Under the pieces are notes generated by a model that worked only from the letters and a program-made list of their open reading frames with translations, was not told the origin of the DNA and did not search any database. Shown piece after piece: positions 1 through 64,000 of a stretch of 64,000 bases of DNA; positions within the stretch are counted from its first letter, which is position 1; each line of letters opens with the position of its first letter. This stretch comes from Octopus sinensis (lineage: Eukaryota): the NCBI RefSeq assembly GCF_006345805.1, contig NC_042997.1:69998001-70062000 (forward strand). The letters are read 5' to 3'. Both the position numbers and the translations under genes were made by a program.

Positions 1-50
1 CATGCAAACGCACACACACACATATATACACATACACACACACATACTCA

Positions 51-82
<32 letters not shown>

Positions 83-752
83 AACACACACATGCATTCA
101 CCTTTATGCACTTGTGTGTGTGAAATTGCGTGTATGTATATATAAGGGTTATGTTGAGCTATAAAACTATCAACAAATCTATATGAATCAATATCAAATA
201 AACAGTCAGGTCCTGTATCTTCTTTTGCCCTTTTCCTCCTCTCCCTTACTCCCTTACTCTCTCCCTGTCCCTCTTCCACTCTCTGTGTGTCTGTCTGTCA
301 GTCTCTCTCTTTCGCTCTCTCTCTCTCTCTTCATGTACGTACAATATCATACACACATCTACATTAACACATATCAGTAAAAAAAAGCACTTGTTAACTA
401 CATCAATATTCTTAATTTTCACTTCTTACTGTCGTGTATCTATCATTTCTTTCTGACGCATAATTAATGTTGAAAGCGTAGAAAATGAAAGCAGAAGCTT
501 TATGCAGAAATATTTTTTCTGAAAAAGTAGCTTAAATTAAAAAAAAAAATATATTTCTTGTAAAATATCCGCGAAAATAATTTAAAAGAAGTATATCTAT
601 AAACAATAAAAGCACCACAAAAATATATACGCAAAATATTCGATTCATAAACAAATCAATACTCACTACATTGCAAGTGCCAAATTTCTAAGTTTGCTTT
701 ACTTGAAAGTTGCCAGAATTTCCCTTTATACATACATACATATATATATATA

Positions 753-824
<72 letters not shown>

Positions 825-940
825 ACACACACACACATATATACACATATATGTAATATATATATATATATATATACACACACACGCGCACACATGCACA
901 TACATACACGTATATATAGAAAAATTTATACATATATATA

Positions 941-1001
<61 letters not shown>

Positions 1002-1799
1002 TTTTTCAGATATGTTTTGGATAATTTTCGCATTTTCCTATTTTCTTTTTTGTGTGAAACTTTAAATAATTTCGCTTCAGTATTTACAAGCACATACACA
1101 AATACACTTACACACATGCACATAAAAACGCGCGCGTGCCCATACACACACGTACAGACGTGCATGCATACATATATATACTCGACAGTGTGTAAGGGAG
1201 TACATATACACATACACCCACGATGTAATGCTAATAAATACAAGGGTTTCGTTATGCATAGACATACTGAAACATCCGACACACTCACATGCATGTTTTC
1301 GTATTTATCAATAAATGTGTGTGTGCGTGTGTGTGTGTGTGTATTTGGGTGTGTGGGAGTGTATGTGCATATCCACACACGCACACGCGCGCGCACGTGT
1401 ATGTGCATGCAAGCTATGTGTATATTGAACGTGTGTAAAAAATAATTCGAACTCGCTATTTTTCTGCAGTGTCATAGAGATAATATTTTTTTTATTTACT
1501 CCTTGTTTCATTTACTGTTTCAAGTCTTTCAATTTTTTTCATTAATTATGGTCTTTTCTGACTCATGACGTGTCGTGAAAATTTATACACCTGCCGGTGT
1601 TTGGTATTTGAGCATGCACATAAAATATCTCCACACAAAGGAGAAAAAAACACATACAAATGCAACTGCACACAATATTCACATGCACTGAGAGAGGAAA
1701 CACAGAAAAGGAACGTCTAGTCAAATCAGCAGCGTTGACGGACATATTACACATATCATACACAGCACATGTACATACACGCACGGCTGCACACACACA

Positions 1800-1853
<54 letters not shown>
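1..1853. repeat. Cluster of (CA)n, (TA)n and (CT)n microsatellites
   Basis: Direct: e.g. (CA)n 755-837 and 1789-1853, (TA)n ~945-999. ORFs here are dinucleotide read-throughs (HTHT, YIYI). Confidence 0.95.
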
Positions 1854-1854
<1 letters not shown>

Positions 1855-2544
1855 GCTAATATTTAGGCTTGGGGTTAATGACTAATATCCGTCTTTGCCG
1901 GGTTATGAAAGACTTGGATTTATGCTTTCGTTGGCAGAGAAAAGGGTTATATTAACGTCTCTCTTCACCCGGACACCAATATAAACTATAAAGTGATATT
2001 TTCAGACCCTACTCTCGGGAGAGCTGATATGTTCTTGGAGACTGATAGACCGCAACATAAATATAAACGATAGAGCTTCTACCATCGGTATTACCCATTA
2101 CTTCAATCTGAGTGTTTATCAATAGGTTTTGACATCTGTTTGTTACATATTGATTAGTAAAAGATGCAGTGAGAAATGGACAGCATTATGAGTACTCAAT
2201 GAAGTACAAATTAACATGGAACATAAATATAAAAAAGAAAAAAAATATCAAAAAGTGAAAAATATATTTTTACAAACAAAATGATAGTCCAATAAAATAC
2301 TAAAGGATAGTGAAATATAACATGATTGAATCATGCAGAAGCAATGTTGTTATTCTCGGTAAGAACCGAAGACAACGACAGCATGAAGCTTGAGAACATC
2401 GTAGAAAATTCCTATTGGATATTTCTTGTCTGGCTGTGGTTCCTTTCCAGAATGTATCACGGACACTCTCGATGATCCACTTTCCAAGGAGACTACATCA
2501 AAACTTATACTTTTATTAATTAATGAGTATCTACGATGTTATTT

Positions 2545-2900
2545 CTAAATATACATATCCATAAAATTGGTTAGTTTCCTGGATGTGATGTTAAACTTAG
2601 GAAACCGAACGAGATGCCTTTGTATACACGCGTCATGAACATTAACTTATACACACCGTGCCAAGTTTGAAATTCTTTTTAGAACAGAAATCCAATACAG
2701 CATCTTTCAATATGTAATGATAATTTTGTGAGGATTCATTCAAATTCATTAAAATAAACATAGCAAAGAAACTATATCTAAACAAGAACAATGTTTTTAT
2801 GACAATCAAGAAGTGAGCAGTATTCCTGAAATTTTTCAGAATCTTAGAGAATGAGAGAATGAAGAAGGACGGAATTATCTTCATACTTGAGATATCATTC
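2545..2900 (+). mobile_element. Decayed Penelope-like element RT fragment
   Basis: Translates in pieces as LVSFLDVMLNL (2567-2600) then KPNEMPL..HAS, matching PLE RT motifs FLD and KP..PLYIH..SNHP; broken frames. Confidence 0.5.
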
Positions 2901-3989
2901 GAAAGCTTGCAACAGACTGGATTGGGTTAAAAGTATCCAAGTGTCATTTGATGTTAAAAAAGGTGATGTCAACTAACTTTTCCAGGTGAACAAACATTTG
3001 GATAGCCTTCTATATAACTTATAACACCTAAATTTGACACGCAAGTCTTTGAGTGACTCGAGGTTATAGTAATAAACACGCTCCAGCATGCGGCGTAACA
3101 GGTTTGTTTATTGAAAAAGTTATCCCACAAATAAATATTTATTATTCTACAGAATGATAGTTTGTTAGCGGGAGCCAGTATTTCATTAGAGGAATTGAAT
3201 GTAGTGCTCTAACTAACAAATGAACATATTTCATTGTCTTGAAATCTATAATCAAAATCTGAATAATTATCAATTTTCGCAAATTCTGTCTTATCATACT
3301 GTAATTTAAAGGTATAACAATGCTAAATGTAAAATATATATGATTCTCTGTCGTCAAAAACACCAGCTTCACTTCGATCTAAGGTTTGCTTATTAAATTT
3401 ATATTAGATCTTTCCTTGGACTCTTACTCGTACGTATTTCGACAAAATGTTTGCAAAATATTGTAGAAAATAAATTCTAATGATTCTGAGATGTATTAGA
3501 ATATACCCTCATGTTCTCAATTTAAATATTTCTGGACTGAAATTTCATGGACAGTCCTCAACGGAGTACTTCTTCTGCTTTCCTTCTGAAAGCTAACATT
3601 GAATGATATCGCGAATATACAGCAGAAGCTATCCTTTGTTTGGATTTTAACTGATGTACCTTACACTCATAAAATCTTTCGCAATATTCAGTAGAATTTA
3701 TAATCATAAGTATTTTTAAGACTGTCTTAAAATTTGATAAAGTAGCAAGTTTTCATTATATTTATTATCTTTCTAAAGTTGACTTCCAGTCTACGTTATT
3801 TTTTACAGTTATTAGCATCTATATGTGCAATAGAATTTAGTATGTAGGAAAATTATAATGTTTATTATATTTTATTTATAGCTGTTTTATTCTTTACGTA
3901 TTGGCCAACCTATTGCTTTCCAATGCTTACTCACCATATTTAGTAAGCTGTTAGTTGGGATTGCTGGGACGGAGCGTTACTGAGAAATA

Positions 3990-4800
3990 AACATCCATGT
4001 TGAAAGGATTATTTTTTCTAAGTATGCATGGGCTGAGATCTCTGAGTTTGTTGACTTTGGTGATGCTTTCAACACGTCATGGAAAAGTTTGAAATAATGG
4101 CCTAAGAATATTAGACAGAAACGAGGCAGGAAGCAAAAATACCAACTCTATAGAATTCCGAAAAATGCTGATGGCGAATGATTATTCATACACTTTTACT
4201 AAACGCCAGGACATCACCAGAACACGTAGCACAACCCACACATCCAAGGATAGCATGTGTTTTCTGAAACTGCTACATTTTAAGGAAAGAAAAAACAACT
4301 GCAATTCATCGTAAGGAGAGATTGAATATATGACTGACTCACTCCGAGCCTTCTCTGAGGAGCGACCGGACTAAAAACAAGCCAAGACATAACAACACCT
4401 TATGTACATTGCCCTACTGCCCGAATAAAGGTGAAAGTGTCTGCGGCTCTATGCATTGTATAAAATCATATGTAATAAATGTAAAGAATTCTTAATCGGA
4501 AGTATCATCAGAGAAGTTAACATACGGGCTAAAGAACATTTCTATGCAACTACATCTTCCGTCCAAAAACACCTACAGATATGCCGACTCATGACATCCA
4601 AGCTCTTTGAATTATCAATTAATAACAGAATGAAATTGCAAGTGCTGGTTAGATACTAAAGTAACACAAAACAACCCTTCATACACACACACTACAGAGC
4701 TAAGATACCAACTTTCAACACCCTTTCTCTCTAAATTTCCTAAAGAAGGGGCCCCAAGCTTGAAATATTGAAATATCAGGTGGTACTACTAACCATCGCC
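3990..4800 (+). mobile_element. Decayed Penelope-like element 3' part (GIY-YIG endonuclease remnant plus degenerate hammerhead)
   Basis: ORF 4456-4659 YKIICNKCKEFLIGSIIREVNIRAKEH fits the PLE GIY-YIG pattern Y.I.C..C...YIG.T.R....R..EH; followed by TTTC-CTAAAGA-A-stem-GAAA-TATT-GAAA at 4736-4773. Confidence 0.65.
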
Positions 4801-5547
4801 CTGTATCATTAATTTTAATTACTTACATTGTTTTGGCTTTAAAAAATATTTAATACACTCACACACACAAATACAGTGCATAGTAAATGAGAGTCTTTGA
4901 GACTGTCACAACCCAGAAGACTAAAGAAGCCCTGAGATTCCTTGGTTTTCACAGAAAAAGTAAACTAATGAGATATATTTTTGCAATTAAAACATACAAC
5001 CTTTTCAAAAGTAATGATTTACCAGTTGAATAGAAAAATAAGACGACTTAATAATACTCTAAATCTCCAGATGACTCAGTTGTTCTTTACCATGGCTGGC
5101 GTTGCTACATTAATTTAACTAAGTACTGACTGAACTGTTGGATTTTGATAAGTCATTTGTTTTGTCTGTGACCAGTTTTAATGGTTGACAACATTTTTCA
5201 CTGTTCTAATTTCTTTATGAATAATTCGTCCCAGTTTTTTTTCTCGTTCAACTGACAAATTTTTTAGCACTTTAATTACTGAGACAGTTTGAAGACATTG
5301 ATTTCTTACCTATCATCAAACCAAAAATTTGGGAGGAGAGAACAGTCCTTTATATCGATTCCAGTATACGGATGGTACTTATTTTATTGAACATCACCTC
5401 CAAGAATAAAATACCAAATTGACCTCGGCGTCATTGATCATACCTGTCTGAACTCGTATTTGAAATACCACTTGCTCACCGAATGCTCTTATATAGATGC
5501 ACGATGGTTGTCATATTTACCTTTCATTTAGCTAATTCCTTCCTCAG

Positions 5548-5790
5548 AGTGAAGGCGCGTGGTCTAGTGTTTAGAATGTTGTACTTACGATCGCATGATC
5601 GTGGTTTCGATTCCTTGGGTTGGGTAGGTGTTGTTTTCTTGTTCAAAACGCTTCATTATTCATTGTTTCAGTCTCTTCAAATGAGTTCTGTCTCGTTGAG
5701 AGGGAATGTTGTGATCTCAGTCTCTTACTGCCATGGAAACCGAGTAACCGGTCCTATGAGTCCCAAAACTCGAGACAGTAAAAAAAGAAA
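5548..5790 (+). mobile_element. tRNA-derived SINE (diverged)
   Basis: A-box-like TGGTCTAGTGT (5560), B-box-like GTTTCGATTCC (5604), A-rich tail at 5780-5800. Confidence 0.65.
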
Positions 5791-6406
5791 AAAAAAAAAC
5801 TACTTTTCGTATTTTCATACGATCTTGGAGTCAGTGTTAGATGTTCTTTTTTCAGTTCACAAGTATGGTTAGGTAAATATATTAAACATTTCCTTGTCTT
5901 AAATTGTAGATATACAAGATCGTTATTGCACGGAAGTTTTTACTTTCTTCACACAAGTTTTGCCTGTCCCTTCGCAGCACTGTAAACTAATGGAGTGGTT
6001 ACAATCATGACAGACTGATTAAGTATATATGTCTAACATTTTCTTGTTGCATAAAAACAATTATCACTAAAGAAGAACAATATCGTACGACGGTTTTTAT
6101 TTCACACTGTTCCTTAAGAACCTTGTTTAAAACTTCCATCTGAAATCTGATACCATATTTCTTCCGATAAGTTTCTTACTTACAATATATACCAGCAGAA
6201 TTCCATGTTATTCTGTCTTTGTGTATTTTTCCATTACGCTCCTGTTTAAACATGACTGTTAAATGGCTATCACATACATACATAATCACATACATATATA
6301 ATCACATGCATACATAATATTCCAAATACTGTTATTTTCCTCTTTAATTTTAAATACACCTTTAATTCCTTGTTTTCATTTATTTAGTGAGCTTGTATAT
6401 TTCGTT

Positions 6407-6426
6407 CACTACTACTACTACTACTA

Positions 6427-6480
<54 letters not shown>

Positions 6481-6500
6481 ACTACTACTACTACTACTAC
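6407..6500. repeat. (ACT)n microsatellite
   Basis: Direct. Confidence 0.95.
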
Positions 6501-7767
6501 TTATATAGGAGTGTTAAATATCAGAAATAATACAGTGATGGACTAGCTACCTTTCAGTATTTATATTTAGTTATGCTTTAATGCGCAAGTCCTGCGATCA
6601 AAGATTCGATGTTTGTTGATTACCTTGATGAACTGCAGATCAGTGCTTATCGAAGAAACCGCTGGGTGAAAATATTCTAACCATGACCACCAATTTGTTT
6701 GAAGCGTATCTAAGACGATATTATACATGTGCTTGACAGTTCATGGTATTTTGAGAGGAATTGACTATTACTTTCAGTAAGTCAAGCAACCATGTTGAGA
6801 CTCTTCCGTTTGCTATTTTTTATCGTTAAGTGCGAAGCAAAAGCATTATTCAGTTCTAAGTTCATAACCCACTGACGCTGTTATTGTTTTTCACCCCTTG
6901 GTGTCAATAAAATATATTCTATATCTCAGTGTTATGGTCGATTTCAATCCTTATATTAATCTTCCAAAATGTGTTGACTTGCATGCTTATTTCCTCGGCA
7001 AACACTATTAAAAGGAAACTGAATAGCATTTATCTCAGAAACTTTTGCGAAGATCTTCTATCATTGTCCTCACAACTAGACTATAAAATAATTCTAAAAT
7101 CTATAGATTGGCCAAATTGATAGAGTAACAGACAAACTATCCCGCGGGATTCAGTTACTTCCCTTTACGTTTCCAAATTCAAATATCACGGAGGTCAGTT
7201 TAACGTTTCGTCCTTCCAGTGCTGATGAAGTAAATACTAATCAAATATTTACAGAACCCTTCTACCAAAACCCCAGCCATGTGTCTACTTTAAAAATCAA
7301 TATTCTTTGGCTTCTCATTTGTTTTCTTTTTACATTTACATAACTCTGCAACAGATGTTTTGATTTTGTATTTTACTCTATTCGTTGTTTCAGCTTGAAT
7401 ACTTAATTTTCACTTTGCAGATGTGGTTGTTCTTGTTTAATTCAAACCCAGGTTTTAATCAGTTAAAGAAATGATCAAAGGAAATTCAGCTGTGACCATC
7501 CCGGCTTTTTAGGTGTATATAATTCATAATTATCTTCTTTGTACATTTCTGTTTTAAGACACGTACGCATGGAAAATGCTGCTACATCTAACAGTGACCA
7601 GATATAGAAGCTCCCTGTTCTGCATTTTTTATAGTAATTGTAGTTGATGGTTGGCTTCAGACAAGATCTAAGCGAACAGATTCCAATCGAAATCAGTCAT
7701 CTGAATCTAAGACCACATCACCCTTTGTGTTATTCTCTTTCTTTAATGAAAGAAGTGTGGGGTACAA

Positions 7768-7985
7768 AGGCGGTGAGCTGGCCGAAATGCTTAGCGGGAT
7801 TTCGTCTGAGTTACGTTACGTTCTGAGTTCAAATTCCGCCGAGATAGACTTTGTCTTTCATCCTTTCGGGGGTGATAAATTAAGTACCAGTTACGCACTG
7901 GGGTTGATCTAATCGGCTCAATCCCTTTGTCTGTCCTTGTTTGTCACCTTTATGTTTAGCCCCTTGTGGGCAATAAAGAAATAAG
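7768..7985 (+). mobile_element. tRNA-SINE family B (head GGCGGCGAGCTGG...GAGTTCAAATTCC)
   Basis: B box GAGTTCAAATTCC at 7825; body TTTCATCCTTTCGGGGTCGATAAATTAAGTACC shared with more than 10 copies in the window. Confidence 0.85.
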
Positions 7986-8629
7986 AAGTGTGGGGTACAA
8001 GGAAGATTTCTTATTCATTTCTAACAGATCGAGCGACCTCGTTGAATGCCTTGGTTTGTAGATGTTGAATGTTGTTATAATGTTGTTTCGAATAACATAT
8101 AAGTAAGTATAAAGGCTAAGAATAAAAGGACATTTTGAGTAGAAAGAGAAAATGTATAGAGAAAGGCTGGGAAAGGAGGAGTGGCGAGAATAGAAAGAGT
8201 AAAATATAAAGTATGAATTTATTAGTATAGGTTGAGAGAAATAAACAGAGGGCGCGCGCGAACGAGAGAGAGAAAATAAGTCAAAGTGTATGTTTGCGTG
8301 TGTATGAATGAGTACACGTTTGAACGTATGCCTATTGTGTGCTTATATGTGTCAATGTGAATGTTATGCCAGTGAATATACGTATATATGTGAATGATAC
8401 TTTTGTGCGTAAATGTGTGTGCGTGTATGTGTGTGTGCGTATTTGCGTGTATGTGTGTGTGCGTGTATGAGTTTGTATATAGCGAATTTGGGAGTTCGTT
8501 CTGGACTACCGACCATGCATAACTCAACTTGTACATTTTCTTTTTCTTTTAACTTAGTATAAGAAGGCACATCTGGTTGAGCCATACACGCACGCTTACA
8601 CATACACACAGATACACACACACACATAC

Positions 8630-8693
<64 letters not shown>

Positions 8694-8755
8694 TTATCTA
8701 ACTAACTCTCTACCTTTCTTTCCCCTCTCTCTCTCTCTCCCTCTCTCTCTCTCTC

Positions 8756-8807
<52 letters not shown>

Positions 8808-9183
8808 TGAAAAAAAATACCTTCAAGTTTGTGCCTTGGTTTAATATTAACACTGCCGCTTTTGAACAAAGAGGAAATATTACCTGAACAGTTTGATTCC
8901 GGGACCAGAAGGATTTGTAAGACTATGATGGCAGGTATTTGTTTGATAACGGATTGCTAGATGTCAAAAACGATAACAAATACAGTTTGAAGATATAGCG
9001 AGACCATTTCCAAAGAGACAACTGGATTAGATAAAAAAAATGGATCAATTTAATTTCATAAAAATGTCATATTCTGGAAATTTAACAAGTTCCAGTCATT
9101 TCAAGAGCAACCTAGGTATCTCCACTAATTGAAACTAAATTCACACTGCTTATGATTAAACCGAAAATCTTTATATCTTAAAA

Positions 9184-9280
9184 CAAGGTTTCTCAACCAA
9201 TTTACTAATTTGTTGCGTGGACTTCAAAAAGTCTTGTATGGCTCCTCAGGTGTGATATGGACACCGGTTGAAAACCACTG
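9184..9280. mobile_element. Short hAT-type MITE
   Basis: Ends CAAGGTTTCTCAACC / GGTTGAAAACCACTG are imperfect inverted repeats like those of the MITEs at 16095, 42274 and 49120. Confidence 0.55.
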
Positions 9281-9951
9281 CCTAAAAGTCACTTATCCAA
9301 AACTATCACCGATTTAATATTCATATTTTAACACGTATGACCAAATCGATCTAGAAGCAAAGAATTGATGCTGCTCTTAAATTAGATTATACAGTAGAAA
9401 CCTTAACTCTATGGAAATTTGATTACACATCTAAAAATCATTCAATGTAAATTCATAGTAGAATTAAGCATAATCTGTAATAATATACTTTGTCCATTTA
9501 TTCATAGGACTAGTAAAGTTGCACATCACCCTCTGCGGCATAATTGTTTCTTAGTAATATAATGATCTAGAAATATCCACGATTAATCAAATTGTTTGTT
9601 TACTTAGTTTGATATGGTGGATTTCTATCTTTCTATCACTAAGCCACCTCTTCTAAAAAATGCGTTTTTCATTAATACGATCTTATGCTTTCTTCCCTTG
9701 TGTTGTATGAGGTACGTTGCAAACTATACTGTTATGGATTGATAGAACCATTGTATATACAGTTAAAATTATATGATACTTCCAGGCAATCTTTCTTTGT
9801 TTCATACTTTTAATTAACCTCTTCCTTTCTGTTTTAAGCACAGCAAAAACGGCACACATTGTTATATGTGTGTGCGTTTATCTAAAGGATATCCGTCAGT
9901 CAAGGACGAACATTTGTTTGCAACTAATCACGATTCAGCCAGCTTGCCGCC

Positions 9952-13933
<3,982 letters not shown>

Positions 13934-13934
13934 T

Positions 13935-14020
13935 GAGAAATCGCAATTGACATGAGAGTAGAGCAAGTCCAAAAACTATTCTGCTCTGGACAGCTAGGAT
14001 TTTGAGATCGGTATTTGTAT
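13935..14020 (+). mobile_element. Tiny 3' remnant of another R4/RLE element
   Basis: Reads RVEQVQK/TILLWTARILRSVF (one frameshift), paralleling the C-terminus EVQKIVLMGTAHILRKIL of the intact element. Confidence 0.55.
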
Positions 14021-14099
14021 GTTGAATGTCTTTCACAATAATTAACAACAAATTATCAAAGCTTATAATGTACAGAAAGAAATTTTGTGAGGCCTCTGC

Positions 14100-14850
14100 C
14101 AACAAGCTGCTGTCCGCTCTCATAGAATCAAACAAAGCCAACAAGATCGAGTGTTCTACCATACAGGTTTAACGCACCTCTGCAGAATATTTGGGAAGAG
14201 AGTCGAAAGCGTGATTCACATTGTCAGTGCTTTTGAAAGTCATGGGCAGAAAGAGTTCAAGCGTAGACACGTCAAGGTAGCCCAAAACCTCCACTGGCTA
14301 CTATGCCGCAAGTAAGGATATGAGGTTAGGGGTGCTTGGTACCAACATACACCGGAAAAGGTAATGGACGAAAAGAGGAAGGCAAAAAACCTCTGGGACT
14401 TTGACTTCCAGAGTATTAGAGCCCTGAAAGCCGGATATTGTAACGTTTAGCGGGGACAAACAAGCGTGCCTAATAATTGATGTGGCAGTACCAGGGGATC
14501 AACATATCATCATGAAAGAAAGAGAAAAAGTTGATAGATATGGAGATCTGAGAAGTGGGATCACTGAGATGTGGCAGCTACGAGAGTCAAATATAAAGGT
14601 TATCCCTATTGTTATCGGAGCATTGGGTTCAACACCACTCAATCTGAAAAAAAAACATCTGAAAATTTTAGAAATACCCTACAATCTAGGTGTATTGCAA
14701 AAGTCGGTATTACTTGGAACTGCACGCATATTGCATAAAGTACTGTCTGTCTGAGGTCCTTGTTGTGACTTGACAAACAGTACAAAACCCTCGGTAGACA
14801 ATATCTTCAATCAACAACCTCATGATATTGTATATTGTGCGACGTCTACT
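14100..14850 (+). mobile_element. 5'-truncated, decayed R4/Dong element of a second family
   Basis: LCRIFGKRVESVIHIVS (knuckle), RRHVKVAQNLHW, IIDVAVP, IPIVIGALG, LQKSVLLGTARILHKVL; stops and frameshifts; ends in ATGATAATAAT. Confidence 0.85.
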
Positions 14851-16094
14851 ATGATAATAATTATAACAAGAGCACTCAGAGAGCGCAAACCTCCGCCAAG
14901 GCAACACCAACGCCCTCTCAACGATTAGCCGGAGATGATTTTTAAAATGAGAATATTTGAACGAGAATACTAAAAAGAACCTGACCGCTCTCAAAAATTA
15001 AGTAAACAACAGGAAAAATAATCTAGAATCCTTGTTCGGTACCAGATCGATTCTAAAATCCTAGTTAAGTGAAATTTGGTAGAGTTTGTGCTGATGCCAA
15101 TCGAATATATATCTTTGGAGGGATTCTTCGCAAGAGTATCATCCTTGCGGTATCATGCAAAATACCCCATACAAAAATACCTGGTGCAACTTTTCTCTGG
15201 AAGACATTCAGTTTACTTTGATTTTTGTTCTTCGCGGAGGTCGATAAAAATTGGATTTTAATAAATCAATATGACCGACTAAAACTCCTGAAGCATTAGC
15301 ATCAACTTGGTTTCAGTCCAGTGAGTGAAGTTAGGAAAGTGATAAAAGAATACCATATATCATAAATTAGTATTTCTAGTATTCTATTATTCGATAGATC
15401 AATATGTGCACGCTCGATTATATACAAACACACGCACATATACGTGTGTTAGGAGGTGTTTAAGAACAGTACATACAAAAGAAAAAATGAAAATGGCGAT
15501 GAAAAAGAGAGAAAGAGTAAGGTTTTAAATGTTACCTAGACACTATTGTTATCTATTTCTCAGTCTTGATAATACATTTAGCTTGCAGGGATTATTCTGA
15601 CGGCTTTGCAAGTTTAGCGAGATGTAATTAAAAATCTTCCCTACTGTTCATAAGATAAATTGTATGCAGCAGTTCTCCTCCAAATCTTTGTTATTATTGT
15701 GCTGTGTATATCACACCTGTGTATTCCTCATCGATGTTATGTGATACCTTATTTTCTTCTGTATAGATTGAAGATCTCTGCGTTAGAATAATGAGTGTGG
15801 TTTTGCTTAAACTATTGGACACCGGATGCTCACTGGCCCCCCTATATATAACAACTAAACTTCTTCAAATTTTCTATCGTTTTAACAAATCACTGACCCC
15901 ATTGGATAATTTAATCCTATATCGTGAAAGAACGGGATAATCACGAATAGAATTATGTTAAACACGGTTTCGCTCGAATATAGCTGACCAGGCATTAAAC
16001 AATCAGTTAAGATATAAGCGACCTTGTTACTGTATCTGCGTCGTGTATTTATTTAGAACATGACATTTACAACAACGAGATAATTCTCCTAGAC

Positions 16095-16346
16095 CAGTGG
16101 TTCTCAATTGGGGCGATATGGTCTTTGGCTGTCTTTATAGAATTTTGTAGTTAAAATTTATCGCCAGTAAATTGGTTATATTTCTACAATACACAAAATA
16201 TTGTAATGAATATTTTATGCAATCCCTAATGATATTTAATTATAAAAAAATAATAGAATATTTTAACATCGAATAGCTCAGAGGGTTCACCCGAGTAAAA
16301 TAAGAATCAAAACGGTCCATATGTAAAAAGTGATTGAGAAACTCTG
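16095..16346. mobile_element. hAT-type MITE
   Basis: TIRs CAGTGGTTCTCAA / TTGAGAAACTCTG; 8-bp TSD TCCTAGAC / TCCTAGAT; related to 49120-49366. Confidence 0.8.
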
Positions 16347-16612
16347 TCCTAGATATTTCGCCAATAAAGGCAATCAGCGGGAGTACTGTAAAACAGTATC
16401 ATTCTTATAGTGATGAATTCAATTTTCTCTAGTGACCCAGAGAGAATAATATATTTCGCTGTTAAAGATGAAGTTAAACAGTTCTGTATTTAAGAGATGA
16501 GGACACAACAACCTCCTAAGCAGAATGAGTTTAGATATGAGTAGCATCTGGGAACCGGCATTAAGGAAGGATAGGAAAATAGATTTATAAGCCCTAAAAT
16601 TCACTCCATAAT

Positions 16613-16850
16613 TGCCCACGAGCATATGGAGTAGTGGTTAAGAGCGAGGGCTACTAACCCCAAAATTCCAAGTTCGATTCCAAGCAGTGACCTGAATAAT
16701 AATAATAACAATAGTAATAATACCATCGAAAAATACCTTAGGGATGAGAATCCAAGTCCCCAATCCACCTGATGAAGGCTGGAGGGTATATCAGCCGAAA
16801 AGTTGTGTTAACAACAAGATGCGGACAGATATCCGTCAAATGTAAATAAT
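16613..16850 (+). mobile_element. tRNA-derived SINE carrying a hammerhead ribozyme motif in its 3' part
   Basis: A box TGGAGTAGTGG 16627, B box AGTTCGATTCC 16671, internal (AAT)n, then hammerhead motif 16766-16807. Confidence 0.75.
16766..16807 (+). ncRNA. Minimal type I hammerhead motif (one substitution after GAAA)
   Basis: CAC-CTGATGA-A-GGCTG(gagggtatat)CAGCC-GAAA-AG-TT-GTG; stem I CAC/GTG, stem II 5 bp. Confidence 0.7.
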
Positions 16851-17175
16851 GAAGATGAAGTTATATTTAACAGTCAATATATTGAGAATAAAAAGCTAAC
16901 TTGAAATAATTATGCCATAAGGTTAAATCTCATGATGTATGTATGATTTTAGTGAACGGAAACTGTAGAATGTTATAACTTAAAACATTAATGGAAGAAA
17001 ATAGCTCGTCAAAAGATTATAAAAGTGGTTAAACTACAGCTGGTTCGTCAGCTATTAGTGAGGGTCAATGCGACAAGTTTTGGCTTTTGTAAGACGCCTC
17101 ATCGAATCTTGCACTACGACTGCTGAAGATAAGAAGGAATATCATACGAATATTTCGTTGCAAAATCTGCGAGGA

Positions 17176-18040
17176 CGAGGGGGCACCCAAAAGTAACCGG
17201 AAACCTTCTCCGTGGAACAAACCCGTTGTTGTTCAGGATTCCGCCACTAGAAGCAACTTGATGCGATCCTCATGCATCAGCCTGCCGACTTTGGTTGTCG
17301 AGTTAAATCGTACTGCTATGTGGTGCGGCTTTGTTTTGCAGTGCCTCTCCTCTCTTCGTCTATTTTTGCGATGGCTGAAACGAAGGAACAGCGTGCTTCC
17401 GTGAATGTCTGTATTCTGCTGGGGAAAATGGCGGCCGAAGGAGTTGTTATGCTTCAAACAGCTTACAAGGACGCTGTCATAAGTAAAACACAAGTTTACG
17501 TCTGGTTTTCACGCTTTTGGAATAATCACTTGCCACTTGAAGACCAACTAGGACGACCGTCGAACTCCCGAACGAATGAAAATATCATGGAAATTCATGA
17601 ACTGATCTTGGCGAACCGTCACAGCAAATTGATGAAGTTGTTGATATGATTGCTGTGTCCTGAAGCTCCTGTCAACGAATTATGAGCGAGGAATTGCGAA
17701 TGAAAACAGCTGCAGCAAAATTTGTACCTTCTTTGCTCACGGAAGATCAAAAGTAGTCACGACTGAATGCGCATCGTGTACTGAAAGAACAGTTTTAAGT
17801 TGATCCTGACCTTTTTTCGAACGTCATCACTGGTAATGAAAGCTGGTGTTACGGAATTTGCAGATGTGGAAGAGGTGAATAAAAAAACGACAGAGGCTTT
17901 AAAAGGCGTCAATTCGCAAGAGTTCCAGCACTGCTTCGAACAGTGGAAAACGCGCTTGGACCGATACTTTGCTTCAAATGGAGAATTCTTTGATGCGATA
18001 AAAGTGTAAACATGTAAAACTAAGTGAATAAAGTAATACT
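17176..18040 (+). mobile_element. Mariner-type transposon relic, internally deleted
   Basis: Left TIR-like ACGAGGGGGCACCCAAAAGTAACCGGAA; HTH EQRASVNVCILLGK..MLQTAYKDAVISKTQVYVWFSRF; C-terminal FQHCFEQWKTRLDRYFASNGEFF; no right TIR seen. Confidence 0.85.
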
Positions 18041-18107
18041 GCAAAGTATATCTGCATATGTGTGTACTGTAAAGTGTATTAGTGTGCGATGACAGAAAAA
18101 ATGCACA

Positions 18108-18174
18108 GAGAGCTCAAATGTGCATTAAAGAGCTCAAATGTGCATTAAAGGGCTCAAATGTGCATTAAAGAGCT
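18108..18174. repeat. 20-bp tandem repeat x3 (AGAGCTCAAATGTGCATTAA)
   Basis: Direct. Confidence 0.9.
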
Positions 18175-20284
18175 TAATGGTGTAATTACATCCAATGTTG
18201 AAACTGTGTCGTAATGGAAGCGTGGCTAAACTAATGTACTGTTTAATACACACATATGTACACACGTGCACATACATTAGGGGAAAGTTTACTCTCTAAA
18301 ACTATTAAGCGTTTCACGGTAGTCACTACAGCGATGACTGCATAAAAAAAAATGTATTTTCAGTAAATCTCTCAAACATTTATCTGTATAATAATCTAAC
18401 ATTTCATTTCCGGTAGAGAACATTCTATTTCCATTTAAAAAAAAAATTATTTCGGGAAACTGAATATAATTTTTATTAGCTATTTATTTATTTTTCGTTT
18501 TGTGAATAGTATAGTTTTTCTGCGGTTTCTGCAACTCACTTATTTCAGTAGTTTATTTTCTATGAAAACAGCAGCGCAAACTAACGATTCTCTTCATAGT
18601 ACCATGTGGCTGCTCTCAGTGTGTGATGATATTATCAAAGAAATGAATAAGTAGCATAAACTCCATTCAACGTATTCGATGCTATCCACCGGTTACACTG
18701 CGCTTTCAGGCATAACCCAGACACGAACTTGATCTAACCAACAATTAGGATGAAAGAAAAAAATTGACAACACTTTCACATAAATACCCTTTTACAGTTA
18801 TAGCAGTAGCAACACCAGCATTAGCAACAATTAGTGGTTGTTATTTATCTCTAAATCATTGATCAAGCTGAAGTATGATCAAATCAAAAGACATTCCTGT
18901 TATGACCATCTCTTTTCTTCAAACATTGTATCTAAGAAAACAGTATTACCTATTGTAACCAACATTTAAAAAATACTGTTGTAACTGATTTAAGGATAAT
19001 ATGGCTAATATAGTCGACGATAGTATTGAGATTCTCACGTTGGCTCGGGCTAAGGAAGGGGATCTTATGTAGTCGCTTTAACTGCTAGAAATAGCAATCA
19101 AATAATATTACTCAAAACTACGCTGTCTTAAATACTGATGAACAATTGAGCAATGTAACTATATACAAGCTGAGTGGTCACAGCTGGCACGCCGTTGGTT
19201 TATTGGAGCAGAGATAAGGTTTATTGGAACAGAGCTAAACGCAGGCTAAACAGTTACTGCAGCAACAATACATACTATATCGAGAACGTGTTCGTATCGA
19301 CTCATCTTGGATGAATTTTAGGATTCAATCTTGTGGCATCATTGCACTGTAATCTAGAGAACGTTTACGAATTGCCGATCCATAATAATTTAAATCATAA
19401 TTTACTTCAAATAAGCGTTTGCTTCCATCACAAGTCTGCCTGAATAATCACAATGTAACTAGTATCAGCTTGTTTGTAGAGTACATATTTGGAAAAATAG
19501 TTGTTTTGAACAACAACAAGCAGACCTCAATATGGCCTGCAACAAACTATGAATTAACTGTATATCTGCCATGAGCCATTGAAGATTGCGTATTTTTGTA
19601 TATGTTTCTGTGTGTATTTCGGGTTTTTAGCGCGTCGATTTGTATGTTTGTATTTGTGTATATATGCTAAGTATGTTTCCCATATTCTTACATGTGAAAA
19701 TTTATTTCTATTTTTATTTCTCTTCTTTTGCTTAAGGGGTCCTTACTATGGAAGAACCAACTCAGCAATTCTAGTTAAACTACCTCGATACATAGAGGGA
19801 ATAAAATATTCTTTCTCCCATCTTTCTCCTTGCCTTCTCCTCCATCATTATTTCCTTTTCACTTTCTTTTCTTTTCTTTATCCTCTTCCTTCCCTTTTTG
19901 TTGTTCTCGTTTACTGAAAATATTATTGAGAAGTAAAGAAAAGCACAAAAACAAAAGCAAAAACGAAAAAAAATTGAAAGGGCTGAATGGAATTATGGAC
20001 GCCTTTAACAGAATATAGTCTTGGTCGATATAGTAAATTTCACATTCCTTTTTCTTTCTCTAATTATTATAGGAAGCAACAACAATGAGTGACTCCGCAA
20101 TATGCCAGAAGCGTAAAGTGGCCTGGGGGCGATTGCAAAGAGAATAATTCACTATGAAAAACATGAGAAGGCTATAAGTAACAAAAGCAAAGGAGGTTCC
20201 ATTCAAATAAAGTAAACGAAAATGAGTGTTGAAGCTAGAAGCTGTTTAATTGAATGTACATTGTGTATGTGTTAGGAAACACAC

Positions 20285-21040
<756 letters not shown>

Positions 21041-21967
21041 TATCCTCATAAATGTACGTACGCGTGGGTAAATGTGTGTGTTTGTGTGTTTACGCTGTCT
21101 ATGATTATAAATATGCGTAACAAAACAAATTTCAACGCTTGTACATATCTGTATAACTTTGCGGACGCCCATGTGTATAAGTGTATATGTGTGTGTGCGT
21201 GTATTTATTATTGTACCACAATGATTTGCTTTAAGGCATGAGATGATGTCTCTTCGTTAAGGCAGTGTAAATTTCTTAAGTATTTACAATGGAATTGATA
21301 CATGAGATTCTATATTAGTCTCAAGTGCCGTTTCTGTCTGGTGGTTTCTTTAATTGCTATTTATATTAAACTACATGTATGCGGTCATAGCGCTCTTTTA
21401 TTTTTACTCCCTTCTTTTGTGGTGCAGTGTAAGTATGATTGCATTTGGACAGGGCGTTTTACTTGGAAACACTTTCTCGCTAATATGATTATCAACGAAC
21501 GTTTATCCGCTCAGGTAACGAATATCAGTAAATATATATATCAGCTGTTGTTGGTTAGCTCTAGCTCAAAATGGGGTTAAAAACACAACAGCTGACATTT
21601 GGCCGAATGAATTCTAGTTGTGATCATGCCGTCTTTATAGGCATAGTTAATTAAAATTATATTATTTGATATATCTTTCGGTCATAGAGAAAAACACGGC
21701 ATGGCGTAACATGAAAGAGATTTGGCTGCTGTTTCAAGCAAATTAAACAACACTGCTCGACCAATGTAAGTTAATGTTAGATGGAGATTGGAATTGTCCT
21801 TGTTGTTTCTGTCAAGTTTATTGGTTTTTAACCACTTATTTGTCTGATTGAGTGGGCCTATGACCAAACTCACCTTTGTCATGTCGGGGACTACGTTGTC
21901 CTTCAGAAATCTTATTTTGAGATATGTTTATTCTGCGTGAGATTTAACTAATATTTCTGGCAGGGTA

Positions 21968-22155
21968 AGGCGGCGAGTTGGTAGAATCGTTACTGCACCA
22001 GAAAACATGATTAGCGGCATTTTGTCAGTCTTTACGTTCTGAATTCCAATGCTCGACTTCGAGTTTCCTTCCCTCGGGGTTGAGCAATGGCATCGATCTA
22101 ATCGACTATCCCCCTCCCTGAACTTGATGCCGTGTGCCCAAATTCGAAATTAATA
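21968..22155 (+). mobile_element. SINE family B, diverged
   Basis: AAGGCGGCGAGTTGGTAGAATCGTT head and recognisable body. Confidence 0.7.
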
Positions 22156-22463
22156 TTTCTTGCAAGTCAAGCGGTAGCGTTCACCTTGTCAGATCGTCCA
22201 TTATAACGGTTGGCTGAGATACTTGACACTAATAACTTGCTGTGTCTTCCTCATATTCTGATATTAAATGATATTACTTCACCGTACTAGAGAGTATATC
22301 GACTTTAACCAGCTTTGTATAGTGTAAAGACCTCTGATTATAATATGTTAATAAAAATATGAAAGTAGTCCAGTAGATCTCTTCATTTTTCTGACATATA
22401 AAATGTGTTCTGTAATACAAATAATGCTGATATAAATATTTTAACTCACTATTATGCATTATA

Positions 22464-23130
22464 CAGGGTATTCGGGCTAAACTTGAGGATTATTTTATGT
22501 CTCATTTTCCCAGGAAAAGCCTGATTCATTGGTGAACAGAGATTAAAGATGTGTTTGAGAAAACGTTAGTTGACATAGACGAATGGAAGCCGTCTGAATA
22601 TTAGAAAAGAGTGACCTGTATCGTAATGATTCGGATCAGACAGCGGCAGCAGAGACTACGAAGGCGTGGGGAGTAGGAAGGGACACAGCAGGCACTCTGA
22701 CAGCGTCCTTATACCAGAATTCATTTTCACATCCTTGAACAGGGCTTTAGGCTAAATTCAGTGGGCTATGTCAAACTACTGGAGACTTTGGTCAGTCCCT
22801 GACATGAGGAGGTTGCTGTTGGAAGGTCATAAGTATGACAGCAAGATTTGGGTCCTTGTCATACCTTCATAAATAGTCAGAAATATTTGTCGGGTTATTT
22901 CTACGACTTTACCAGCCCCAATTTCTGGCCTTCTAATTCACCCAATTGTAACCCTATGGATTACAATCTGTGGGGGAAATGTCGGTTGAAAAAGACACCA
23001 ACCGAGCTGGCGGCCAAGATGAATTCTTCTCACAGACACAGTGAGGAAACCATGCTCCAGTCTCCAGAGCCGTCTAGAAGCAATAGTGGAAATTGGGGGA
23101 AACTACTTTAATTAAACTGTTATCTCCCAG
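22464..23130 (+). mobile_element. Tc1/mariner (maT/DD37D-like) relic
   Basis: TA-CAGGGT terminus at 22462; ORF piece FWPSNSPNCNPMDYNLW equals the transposase motif WPPNSPDLNPLDY.VW. Confidence 0.7.
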
Positions 23131-24040
23131 CCATAATCTAGTCGATATGTTTTGGAACATTCGTATATGCAAACCAATCTACTAGATTTACTTTTGTTAT
23201 AGCGCCGTTATAATATTTATTTCTGTGGACAGCTAAGGTGACTACTTTTTCTTCCACAAATTACATATAAATACAAAGTGTTTACAGGGATATTTTTATG
23301 GCTATCTAGCCTTGAAACGAAACACTTTTAACATATTGATTGATCCAGTTTTTGAAGTGGCAGTGTTCATATTCATCATAATTATCAGACACTCCAGTTT
23401 AATCGAAAGCTAATCCAAGGAACGACACACAGACTTTGGTAAATCCTAGTGGTGACAGGTGTGTTCACTGCCTAATGTTCTAGGGATAGCTTTCTCTTAT
23501 CTCCATTCTAGATACTGAAAGTAACCCTCGTGTAACCTTCTATCAGTAGCTATGTATTTGGATTAGTCTCTTCCTTCCATTTAAGTCCAAAAAATGTTAA
23601 TTGACCTTCGGAACAGCGTCAAGCATTGCTTAGGATGGAATCCCTCCTTCAGTTCCACGTTGCAAGCCTAAACACGTGTCTTCGTTTATATATGTTGTTG
23701 TTAACATCTCGTATTTTTTCAATATGATGCTGAGTACTTCGGTATTCAAGATGTTCGCTATCTTGACAATGCTGTCGTGTGCATATGGGACGTAGCCGTA
23801 CATATATCCGTAGCTTAAGATCGAGAACGTTTGTGATAAATGAGATGGAACTAGCTATCAAGGAATGAGTGTGCCATGCGAAATGGCTCTAATAGCAATA
23901 CTGTTGTATATGGAAGAAATCCAGCCTATAAAAATGTCAACTTCTTTGATACACATTATCGCTATATTCAGTGGCCCATTAAAAATTAATGAAAATGCTT
24001 TGACTATAGTACAGCAGAACTCAACACACTCGCGCGCTCG

Positions 24041-24143
<103 letters not shown>

Positions 24144-25488
24144 ACACACACACACACATACACACACACACACACACGCACACACACATAGTATTTATTG
24201 ATATCTTATAAATAATACACTCAGTTCGAATTGAGTAGAATTTAATATCTATTTGCTATGTGTTTATCAGTGTGCAAGTTTAACGTAAGTGTATTCTTGA
24301 ATCCTGCTTTATCGAACTGGAATTTTAGTTTACATATCAGGTGATGTGCAGAGTCGATTAAAATTCCAATCGAACGAAACAATATCTCGGAAATTTAATC
24401 TTGCTTATCTTATGCTCATACACACATGCATATATATTCTATTTACACTCTTTATGTATGTGTGTGTAAATGTGGAAATTTTCCCTCGAGTATGTATATC
24501 TTTCAGGTGTTCTTTTAAAACTTATTAGGAAGATGGAGTCATTTGTTTCCTCGGTCCCGTTGATGCAGATATATTCACCATTAGCACTTGCATATTGACG
24601 TCTTCATCTAAAATGTTGACAAAAATGAGTCTGCCACCTTTATAGCTCTGTTCTATCCCATGCTTTCTAGTTATATGTTTATTAAGGCGTGATAATGTCT
24701 TAATAAACAAGACTTTATCACTTTTATAAGTATTTGCATTTATAAGACATTTTATCGATGTAATATTTTAAGCAATACTTCCTTAAATCGCTAATGGTTA
24801 AATTTTGAAAACAAATCGATACTATTTATTCAGACTACGAACAATTGCATGATAAAGTGAATGAAAGAAGTGAAATGATAAAAAAAGAAAAAAAAACACG
24901 AGAAAAAAAGGATTAAAAAGAAACGATGACTAAACGAAAAATAAAGAAAAATAAAACGACAACCTGTAACTTGCTTTGAATATAGAGTTTAAATAGTAGA
25001 AACAAGACTTTAGACGATCATGCTTGCTAAGTAGAGACACTCCGAATTAGAATAAGCTTCACATAAAACAACTTCATTGATCTACGTGCGTGTGCACGTA
25101 CCGCTGGAGTCGTGAAAATGTATTGTTATAAATTCTGGTTTGGTTTTTCGTTCTATAATGCTTCACAAATATCACCAGCATGCTGTTCCGTTTTGTTTGT
25201 CTTTGATTTGATTTAACAGTTATCAATTCATTACTGACTATTTATATGTGTAATTTATGGGCATACACACAATACATAAATACGTGCACTCATGCATTCA
25301 TACACATACATACTTATATTTGTACAAGTACACAGGCAAACATATGTACACGTATATTCATATATACATACATGCATAGGTACATATATATATATGTAGA
25401 TATATATGTACATATATGTATGTATGTATGTGTATGTATGTATATATATATATATATATGTAGATATATATGTACGTATATGTATGTG

Positions 25489-25551
<63 letters not shown>

Positions 25552-25555
<4 letters not shown>

Positions 25556-25924
25556 CACTCCATCGGTTACGACGACGAGGGTTCCAGGTAATCTGATCAT
25601 TGGAATAGCCTGCTCTTGAAATTAACGTGCAAGTGGCTGAGCACTCCACAGACACGTGTACCCTTAACGTAGTTCTCGCGGAGATTTAGCGTGACACAGT
25701 GTGATAAGGCTGGCCCTTTGAAATACAGGTGCAACAGAAATAGGAAGAAAGAGTGAGAGAAAGTTGTGGTGAAAAAATAGAGCAGGGTTCGCCACCATAC
25801 TTTGAGACTCGTGGAACTTTGTGTTTTCGTTCAATAAACACACACAACACCCGGTCTGGGAATCGAAACCGCGATCCAATGACCGCGAGTTCGCTGCCCT
25901 AACCACTGGGCCGTTGCGCCTCCA
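25552..25924 (-). mobile_element. tRNA-SINE family C
   Basis: Minus-strand head GGAGGCGCAACGGCCCAGTGGTTAGGG...GGTTTCGATTCCC; body shared with 33905-34160. Confidence 0.8.
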
Positions 25925-26109
25925 CTATATTTATAATACTCACACAGACACACAAGAAACATAAAGCATACATGCACACAGGCACGCACATACCTGTATG
26001 TATACGTTTATGACAGCCAACAATAAATCCTCTTAAATGGTAACTAGACTTGATAAAAATAGTACTGAATCTCCCTCAAACCGAACCAGCTTACATACAC
26101 TGAACAACC

Positions 26110-26490
26110 TAGTCCATAACATTCAAACAAGATATGATAGCACGTCTACCAAAGATGATCTTCTCTGAGCTGGCTTCTGGAGCAAGAAACTCTGGAAGGC
26201 CACTGAGGCGATGCAAGGCCAGCCTGAAAACTTCCCTTGAGGCCTGCGGCATTTCACCTCGTGGATGGGAATCGCTTGCCTCTGACCGCGGCGCCTGGCG
26301 TCCAGCTGTCCAAAAAGGTTCGAGGAAAAGCGCCTCAAGAGAATGGACCAGAAGCGACAAGCCTGAAAAGAGAAGATCCCCAACCCTACTTCTGGTGTTA
26401 CGTGCCCAACATATGGCTGCATCTGTGTGTCCGACTTTGGGCTCCACTCCCACCCCCGGCGCCACTGACGTCATTGTCGAACACCAACAT
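26110..26490 (+). mobile_element. RTE-clade LINE 3' fragment
   Basis: RLPKMIFSELASGARNSGRPLRRCKASLKTSLEACGI...WESLASDRGAWR is the typical RTE C-terminal block. Confidence 0.85.
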
Positions 26491-27456
26491 GAAATATATA
26501 CGAATGTAAAAATTCTTTTGTTGATGAATAGCGTAGACTATAGTCAGGACTTCGTATTTGAAATTGCCAGTAGTTTCTTTTCTTCTACATCACTAGATTT
26601 TACGTAAGTTACGCAAGATGTGACATCAGTGTATATGAAAATATAACTTTCTGACAAAAAAAAATACTGAATGATGTGATTTCACAGTGAGTATGTGATG
26701 CAAGTAATTATCCTTAATGCAGTACACGCTTTTTCCACTTCCAGGTATACACATATTCTTTTGGATGGCAAATACCATTTATGAGTTGGAAACCCAAAAT
26801 GCGCCGAGAGGACTGGATCGCATCAATCTTACTTTTTTTTTTTTGAAGATCACAAACAGTAGCATCAAATACAATGCTGATATATTTGAGTACATATTTC
26901 ATCGATTTGATTCATATTTTGGCATTGACAAGTGCATGAAAAGTGTTTCTTAAAAGTGGGCAGCTAGGCATGGCCCACCTGATGTCCATCTTAACAACTT
27001 ATTGTATTCATATAGCATACACAGAATGGCTGAATTATTAAAATGCTAGCCTGGTAACTACACGGTGGTGGGTTCGATTTCTACGGTCGATCCATGACAG
27101 AAAATGTATATAAGACAGGTGAGTGGATTATGACAGTAATTATGGTATAGCTTTGTCATACAACATTGATTCTGCTTGAGAATTGCTTTAAAAGTACTTG
27201 TACCTATTGAATGCCCAGTCACTTTCTATTGGGGAGCAGGTAATTCATTTTATCAAACAACTACGTCCTGGTGTGTGTGTGTGTGTGTGAGAGAGAGAGC
27301 GTACTCGCTTTCGTGAATGGAGAAATAAAAGGAGTAAAATACAATTAGTAACTGACAAATATACACACAAGAACAAACAGTAGACACACATACACTCACG
27401 CACGCAAACACACACACATATGTTAACACACATACATGTGCATATACATACATACA

Positions 27457-27537
<81 letters not shown>

Positions 27538-27549
27538 CATGTATGATGC

Positions 27550-27820
27550 AAGAATAGTTGTGTGGCAAGAAGCTTGCTTCCAACCCCATGCTTTCGGGTT
27601 CAGACCCACTGCATGGCACCTTGGGCAAGTGTATTCTACTATAGCCTCTAACCGACCAAAGCCTTGTGAGTGGATTTCGTAGACGGAAACTGAAAGAAGC
27701 GGTTCGGCAAAACAGACCGTAGAATAAGTATTAGGCTTACAAAGAATAAGTACTAGTGTGGATTTGTTCGACTAAACGTTGGGCTCCAGCATGGCCGCAG
27801 TCAAATGATTAAAGCAAGTA
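27550..27820 (+). mobile_element. tRNA-SINE family A, internally deleted
   Basis: GGGTTCAGACCCACTGC..GGCACCTTGGGCAAGTGT..CTACTATAGCC..GACGGAAACTGAAAGAAGC shared with copies at 47163 and 58418. Confidence 0.85.
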
Positions 27821-28704
27821 TACACACACACACACACACATACACACATACAAATATATATTTATACGTAGATGCATGCAACCAGTCACGTGCATATAAC
27901 TATCTCTTTCTCTCTCTCTCTCCCCCCTCTCTCTCTAGCTATCTTTCTCTATATATATATATATGATAAATTGTATCTTTAATAAAATATAATAAAAACG
28001 TATGTACTGTGGTCATAATAAAATGAATAAGAACGAGCAAGTCGCCTTTGCTCGAACTCTCCAACATGTATCATTTGGCGTGTGCATGCGTCGTCCTTCT
28101 GTTTGGCAGCCCGTGTATTTGCACTTGTATATGACTGAGTGTGACTCTTACTTCTACCTATTGTTCTACCTTTTGCAAATATCGTTCAATTTCTAAAATA
28201 TATATTTACTTTCTTCTCTTTTGTGGTTAGCAACTGGACTAAATTTGTTTCTGTTTTGTTTCTGTTTTGTTTTATTTTCGGTTTTCTTTTGAGGAGGTAG
28301 TTCAAAGGGTTATTTGATTTCATTTGACTACATTTGATTTATTTATGTATGTATTTATCAGCACCATCAACATCACGACTACAATCACCACTGTTGACAA
28401 CTACAGCGCAATCACCACCACTGCCACCGCCGCTGCTGCTGCCGCCACCGCCGCCGTGCACAATAACCACCACCAACAACAACAACGCCACCACCACCAC
28501 AACCGCCACCTCTGCCACCGCCGTCGCCGTCATAAACACTGCTAGTCATTATTTCTGTATTCTTTTATTCCGTGATATCTCCTTTCATTTTATTGTTTGT
28601 TTGAATATATGATAGTGTTCATAAGTAACAATATGGCCGCTTATAAATAAACGCACACACACACGCACGCACACACGCACACACACACGCACGCACACAC
28701 ACAC

Positions 28705-28747
<43 letters not shown>

Positions 28748-28785
28748 CGTGCGCGCGCACTCACGTGCGCGCATATATATACGTA

Positions 28786-30033
28786 GAGGGGTTGAACAAA
28801 ATAATGGAAACACCTTAAAATTTCAAACAAATTTATTTTGATATGGGGTAGGACCGCCTTTCGCAGTAATTACAGCTTGAATTCTACGAGGTATGGACTC
28901 GTATAAAGTTTGAATTTTTTCTAAAGGAATTTTTGTCCATTCTTCAGCTAAAACAGTCTCCAGCTCTTGTAGTTATGATGGTGGAGGATATCGACTGTTT
29001 ACTTATTTTTCTAAAATGCACGATAAACATTCAATGATATTGAGATCTTGGGACTGTGGTGGCCAGATAAGATGTTCAACTTCCTTGTGCCATTCAGTAA
29101 CAACTTTAGCTGTGTAAATTGGTGCATTATCATCCTGACAGATTGCGTTTCCTTCCGGAAATAGTTCTGCAACCATAGGATGAATTTGATCAGATAAAAT
29201 GCTTGAATAATCTATTAATTCTGCCATGAAGGGAAAACCATTGGGCCAACGGATTTCCACGATATAGTACCCCCAGATCATCACAGATCCACCTCTATTT
29301 TTAACAGTTGGAAGAAGGCAGTCTGGTTCAAATACTTCTTTTGGCTGTCTTCACACGTATACTCAACCGGTGGTCGGAAATAAGGCAAATGATGACTCGT
29401 CCGAGAAAACAACATTCTTCCATTGCTCTAGGGACCAATTCTGTAGCTTTTTATTCAAATCTAAACGCTTTGCAACGTTTGCTTTTGAAAGTAGTGGTTT
29501 TCTGATTGCAGCCCTCCCGTGAAATCCGGCTTTGTGCAGCTCCCGGTGAATATTTTTTGTGGAAACTGGGTTCTCGGGGTGGTCATTAAGACCTGTAGTA
29601 ATTTGGGGAGTTGTACTTTTGTGATTCTTTCTAACAATTTGCGTAAGAGTCCGACGGCCCGTATTTGAAATGTTGATTTCTTCCGGAATTTTGTCTCGAC
29701 AAGGAGGTTTTTCGCCCTTTCTCAAAGGTTTTCATTACTTTCGAGATACTTCTTGATACAACAAACATTTCGGCAGTTTTTGTTATGCTAGCGCCTGCCA
29801 TACGAGCACCAACAATTTGACTTCTTTCAATGTCCAGAGTTCTGTTATTTTAATGAATTTGAATTACCTTTTTCTGGTGATATCTGAAAAGAAACAGCAA
29901 TTTTAGTAAAACATATTAAGCAACACTAATATTAAATCAAAAAACAAAAAAAAATAAAGAAGCTTTCGACGGTTTTATAGATATTTCAAAATTATGATGT
30001 TATGCTGTGTTTCCATTACTTTTCCAATCCCTG
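28786..30033 (-). mobile_element. Full-length decayed Tc1-like transposon
   Basis: ~27-bp TIRs (C/G)AGGG.TTG.A.AA..TAATGGAAACAC at both ends with TA flanks; fragments RELHKAGFHGRAAIRKPLL, WKNVVFSDES, QDDNAP, WPPQSQDLNIIE (DDE); frameshifted. Confidence 0.92.
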
Positions 30034-30036
30034 TAG

Positions 30037-30111
<75 letters not shown>

Positions 30112-30223
30112 CGTGTGTGTGTGCGCGTGTGTGTGCATGTATATATATGTATATATATATGAATATATATGTATATATATGTATATATATATGTATATGT
30201 ATATATACATATATATATATATA

Positions 30224-30426
30224 AGTTAATCCAAACACGAAACACAAAGAGAAAACAACAACGCGAGGACGTGGAACAAATATAGTATTATTGGACGCTC
30301 AAGAAGGAAGGAAGGGAAGAAGGAAGGTTTAACGTTTCGAGCGGAGCTCTTCGTCAGAAACATAGGAAAAGGGAAAATCCAGAGAAGGGAAGACGGAGGA
30401 AAAAAATCGCCAACGGTACACACGCG
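30224..30426 (-). mobile_element. Short non-coding hammerhead element in (TA)n (PLE pLTR-like)
   Basis: ~200 bp bounded by TA runs; contains the motif at 30327-30361. Confidence 0.75.
30327..30361 (-). ncRNA. Minimal type I hammerhead ribozyme motif
   Basis: Minus strand GTTT-CTGACGA-A-GAGC(tcc)GCTC-GAAA-CG-TT-AAAC; palindrome AACGTT replaces stem III. Confidence 0.8.
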
Positions 30427-31333
30427 ATATATATATACAATATTCTATAATTAGATACACAATTATAATCAGGGGTCAGTTAAGTGCCTCGCCACCTACA
30501 TAAAAAAAGTGTTTATATATATATATACATATCGCTTTTTATTTTCTCGTGTCTCATTTTGTTCACGTTTTTTTGACGTCCCATACCCATATATGCATGT
30601 ATATATACATATATATGCAGGTATGTACGAATATGTATGTATGTATATTTATTTGTATATATGTGTGTAAATTTATGTATACGTTTGATTACGCGTGCAT
30701 GTGGTTTGCGTTTATATTGTTCATCTTCAGGTCAGCCCTAAGATTAAATACATTTGAAATCAGAGACAGTCCAGATGCGACCCTACCATCTATATATCTT
30801 ATATTTCTTTTATTCTCATCATACAGTATATATTGCAGCAAGTCATCAAAGTTGTCTTTTCTATACAGCAGGATGTGACCTGAGGAAGATTTTGCTAGTA
30901 TTTTTAGCAGCTTGGGGTAAAGTAAATAAGAGGGCTCACTCGTTAACTCATTTCTCTATCGAGCGTGAGATTAAACTACGGAAATAGTGGTTTTTCATCG
31001 GCACCAACACGCGTGCTCCCTGGCCGACAACGACACCTTTTGAGGGAGGCTGCGCGACCGGCGAAACACGCCTGCTACCGCCTACATTCTCTTTATGTAA
31101 TTATCCTTTGTGAGAGAACGGGGTTTTAATGTGCACGAGTGAGTAAAATGAATGTTAGGTAGCGTGTAAAAATACTGTAAGTTTGCTTTTACGACTTTTC
31201 TGTCTAGTACAGCTGGCAATCGATTATCGCTTACCTCCTCCATTTTCAACTTTCGGCCATTATTCGTCTACATTTGCACACGTCCCTATTTGCATGTATA
31301 TATATGTAAGTAAAGAAAGTCCGTACGTAATAC

Positions 31334-31397
<64 letters not shown>

Positions 31398-31398
<1 letters not shown>

Positions 31399-31656
31399 AT
31401 TGGTATTTTTATATAAGCTTCAAGCTTATGGCAATCTCTGTGCAATGTCTAAGGAAAATAGTCTAATAACGGAGCATATAAGCCCCCGACAGAAAAAAGA
31501 AGCCTGAAGGCTTATATGCTCCGCTATTAGACTATTTTCCTTAGACATTGCACGGTGATCGCCATAAGTTTTAAGCTTATATTAAAAATACCATTACTAT
31601 TATTTACAAGATTGTAAAATTCGGCACGGTATAACAAAACCATTCGCACCGAAAGG

Positions 31657-31657
<1 letters not shown>
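31398..31657. mobile_element. Fold-back hairpin element with one-sided tail in (TA)n
   Basis: Inverted arms ~31401-31484 / 31509-31593 (several mismatches), ~60-bp unpaired extension on the right, TA runs either side. Confidence 0.8.
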
Positions 31658-31702
<45 letters not shown>

Positions 31703-32620
31703 CAAAAAAAATGGCACCTTTTCACCAAGGAAGGCCTGTGTTACGTTGACACAAGGCATGGTGCAGAATCCTGGATAAGTACCGCATTATCAAGCCTAAA
31801 CTTCTGCTCCATCCAAAGTAAATAAGTTTTTCAGGATCTCCACGCTTTGTCCCAATCTTCAAACCAGACTCAATGAATTTGTATCCCTGACATTTCTATC
31901 ACTCGCCATGGCTCCAAATAGCATTACAGAAGCAGGATTCTTAGTCTCAAACACACAGATACGTCAGAAGGGTTGTATGCAATCATTCGAGAATTTCTTC
32001 GATTCACCTCAGCGTCCACAATGAACTCTTTCCTCGTCCACAAACTCGGGAGTTTTTCCTACACTTTGATGCTTGATGAATGACAGAAGCTTTGGTCATC
32101 TCGTGGCTCTGATTGTTTTTACCTTAGCTGTTAGGAGGTGACGCCGTCGTCGTATACAGCTAGTCATGCCAAGATTCCTGTTCACAACTCTAGACAACAT
32201 GAAAAATGGCACATCGCGTTTCTTTGGAAGAGTTGTCATGGATATAGATGGGTTATCTTCAATCGAGCCTTTGATGCCAGCGAGAAACTCTGGATTGCGC
32301 TTGGAATTACTTCGAGTCTGGCGTTTTTTCTATAAATTTTTTCCACTTGTTTAAATTGTTTATATACACGATAAATTGTCGCTTTTGAAAGTTTTGTCAA
32401 CTTAACTTTATTGGCAGTGTGCTCAGCACCTGCTAAAACAACAATGGCGGGACGATTCTGTTGTTCCATAACTTTCTGTGATCGAATCAGTTCGCTATTT
32501 ACCTGAAAAATAAAGAAGAGGATTAGATTTTCAAGAAATCAAGGTTTTGTCAAAAACTGAAATATCAAACCCACTAAGTTAACTGCTTAAAATTGGTCCC
32601 AATTTATCTGCAAGACCCTG
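31703..32620 (-). mobile_element. Tc1/mariner transposon relic, truncated
   Basis: Terminus TA-CAGGGTCTTGCAG (minus) at 32620; HTH-like MEQQNRPAIVVL...LSKATIYRVYKQF; broken downstream frames. Confidence 0.7.
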
Positions 32621-32623
32621 TAT

Positions 32624-32696
<73 letters not shown>

Positions 32697-33026
32697 CGCT
32701 ACGATTCTCCATGGCTGTAGTCTAATGACGCAAACAAGTAAAAGAAGAGACAGCTAGTTTGATAGATAAATAGATAGATAAATTTATGTACATAAGACTT
32801 GTGTGTTTTAATGTTGCTATTGGTTCAGTCGATAGAAGGAAAATTGAACAAGTAAAAGAACAATCTCCAGAGATTGTTATTCTGTTATTAGTGTTATGTT
32901 CAGGACAAAAGTGTCAATTCTATATAGCTCAGACAACCAGCTTATATATAGTTACCATCACGTGATAACTCCCAACTGTTTATTAAATTTTTAACATGTG
33001 ATCAACCAATGTTTTGACAGCTTTTA

Positions 33027-33114
<88 letters not shown>

Positions 33115-33600
33115 GAATATATATACATAAATATATATAATACATATTATATATATAATATATATATATATATATATGTGCACACATACATATGTATACA
33201 TGTATTAATGCATATGTATGTATGTATATGTAGGTATGTTGTATGTATGTATGCATGCATGTATGTATAATACGAGTGTTCGACTTAGAAAAAGTAATGA
33301 TTAATTCAAATAATTTTTATTCAGCGTCAGAGAAAAATAATCTTAATCGTTGTATAGTACCATATTTCAAATGTTATAACAGGTGTAAAACTCTACGTCT
33401 CTCATTAAGCTCTGATATTAATAGCACTAGATATCAAGCATCACGCCTATGCAAAGGAATGCGACTCACCGAGGAAGAAAATGAAGGGTTTAAGAATTCA
33501 ACAACACCACAGTCATTAACATAGACACTTAGATACATGCTTTTAACAAAATAATGATGCACTCCTCCCTAAAACATATCCCACAAGATAATATGTATGC

Positions 33601-33652
<52 letters not shown>

Positions 33653-33734
33653 ACATATATATATAAATATAAATATATATATATATAAATAAATATATAT
33701 ATATATAGATATAAATATAAATATATAATAAATA

Positions 33735-33772
<38 letters not shown>

Positions 33773-33904
33773 AACGCCAATTAAATGGGAGTTATCAAAT
33801 GATGGTAACTATATATAAGCTGGTTGTCCTGGTTGTATAGAGTTGATACTTTGGTCCTGAACATAACACTAATAACAGAATGATTGAACCAACGTATACA
33901 GAAC

Positions 33905-34385
33905 ATGGCACTCTCTCGGTTATGATGACGAGGATTCCAGTTGATCCGATCCACGGAACATCTTGCTCATGAAAGCAATGTCCAAATGGCTGAGCACTCC
34001 ACAAACATGCGTACTCTTAATGTAGTTCTCAGGGTGATTCGGCGTGACATGGAATGTGACAAAGGTAATCCTTTAGATTTACAGGTACAACTCAATTTTG
34101 TCAGCTGAATGGACTGGAGCAACATGAAATAAAGTGTCTTGTTCAACATCATCAAACAACTTAAGAAAGTAAAAAAAGTGAATGTTCCTTTCTTCTTCGG
34201 GTACAAAGTTTGAAATCTTCGGGGAAGAGATTAATCGATTACGTCAATCCCAGGGCCCAACCTGTGCCTATTTAACGAACCTGAAAGAAATGAAAGTCAT
34301 CGTGGAAGGAATTTGAGGGCAGAATGTCAAGAGCCAGGAGAGATGCAGTTAAGGCTTTTAAACAACTCTGCCAGTTCGCCGACCT
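33905..34385 (-). mobile_element. SINE-C fragment (33905-34160) followed by diverged SINE-B (34205-34385)
   Basis: Similarity to 25552-25720 and to family B copies. Confidence 0.7.
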
Positions 34386-34953
34386 ACAAGCTAGAAGCAT
34401 AAATAATGTTAATAATAAACTATTGAAAAACAGAAAATTGGCAAACATTTTTAACCAATATACGTCACAAAAGTAATAATGAAATTCTACAAAAGGAAAT
34501 GTGTACCGACAACCACGTCAGAAACAATAGCCAAAGCAATAAAAGAACCATTACACAATCTCTTAAGATGCTACCAAAACAATTTAATTCACTTCAGTTG
34601 TGTTCTACCAGCAAATTCTTCAATATAGTAATATGGCATGTATAATATAAACGAAAAAGCTAAAATGGTTATGGTTAAATTTCTTTTGAAAACTCGGTTT
34701 CCTCCACTGCGTTGTCTTTGGAAGGAGCAACGACAGCAGCAATAATGTTCATCACTTGTCATATAATCAATCTCAAATAATGATCACCAACGCTGCAATA
34801 CCAAGTAAAACCATAAAAAATTCAAACTTAGGAACATATATTAGAAAATAGGCGCATATCATTTAGTGCATATTTTTGATCCGTTCTTTTCATACACCTA
34901 AAACAGTTAGGGCATGAAAGATTCACAGCACACATGCTTAAAAACATGCACAT

Positions 34954-34986
<33 letters not shown>

Positions 34987-35485
34987 ATACGCACACAAAC
35001 TCAAATGTATGTGTGTGTATGTATGTACGTGTGTGTCTATATACAAATGCACGTACATAATGAGCAGTGCAATAATAAATTAGTAGCCGAAATATTAAAA
35101 TATGAACCAGAGATAAGTCTAATCTGTGTATATTTATTTTAATATGTGTTTCAGTTGTTGTTTTTTTATTGCACCAATCTTGTGTAGCAAATTCTATATA
35201 GTAGGCTCCAAATGTTTGTAAATATATTCTATTTGCATATTCAGCTGAGCACTCTTATTACGGTTACATAGACAAAACAGAACGGACTAAATAACAATGT
35301 ACCTTCTTACATACATAAGTATATATGTACACGCTCACACACGCACGTCTGTATATATGGATGTAATTATATGTTTATATGCATATATACATATATGTGT
35401 GTGTGTGTGTGTGTGTATTAATGTTTACATGCGTATATATATAAGTGTGTGTATATATATATATATATGTTTAGATATATATATG

Positions 35486-35552
<67 letters not shown>

Positions 35553-36285
35553 CAGAGAGAGATAAAGAGAGAGAGAGAGAGAGAGGCGGGAAAAAAAGCA
35601 ACGAAAACTATTTTTAAAGAGCTGTGGGAAGAATTATACTCTTTTGTTTGTTTTACTTTCTGCTTGTGTAAATATTAATAGCTTTCTAAGTCCATAAGTA
35701 CACAAGCAAAATGAGATTGAGTCTAGGCAAATACCCTAATGTTTGTTAGTATAAAGAATATCAATAAACACATGTCATGCGTCTTTACATTGGTTTTATA
35801 ACTTTCTTTCCTTTCTTTGGTCTTGCTTTTTATATTATTATGAATATCGTTTATCATTATTGTTAACATTGTTATTATATATAATAATAAAACTAATAGT
35901 ATCTTACCCAGGCACAAGCCAGATTCGAGAGGTGTGGGCGAGTGGGATTATTGATTTATTGATTCTAGTGCCTGATTGGTACTTATTTTATCGACCATAG
36001 GACAAAGAAAAGCAAAGGCAAATCTCGGCAGGACTTGATCTAACAGAGTTACACCCGTGATTAAATATTGCAATGTCTTGTATCTGCCGTTTGCCTATTT
36101 TTCTTCATACTGCTATTTCAAAATAAAGTGCGAGTACCCCTATTTTTCAAGAGTGTACAATCGATTGAATTACTACGTTCAACTATTTGCTTGATCAAAG
36201 TGTGATTTGAACTCACAACATAAAGGACAGGCATTTTTGTTTGATACTCAACTGATCAGCCCGCTACAAGAAATACGTTTGGAAG

Positions 36286-36775
36286 TGATTGGAAGTGTTA
36301 TCATGTACATTGTTTTGTCTTGGTATAAAAGATGGGCTACAGCAAATATTCTGCTCAATACCACAGATTTGCGTGTCAGTTGTTTGACCTTAACCAGTTG
36401 AGCATGTCCCTTAGTGGCTGACGATATGTGCATCTCTGATCACGAGCAGAAGTAGTGGGGGAGCATCATAGCCATGTGTTGAGAGGGATTCTTTGGGGTT
36501 TGAATAATTCACCTCTGGAAACATGGGTGGCTCTTTCAACATCCTTAAACAACCCTTATTCAGGGACCTTTTGAGCGGGATGGGCTACTCGACTTGGGCC
36601 CCACCTGCAAAGTCATGTGCTGTTTATCTTGATATGAGATCCCCATGTCGCGCACATATGGTTGTGATGCATGTGCCTGGTGTACCTTTATCAGACGGGT
36701 AGTCATGATGGGTATATTGGGCTTCGTATATTTTACCCCAGTGTCACTTTGATGGCATGCACTGCTCTCTCACTC
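36286..36775 (+). mobile_element. Non-coding ~555-bp element (family D), left-truncated copy
   Basis: Highly similar to 54185-54739; ends TCTCTCACTC then (AAT)n. Confidence 0.85.
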
Positions 36776-36810
<35 letters not shown>

Positions 36811-36864
36811 TAATAATGATAATAATGATGATGATGATGATAATAATGATGATGATGATGATGA

Positions 36865-36921
<57 letters not shown>

Positions 36922-36925
36922 AATA

Positions 36926-37275
36926 GCCTTGATGCAGTACCAGGCACTGGCTCTCATGGCTTCTGATCTTAACTGATTGGAAGTGTTATCATGTACATGT
37001 TTTCTGTTGGTATTTCGTTCAACATCTTTAAACAACCCTTATTTAGGGACCTTTTAAGCAGAATGGGACACTCGAGCCGAAGAAAATTATAACTGGGCCC
37101 CACCTGCAAGGTCATACACTGCTTATCTTGATTTAGGTTTCACCATATCATGCACATATGGTTGTGATGCATATGCCTGGTGTACCCTTATCAGACAGTA
37201 GTCATGATGGGTATACTGGGCTTCGTATATTTGTACCCCAGTGTCACTTTGGTGGTATGTGCTGCTCTCTCACTT
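36926..37275 (+). mobile_element. Family D copy with internal deletion
   Basis: Same left end (GCCTTGATGCAGTACCAGG) and right end; flanked by (GAT)n and (AAT)n. Confidence 0.85.
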
Positions 37276-37290
37276 AATAACAACAACAAC

Positions 37291-37355
<65 letters not shown>

Positions 37356-37357
<2 letters not shown>

Positions 37358-37582
37358 GTTTTAAATATTGCCTGAAGAGCAGCAATTTTTGCCCCGAAGG
37401 ACAGTTTGTGGGAGGGGATTGAGTCGATTACATCGACCCCAGTGTTTCACTGGTACTTAATTTATTGACCCCAAAAGGATGAAAGGCAAAGTCGATCTCG
37501 GCGGAATTTGAAGTCAGAACGTAGCGACGGGCGAAATACTACTAAGCATTCCGTCCAGCGTGCTAACGATTCTGCCAGCTCG
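37356..37582 (-). mobile_element. SINE family B
   Basis: Reverse complement of the family B body; AAT repeats on both sides. Confidence 0.8.
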
Positions 37583-37609
37583 ATAATAATAATGGTGATA
37601 ATTACTTCT

Positions 37610-38600
37610 CATTGGCCATAAGGGCAGCGAAAAACATTTAGGACAATACAAAGACGAAGTACAATGAGGATTTGTACAGAACCATGTAAAAAAAACAACA
37701 TATCATAAAAAATTCTAACAATGAAGGTATCCAGTAGGAGCGAAATTCCATCCAGCGCAACAAAGAAACCACACAGATCTGGAGCCACTCTACTCCCCAC
37801 GAGTACCATTCAAAGGGTTCCTCTTCCCTCCGTACTTCACAGTCTCAGTTGCCAGTCACTCGGTCCATCCTTACCACATTCACTCACCTTTCAAGTTTAC
37901 TGGAGATCAGCCCATCCGTCTCCATTCTCACCATTCTTTGCAAATGAAAGTTTAAATAGTTGATGAGGACTTGGTCGGTAAGGAAAGTGTCTCTTTTTAG
38001 TCCCGTCCACCACACAAACACTTTTGTTATAGCCATCAGACAGAGAAAAGATTCCTGCTCTTCCCAGTCAAAGGAAAACGGTGGATAATGTTTTCATGAT
38101 GTTGGCCGGGAGCCTGATCTACCTTACACATGAGCAAAGCTGTTCGACATTACACCACAAGTCAGAAATTTTCGAGCAATGTATGAGCACGTGAGAACGA
38201 TTATGTCCTTCTGCGTGCACATCCGCCAGACGCAACCGACGCTACTATCATGCTTGTAGAGTTTATCCCGAATTAGCAATGTTCAACGATAGCACCGTCA
38301 GGCCAGAAATACCTGGAAATTATCAATGGGTTTCGACCCGAAAGTCCTTTGGAAAGAACTAACCAATTATGTTTCATCAATGACCAGACTTTTCCCAAGG
38401 ACATCGTCACGTTTATCCACTACTAGTCAACTATCACATTGCTCGACTAGCGAAGTGTTCTGAGCACATGACAACATTCAAGTTGCCAGGCACGCTGCAT
38501 CGGTCTACGCTTGACACAGCACTGCAACTCGCCGTCGAGCTATACCCTTCCGTATTGGAGTACAATGTGGTATGATAACCGGATCTATTAGAGGAACTTT
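37610..38600 (-). mobile_element. L1/Tx1-like LINE ORF2 3' remnant
   Basis: Minus-strand pieces LIRDKLYKHDSSVGCVWRMC (decayed knuckle region) and FLTDQVLINYLNFHLQRMVRME..LER*VNV resemble Tx1-type ORF2 C-termini; heavily broken. Confidence 0.5.
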
Positions 38601-38637
38601 TTGTGACAGCCACGTGATTCTATGATTCTATGCATTC

Positions 38638-38851
38638 TTTTCTACTGCAGGATCAAGGCCCGAAATTTTATGGGAGGGTGGGGGAGCAATCGATTAGATC
38701 GACCCCAGTACGCAACTGATACTTAACTTATCGACCCGATAGGATGAAAGGCAAAGTCGACCTCGACGGAATTTGAACTCAGAACATAAAGACAGATGAA
38801 ATACCGCTAAGCATTTCACCAGGCGTGCTAACGTTTCTGCCAGCTCGCCGC
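38638..38851 (-). mobile_element. SINE family B
   Basis: Ends CTGCCAGCTCGCCGC; body as other copies. Confidence 0.85.
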
Positions 38852-39024
38852 TTTTATGAATCTATATATTGCAGTACAAATATATATATATATATAGATA
38901 TATATATATATATATATATATATAATAAATATATGCATGTACATAATACATATATGTACGTACCTACATCTACATGTATATTACATGCATATATATATAA
39001 TATATATATATATATAATAATAAA

Positions 39025-39420
39025 TATTAGGGAATAATCCAAATTTACAGGGAAAAAATCAGATTTAGGATTAAATCCAATTTAATAGTAAAATATTATA
39101 AATATTATTAGAGACAAAACCACTATTTGCAAAACAAACAAGGAAAGACTTAATCAATACATAAAATTTTAATAAATAGTCAAAAAAACCGCCACTACAA
39201 TCGTTTCTTGTCTTGATCGACAATCTTCAGGTGGACTTCCAATTTACAAGTCAGTTTCATAATTTTGAAACTGACTTGTAAATTGGAAGTCCACCTGAAG
39301 ATTGTCGATCAAGACAAGAAACGATTGTAGTGGCGGTTTTTTTGACTATTTATTAAAATTTTATGTATTGATTAAGTCTTTCCTTGTTTGTTTTGCAAAA
39401 TAGTGGTTTTGTCTCTAATA

Positions 39421-39426
<6 letters not shown>
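39025..39426. mobile_element. Fold-back hammerhead element (family H1) in (TA)n
   Basis: Near-perfect inverted arms ~39101-39259 / 39266-39426, 6-nt loop, ~75-bp tail on the left; second copy at 58953-59350. Confidence 0.9.
39291..39333 (+). ncRNA. Minimal type I hammerhead ribozyme (mirror copy on minus strand 39192-39234)
   Basis: CCAC-CTGAAGA-TTGTC(gatcaa)GACAA-GAAA-C(gatt)G-TA-GTGG; predicted cleavage after 39329. Confidence 0.88.
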
Positions 39427-39456
<30 letters not shown>

Positions 39457-39460
<4 letters not shown>

Positions 39461-39894
39461 TTGAACTGCAGTTTTTACCTCTGTAGAAATGTAATGCTCT
39501 ATGACTCACGTGGGTGGACAGGGAGAATAATAGATCTCATTCGTATTTTTGGATTCGCTAGTACTGGGTGTCTGGCATGGTTTGTCCGATGTTACAGATA
39601 TCGGACGGGTATGTTTGATTCTTAGTATTTTCAAATCTAAATCAGAAGAAATCTCTGAGCTGATGAAGGAAAAGTGGCGTTTTAGCCACAAATCCAGAAA
39701 CAGACTGTCCTCGGGTATCGTATATGGATGTGATCTTTCATTGTTTTTCCCTTATACCTATGTGAGTTATTTTTGTGAGTATGCATTGTCTGGAGACTTT
39801 TATTTGCAGTTGAAGAAATAGCCAAATTTTTGGCTGCTATTTCTGAAAAGTTCGGTGTGTGGTAAAGTGAATTCTTTTACTTTACCATATTTTT

Positions 39895-39898
<4 letters not shown>
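39457..39898 (+). mobile_element. Non-coding hammerhead element in (TA)n
   Basis: ~440 bp between TA runs, containing the motif at 39656-39713. Confidence 0.75.
39656..39713 (+). ncRNA. Type I hammerhead ribozyme motif
   Basis: TGAG-CTGATGA-A-GGA.GTGGC(gtttta)GCCAC.TCC-A-GAAA-CAGACTG-TC-CTCG; GUC cleavage predicted after 39709. Confidence 0.82.
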
Positions 39899-39927
<29 letters not shown>

Positions 39928-40435
39928 GAGTACAGGACACCACAAATAGACGTAGAACTCAACGAGAAACGAAAACATAAAAACAAACATGGAAACGGAC
40001 TTTTTTTAACAACGAAAAAACAGAGTACAAGACAAACAATACAAGGAATATTCCCCTTCATCAGCTGTCCCTGGTTCGACTCCATGCGTGTTTCGAAGGT
40101 AAGACAGAACACAACCCGCCGAACCAGACCTTCCTGCAAAAGAATTAAATAAAATTCCTTTGCAGAGGGGTAAAAACAAGGAAAGAAAAAAATGTGACAA
40201 GAACAGGACGTAAAAGCAATACAAATAAAAATACAAATAAAATACAAATACAAAATAAAAATACAATATAACAAATACAGTACACATAAAAAATAAAAAC
40301 AGGACAAGGAAACCAACATTGAGGGATCTTTTTTAAGCCTACACGATGGAAAAATTCAGAGCGCAAGAAAAAAGCCATGTTGGCTTGTAGAAGGCAGCGA
40401 GTGAAAAGAAGTTGGTCGACTCAGCAGTGAGAGAG
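39928..40435 (-). mobile_element. Non-coding element in (TA)n with permuted hammerhead-like boxes
   Basis: Starts at a TA run; minus strand has CCTTC-GAAAC...GTC...CTGATGA-AGGGG at 40043-40100. Confidence 0.5.
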
Positions 40436-40909
40436 AGAGAGATAGAGAGGAAAGGAAGTAAGTTTATATATATATATATGTTTCAGGCATTTGACTGCAG
40501 CAATGCTGGAGCACCGCCTTAAAGAGTATTTTAGTGGAAGAAATCGTTGTAAGCTTACTACTTATTTCTATCGGTCTCTTTTGCGAACCGCTATGCTACA
40601 GGAACGTAAACATACCAACATCAGTTGTCAAACGATGGTGGGGGGACAGACATAGACACAACGATACACACACATGTAAAGATATAAATATAAATATAAA
40701 CACTGAATAATAAAGGATAGTAATTCTTTCACAGAACAACACATAATAAGGGCTCAATATATTGAGCAGTGATATCAAAATTTAATAAAGGAAAACGGAT
40801 TCAGGTATCAATTTATTCCTGGTCAAACCACACATATTTCTTCATACAATCTCATTCGAAATCAGGGTTGGATGACAGCGTGCATACACATATACAGATG
40901 AATATATAT

Positions 40910-41309
<400 letters not shown>

Positions 41310-42016
41310 GTATATAGACGACGGGCTTCTTTCAGTTCCCGTCAATCCAGTCCACTCACAAAGGTCTGGTCTGTCAGAGGCTATAATAGAAGACACTTGC
41401 CTAAGGTGTCTTCTACTATAGGCTCTGTCGATGTATATACATATATACAACGAGGTATATACCATTGTGGGTATATACTACATAACCGTGTGTATCAGTC
41501 TTTATAAAAAGTAAATATGTGATAAACCGAGGAAAGACGGTGTACATCAAATTTTAAAACGATTGGATTTTCTGATTTAAACTAAATGTACCTGGTATTT
41601 TATAATACTTTCCAGAAACAACCAAAACAATTTTATATTTCGAAGTATTTAATCTCCAAATGAAACTGATTATAGTATCACAGCGAGCGGGATATATTCG
41701 TCTGTTTGCCTGAACCCGGAACTATGTGGTTGGAAAGCAAACTTCTTACTACACACCCACGCCTGCGCCTCTAAGCATGTCTTCTTATTGCTCATATCTA
41801 TAAGGCATCTAACTGGCAGAATCGTTTGCACGCCGTGCAAAGTGCGGTATTCTATTCGTCTTTACGTTCTATATCCAACTTTCGTCGAGGTCGGTTTTGC
41901 CTTTCATCCTTTCGGGGTCGATAAAATAAGTATCAGTCGAGTACTGTGGTCGATGCGATCGACTTACCCCCAACCTCCCCTGAAATTACTGGCTGTATGC
42001 CAAAATCTTAAACCAT

Positions 42017-42080
42017 TTCTTGTATATATGTCCAATCATGACTAGTCTATTCTTGTATATATGTCCAATCATGACTAGTC
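42017..42080. repeat. 33-bp direct tandem duplication
   Basis: TTCTTGTATATATGTCCAATCATGACTAGTC twice, right after a SINE-B copy (41805-42015). Confidence 0.9.
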
Positions 42081-42273
42081 TTTGTCATTCAGATATTGTA
42101 TATAAGTCCGCCTATTTTATTTCAGCCTAGTAGAGAATACTTGTTTGAGGATATTTTAATGTTTTCCTAAACACATACATGCTCATATATACACCCTCCC
42201 ACACACACAAGCACCGATAGAATAAATATTAGACATAAGAAGAACATACGGATGTGAATTTGCTCGTCTAAAA

Positions 42274-42609
42274 CAAGAATTCTCAACCATTTTTTAATCT
42301 ATGGACCCCTTTGATTACTATTTTATTCTGGGGAGCCCCCATAACCATTCGATGTTTGAAAACTAGTTTTAAAGAAGCTTCTTTCAAAATTCGTATTTTG
42401 TTTTTCGCATATTAACTTGAGTAGGTTGATATATGTAAAATGTTAGAGAAAGAAACCTGTTTCTTGCAATACATATCATTACACACACGAAAACCAAAAT
42501 TTTGTCAGGGGCCCTTAAAATACTATTATGCTGTGTGGATCACCCCATTTTACTGTTTTGCTGTGTGGATCCCCCAAAATCTTATATGGACTCCGAGTGA
42601 GAACCACTG
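42274..42609. mobile_element. hAT-type MITE inserted in a SINE-A fragment
   Basis: Perfect 8-bp TSD GTCTAAAA (42266, 42610); ends CAAGAATTCTCAA / TGAGAACCACTG. Confidence 0.85.
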
Positions 42610-43479
42610 GTCTAAAACCTTCAAGGCGGTACCCAGCATGTCCGTAGCGTAACGAATGAAACAAATAAGAGACATAAGTGTGCGATTTGAGAAAGATTTA
42701 AATTGTTGTTATTCAGACAACTTATTCTCAGGAGCAGTGTATTTATGATATAACGCGCCTTCACTTACGTTTACAAATTGCTAGGTGTGATTTGAGAAGG
42801 ATTGGACTTATATTTCAAGCAACAATTACTGGCTACCTTACTGGCTCATTCTCCTGAAACTGTCGTTGCATTTACTGATTCTCGTCATTGTCGTCGTCGT
42901 AGTCGTCAACGTCGTCGTGGTCATTGACATTATTGTTGCTTTTACTGTTATTTCCTTTTTTTGTGTGTGTGGATTGTTACTGGTGTTGTACTCAAACTGG
43001 GTGAGGAGGTGTAACACGTCGAAGTTCATTGTGGTGCTGCCACATTTTACGCTCCGTTGAATACAGCTGAACCGAAGTACCTTGATTAGTGTCATACAAG
43101 CCAAGTAAAAAGGAAATATACCGAATAAAATACAAAGTAGCACAGCACGAAAAATCATATACATTAAATAGGAGCTAGCTAATGTGCCTTTTATGAGGCC
43201 GCTCGGCCTGCAAGAAATAGCAGTCAAATTTCTCTCAAATCGTATGCAACATCTCGGAATAAAGAAAAACACTTTAGATCAGTGGCCTTCAACCTTTTGT
43301 AACTCACCTATTCCTTTCCACGAAAGGCTTTTTGTAAATGCCCCTCCTTATCTTTCCACATTTGGGGAAAAAATATAACGATGCAGGATTATCTTAAGTA
43401 AACGGGTTTTAATTGAAACAGTGTGCTTTATTATTCATATTGTATTTTACTATTTCAAACAGCATCTATTATCCTTACT

Positions 43480-44100
43480 TTTTTATTTGTTTCAGGTATC
43501 AGATCACGGCCATGCAGACACCACCTTGAAAGTTCGAGCCGAGCAAATCGATCCTAGTACTTATTTTTTTAAAACCTGGTACTTCTTGTATCCGGTTCTT
43601 TTGCCGAACCGCTAAGTTACGGGGGCGTAACAAAACACTGGTTGTTAAACGGAGATAGAGAACAAAGACAAACACGACACACACACACAACCACACACTC
43701 ACACACTCACACACACACACTCACGCACACACACACACCACACACACATACACACACATGTGTTGGCCTTATTTAGTTTCCGTCTACCAGATCCATTAAC
43801 AATATTTTGGTTGACGCAAGGCTTTAGTAATGAAACATGCTCAAGTTGCCATGCTATGGGATCTAACCCGGAACCATGTGTTGAGCAGCAAACTTCTTAC
43901 CACAGCCACACTTGCGCCTAGTGAGTGAGGGCTAGTCGATTGTATAGGCCTCAGGGCTCAACTGGTACTTAATTTATCAACCCTGAAAGGATGAAACACA
44001 AACCGGACTTCGGCAGAATTTGAACTCAGAACTAAAGACGGGCGAAATGCTGCTAAGCATTTTGTTCGGCGTACTAACGATTCTCGCAGCTTGCCGCCTT
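43480..44100 (-). mobile_element. SINE-A (43480-43919) adjoining SINE-B (43925-44100)
   Basis: Reverse-complement similarity to other copies. Confidence 0.8.
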
Positions 44101-46069
44101 GTGGTACATGGTATTCATATTTTATTTTATTATCCCAAACCTCATCTGCTTCTTTTTAGTTATATGTGTGGATTGGTGCACCTTTGTTAATTTGTAAAGG
44201 AAATTAATAAAGAAGGCAAAGTGTTATGTAACGACATATGCTCCTGCTTTCTGATAAGACGGTGTCTTAGTCATATTTTCATCTCGACAAACTTCTTTTT
44301 TGTAAGAACGTTTAAAATACAAGTTTTGTAAATGGCTTAAATATCTTACTAGTGGGACCCGTGGAAATTCCACAGAACGAAAAAGATTAATAGAAGCTAT
44401 CTAAAAAAGAAAGGATGATTTGCATTTTTATTTTCATTTTGCTAAGTATTTCACTTCCAGTTACAATAATATATTATATTTTAAAATTTCTTTCTACTAA
44501 GCACTTTAAATTTCTCCCTTTCTCTCTGCCTCTTCAACAAACTTTTTAACCATGTAATTCCCGTCTTCATGTCTTTAATATTCCTTTTTTTGTCTTCACT
44601 TCTCACTTCTACTAATTCTCTCTGTATACCTCTCTTAATGTAGCTGCCTCCCTTGCCTAACTTTCTTTATCTGCCTTTCTTTAACCTCACCACCAGAACA
44701 TCACCCTCTGTTAAATATTACATCTTAAACATATCTCTTTCTCTTTACATTCCTTCCCCACTTCTTTCTCTCCTTATATTCTCTTGCTGTCTTTTCCTCT
44801 CGCTCTTCGCCTCTCCTTTCAACTAATCGCGTAACGAATTTGGACTTATACCGCTTTCTCTATTTCTTCCTCACTTCTTTCTTCTCTACTCACACTCCTC
44901 ACCTCTTTCCCTCTCTCGCACATTTTACTCCAGTTCTCATTCATTCCACCTCCTCCTCTTTAACTAAGTATAACAGGCGAACGAGCAAGCAGATTATTAT
45001 ATAGACACTTAATGTAGTAATCTAACTATTCAGTACCTGTACAGCTTCTCCGCGTGAACTCAAAAGACCCAAAAGATAGTGCAGACTCCAAGTTAAGAAC
45101 AACGACTTTACCTTATCAAATCCTTCAAACCCTCCGAAAAGAATTAATGGTTACAGCTGGAATGCTTCTAATTGACTTGGAGCTAAACGAAATCCTCAAC
45201 GTTATGGACAATGAACTGGCTGAATTGTTAGTGCGTCATACAATGCTTTGTGGCCATTTAGATTTTCAATTCATATCCCTGAGGTTAACTTTCCCTTTTT
45301 TGTTTTTCTGGGTTGAAAGAAAGAAAATTTATTACACGATATTGAAGTAGGTTCCTCTGATGCATCCTAGATATGAATGCTATAATAACAGAAAACAGCA
45401 GCAACCAATAGCAATATATTTGCGAGCTTGATCATGGCACATATAAATATCTGTGGTCAGTAAGCACTGTAAATTTAATTATAAATATAAAATATATAAA
45501 TACCTAAGGTCATATAATCTATTCTTTGTCTTACAGAAAACATAGCATTTTATTTCTAACATAAATCCAGAAATTTTGAGAGGGAATGGTGTACGAAACC
45601 AACACGCATATTGCAATTGTCACTCTTCTTTAAAATTCGAACTTATTGTATTAAAAAATATTTCAGCGTTTTCAGTGAGAGTGGGGCGCATGAGATGCTA
45701 CTGTTTTTATTGGGGGAGGGGCTATTACTGCACCTCTTATAAAAGTAATCACACTGGATAAAAAAATGTATAACTTAAAAATAGAATAACTTAAAAGATG
45801 TCTAATAGACCTTTTGTCTATTCCAGATAGATGTTTTTTATTTTCTTGGCAAAATAACAAAATACTCTCCTATTTTCTGTACAGGAAATTCGGCGATATA
45901 CTCTATGGAAAACAATAAGAAGAATAATTGTCATCCAGTTAAACTTGGCAATAATCCAATTCCCTCGGAGTGATTTGACAATCCGTCGTTCACGCCAAGA
46001 TATGACAATGGCAACAACAACAACATAATACTAACTTAAATAATACTAATAACAATAATCCTAACCCTA

Positions 46070-46159
<90 letters not shown>

Positions 46160-46160
<1 letters not shown>

Positions 46161-46372
46161 TTTTCTACTATAGACATAAGGCCTGGAATTTGTGGAGCGG
46201 TGGGTAGTCGATTACATCGACCCCAGTACTTCATTGGTACTTATTTTATCGACCCCAAAAGGATGAGAGGCAAAGTCAACCTCATTGGAATTTGAACTCA
46301 GAACGTAGCAGCAAACGAAATACCGCTAAGCATGTTGCTTGGCGCTCTAACGATTCTGCCAGCTCGCCACCT
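46160..46372 (-). mobile_element. SINE family B
   Basis: Family body; preceded by (ACT)n(AAT)n. Confidence 0.85.
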
Positions 46373-46511
46373 TAGCAGCAGCAGCAGTAGCAGCAGCATT
46401 AGTAGTAGTAGTAGTAATGGTGTCAAATTTAGGCACAAAAACAAGAATTTCGATGAGTGCTTTGTTGAAACCATCGAGATCATTACATTATATATTTATA
46501 CATACATGCAT

Positions 46512-46638
<127 letters not shown>

Positions 46639-47162
46639 AAAGAGGTGACCCTTAACAGGACATCTTACATGATAGAAGGAACAGTCAAAATCTAAATCAC
46701 GGTTAATTTCGAAGGGAATGAAAAATAAAAATATTTTCAATAGTTACCACTTGTACCTAGGTTTCGGACATTAATTAACAAATAAAATAATATGTTTGTC
46801 TGTGTCCTTCATCAGCAAGGGCCGCTAGATAACATATACTTATGGGACAAGTTGAGAGTACATTTACCATCTTTATACACTTTAAGTTTTCAAATTCACC
46901 ATGCAAGCGCAGTTATCGTCGGCAGCAAACAGAACCCTTTTGTGCCGACTGCCTTCAAAATTACTAAAAATCATATTAAGAAAATATAGAGTAGAAGAGA
47001 CATTTTCTACCAGTGGCCTAGCATGCATGAAATAGTCAAGTAGACAACATATCTTTCAAATAAAAGTAGTGTACATTTATACACAAAAGAAGTGATCCTC
47101 AGCAGGACACCTTACATGCTAGAATGTATATATAATATTTGTATGCATATACACAATTGTAT

Positions 47163-47523
47163 AGGCGCAAGAGTGGCTGTGCAGTAAGAAGTCTGTTTCC
47201 CACAACATAGTTCCAGGTTCAGTCTCACTGCGTGGCACCTTGGGCAAGTGTCTTCTACTATAGCCTTGAGCCGACCAAAGCCTTGTGAGTGGATTTGGTT
47301 GATGGAAACTGAAAAAGTCCGTCGTATAGATCTGTTTGTGTGTCTGTGTTCCCCCTCCACAATCGCTTGATAACCGATGCTGGTGTGTTTACGCCCACAT
47401 AGCTTAGCGGTTCAGTAAAAGAGAGCCATAGAATAAATACTAGGTTTATAAAGAATAAGTCCTGGGGTCAATTCCAGCATGGTCGCAGTCAAAATGACTG
47501 AAACAAGTAAAAGAATGAAAGAA
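47163..47523 (+). mobile_element. tRNA-SINE family A
   Basis: GGCGCAAGAGTGGCTGTGCAGTAAG head, GGTTCAGTCTC B-box-like, tail GAAACAAGTAAAAGAATGAAAGAA. Confidence 0.9.
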
Positions 47524-47885
47524 TATCGAATACACAGATACATAGATACATAGATACATACATACATACATATATATATATATATATGTGTAAGGTGTCC
47601 TGCTGAGGATCACTTCTTTTGTGTATAAATGTACACTAATTTTATTTGAAAGATATGTTGTCTACTTGACTATTTCATGCATGCTAGGCCACTGGTAGAA
47701 AATGTCTCTTTTACTCTATATTTTCTTAATATGATTTTTAGTAATTTTGAAGGCAGTCGGCACAAAAGGGTTCTATTTGCTGCCGACGATAACTGCGCTT
47801 GCATGGTGAATTTGAAAACTTAAAGTGTATAAAGATGGTAAATGTACTCTCAACTTGTCCCATAAGTATATGTTATCTAGCGGCC

Positions 47886-47955
47886 CTTGCTGATGAAGGA
47901 CACAGACAAACATATTATTTTATTTGTTAATTAATGTCCGAAACCTAGGTACAAG
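47886..47955 (+). ncRNA. Minimal type I hammerhead ribozyme with long stem II (mirror on minus 46750-46819)
   Basis: CTTG-CTGATGA-A-GGACA...TGTCC-GAAA-CCTAGG-TA-CAAG; predicted cleavage after 47951. Confidence 0.88.
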
Positions 47956-48066
47956 TGGTAACTATTGAAAATATTTTTATTTTTCATTCCCTTCGAAATT
48001 AACCGTGATTTAGATTTTGACTGTTCCTTCTATCATGTAAGATGTCCTGTTAAGGGTCACCTCTTT

Positions 48067-48172
<106 letters not shown>

Positions 48173-49119
48173 GTGTGTGTGTGTGTGTGCGTGCGCGTGT
48201 GTGTGTACACACACATATATTATGAATGAATATGTGTATGAGTGTCTGTGTGTATGTATGTGTTGAATGTAAAGCTATATACGCCCAGGGCGAATCCTTT
48301 GGTCTTTGTCAAGCATCCCACTTGGGGAAGGCTAACTCGTAGATAAAACCGGCTGTTCTTGCACTGTACTTGTCTCTGGGTTCCTTGCTATTGCTTGTGT
48401 GAGTAGTTGTGTTGTGCAAGCCACATTCGGCTTAAAACCCTTGCACGGGTATTATTGACACTTGTCAGATATGGTTATGCTCGCCTAACGAGTTAACAGC
48501 TATCATATATTGCTATAATGGGGAATTCATTGGAAACAACGGTAAAAATAATGTTCAGTTTCTCTTTAGTTCTTATAGTCGGTAAAGAAGGCTATCTCCT
48601 TAATTCTTTTTAGGCCTCCGAGATTGATGGAAGTGAGAGATGCCAGTCTAGAAAATATTTCAACTCAAACTACAATTGTAAACTGCCACTAGCTACCAAA
48701 GTTTACTGCAATTACCAGCTGGACACACTGACCCAAAGCAGTTGTTCTCACGTTTTGATGTATCACAGCTCTCTATGTAAGATGATCGGATGAGATTTAC
48801 TCTTGGTAATCAGTAAAAAAAGAGAACGAAGTGTGACTAGTGGGGAATCTGAAAGGGTATAAAAATGGATAAGGCTATAAGTACTCACTTTTATTACTAT
48901 GATAAAAATGTTCATGATAATACTAATAATAATCTGGGTCCAATCCCAATCAACATTTCCTACGGTTAAAGGATTTTAGCGTTAACTACTCTGTCTTTCT
49001 TATTTTTTTCAGTTATTATGTAACCACAACTACATTAACAACCCATATATCCTGATATTTTGAAACTTTGCATAAGAAGGATTCCTCGTTGACTCGTTGA
49101 CTCATATTGTATTGTAGAA

Positions 49120-49366
49120 CAGTGGTTCTCAACCTGGGTCCACATGGCCTTTGTGGGTCCATATAAGATTTTGTTGTTAAAATACATCTGCAATAAATAG
49201 GTTATTTCCAGAATTCACAAAATATTTAAACATTTTAAAAATACAATTTGTAATGATATCTAATTATAGAAGTAAAATATGAGTTTTTAAACATTGAAAG
49301 GCTATGAGGGTCCATCCGAATAGGAATCAAAGGCGTTTATAGGTAAGAAATGGTCGAGAGACTCTG
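49120..49366. mobile_element. hAT-type MITE (same family as 16095)
   Basis: CAGTGGTTCTCAACC left end; internal similarity to 16095-16346. Confidence 0.75.
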
Positions 49367-49919
49367 GCATGAAGGATAATTATCCGCCCTGAATTAGGAT
49401 TTGCGCCCTGATTCTCCGCTTATTAAGATCTTCATGTTACCCATATTGGCCATGCAGCAACAGCTTCAAATCCATATTTAATAACTTAGGTACAGATATC
49501 TACAGGAATGATGGTCTAGCTACCTCTAAACAGTTGATCATTTATTTAAAATGAGGAAAGACATTTTTACAGACACAATGTAATCAGTAACGCATTATCC
49601 TATCTCCAGATTTAATTAGTTTGATGTGATTGAAGTGAGATTTGACTGCTATATGTAGCAGATTCAACGACTGCATAGAAGCTCCTTCATTTGTTTGATG
49701 GTACAAAAAGGGGAAGGCAGCGCAGGACATTATAGAAAGGTGACTGATATAATCCAACTTTCCACATGAATTTTTATAAAGACTTGTTTTCAAATACATA
49801 TCTTAAAACAAACACCCACTTCACTTCAGGTCAGGGGCAAAAAATATTTTCTGTAAAAAAAATAGAAACAAAGGAAAAGGATATTGGGAAAGTGAAAGTA
49901 GAATAGATATCTAACACAA

Positions 49920-49962
49920 ACATACACGCACGCACACACACACACACACATACACACACTCA

Positions 49963-50004
<42 letters not shown>

Positions 50005-50361
50005 CTTACATATACATGCGCGCCCGAACACATGACGAAAAACTACAAATAAAGACATAATAAAAATACGAACATACAGAATGAATGTTTCCAAATATAG
50101 AAAGGGAATTTGTTGCTGTAGATAAAGACAAAGATTTTCTATGAATAATAAGAAAAAGATAATCTTACATAGATAGACAACAATGAAACGAAAGAAAAGA
50201 AATAAAATAAAAGGGGGAAAAACCGGCCTTGCAAACACGTACTACTGGCATGTTTACACGAATGTATTGATAAAGCAAGCTCTTGTTTATCTACTGGTAT
50301 GCAAACAATTAGAGAATACACGTGCATATATAATATATATATAATATATATATATACACAG

Positions 50362-50393
<32 letters not shown>

Positions 50394-50498
50394 TATATAT
50401 ATATATATGCGCGCGTGTGTGTATATATATATATATATACCTATATATACATATACCATGCATACATATATATATATAATATATAGACATACATACAT

Positions 50499-50536
<38 letters not shown>

Positions 50537-50644
50537 AAAAGTGATATACGGATATATACATAAAATTATATACATATTTATATACAAACACACACACACG
50601 GACACACACACACACACACACACACACACCACACACACACATAT

Positions 50645-50732
<88 letters not shown>

Positions 50733-50967
50733 AATTAGTGTATAAGTGTATCTCGGATTCCAGTGTGTTGACATCAGTATTATTCCTTTATTGAAGTTAT
50801 ACATATACTTATACTTACATAAATTTTCCATGTGCTCGTTAAATTTGTTATATGCATGCTTGTATACACACAGAGCACCACACACAAAGACACACATGAA
50901 CAACACACATCTACAAATTTACTTACATAGGTTTGTATATGTAGCCTTCTTATCTACCTATCTGTCC

Positions 50968-51019
<52 letters not shown>

Positions 51020-51029
51020 CTATCCATCC

Positions 51030-51096
<67 letters not shown>

Positions 51097-51397
51097 CACC
51101 TATCTATACCTATATATGTATGCATACACACACATATACACACAGGCAGACATGTATATTTATGCGCGTGTGTGTATGTGTTCTTGACAAAATAGTTTTT
51201 ATTTGCATATATATGTATACATACATACATACATATATATAATATATATATATATATTATATATCATATATATATATAGACACACACGCGCACACACATA
51301 TATATAATGTATTTATAAATACTTACATGTATGCACATGCATACATACATAGATACATACATACATATATACATACATACATACATACATACATACA

Positions 51398-51445
<48 letters not shown>

Positions 51446-51470
51446 CACATACGTACAACATACACACAGA
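49920..51470. repeat. Compound microsatellite field (TA, CA, GATA, TACA)
   Basis: Direct. Confidence 0.9.
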
Positions 51471-51829
51471 GAGGAACATACATGTATAGTTGTCTCCAAT
51501 CATATTTTTCCATGATTATATTGAAGATTCTTTTTCTGCTAAGTAAATATATTTTGTTCTCCTTCTCTATCTTACCTGTTTATTCCATATAAACTTACCC
51601 TGATAGAAAAAACAAGAATCCGACACACACAATCGGAATATTAACCCAAAATATTATCAAATTGACTCTCATAGCCATATGTACATTACATTAATTATTA
51701 CCACAATGTCAGCATCAGCTAAACCTCTACTTACTTGCTAATGCGGCTAGAATTAGCAGTAAAAATTTCTCTCGTATCACACCCTACTGTTTTCTGCATT
51801 TGATAGCTTAATGGACTTCTTGCATCTCT

Positions 51830-53200
51830 ATGACGGTTATGCTAAAAGCTACGGCTTTAAGTCCAACACAAAACTTACGTCTAGTTTTTCAAAAACTAGC
51901 GTTGAATGTTTGGACACAAAGTTAAGTTTTCTGGAGGCAGAATAGTGACAGAGTTTTTTTGCAAGCCCACGTTATCCCACATTTATCTCCACCGCCGTTC
52001 CGATCATCCACATCTTATTATTCGGTCAAATCCGAAATCCCAATTTTTGAGGATAAAACGGATTTGTACTGACATAGAGGATTACTGGAAATATGCAAAT
52101 GCTTTTGTACATCATTGTGTCAAACGCGGTTACAGTGAATGACGATTAAAGGATATAGCAAATGAAATAGCTGAGATTAGCAAAGATAGTCAAACCTTCA
52201 CGCATAATCTTAGCAAACACAATACAATAGATGACAGAATTCCTTTAGTGATTAACTGGCATCGAAATTTCACCAGCATTTCAAAAGTGTTGCATGAAAG
52301 TTACCAGCATGTAGCGAAAAAGTATCTTCGTTTCAAACAGATATTTCCTCAACCGCCTATTGTAGCCTTTAGACAGAATAAGAATATAATAGGATTATTG
52401 ACCTCTATTTCTGACTCCAAGAAAACGAACATAGGAGTATCTGTACACTGTACCTTGAAAAACAGCCGCAAGAGAGGTAAGCCCTGTTCATTGTGCAACA
52501 ACATGAGTCTAGTGAATTCCATCAGGAATCATAACAGTAATGTTATGATTTATACACAAGGTGAGACATGTAGAGATTCCCATTTGGTGTACGTAGTAGA
52601 ACGTACAAAACACAATCTGATTTATGTTGGTTGTACAACAGAACAATTAAACAAAAGATTTAATGGGCACAGCTTCGACATCAGGAACAATAACCGTAGT
52701 TCGACAGAACTTGCTGAACATTTCGTTTGAAACGGCTGCAATTTTGAAAAAGACTTGAAAGTGCATATTCTCAGAAAATATTCTGAATCTGCTTCACTTT
52801 CACTTCTCAGAATGCATGAGGAGAAATATGTTTTCGAATTATTAACTTCACGCCCTGGTGGAATGAATAAAATGACTTGAGAATATCATCAAATTTATGC
52901 AAAACTGTTTGATTAAATATGCTTCTTTTGCCTTTTCTTTTTTCTTTCCTTTTTTTTTTTTGTCTTTTTTCTGCCTTTATCTTTTCGCCTATTATAAAAT
53001 CGAAACTTAATGACCGATGATGCCATTCCATCATGTGGACGCTGGTTGCTTTCGTTCATACTTTAAATTTAAATTTCTATAATTTAGAATATTTATCACC
53101 TCTTATTTTGAACTTGACAAAGACAGACTTACTGTCGAAATATCGTTCAACCAATAAAATATCTCTTACAATCAAATCACGCTCTTCGTCTTGACTGATT
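51830..53200 (+). mobile_element. Penelope-like element 3' half (RT thumb, Cys linker, GIY-YIG, 3' hammerhead), pseudogenised
   Basis: KPTLSHIYLHRRSDHP..PKSQFLRIKRICT..RGY; PPIVAFR; KPCSLC; LVYVV..IYVGCTTEQLNKRFNGH..LAEHF; stops at 52140 and 52728. Confidence 0.92.
53108..53150 (+). ncRNA. Variant minimal hammerhead in PLE 3' region
   Basis: TTGAAC-TTGACAA-A-GACAG(actta)CTGTC-GAAA-TA-TC-GTTCAA: perfect 6-bp stem I and 5-bp stem II, core deviates from CTGANGA. Confidence 0.7.
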
Positions 53201-53244
53201 ACCTTTAAAAAAGAACCCACAACAACAACAACAATAACAATTAT

Positions 53245-53343
53245 AATCCTTTCTACTGAAGGATTTGGTGGGAGGGAATTAGTCGATTACATCGACAAAA
53301 TGCGTTTCACTCGGCGTGCAAACGATTCAATTTGCTCGCCGCC

Positions 53344-53408
<65 letters not shown>

Positions 53409-54106
53409 GATGATATGATGATGATGATGATGATGATGATATGATAAAATATAATAATAATAATAATAACAACAACAGCAACATCAACAACAACAACAAT
53501 AATAATAATAATCTTTTCTACACTGAAGCACAAGGCCCGAAACTATTGGGGAGGTAGCCAGTCGATTTGATCGACCCTAGCACGCAATTGGTACTTAATT
53601 TATCAACTCCGAAAGGATGAAAGGCAAAGTCGATCTCAGCAGAATTTGAATTCGGACAGTAAAGACGAAATACCGCTAAGCATTTCGCCCGGCGTGCTAA
53701 CGTTTCTTATTACTTTATTGCCCACAAGGGGCTAAACATTAGAGGGGGCAAACAAAGACAAACAAAGAGATTAAGTTGATTACACCGACCCAGTGCGTAA
53801 TTGGTACTTAATTTATAGACCCCGAAAGGATGAAAGGCAAAATCAGCCTCGGCGGAATTTGAACTCAGAACGTAACGGCAGACGAAATGCCTATTTCTTT
53901 ACTACCCACAAGGACAAACAAGGACAGACAAACGGATTAAGCCGATTATATCGACCCCAGTGCGTAACTGGTACTTATTTAATCGACCCCGAAAGGATGA
54001 AAGGCAAAGTCGATCTCGGCGGAATTTGAACTCAGAACGTAACGGCAGGCGAAATACCGCTAAGCATTTCGCCCGGCGTGCTAACGTTTCTGCCAGCTCG
54101 CCGCCC

Positions 54107-54107
<1 letters not shown>
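53245..54107 (-). mobile_element. Stack of nested/tandem SINE-B copies separated by (AAT)n
   Basis: CCGAAAGGATGAAAGGCAAA recurs at ~53609, 53822 and 53989; heads end at 53345 and 54107. Confidence 0.9.
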
Positions 54108-54144
<37 letters not shown>

Positions 54145-54167
54145 TAATAATAATAATAATAATAAAA

Positions 54168-54739
54168 GCCCTGATGCAGTAAATGCCCTGATGCAGTACC
54201 AGACAGTGGCTCTCGTGGCTTCTGATCTTAACTGATTGGAAGTGTTATCATGTACATTGTTTTGTCTTGGTATAAAAAATGGGCTACAGCAAATATTCTG
54301 CTCAATACCACAGATTTGCTTGTCACTTGTTTGACCTTAACCAGTTGAGCATATCCCTTAATGGCTGACGATATGTACATCTCTGATTACGAGCAGAAGT
54401 AGTTGGGGAGCATCATAGCCATGTGTTGAGAGGAGTTATTTGGGGTTTGAATAATTGACCTCTGGAAACATGCGTGTTTCGTTCATCACCCTTAAACAAA
54501 CCTTATTCAGGGATCTTTTGAGCGGGTTTGGGTTACTCGACCTGAAGAAAATTCTAACTGAGACCCACCTGCAAGGTCATGCGCTGTTTATCTTGATATG
54601 ATATAACCATGTCGCGCACATATGGTTGTGATGCATGTGCCTAGAGTGTCTTTATCAGACGGGTAGTCATGATGGGTATATTGGGCTTCGTATATTTTAC
54701 CCCAGTGTCACTTTGATGGCATGCACTGCCCTTTCACTC
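54168..54739 (+). mobile_element. Family D element, full length, in (AAT)n
   Basis: AAT tracts on both sides; left-end GCCCTGATGCAGTA duplicated (54168, 54185). Confidence 0.88.
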
Positions 54740-54763
54740 AATGATGATGATGATAATATAATA

Positions 54764-54809
<46 letters not shown>

Positions 54810-54854
54810 TATAATAATAATAATAATAATAATAGTAATAATAATAATAATAAT

Positions 54855-55405
54855 ATTTTCTGCTATAGGTACAAGGCCTGAAAGATTGTGCTAGGGCGCT
54901 AAACAATTGCATCGACCCCCTGGTAACTAGTTTATCGACCCCGAAAGGATGAAAGGTAAAGTCGACCGCAGCAGAATTTGAACTCAGCGGCCGAAATACC
55001 GCTAAGCATTTCGTCCGGCGTGCTAACGGTTCTGCTACCATACCGCCTTAATAATAATGATAACAAAAGAAGAAGAAGAAGAAGAAGAAGAAGAAGAAGA
55101 ATTAAGAAGAAGAAGAAGAAGAAAAGAAGAAGAAGAAGAAGAAGAAGAAGAAGAAGAAGAAGAAGAAGAAGAAGAGAAGAAGAAGAAGAAGAATCCTTTG
55201 TACTATAGGCTGAAGGCCTGAAATTTACGGGAAGGGTTAAGTCGATTATATCGACACCAGGAATTAACTGGTAATTATTTTATCGAAACCGAAAGGACGA
55301 AAGACAGGGTCCATCGGAGGAATTTGAACTCAGATAGTGAAGATTGAGGAAATGTCGCTAAGCATCTTTTCCCGCTTTATAACCATTCTACCAGCTTGCC
55401 GTCTT
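54855..55405 (-). mobile_element. Two SINE-B copies separated by (AAG)n
   Basis: 54855-55048 and 55193-55405; (AAG)n at 55068-55192. Confidence 0.8.
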
Positions 55406-55423
55406 AAACCAACAACAACAACA

Positions 55424-55490
<67 letters not shown>

Positions 55491-55511
55491 TTACTACTAC
55501 CGCTGCTGCTG

Positions 55512-55553
<42 letters not shown>

Positions 55554-55554
55554 T

Positions 55555-55630
<76 letters not shown>

Positions 55631-55670
55631 AATATTAATAATAATATTAATAATGATAATAATAATGATA

Positions 55671-56357
55671 ATCGATCATGTTGTCTCCAATGCAATCTTC
55701 TTGCGCCTAGAGAGTATCTCAACAGGCATGACAGAGCAGCACAATCTATTCACTGGGTAACCTGGACCTACCCCATAAGAAAAACTAGTGGGAACACAAA
55801 CCACCTCCAGTGCTTGAAAATGTTCACATGATACACCTCTGGAATTTCACCATTTAAACTGACAGAAAGATAAATGCGAATAGGCCAGACATATTGAAAG
55901 ACTTCAGACAAAAATCAAGCCTCCTCTTTGATATAACTGTCGCAATCAACATAAATATATCTGTCAATACCTACTGAGCAAGTATAAAGATCTTGAAATA
56001 GAAATTGGCAAAATGTGGAACCTGAAAACTAGAACAATACTAGTATAGAAATGATAGCAAAAGGGGCCGATTCCTACTTAGCTCAGATACCAGAAAACTA
56101 CAAAATGGCAGATAGTGCTCATGGGAACTGCCCATATCCTACATAAAATACTGCATATGTAATCTCAAGTTTTAAAACAAATATTCTTATCGTTTCTTAA
56201 ACATTCTCTAGAACAATACCAAATATATGTGCAAAACCAAATATATAACACTTCAAGCATAACACCTACTTGAACTTCTAACTCGTTGTCTCTTGAGGTC
56301 TCTGGGTGAAGCTTAGAGTCAACTTCTTACAAATAAAAAGCAAAAGTCAAACATATA
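55671..56357 (+). mobile_element. 5'-truncated decayed copy of the intact R4/Dong family
   Basis: Collinear with 13056-13807 (LLAPREYLNRHDRAAQ.IHWV; 3' end TCTCTTGAGGTCTCTGGGTGA...GCAAAAGTCAAACATA); preceded by (ACT)n(AAT)n. Confidence 0.92.
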
Positions 56358-56742
56358 ATCCATTTTTCCTCACAGTTTTTTATTTCATGCCGACATAATT
56401 TCTCGAAATTATGGAAGTTAACTAGACCCATTTCTGCCTCCAAAATTGAAATGAAACTTTCTTGGTCGACCCATGGTGCTGGGTCTTCCTCTTTTGCACA
56501 AACACACAATCACAAAGACATACATACACGAACGTTAAACATACCATACAAATCCGAAGTGAAGTGAGTGTTTGTTTTAAGTAGTTATATTTATTTATGT
56601 GAAACGAAGAAATTTGGTTCATGTTAACGGTCTGAATAACCAAACACAGACCCTCAGAAACTGTTAAAATTTACATAATTTTATGCAGTTTTCTAACTTT
56701 ATCACTCTTTTTGTTTATATATATATATCCACCTATTTGTGC

Positions 56743-56834
<92 letters not shown>

Positions 56835-57538
56835 CCTATCTACCTATCTATCTATCTATCTATTGCTCTCTCTCTCTCTATCTCTCGCGCTCTCTATGTA
56901 TTTATGTGTGTGTGTGAATATATGTCAACACACACTCATATATGAACCATGCTCCCGTCTTATAAAAATCCACTCAATAAACGAAAAATCCCAGTTATCT
57001 TAGTAACTGTTATATCTAGTGGAGTGCATCCCACTCCTTCATTAGGAATCCATTTGCAATGATACAACTAAGCATAGGAAAATCGTTTAAATTCTGGAAA
57101 ATTCCCCTACGCTGTTAATCGTTACTTAATCAAGCATTACACTTTACTTCACGACTGTCACACAGGATGTCAATTTAATAATCAACATCAGATTTACGGC
57201 TCTCCCTCAGACACAACAATTCTTATTACAGCTATGCTTGCGACTTCTCTTGAACTTGAGCAAAGCAAATTATAAGTAAATAAATATATATATAAAAAAT
57301 GAATTTTAAAAAGCAAATGAATCAATTGGACATCCCATCCACTTTTCTCATGATAGCACAGCCATCCACTACTATAATAATGAATGGACTGATGGTTCAT
57401 TCATTGTCATCTTAATAGTTTCTCAAATGTCCATAAAATAAACGCACTCACACACACATTCACGCACACAAAAGTATGTTCATCTATCTAACTAGCTACC
57501 AATCTGTCTATCTGTCTGTATTTCTCCTTCATCTCTCT

Positions 57539-57577
<39 letters not shown>

Positions 57578-57578
<1 letters not shown>

Positions 57579-58145
57579 GGTTAAGTAATTGAGATTCTAG
57601 TGAATTCTAAAGAATTCACATGAATATGGTCCTTAACTAGGATGCACCGGAAATCTATATGGTGTTAACCATACGACAAGTGGGGTGATTACAAATAGGA
57701 AAAAAGTAACAAGAATGGATTAAAATCTCGGTACGATCGTTTCGTACGAGGACATCTTTAATAAGCTACAAAAAATGCAGTGAATACAGATGGCTCGTAC
57801 TCGTCAGCCGAAAAAACATCAGAGAATTCCCAAACATCAAAAGGGGTAGATACAAAAGAGGTTGTAAGATTAGCTGCATTGAAGAAAGTTCGATTCATGG
57901 AGATCCGATGAAAGGTTTTAAACCTATAGAATTTATGCATGTCTCCATGAATCGAACTTTCTTCAATGCAGCTAATCTTACAACCTCTTTTGTATCTACC
58001 CCTTTTGATGTTTGGGAATTCTCTGATGTTTTTTCGGCTGACGAGTACGAGCCATCTGTATTCACTGCATTTTTTGTAGCTTATTAAAGATGTCCTCGTA
58101 CGAAACGATCGTACCGAGATTTTAATCCATTCTTGTTGCTTTTTT

Positions 58146-58150
<5 letters not shown>
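57578..58150. mobile_element. Fold-back hammerhead element (family H2) in (TA)n
   Basis: Arms ~57695-57903 / 57943-58150 (one mismatch seen), ~39-nt loop, ~115-bp tail on the left, TA runs on both sides. Confidence 0.9.
58033..58118 (+). ncRNA. Minimal type I hammerhead ribozyme with extended stem II (mirror on minus 57727-57812)
   Basis: TTCGG-CTGACGA-GTACGAG...CTCGTAC-GAAA-CGATCG-TA-CCGAG; predicted cleavage after 58113. Confidence 0.9.
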
Positions 58151-58180
<30 letters not shown>

Positions 58181-58417
58181 TAAGCAATAAGGGTTTAGCA
58201 ACGAGTTGCCTTACCACATACCGAATTTAGAAATAGCAGTCAAAGGGTTATAGCTATTTCTTCTACTATTTCTTCTACTATATATATATAACTCTGAGTA
58301 ATAGCTTTTGCAATATTTCTGCTGCTTTTAAATAAAGCATATTACTCTACCTCTGGTATATATATATATATATATATATAAGGAGAGAGATGAGGGAGAA
58401 ATATATATAAATATATA

Positions 58418-58856
58418 CTCTTTTACTCTTTTACTATTTTACTTGTTTCAATCATTTGGATGTGTCCATGCTGGAGCACTGCCTTTAGTCGATCGAGCAA
58501 ATCGATCCCAGGACTTATTCTTTGTAAGCCTAATACTTATTGTATCGGTCTCTTTTGCCGAACCGCTAAGTTACGGGGACGTAAACACACAACATCGGTT
58601 GTCAAGCGATGTTATGGGTGGGGGGCGGGAGGCAAACACAGACACACAAACATATACACACATACATACATATATATATACATCTACATATATACGAAGG
58701 GCTTCTTTCAGTTTCCGTCTACCAAATCCATTCACATGGCTTGGGCACCCCGAGGCTATAGTAGAAGAAACTTGCCCAAGGTGCCACGCAGTGGGACTGA
58801 ACACGGAACCATGTAGTTGGTAAGCAAGCTACTTACCTCACAGCCACTCCTGCGCC
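58418..58856 (-). mobile_element. tRNA-SINE family A, full length
   Basis: Minus head GGCGCAGGAGTGGCTGTGAGGTAAGTAGC; tail AGTAAAAGAGTAAAAGAG. Confidence 0.9.
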
Positions 58857-58892
58857 TATATATATAATACATATATACATATATATATATAT

Positions 58893-58944
<52 letters not shown>

Positions 58945-58952
58945 ATAATAAA

Positions 58953-59640
<688 letters not shown>

Positions 59641-59644
59641 GGTA

Positions 59645-59795
59645 CTTTCAGTTTCCGTCTACGAAATCCACTCACAAGGCTTTCGTCGCCCCGAGGCTAG
59701 ATTAGAAGACATTTGCCCAAGGTGCCACGCAATGGAGCCGAACCCGGAACCATGCGGTTGGAAAGAAAGCTACTTATCACACACCCACTCCTGTG

Positions 59796-59797
<2 letters not shown>
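59645..59797 (-). mobile_element. SINE-A 5' part
   Basis: TTTCAGTTTCCGTCTAC..TGCCCAAGGTGCCACGC..CCACTCCTGTGC. Confidence 0.8.
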
Positions 59798-59828
<31 letters not shown>

Positions 59829-61763
59829 CATATACATGCATACATATACATATACATACATATACATGCATACATATACATATACATACATATACATGCA
59901 TACATATACATACATCTATAAATATATCATAGTGAAAGTTATAGAAATGAAACTAATATATATGTTGTGAAAGTATTAATAGTTTCACTATTAATACTGA
60001 ATGTATTAGGTCACACTACAAAAGAGATGTTATTGTTTAACTTTTTACATATAATTCTGAAATAGTGTAAGAGATGATAGATTGGTCCGGGCTAGCATTA
60101 GGTAAGAAGTTGAAAATAATCTGACCCATGACATTGCATGGGCTCCAAGCAAGGCCCGTGCAACATTTGAATGAAATCTGTTCGGTAGTTCTTGAGTTTT
60201 AGTGATGCAAACATACAGGCAGATAGACACTCATTCTCAGTTTTATATATATATATGTCATGAAATAGAAGTGATTAATTTTAGTAGCCATTTTGACAGA
60301 ACATTGCAGTGACAAAAATCAACAACCAATAACATCGCATGTGAATGTAGGGAAAGAAACAGCAGTTAACAATTAAAATTTTATTCGGCACAAACTAATT
60401 CCACGGAAGGTTGCACTATTAATTGACTGTAGCTAACACCACCACTAAATGGTAGTTTGATCTGTATGAAATTCCAACTTAGTTTCCGTAAAATCACATT
60501 CTGCTGTGTATTATATACACGTTAATTTGATTGTTTATGATATATACGATACTCTAAATAAACATTATTTGATATAGATATCTATAGCCACTCAACGAAA
60601 TATATAGGTATCGGACTTTAATATATGCACATAACCATACGCATATATGCGGAGGAAGTGGAGAGAGAAAGGGAGAGAAGGAGGAGAGAGACCAGGAGCA
60701 CAATATATTTGTACACCCAATTTTATGTGGGTCGTAAATACGAGAAAAACCAAACGTTGTTACATGAATTGCGCCCAATGTATACTTTCTTATGTTGACA
60801 ATATCCACACGACGGATATTACTGTGTACCTTTGGCTCTACCTACAACCACTGCAGCTCGGATATTGCTCGTTTATTGACAGTGGAACTAGCTGGAAGCA
60901 TCTGGCGGTGACTAGAAATCCATGACAAAATGAAAAGAAAAAAACTCTTCAACGGTCAGATGTTGCCAAGACTCCCGATTTTGTCCATCGTGTCCGGCAC
61001 ATAGCGACAACTAAAATGGGTTGATGAAGGCCACTGCTAAGATCCATGTAACCTTCTATGAAAACTGGTACGTTGTTAAGTCTGTCAAATTTGAAAGATT
61101 GCTGCAGTGACTCCTCGAAGAAATCTTTGCCATTGTTGATAGTCATCAAGCAGATTTCCTGTTTTGAATATACGAATTTTTAGACACAATCTATCTAGCA
61201 ATATATATTTTCCGATTTCTCTTTCCTTTTTTCCATTTTATGAAATACGGAATGGTATGGCTTGTCTTCTGTTCCCAAAGCGAGTGCATTAGAAATTCAA
61301 TAGAATTATTGAAGTTTTTTAGTTTCAAGTCAGTAAACCCGTGAATGTTCCATCTATAACTTTTGTTTTTTATTTCTTTTACCCTTGTCTCAACACTTAG
61401 TCTATACACGAATAAGATATCAACTGTATCTTTCAATATAATTATTCATTCATGCATTTACATATTAATTTTGGATGCATTGTGTACGATTTGACTGGCA
61501 TATCAAACACAGAGATTATCTTAGTTACTCACTAGAAAATACATTTACTGTTGCTATTGTTGTTGTTGTTGTTGTGGTGGTGGTGTTTCCGTTATTGTCA
61601 TAGCTGTTGTTATTTAGCTTGAATTCATTCTTATTTGAGTACATCATTCCATCAATAAATACTCTGTCTTCATAAATATTTATGACAACATTGTCCAATA
61701 TATCCTTCCTGAGATTGAGAGAGAAATAGCTGGTATTTCTAGCAAACCGAGTGACCCCAACAA

Positions 61764-61863
61764 NNNNNNNNNNNNNNNNNNNNNNNNNNNNNNNNNNNNN
61801 NNNNNNNNNNNNNNNNNNNNNNNNNNNNNNNNNNNNNNNNNNNNNNNNNNNNNNNNNNNNNNN
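61764..61863. other. Assembly gap (100 N)
   Basis: Direct. Confidence 1.
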
Positions 61864-62021
61864 AAAAGAAGCAGAACAGAGAGAGGAGAGAAAAGTGGGG
61901 ATAGAGAAAGTGGTGAGATACACGAACGTATGGAATCAGACATCTATCGTGAAAGAAGGCGGAAAGATGGAAACATGTTGAGAAAGTTTCAAAAAAAGAG
62001 ATACAAAGAGATGCTCTGTGT

Positions 62022-62064
<43 letters not shown>

Positions 62065-62239
62065 TGTGTGGGAGAGAGAAAGAGTGTGAGGGCGAAATAG
62101 AGAGGAAAAGACAAATAAAACTGTATAGTGATCAACTTACTGGATGAATAACTATTTCTTACGATAAGAAGCTATATATGCACACACGTACGTGGAATCA
62201 TAGACACACACAGACGCGGACACACGCACATGCGCGCAT

Positions 62240-62292
<53 letters not shown>

Positions 62293-63884
62293 ATATATAT
62301 ATGCATTTATACATAATGCATATATACATAGACATACAAATGTAGATATGTAATTACATATGGAATTATATATGCAAAGAAAGATAAGTATTATCTCTCT
62401 GTGTATGTTTATTTTTGCATATGTATGTGGGTGTGTTCACTTGTCTCATCCACATTTGTTGTATATGGTTGACCAATTACAAACCTGGATGGAAATCGGT
62501 TATAATTGATAAATATAGAGAAGAGTATAAATAACATCAAAATAAAGATGGAAAGAAAACCCAAAGCATAAAAATATTGAAAAAAATTAAATTTAAACGA
62601 ATAAAGAGAACAAATATTTAAAAGAAGAGAAAAATTCATGAAGATTTGAAGGAAACGTTATTCAATGAATGCCAATAGAAATCAAATGAAGCTATGACAG
62701 TTCCGGTTTAAGATGTGTTTGAGCAGCACTTCTTGAGTGAGAGAAAATAATCAGAGCAGACGGCATGTGTTTAGACAAGACGGCCATCTTAATTCGTTGA
62801 CAAGTTCGAGGATCATCATTTTAATCAAGTGTCGTTAACTTAATCGACTGACCAATACAAAATTATTTCATTTAATTTTCAAAACTCTTATCACATTTGT
62901 ATTCCTGCCCTTATGTCTCCGAAGCATATTATCCTCTTTCTTGCCTTCCTAGGCGCACACGTACAAAAATGCATATATATGCACACATTTGCGCACACAC
63001 AGAAACAGACACACAGGCACAAACTCGCGCGCGAGCCCGCATACGCATTAACGAACGTGCGCGCGCGCACACACACATCACCACTGATAGTTGTGTTTAT
63101 CTTTGTATCTTTGTAATTCATATTTTGGGAATAAACTTCCTATCTACATTTTCCATTACGTCTTCTTAATTCTCTTTTGTATATTATATTTTAAATATTA
63201 TTATATTGTTTTCTTCTGACCATTCGATTTCACTTTTCCTATTCTCTCACCTGAATCATTCTACACTCATAATGCTTGTGTATATATACATATATATGTA
63301 CGAATGATATGATATTTATATCTTTGCTTGTATATGTATATTTGCGTTCAAAAGATCTTGCAACATTTAGAAAATTAGCAATTTCTAAACTGCAATGTGC
63401 TCCACATATGGTAAAAGTGATTGTATGTCTTTTCCTTCCTTGTGTTAACATTTTATCTGCTATGGGCGATCTGAAAGGAATAAAAACCATTTAAATGCTT
63501 TAAAGTATTTTATATTGAAAACCTCCTCGCAACCTTTATACACATATACACATCTATAACCATGTGTATATATCTATGTAAGCATGTTATGGATTGTCTT
63601 TAAAAGAACATTTATATACATGTATATGCGTATGCAAAAAACACGTGTATGTATATGTATGTATGGGTGTATGCGGGCGTGTATGCATATGTTTATGGAT
63701 ACACTTATACATATACATGTGTGCGTGCGCGTAATCGTGCGTGAACAGAACCTTAAACTGGAGGCCCTTGGTATTATTCCGTGTACAAATCATGTTTTTT
63801 TTAAGTGTTAAATTCAATTACATTCAATGTTGATGGAAACATCAGCCGTACTTCATCATGTGCTACTAATATCGATAATGTCGC

Positions 63885-64000
63885 TTTAAAATTTTGGCAC
63901 AATATCAGAACATTGGGGAAGGGGATGAGTTGATTACATCGATTGGCACTTATTTTGTACTCGACTAGTACTTATTTTATCGACCCCCGCGGGTTGAAAG
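63885..64000 (-). mobile_element. SINE-B fragment running off the window
   Basis: GATTACATCG..GTACTTATTTTATCGACCCC as in other copies. Confidence 0.65.

What the first reader, a model, noticed from the sequence alone, without database searches (positions are those of the whole stretch)
39025..39426. Fold-back hairpin with a ribozyme on each strand and a one-sided tail (family H1)
Seen: ~160-bp near-perfect inverted arms with a 6-nt loop, giving hammerheads at 39291-39333 (+) and 39192-39234 (-). A ~75-bp tail extends only one arm. Established: PLE insertions can carry an inverted 5' pLTR lacking the tail. Inference: this is a minimal PLE insertion product. A read-through transcript from either strand would form ~160 bp of dsRNA that masks its own ribozyme and could feed ADAR or Dicer; the DNA could extrude a cruciform.
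Basis: partly seen in the sequence, partly recalled or inferred. Interest (0 to 1): 0.75.

Follow-up and report, generated by a model that had tools for sequence, protein, structure and literature searches.

The report
Penelope-type hairpin insertion with twin hammerheads
This 410-base hairpin, with a small self-cutting RNA motif on each strand, is one copy of a very common repeat that is likely the short stub a Penelope-like jumping gene leaves when it inserts; the shape is known, and the only new hints are that many relatives turn back just past the predicted cut site and that their transcripts look likely to be A-to-I edited.

Summary
Observation confirmed: arms of 160/161 bp (one indel), a 6-nt loop and minimal type I hammerheads on both strands. 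The tail is 84 bp, not 75. A second copy (58944-59347) has the same two outer ends, and its subfamily differences sit on both of its arms. Three other hammerhead or hairpin families and a broken Penelope-like element (PLE) lie in the window, the short ones in (TA)n. Public-run contigs show a very abundant family with fixed 3' ends and many different turning points. That fits 5'-truncated PLE-type insertions whose inverted arm is made at insertion, and fits a DNA MITE or an assembly artefact poorly. The anatomy is published (Cervera 2014; Arkhipova 2013; Craig 2021). Two extras are unproven. (1) The 15 best-supported junctions of 66 all turn 8-30 nt 3' of the predicted cut, which could be a footprint of in vivo cleavage. 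(2) A probable RNA run carries 7 T>C (A>G) changes that are absent or nearly absent from the three comparison runs. No mobilising PLE was linked to this family. New member of a known kind.

The parts
39016..39099 (-). One-sided tail, about 84 nt: the element's 3' end, running into (TA)n
   Evidence: Shared with copy 2; loose ends in X4 and X15 extend it to about 39016; predicted fold closes near both ends, z -1.5
39100..39259 (-). Tail-bearing arm (pLTR-like unit, sense on the minus strand)
39192..39234 (-). Minimal type I hammerhead; predicted cut between 39196 and 39195
39260..39265 (.). 6-nt loop at the head-to-head junction; copy 2 has a 3-nt loop at the equivalent place
39266..39426 (+). 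Inverted arm without the tail; ends in (TA)n at the same place as in copy 2 and in many public contigs
   Evidence: loose ends at 39419: 28 contigs in X4, 25 in X15
39291..39333 (+). Minimal type I hammerhead; predicted cut between 39329 and 39330
39337..39360 (+). T7 run and AT-rich zone, 7-30 nt 3' of the predicted cut, where the best-supported junctions of shorter, hammerhead-less relatives turn
   Evidence: (table 5)
39001..39015 (.). (TA)n target microsatellite, left; a TSD cannot be read
39427..39456 (.). (TA)n target microsatellite, right
58944..59347 (-). Second copy of the family: same tail end, same short-arm end, hammerheads at 59211-59253 (+) and 59165-59123 (-)

Best explanation
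The element is a head-to-head pair of identical short arms, each with a minimal hammerhead motif, plus a one-sided tail, sitting in (TA)n, and it is likely a 5'-truncated insertion of a short Penelope-like (PLE) end unit whose second arm was likely made during insertion. Shown: the anatomy; a second copy with the same two outer ends; a very abundant family with fixed 3' ends and variable turning points. Inferred: a PLE RT/GIY-YIG protein, acting in trans, cuts (TA)n and primes cDNA at two start sites 84 nt apart (tail end and short-arm end), as the anole PLE does in vitro. The two cDNAs are then joined head to head near the template's 5' end (about 55%). The alternative is that one cDNA folds back and is copied (about 45%). 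Copies that reach the natural 5' end, about 25 nt before the ribozyme, keep both hammerheads, as this one does; many others stop just 3' of the ribozyme. The finished hairpin is probably a dead end: read-through RNA is predicted to form about 160 bp of duplex that masks the ribozyme and would be edited by ADAR.
For: Four differences between copies 1 and 2 (3 substitutions, one 4-nt indel) are each present on both arms of a copy, while arm-specific differences lie only at homopolymer runs. X4 contigs show 66 listed joints; the 15 shown are all head-to-head turns at different places, each at depth 100-464. Both 3' ends are constant across contigs (table 7). Mirrored-bin depth falls toward the 5' end in X4 (2.7-3.2 M, 1.0-1.4 M, 0.39 M, 0.08 M) and in X1 (depth is not copy number). 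The same anatomy recurs in unrelated families in the window. A broken PLE with a C-terminal GIY-YIG (PF01541, E 2e-4, just under the curated cut-off; 37% identical to an RT+GIY-YIG protein, E 6e-24) ends in a U3-A8 hammerhead, a variant described for PLEs (PMC4209133). Published PLE traits match: dual min-HHRs on opposite strands 100-700 bp apart (PMC4209133); inverted, shorter pLTR, tail and head-to-head palindromic junctions (PMC3846280); (TA)n targets (PMC8557442); tail equal to the distance between two RT start sites, with both strands cut and extended (PMC11167929). The listed variants of the three comparison runs include no A>G/T>C class (table 1), so edited hairpin RNA does not seem to be the usual template.
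Against: No autonomous PLE shares this unit: the window's PLE end has no similarity to it, no genome is held, and the metagenome scan found nothing. The tail (84 nt) is about twice the published 30-40 bp. No TSD can be read. Only two full copies could be aligned. The mirrored differences are subfamily variants (the 4-nt deletion is 79,170 of 88,131 depth at 39278 in X4), so conversion between arms could also produce them. One junction keeps the original loop and loses one side (39171 to 39282, table 5c), so some later central deletion does occur. Near-symmetry of joints does not separate twin priming from fold-back if both ends fall in one zone (P 0.72 per joint). The two outer ends resemble each other weakly (shuffle P 0.018), as an imperfect TIR pair would.
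Confidence: 0.8

Rival explanations
1. The whole hairpin plus tail is itself the replicating unit: a read-through hairpin RNA is retrotransposed by a PLE protein, and the shorter forms are later central deletions of an unstable palindrome.
For: Both window copies turn at the same place. At least one junction keeps the loop and loses one side. Family sequence is present in a probable RNA run.
Against: Mirrored variants need one template per copy or added conversion. The loop differs between copies. No A>G class among the listed variants of the comparison runs, although the probable RNA run looks heavily edited. The best-supported junctions lie 75-100 nt from the original loop, not next to it.
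Confidence: 0.1
2. A DNA foldback element or MITE with long inverted arms and TA targets; the arms are homogenised by conversion and the hammerhead is a passenger from a captured PLE piece.
For: TA flanks; long inverted repeats; weak similarity of the two outer ends; family H4 has symmetric ends with no tail.
Against: The inverted repeat stops 84 bp short of one end. Depth falls toward the centre and turning points vary. Tail-only pieces running into TA-rich sequence are present (loose ends at 39090). Three unrelated families with arms each carry intact hammerheads pointing outward.
Confidence: 0.07
3. Assembly or library artefact: a fold-back chimera from long reads.
For: Arm differences are homopolymer-length changes typical of long-read error. 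No listed contig spans the locus. A laid run may be the source sample.
Against: Two loci with different loops but the same outer ends. Older hairpins with diverged arms (H3, 88%) and one with a repeat inserted in its spacer (H4). Head-to-head junctions at depth 45-464 in X4 contigs, and contigs crossing a copy-1-type loop in X4 and X15 (tables 4, 5, 5c).
Confidence: 0.03

Closest known systems
Insertion units of canonical EN+ Penelope-like elements: inverted 5'-truncated pLTR copy plus one-sided tail (Arkhipova 2013 PMC3846280; Craig 2021 PMC8557442)
   Same: Head-to-head inverted arms with a palindromic junction, shorter inverted arm, tail on one side, (TA)n targets with unreadable TSD
   Different: No ORF at all; tail 84 nt rather than 30-40; the whole insert is about 410 bp; partner element not identified
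[quoted passage not shown]
   Same: Short stem I (4 bp), intact core, palindromic stem III suited to dimers; pairs on opposite strands about 100 bp apart were reported in Schistosoma
   Different: Stem II is 5 bp, not 7-8; activity untested; that paper's text as read gives no junction or editing data
Poseidon PAc of the green anole in vitro (Frangieh 2024, PMC11167929)
   Same: Two RT start sites bounding the tail and AT-rich targets would explain the two fixed ends
   Different: There the tail lies in the ORF start, and no RNA ends were found at the hammerhead cut; here junctions cluster just 3' of the predicted cut
Metazoan non-LTR retrozymes (Cervera 2020 PMC7229834; bioRxiv 10.64898/2026.07.22.740005)
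   Same: Non-coding, about 250-nt unit with a type I hammerhead, thought to derive from PLE pLTRs
   Different: Retrozymes are head-to-tail tandems that give circular RNA; this is a head-to-head pair that cannot release a monomer
Self-pairing repeats as ADAR substrates (Porath 2017 PMC5625713; Xenopus PMC10636886)
   Same: A palindromic repeat forms dsRNA alone; Penelope repeats are heavily edited in lizard and X. tropicalis
   Different: The passages read do not tie editing to PLE hairpin stubs or to ribozyme masking

Membership tests
EN+ PLE truncated insertion | Hammerhead in the terminal repeat | tested here: met
EN+ PLE truncated insertion | Adjacent inverted 5'-truncated copy, head to head | tested here: met
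EN+ PLE truncated insertion | One-sided tail (published 30-40 bp) | tested here: met
   Present and constant, but about 84 bp
EN+ PLE truncated insertion | Fixed 3' end with variable 5' truncation | tested here: met
   Loose ends, joints and depth gradient
EN+ PLE truncated insertion | AT-rich or (TA)n target | tested here: met
   Both copies and loose ends
EN+ PLE truncated insertion | Unit is the pLTR of, or is mobilised by, an RT+GIY-YIG element | tested here: inconclusive
   A PLE exists in the window but does not match the unit; no genome held
EN+ PLE truncated insertion | Target-site duplication | tested here: inconclusive
   Hidden by (TA)n; no empty site available
Minimal type I hammerhead | Core CUGAnGA / GAAA / NUH with stems I and II | tested here: met
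   Rfam models did not hit
Minimal type I hammerhead | Palindromic stem III allowing a dimer | tested here: met
   8-bp self duplex, -5.8 kcal/mol
Minimal type I hammerhead | Self-cleavage | not testable with these tools
   Needs an in vitro assay or RNA-end data; only contigs were available
Non-LTR retrozyme | Head-to-tail tandem units, each with a hammerhead | tested here: not met
   Both window copies are head to head; no tandem joint among those shown (51 of 66 not shown)
DNA MITE / foldback element | Inverted repeats at both outer termini | tested here: not met
   The inverted repeat ends 84 bp inside one terminus; outer ends only weakly alike
DNA MITE / foldback element | Uniform length and internal structure among copies | tested here: not met
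   Many different turning points

The most novel reading that the evidence does not exclude
The family records the ribozyme working in vivo. It comes in two size classes: long hairpins with both hammerheads, made from uncut RNA, and short hammerhead-less hairpins that turn 8-30 nt 3' of the cut, made from ribozyme-cleaved RNA whose cDNA ends were trimmed and joined. That would be a genomic footprint of hammerhead cleavage in the PLE cycle. The same hairpins would also be a large self-contained supply of ADAR substrate that silences its own ribozyme.
Probability: 0.25. Interest if true: 0.62.

Novelty: new member of a known kind. Interest (0 to 1): 0.33.

Why it matters
As an element it is ordinary: a tidy example of a published PLE insertion shape. 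Its use is as a natural data set. The role of PLE hammerheads is stated to be unclear (PMC8557442), cleavage was dispensable in vitro, and no RNA ends were seen at the cut (PMC11167929). A very abundant, young, 245-nt family makes it cheap to map thousands of junctions against the cut site and to tell twin priming from fold-back. If the T>C changes are editing, such stubs would be a self-pairing source of dsRNA like the palindromic Harbinger repeat of frog (PMC5625713). That would matter most if the host is an octopus, which I infer only from recalled SINE sequence; no call identified the organism.

Tried and rejected
Whole genome: none held. Rfam: no hammerhead hit in the window or in one arm; the miRNA hits are hairpin and microsatellite noise below gathering scores. 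Metagenome scan with a 33-nt core pattern: 0 matches. Earlier findings by sequence and by place: nothing. No RNA holder is listed on record; X12 is RNA only by guess. X12 contigs ending at 39199-39200 looked like ribozyme cleavage but lie 4-5 nt from the predicted cut and about 30 nt from the variants at 39169-39170, as 31-mer bubbles would; rejected. Low X12 depth over the hammerhead was not used, because contigs cannot rank parts. Local self-complementarity does not explain the junction cluster: best stem 4 bp there, 2-5 bp elsewhere. A conserved tail fold across families was not shown: z -1.5, -3.45, -0.9, +0.8, -0.9, -0.5 for six 3' ends. Copy number was not estimated, because summed contig depth is not copy number. 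Only 4 of the 24 listed runs were laid; the other 16 holders (shares 0.45-0.55) are not counted as evidence. Lunse 2017 is not held; it is cited only through a review passage. Searches for a paper describing junctions at the hammerhead cut or hairpin stubs listed none beyond those cited; most subscription journals and Repbase are not covered, and no supplements were read.

Full report
Observation. The arms are 39100-39259 and 39266-39426, identical at 160 paired positions with one homopolymer indel, around a 6-nt loop. A relaxed descriptor gives 10 motifs in the window against a mean of 0.05 in 20 shuffles. Rfam does not find them. The tail is about 84 bp, from about 39016. Both flanks are (TA)n, so no TSD can be read. 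Read in the ribozyme's sense, the two 5' ends meet in the middle and the tail is a 3' end.

Window context. A second copy at 58944-59347 has the same tail end and the same short-arm end but a different loop. Three substitutions and a 4-nt indel separate the copies, and each is present on both arms of a copy; differences between the arms of one copy lie only at homopolymer runs. Unrelated families share the anatomy: H2 (arms 208 of 209 identical, tail about 110 bp, two hammerheads), H3 (arms 88%, tail about 60 bp, no hammerhead found) and H4 (arms 489 of 492, two hammerheads, no tail); there is also a solo hammerhead element. A broken PLE at about 51.7-53.2 kb has a C-terminal GIY-YIG domain (PF01541, E 2e-4, just below the cut-off; 37% identical to an RT+GIY-YIG protein, the 1 hit among 292 candidates; Atlas first hits GIY-YIG clusters at 0.96-0.97) and ends in a U3-A8 hammerhead. 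It has no similarity to H1. No call identified the organism; the flanking SINE looks octopus-like to me from recall only.

Family data. No genome is held. Of 24 listed runs, 20 hold part of the stretch. I laid 4, all assembled contigs: X4 (kind not on record, 12,257 contigs laid), X15 (DNA by guess, 970), X1 (DNA by guess, 871) and X12 (RNA by guess, 46). One of them may be the window's own sample. Both 3' ends are constant: loose ends repeat the tail end (24 contigs in X4, 10 in X15) and run into TA-rich sequence at the short-arm end (28 and 25). The 5' side is not constant. Of 66 joints, the 15 best supported are shown, all in X4. All 15 are head-to-head turns within 15 nt of the mirror axis, with both arm ends 8-30 nt 3' of the predicted cut. 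Of 33 rows with letters between the sides, 12 are shown: 8 lie in the same zone (some repeat joints of the first table), 2 turn near the tail, and 2 are strongly asymmetric, one keeping the original loop. Fifteen uniform positions did not fall within 23 nt in any of 1,000,000 draws, but 51 joints are unseen and the display is chosen by depth. Mirrored-bin depth steps down across this zone and again beyond the ribozyme in X4 and X1; it is not a copy number. No listed piece spans this locus, though contigs in X4 and X15 cross a loop of the copy-1 type.

Editing hint. X12 differs from the window at 11 listed places. Seven are T>C, that is A>G on the other strand (39150, 39151, 39167-39170, 39379), at shares from 9% to 100%. 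Five of the seven have zero depth in all three other runs; 39151 has 180 of 1.45 million in X4 and 39167 has 4 of 4,032 in X1. The four non-T>C changes all occur in X4. None of the seven adenosines has a 5' G, in line with ADAR preference (PMC5625713, passages), though this is weak in a 73% AT element. The seven form only three clusters, the run's kind is a guess, and there is no DNA from the same animal, so allele or strain differences are not excluded.

Mechanism. Inferred: a PLE protein acting in trans cuts (TA)n and starts cDNA at two sites 84 nt apart. In vitro, the anole PLE cuts and extends both strands and starts at two internal sites whose spacing is the tail (PMC11167929, parts 1-2 of 4 read). 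Two cDNAs joined near the template's 5' end explain identical arms, a fixed short-arm end, a one-sided tail and a tail-less case such as H4. Self-priming, proposed for rotifer PLEs (PMC3846280, parts 1-4 of 5), explains the near-symmetric loops but needs an extra rule for the fixed stop. Symmetry cannot decide between them: P is 0.72 per joint if both ends share the zone and 0.23 if they are uniform. The finished hairpin is predicted to mask its ribozyme fully, but even one arm folds it poorly, and such motifs are reported to cleave weakly and as dimers (PMC4209133, parts 1-2 of 4; review PMC6765202, passages). The junction cluster may mark ribozyme-cleaved templates. Against that, no shown joint ends at the cut itself, and RT stalling at the U7 run or at stem I, or later deletion, would give a similar picture.

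Comparison. Dual minimal hammerheads on opposite strands 100-700 bp apart were reported in 2014. The inverted 5'-truncated copy, the tail and (TA)n targets are standard PLE traits (PMC8557442, passages), and very short new PLE insertions are documented (median 128 bp, PMC9977147, passages). Retrozymes are head-to-tail and so differ (PMC7229834, passages; bioRxiv 10.64898/2026.07.22.740005, part 1 of 5). Penelope repeats are heavily edited in lizard and X. tropicalis (passages). An Octopus vulgaris repeat annotation lists active Penelope families and does not contain the words palindrome or hairpin (PMC13282606, passages). Four earlier AI reports on other genomes reached the same reading; they are not independent evidence. 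Supplements were not read and may describe such stubs.

Verdict. The feature is real and correctly described apart from the tail length, and it is best filed as a truncated PLE-type insertion (0.8). It is a new member of a known kind, interest 0.33. The open, testable part is whether the junction cluster is a footprint of ribozyme cleavage (0.25) and whether the hairpins are edited.

Noticed in passing
window 57578-58150: Family H2: same anatomy, arms 208 of 209 identical, 38-nt loop holding a small internal hairpin, tail of about 110 bp with strong predicted structure (z -3.45), hammerheads with a long stem II loop at 58032-58119 (+) and 57813-57726 (-).
   Followed up: partly
window 46632-48072: Family H4: head-to-head arms of about 480 bp (489 of 492 identical) with a hammerhead in each, no tail, and a repeat in the spacer. 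The compound (CA)/(TA) flanks are mirror images for about 100 bp, as if the flank was copied with both arms.
   Followed up: partly
window 31397-31658: Family H3: older hairpin (arms 88 nt, 88%), 24-nt loop, tail of about 60 bp on the right, no hammerhead found; may be a short-class stub.
   Followed up: partly
window 30225-30427: Solo element of about 200 bp between (TA)n runs with a minimal hammerhead at 30361-30327 (-) and no inverted arm.
   Followed up: no
window 51700-53219: Broken PLE: end of RT, a Cys-rich linker, GIY-YIG domain, and a 3' region with a U3-A8 hammerhead at 53108-53150; ends at an (AAC)n run.
   Followed up: partly
window 9777-13589: Open 1270-codon frame with RVT_1 (E 5e-27) and zf-RVT: an apparently intact non-LTR retrotransposon ORF next to trinucleotide repeats.
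   Followed up: no
window 39012-39045 and 39397-39430: The tail end and the short-arm end resemble each other (shuffle P 0.018), and the predicted fold brings them together at the base of one stem; possibly two similar RT start sites.
   Followed up: partly
window 37410-37582, 38676-38847, 41844-41985: Dispersed SINE-like repeat in both orientations, 76-83% alike; octopus-like from recall only.
   Followed up: no
window 29003-29731: Decayed DDE transposase pieces (DDE_3, E 5e-4, below cut-off).
   Followed up: no
window about 61760-61860: A 100-N scaffold gap.
   Followed up: no

What the first reader, a model, noticed from the sequence alone, without database searches (positions are those of the whole stretch)
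57578..58150. Family H2 hairpin: hammerhead with a long stem II insertion and palindromic CGATCG loop
Seen: same architecture as H1 (tail, ~209-bp arms, TA flanks) but unrelated sequence. CTGACGA (58038) and GAAA (58102) are 57 nt apart, closed by a 7-bp GTACGAG/CTCGTAC helix extended by CATCT/AGATG. The long insertion could evade standard covariance models. The shared architecture in a distinct family points to a common mechanism.
Basis: partly seen in the sequence, partly recalled or inferred. Interest (0 to 1): 0.7.

Follow-up and report, generated by a model that had tools for sequence, protein, structure and literature searches.

The report
Penelope-type inverted repeat with dimer hammerhead
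Two back-to-back copies of a short repeat sit in a TA run, each with a hammerhead self-cutting RNA motif that has an unusually long side arm and is predicted to cut only in pairs; this is likely an ordinary footprint of a Penelope-like jumping gene.

Summary
Window 57578-58150 is a 117-nt tail plus two 209-bp inverted arms (1 mismatch) between (TA)n runs. Each arm carries a complete type I hammerhead: core intact, stem I 6 bp, stem II 7 bp with a 43-nt structured loop, stem III 2 bp, GUA site at 58113. No strict match arose in 150 window shuffles.

Public contigs show a large repeat family. A linked double change turns loop 3 GATC into AATT and keeps the 8-nt palindrome; 5 of 6 common variants fall on free positions. 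Two copies co-fold as a textbook double hammerhead. The monomer is predicted to misfold, and a read-through transcript to bury both ribozymes in one hairpin.

Tail, inverted partner, TA target and dimer-type hammerhead are all published Penelope-like element (PLE) features. The long loop has precedent (34 and 29 nt in published PLEs; 32 nt in another family in this window). Rfam scores H2 below threshold but misses short-loop H1 entirely. No partner ORF was found and stem II showed no covariation.

Verdict: new member of a known kind, likely a short non-autonomous PLE-dependent unit. Interest 0.27.

The parts
57542..57577 (.). left (TA)n run, the likely target site
   Evidence: sequence
57578..57694 (-). 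117-nt tail: 3' extension present on the long copy only
   Evidence: summed contig depth tail/arm 0.24 (X1) and 0.55 (X3); an X5 contig has (TA)n before 57583
57695..57903 (-). arm 1, hammerhead-sense on the minus strand; part of the long copy 57578-~57944
57726..57813 (-). type I hammerhead, copy 1 (core starts 57807; predicted cut between 57732 and 57731)
57904..57941 (-). 38-nt spacer, read as the extra 5' part of the long copy; its junction with arm 2 has 2-3 nt of likely microhomology at 57942-57944
   Evidence: covered in all four runs; loose ends behind 57932 run like the window up to 57943-57944; junction printed
57942..58150 (+). arm 2, short copy without tail, hammerhead-sense on plus; its last letters TAT overlap the TA run
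58032..58119 (+). type I hammerhead, copy 2: stem I 58032-37/58114-19, core 58038-44 and 58102-05, predicted cut after 58113
   Evidence: RF00163 21.4 bits, E 0.004, GA 34
58045..58101 (+). long stem II arm: 7 bp, bulge, 5 bp, then a 30-nt loop holding a 5-bp hairpin (58065-69/58075-79)
58105..58112 (+). 8-nt palindrome (stem III + loop 3), predicted dimer helix
   Evidence: duplex -10.0 kcal/mol and co-fold; linked GATC>AATT change
58148..58179 (.). right (TA)n run

Best explanation
H2 is a tail-plus-inverted-pair insertion in a (TA)n run that was likely made in one recent event by the enzyme of a Penelope-like element copying a short (about 370-nt), probably non-coding passenger RNA, whose hammerhead is predicted to cut as a dimer. 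SHOWN: two divergent copies, the 3' end of each against TA; one runs 117 nt further 3' and 38 nt further 5'; intact hammerhead core; a multi-copy family; a palindrome-keeping variant. INFERRED: (1) a PLE RT-endonuclease supplied in trans nicks both strands of (TA)n; (2) each 3'-OH primes cDNA on the same RNA sequence, one at the tail end (57578) and one 117 nt inside (57695), like the two start sites of the anole PLE; (3) the long cDNA reaches the unit's 5' end near 57944, the short one stops at 57942, and the two are joined through 2-3 nt of microhomology; (4) in tandem or paired source RNAs two hammerheads swap strands, form an 8-bp stem III and cut after GUA; (5) at this locus a read-through transcript would meet the antisense arm first in either direction and fold into a 209-bp hairpin, so these two copies are likely silent as ribozymes. 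The long stem II arm is likely a tolerated, self-folding appendage. The core shared with rival 1 (PLE-type insertion, dimer-type hammerhead) is about 0.85 likely; the number given is for the non-autonomous version.
For: Anatomy matches the published PLE pattern: inverted 5'-truncated copy, tail at one end, (TA)n bias (PMC8557442); paired hammerheads 100-700 bp apart on opposite strands (PMC4209133); tail between two RT start sites, both strands extended (PMC11167929). One template: the arms differ at 1 of 209 and share a minority allele at 57873/57972 (the other letter holds 92% and 89% of depth in X1 and X3). Dimer: co-fold MFE is the double hammerhead, -60.4 against 2 x -27.2 kcal/mol. 57735 and 57738 change together (X1 depth 60434/58409; X3 16289.8/16289.8; X5 12.8/12.8; absent in X16) and keep the palindrome. 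Constraint: 5 of 6 variants >=3% in X1 or X3 lie on the 28 free of 88 positions (P = 0.012). Fixed 5' end: loose ends in X1 (2 contigs) and X3 (2 contigs) follow the window to 57943-57944 and then read TA-like, at the point where this copy stops. Neighbours behave alike: the two H1 insertions fold back within about 6 nt of each other, and both H3 arms start at one point and carry a 36-nt terminal repeat. The arm's open frame has no credible homologue.
Against: No PLE ORF was linked to H2, so the enzyme is inferred from anatomy alone; no own genome is held. The fixed 5' end rests on 4 contigs of a related subfamily. Four X16 contigs and one X5 contig run past 57941 by 24-107 letters with no second piece listed, which fits a longer element equally well and gives no sign of tandem units. 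The double change is one inherited event, both changes are CpG transitions, and linked variants make P = 0.012 optimistic. One common variant (58118, 6-8%) breaks a stem I wobble pair, and a rarer one (58034) breaks a U-A pair. In the whole long-copy transcript stem I has P of only 0.14-0.18. The tail (117 nt) is longer than the published 30-40 bp. Cleavage was not tested.
Confidence: 0.5

Rival explanations
1. Same enzyme and same dimer-type hammerhead, but the template was a full-length autonomous PLE; both copies are its pLTR end, cut short at 5'.
For: 5' truncation with an inverted partner is the usual PLE product. Contigs overrun 57941. The sense frame of the long copy is open for 59 codons, and its first residues give the best score in the element against a 4-sequence block of PLE endonuclease C-ends, on the expected strand and side. 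Depth falls about twofold from the hammerhead toward the 5' end.
Against: That score is not significant: 82 of 1000 shuffles and 11 of 165 other window slices reach it. BLASTP against two PLE proteins found nothing. A 1-nt deletion at 57825 inside the frame holds 15% of X3 depth. Related copies turn TA-like at the same point where this copy ends.
Confidence: 0.35
2. The palindrome arose at the DNA level (fold-back repair or a MITE-like element) from a repeat that already held a hammerhead.
For: Near-perfect arms with a short spacer; microhomology at the centre.
Against: The ends are asymmetric (tail on one side). Four such pairs from three unrelated hammerhead families in 64 kb are all divergent and TA-flanked. 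No transposase-type termini were seen.
Confidence: 0.07
3. The long stem II arm is a tertiary scaffold that makes this hammerhead active as a monomer, for example by pairing with the sequence 3' of stem I.
For: The arm is stably folded and its helices show no common variant. By inspection ATTAAA in loop 2 could pair with TTTAAT after stem I; pseudoknots between stems I and II are published (PMC3088659 passages).
Against: That pairing is A-U only, competes with the extension helix and shows no covariation. The monomer's core is predicted to mispair. The palindrome is kept, as a dimer needs. H1, H3 and H4 have loops of 6, 32 and 22 nt in the same setting.
Confidence: 0.06
4. The inverted pair is an assembly or library fold-back artefact.
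For: Near-identical arms; no contig joint across the centre was listed, though arm 2 was not in the stretch laid.
Against: The flanks beyond the TA runs are not mirrored base for base. The arms differ at one site where arm 1 alone departs from nearly all contigs. The same layout recurs in other families.
Confidence: 0.02

Closest known systems
PLE pseudo-LTR ends with type I hammerheads (Cervera & de la Pena 2014, PMC4209133; Craig et al. 2021, PMC8557442)
   Same: Type I hammerhead with large stem II (7 bp), G10.1-C11.1 pair, 2-bp stem III with palindromic loop; copies a few hundred bp apart on opposite strands; inverted partner, one-sided tail, (TA)n target (Hydra clade, Naiads).
   Different: Loop 2 is 43 nt, against 3-10 nt in the Hydra rows of File S2; tail 117 nt against 30-40 bp; no extra nucleotide after A9; no ORF linked.
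PLE-X1_sMoe and PLE-X1_sTam hammerheads (Craig 2021, File S2)
   Same: PLE-borne type I hammerheads with loop 2 of 34 and 29 nt, marked as deviating from the canonical structure.
   Different: Spike-moss, endonuclease-less, rDNA-targeted elements; unrelated sequence; loops somewhat shorter.
Non-LTR retrozymes of animals (PMC7229834; bioRxiv 10.64898/2026.07.22.740005)
   Same: Non-coding unit of retrozyme size (about 370 nt; mussel units are 350-390 bp), type I hammerhead, low GC, thought to be moved by PLEs; monomer copies are common.
   Different: Here an inverted pair with a tail, not a tandem; no circle or tandem shown; no terminal repeat inside H2.
Poseidon element of Anolis carolinensis, PAc (Frangieh et al. 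2024, PMC11167929)
   Same: Two RT start sites bounding a tail; both strands of AT-rich DNA extended; hammerhead upstream of the start sites.
   Different: PAc's ORF starts in stem II and its tail is 30-40 bp; H2's only ATG in that area opens 11 codons.

Membership tests
Type I hammerhead ribozyme | Core CUGANGA, GAAA, UH around three helices, stem I open | tested here: met
   all core letters match RF00163
Type I hammerhead ribozyme | Reaches Rfam RF00163 gathering score | tested here: not met
   21.4 bits against 34; short-loop H1 gets no hit, so this lowers the Rfam label only
Type I hammerhead ribozyme | Self-cleavage | not testable with these tools
   needs an in vitro assay
Dimer-type (PLE/newt) hammerhead | 1-2 bp stem III with palindromic loop able to pair between two copies | tested here: met
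   8-nt palindrome; co-fold; linked GATC>AATT change
Dimer-type (PLE/newt) hammerhead | Covariation in stems I and II | tested here: inconclusive
   no stem II variant >=3% in X1 or X3; one A-U>G-U change in X5; two stem I changes break pairs
Penelope-like element insertion | Inverted copy joined at the 5' end | tested here: met
Penelope-like element insertion | Optional tail at one end | tested here: met
   117 nt; tail/arm depth 0.24 and 0.55; longer than published
Penelope-like element insertion | Microsatellite target | tested here: met
   (TA)n on both sides; a second copy ends on (TA)n in X5
Autonomous Penelope-like element | Linked ORF with PLE RT and GIY-YIG endonuclease | tested here: inconclusive
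   absent at this locus; the arm peptide has no credible homologue; other copies could not be read
PLE clade (Neptune, Hydra, Poseidon, Nematis, Naiad) | RT phylogeny and endonuclease motifs | not testable with these tools
   no protein; three short H2 DNA words and one peptide word not found in the Craig 2021 supplement
Non-LTR retrozyme | Tandem units of 170-400 nt, each with a type I hammerhead | tested here: not met
   inverted here; no 'go back' joint; no head-tail repeat. Applies to this locus and four runs
Non-LTR retrozyme | Abundant circular RNA | not testable with these tools
   only contigs were available

The most novel reading that the evidence does not exclude
H2 marks a class of PLE passenger elements with fixed ends and long, structured stem II hammerheads (43, 32 and 22-nt loops in this one window) that short-spacer searches skip. 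Their normal insertion product would be a self-silencing 200-bp hairpin, and such motifs would account for some PLEs reported to lack a hammerhead or to have only a 'half core' 35-50 nt apart.
Probability: 0.15. Interest if true: 0.55.

Novelty: new member of a known kind. Interest (0 to 1): 0.27.

Why it matters
As it stands this is one more PLE-type family, with a natural palindrome-keeping change that supports dimer cleavage. It is also a clean substrate for two open questions: what the PLE hammerhead does (the anole PLE does not need it in vitro, PMC11167929) and how the inverted-plus-tail product forms. Two arms from one template with start points 117 nt apart make a two-primer model testable. 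The practical lesson is that searches limited to a 7-17-nt spacer between core halves (Craig 2021 methods) or to Rfam thresholds undercount hammerheads in such genomes. If transcribed, the hairpins would be double-stranded RNA open to editing or small-RNA processing; nothing here shows that.

Tried and rejected
Own genome: not held.

Whole-window Rfam scan: 166 matches, 150 listed, no hammerhead among those listed; the miRNA hits on H2 only reflect the long hairpin.

Pattern scans of metagenome contigs (70 loci) and viral contigs (2 loci): 0 of 72 similar to H2 by BLASTN at E<0.01, and none with stem I above 4 bp; treated as chance. Genome contigs were not scanned.

Arm peptide P0001: 0 hits at E<=10 among 4 candidates; 1 hit at E 7.9e-4 in 1.84 billion, a tandem-repeat sequence with no PLE domain, rejected; no Pfam match; no Atlas hit; endonuclease C-end resemblance not significant.

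The PLE remnant at about 51800-52920 shares no DNA similarity with H2, so it is not its partner.

Expression: no RNA holder listed; X5's RNA label is a guess. A>G differences were not read as editing.

Hammerhead-fold energies had a mis-indexed loop hairpin; the corrected values are -22.8 (hammerhead fold) against -27.2 (MFE).

Earlier notes: nothing by sequence, place or seven words.

Paper searches found no description of this family. Lunse et al. 2017 on dimeric PLE hammerheads is not held and may list long-loop variants. Repbase and Dfam were not available, so the family may already be catalogued.

Full report
Setting. The window is AT-rich (29-40% GC per 2 kb) and full of microsatellites and repeats, with an intact non-LTR RT ORF at 9777-13589 and a decayed GIY-YIG gene at 52143-52730. 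It is animal-like. From recall it resembles a cephalopod genome, but I did not test the species. No whole genome is held.

Observation. The element is (TA)n, a 117-nt tail (57578-57694), arm 1 (57695-57903), a 38-nt spacer, arm 2 (57942-58150), then (TA)n. The arms differ at 1 of 209 positions. Each holds a type I hammerhead pointing outward: stem I 6 bp, CUGACGA, stem II 7 bp, 43-nt loop 2, GAAA, stem III 2 bp with loop GAUC, GUA. Loop 2 folds into a 5-bp extension and a 5-bp hairpin. In 150 shuffled windows the relaxed descriptor matched 3 times in all and the strict one never, against 8 real matches.

The family elsewhere. Of 24 runs listed, 20 hold at least half of the sampled words, under four organism labels and eight studies. 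I laid 4 of the 24 on 57578-57941, that is tail, arm 1 and spacer, not arm 2: 645, 439, 7 and 18 contigs. All were contigs. Summed depth is not a copy number; as a rough inference, mean arm depth in X3 is about 2,400 times that of one contig that runs on into unrelated sequence, which suggests a family of the order of a thousand copies.

What the variants say. Positions 57735 and 57738 change together (36-39% of depth in X1, 17-19% in X3, one contig in X5, none in X16). On the sense strand loop 3 goes from GATC to AATT, and the 8-nt palindrome survives. A single hammerhead has no reason to keep these two loop bases complementary; a dimer does. It is one inherited event and both changes are CpG transitions, so it is supportive, not proof. 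Of 6 variants at 3% or more in X1 or X3 inside the 88-nt motif, 5 lie on the 28 free positions, among them N7 (P = 0.012; linked changes inflate this). The sixth breaks a stem I wobble pair. Three further changes inside the motif reached 3% only in X5 and were left out of that count: one in a bulge, one A-U to G-U in stem II, one breaking a stem I pair.

Folding. In the monomer stems I and II form, but stem III has probability 0.001 and the core mispairs; the hammerhead fold lies 4.4 kcal/mol above the MFE. Two copies co-fold into the double hammerhead, with intramolecular stem II, an 8-bp intermolecular stem III and swapped stems I, at -60.4 against -54.4 kcal/mol. A transcript through the whole element in either direction is one long hairpin (-418 and -405 kcal/mol), with the antisense arm made first. 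In the isolated long copy stem II persists (0.63-0.94) but stem I is weak (0.14-0.18). These are predictions.

How it was likely made. Both arms carry a minority allele at 57873/57972, so they were likely copied from the same template sequence; 57707 is private to arm 1 and likely arose after insertion. Both 3' ends abut TA, one 117 nt further along than the other. Tail depth is 0.24 and 0.55 of arm depth, and a divergent X5 contig ends on (TA)n within 5 nt of this tail end. This fits nicking of both target strands, priming at two start sites and joining of the cDNA ends. Frangieh et al. showed extension of both strands and two internal start sites bounding the tail for an anole PLE (PMC11167929; passages and section 3 part 2). 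The joining step is my inference.

Autonomous or passenger. Loose ends behind 57932 (2 contigs each in X1 and X3) follow the window to 57943-57944 and then read TA-like, where this copy stops. That suggests a fixed 5' end and a unit of about 367 nt. The two H1 insertions fold back within about 6 nt of each other, and both H3 arms start at one point. Against this, four X16 contigs and one X5 contig run past 57941 with no second piece listed, and the long copy's sense frame is open for 59 codons with a faint likeness to a PLE endonuclease C-end. That likeness is not significant (82 of 1000 shuffles, 11 of 165 slices), and protein searches found no credible relative. I put passenger at 0.5 and truncated autonomous element at 0.35.

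Comparison with print. Craig et al. describe the inverted 5'-truncated copy, the 30-40-bp tail and the (TA)n bias (PMC8557442; passages, section 11, supplement part 2 of 59 and three supplement searches). Cervera and de la Pena describe palindromic helix III, dimer action and opposite-strand pairs 100-700 bp apart (PMC4209133; parts 1-2 of 4). The palindrome rule also appears in PMC3088659 (passages) and PMC6765202 (passages). Retrozymes: PMC7229834 (passages) and bioRxiv 10.64898/2026.07.22.740005 (part 1 of 5 and passages; its supplements were not seen). Long loops 2 of 34 and 29 nt stand in Craig's File S2, and H3 here has 32 nt. Lunse et al. 2017 was not available.

Detection. RF00163 finds H2 only in a 161-base local scan, at 21.4 bits against 34, and finds nothing for H1. 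A 57-nt spacer is outside the 7-17 nt of Craig's core descriptor. So H2 would be missed by those searches, but the long loop is not the only cause.

Verdict. A real and young PLE-type insertion with a dimer-type hammerhead. It works like known PLE ends and retrozymes. Membership in a named PLE clade could not be tested, and the retrozyme tandem criterion is not met at this locus. New member of a known kind, interest 0.27.

Noticed in passing
window 46620-48070: Family H3: an inverted pair of ~490-nt arms with a type I hammerhead (46815-, 47890+; extra nucleotide after A9, 32-nt loop 2, palindrome ACCTAGGT). Each arm has a 36-nt terminal direct repeat (31 of 36 identical), i.e. slightly more than one ~450-nt unit, as a tandem or circular template would give; about 440 nt of another repeat and TA lie between the arms.
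   Followed up: partly
window 39457-39901: Family H4: a single 445-nt unit between TA runs with a hammerhead-like motif at 39660+ (22-nt loop 2 holding a hairpin, extra A on both sides of stem II). Read by eye; the descriptor missed it.
   Followed up: partly
window 58180-58267: A 75%-identical relative of H4's 3' end sits inverted next to H2's right TA run; 57540-59450 is a cluster of insertions in TA, with H1b at 58940-59350.
   Followed up: partly
window 39015-39430 and 58940-59350: H1a and H1b: loop 3 is GATT, an imperfect palindrome (duplex -5.8 kcal/mol against -10.0 for H2); centres 27-33 nt upstream of the core; no Rfam hammerhead hit for H1a.
   Followed up: partly
window 51800-53200: Decayed C-terminal-endonuclease PLE (RT end, Cys linker, GIY-YIG; stops and a frameshift) followed by a degenerate minimal hammerhead at ~53110-53155; relatives P0003 and P0004 at 34-36% identity.
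   Followed up: partly
window 31401-31593: Another hairpin (83% identical arms) with TA on its left and no hammerhead found by the scan.
   Followed up: no
window 9777-13589: Uninterrupted 1270-codon non-LTR retrotransposon frame with RT and zf-RVT domains and an AAT repeat near its start.
   Followed up: no
window 57509-57541 and 58380-58413: A short purine-rich stretch is inverted on either side of H2 and its neighbour (pair I22); possibly an older outer inverted repeat, possibly low-complexity chance.
   Followed up: no
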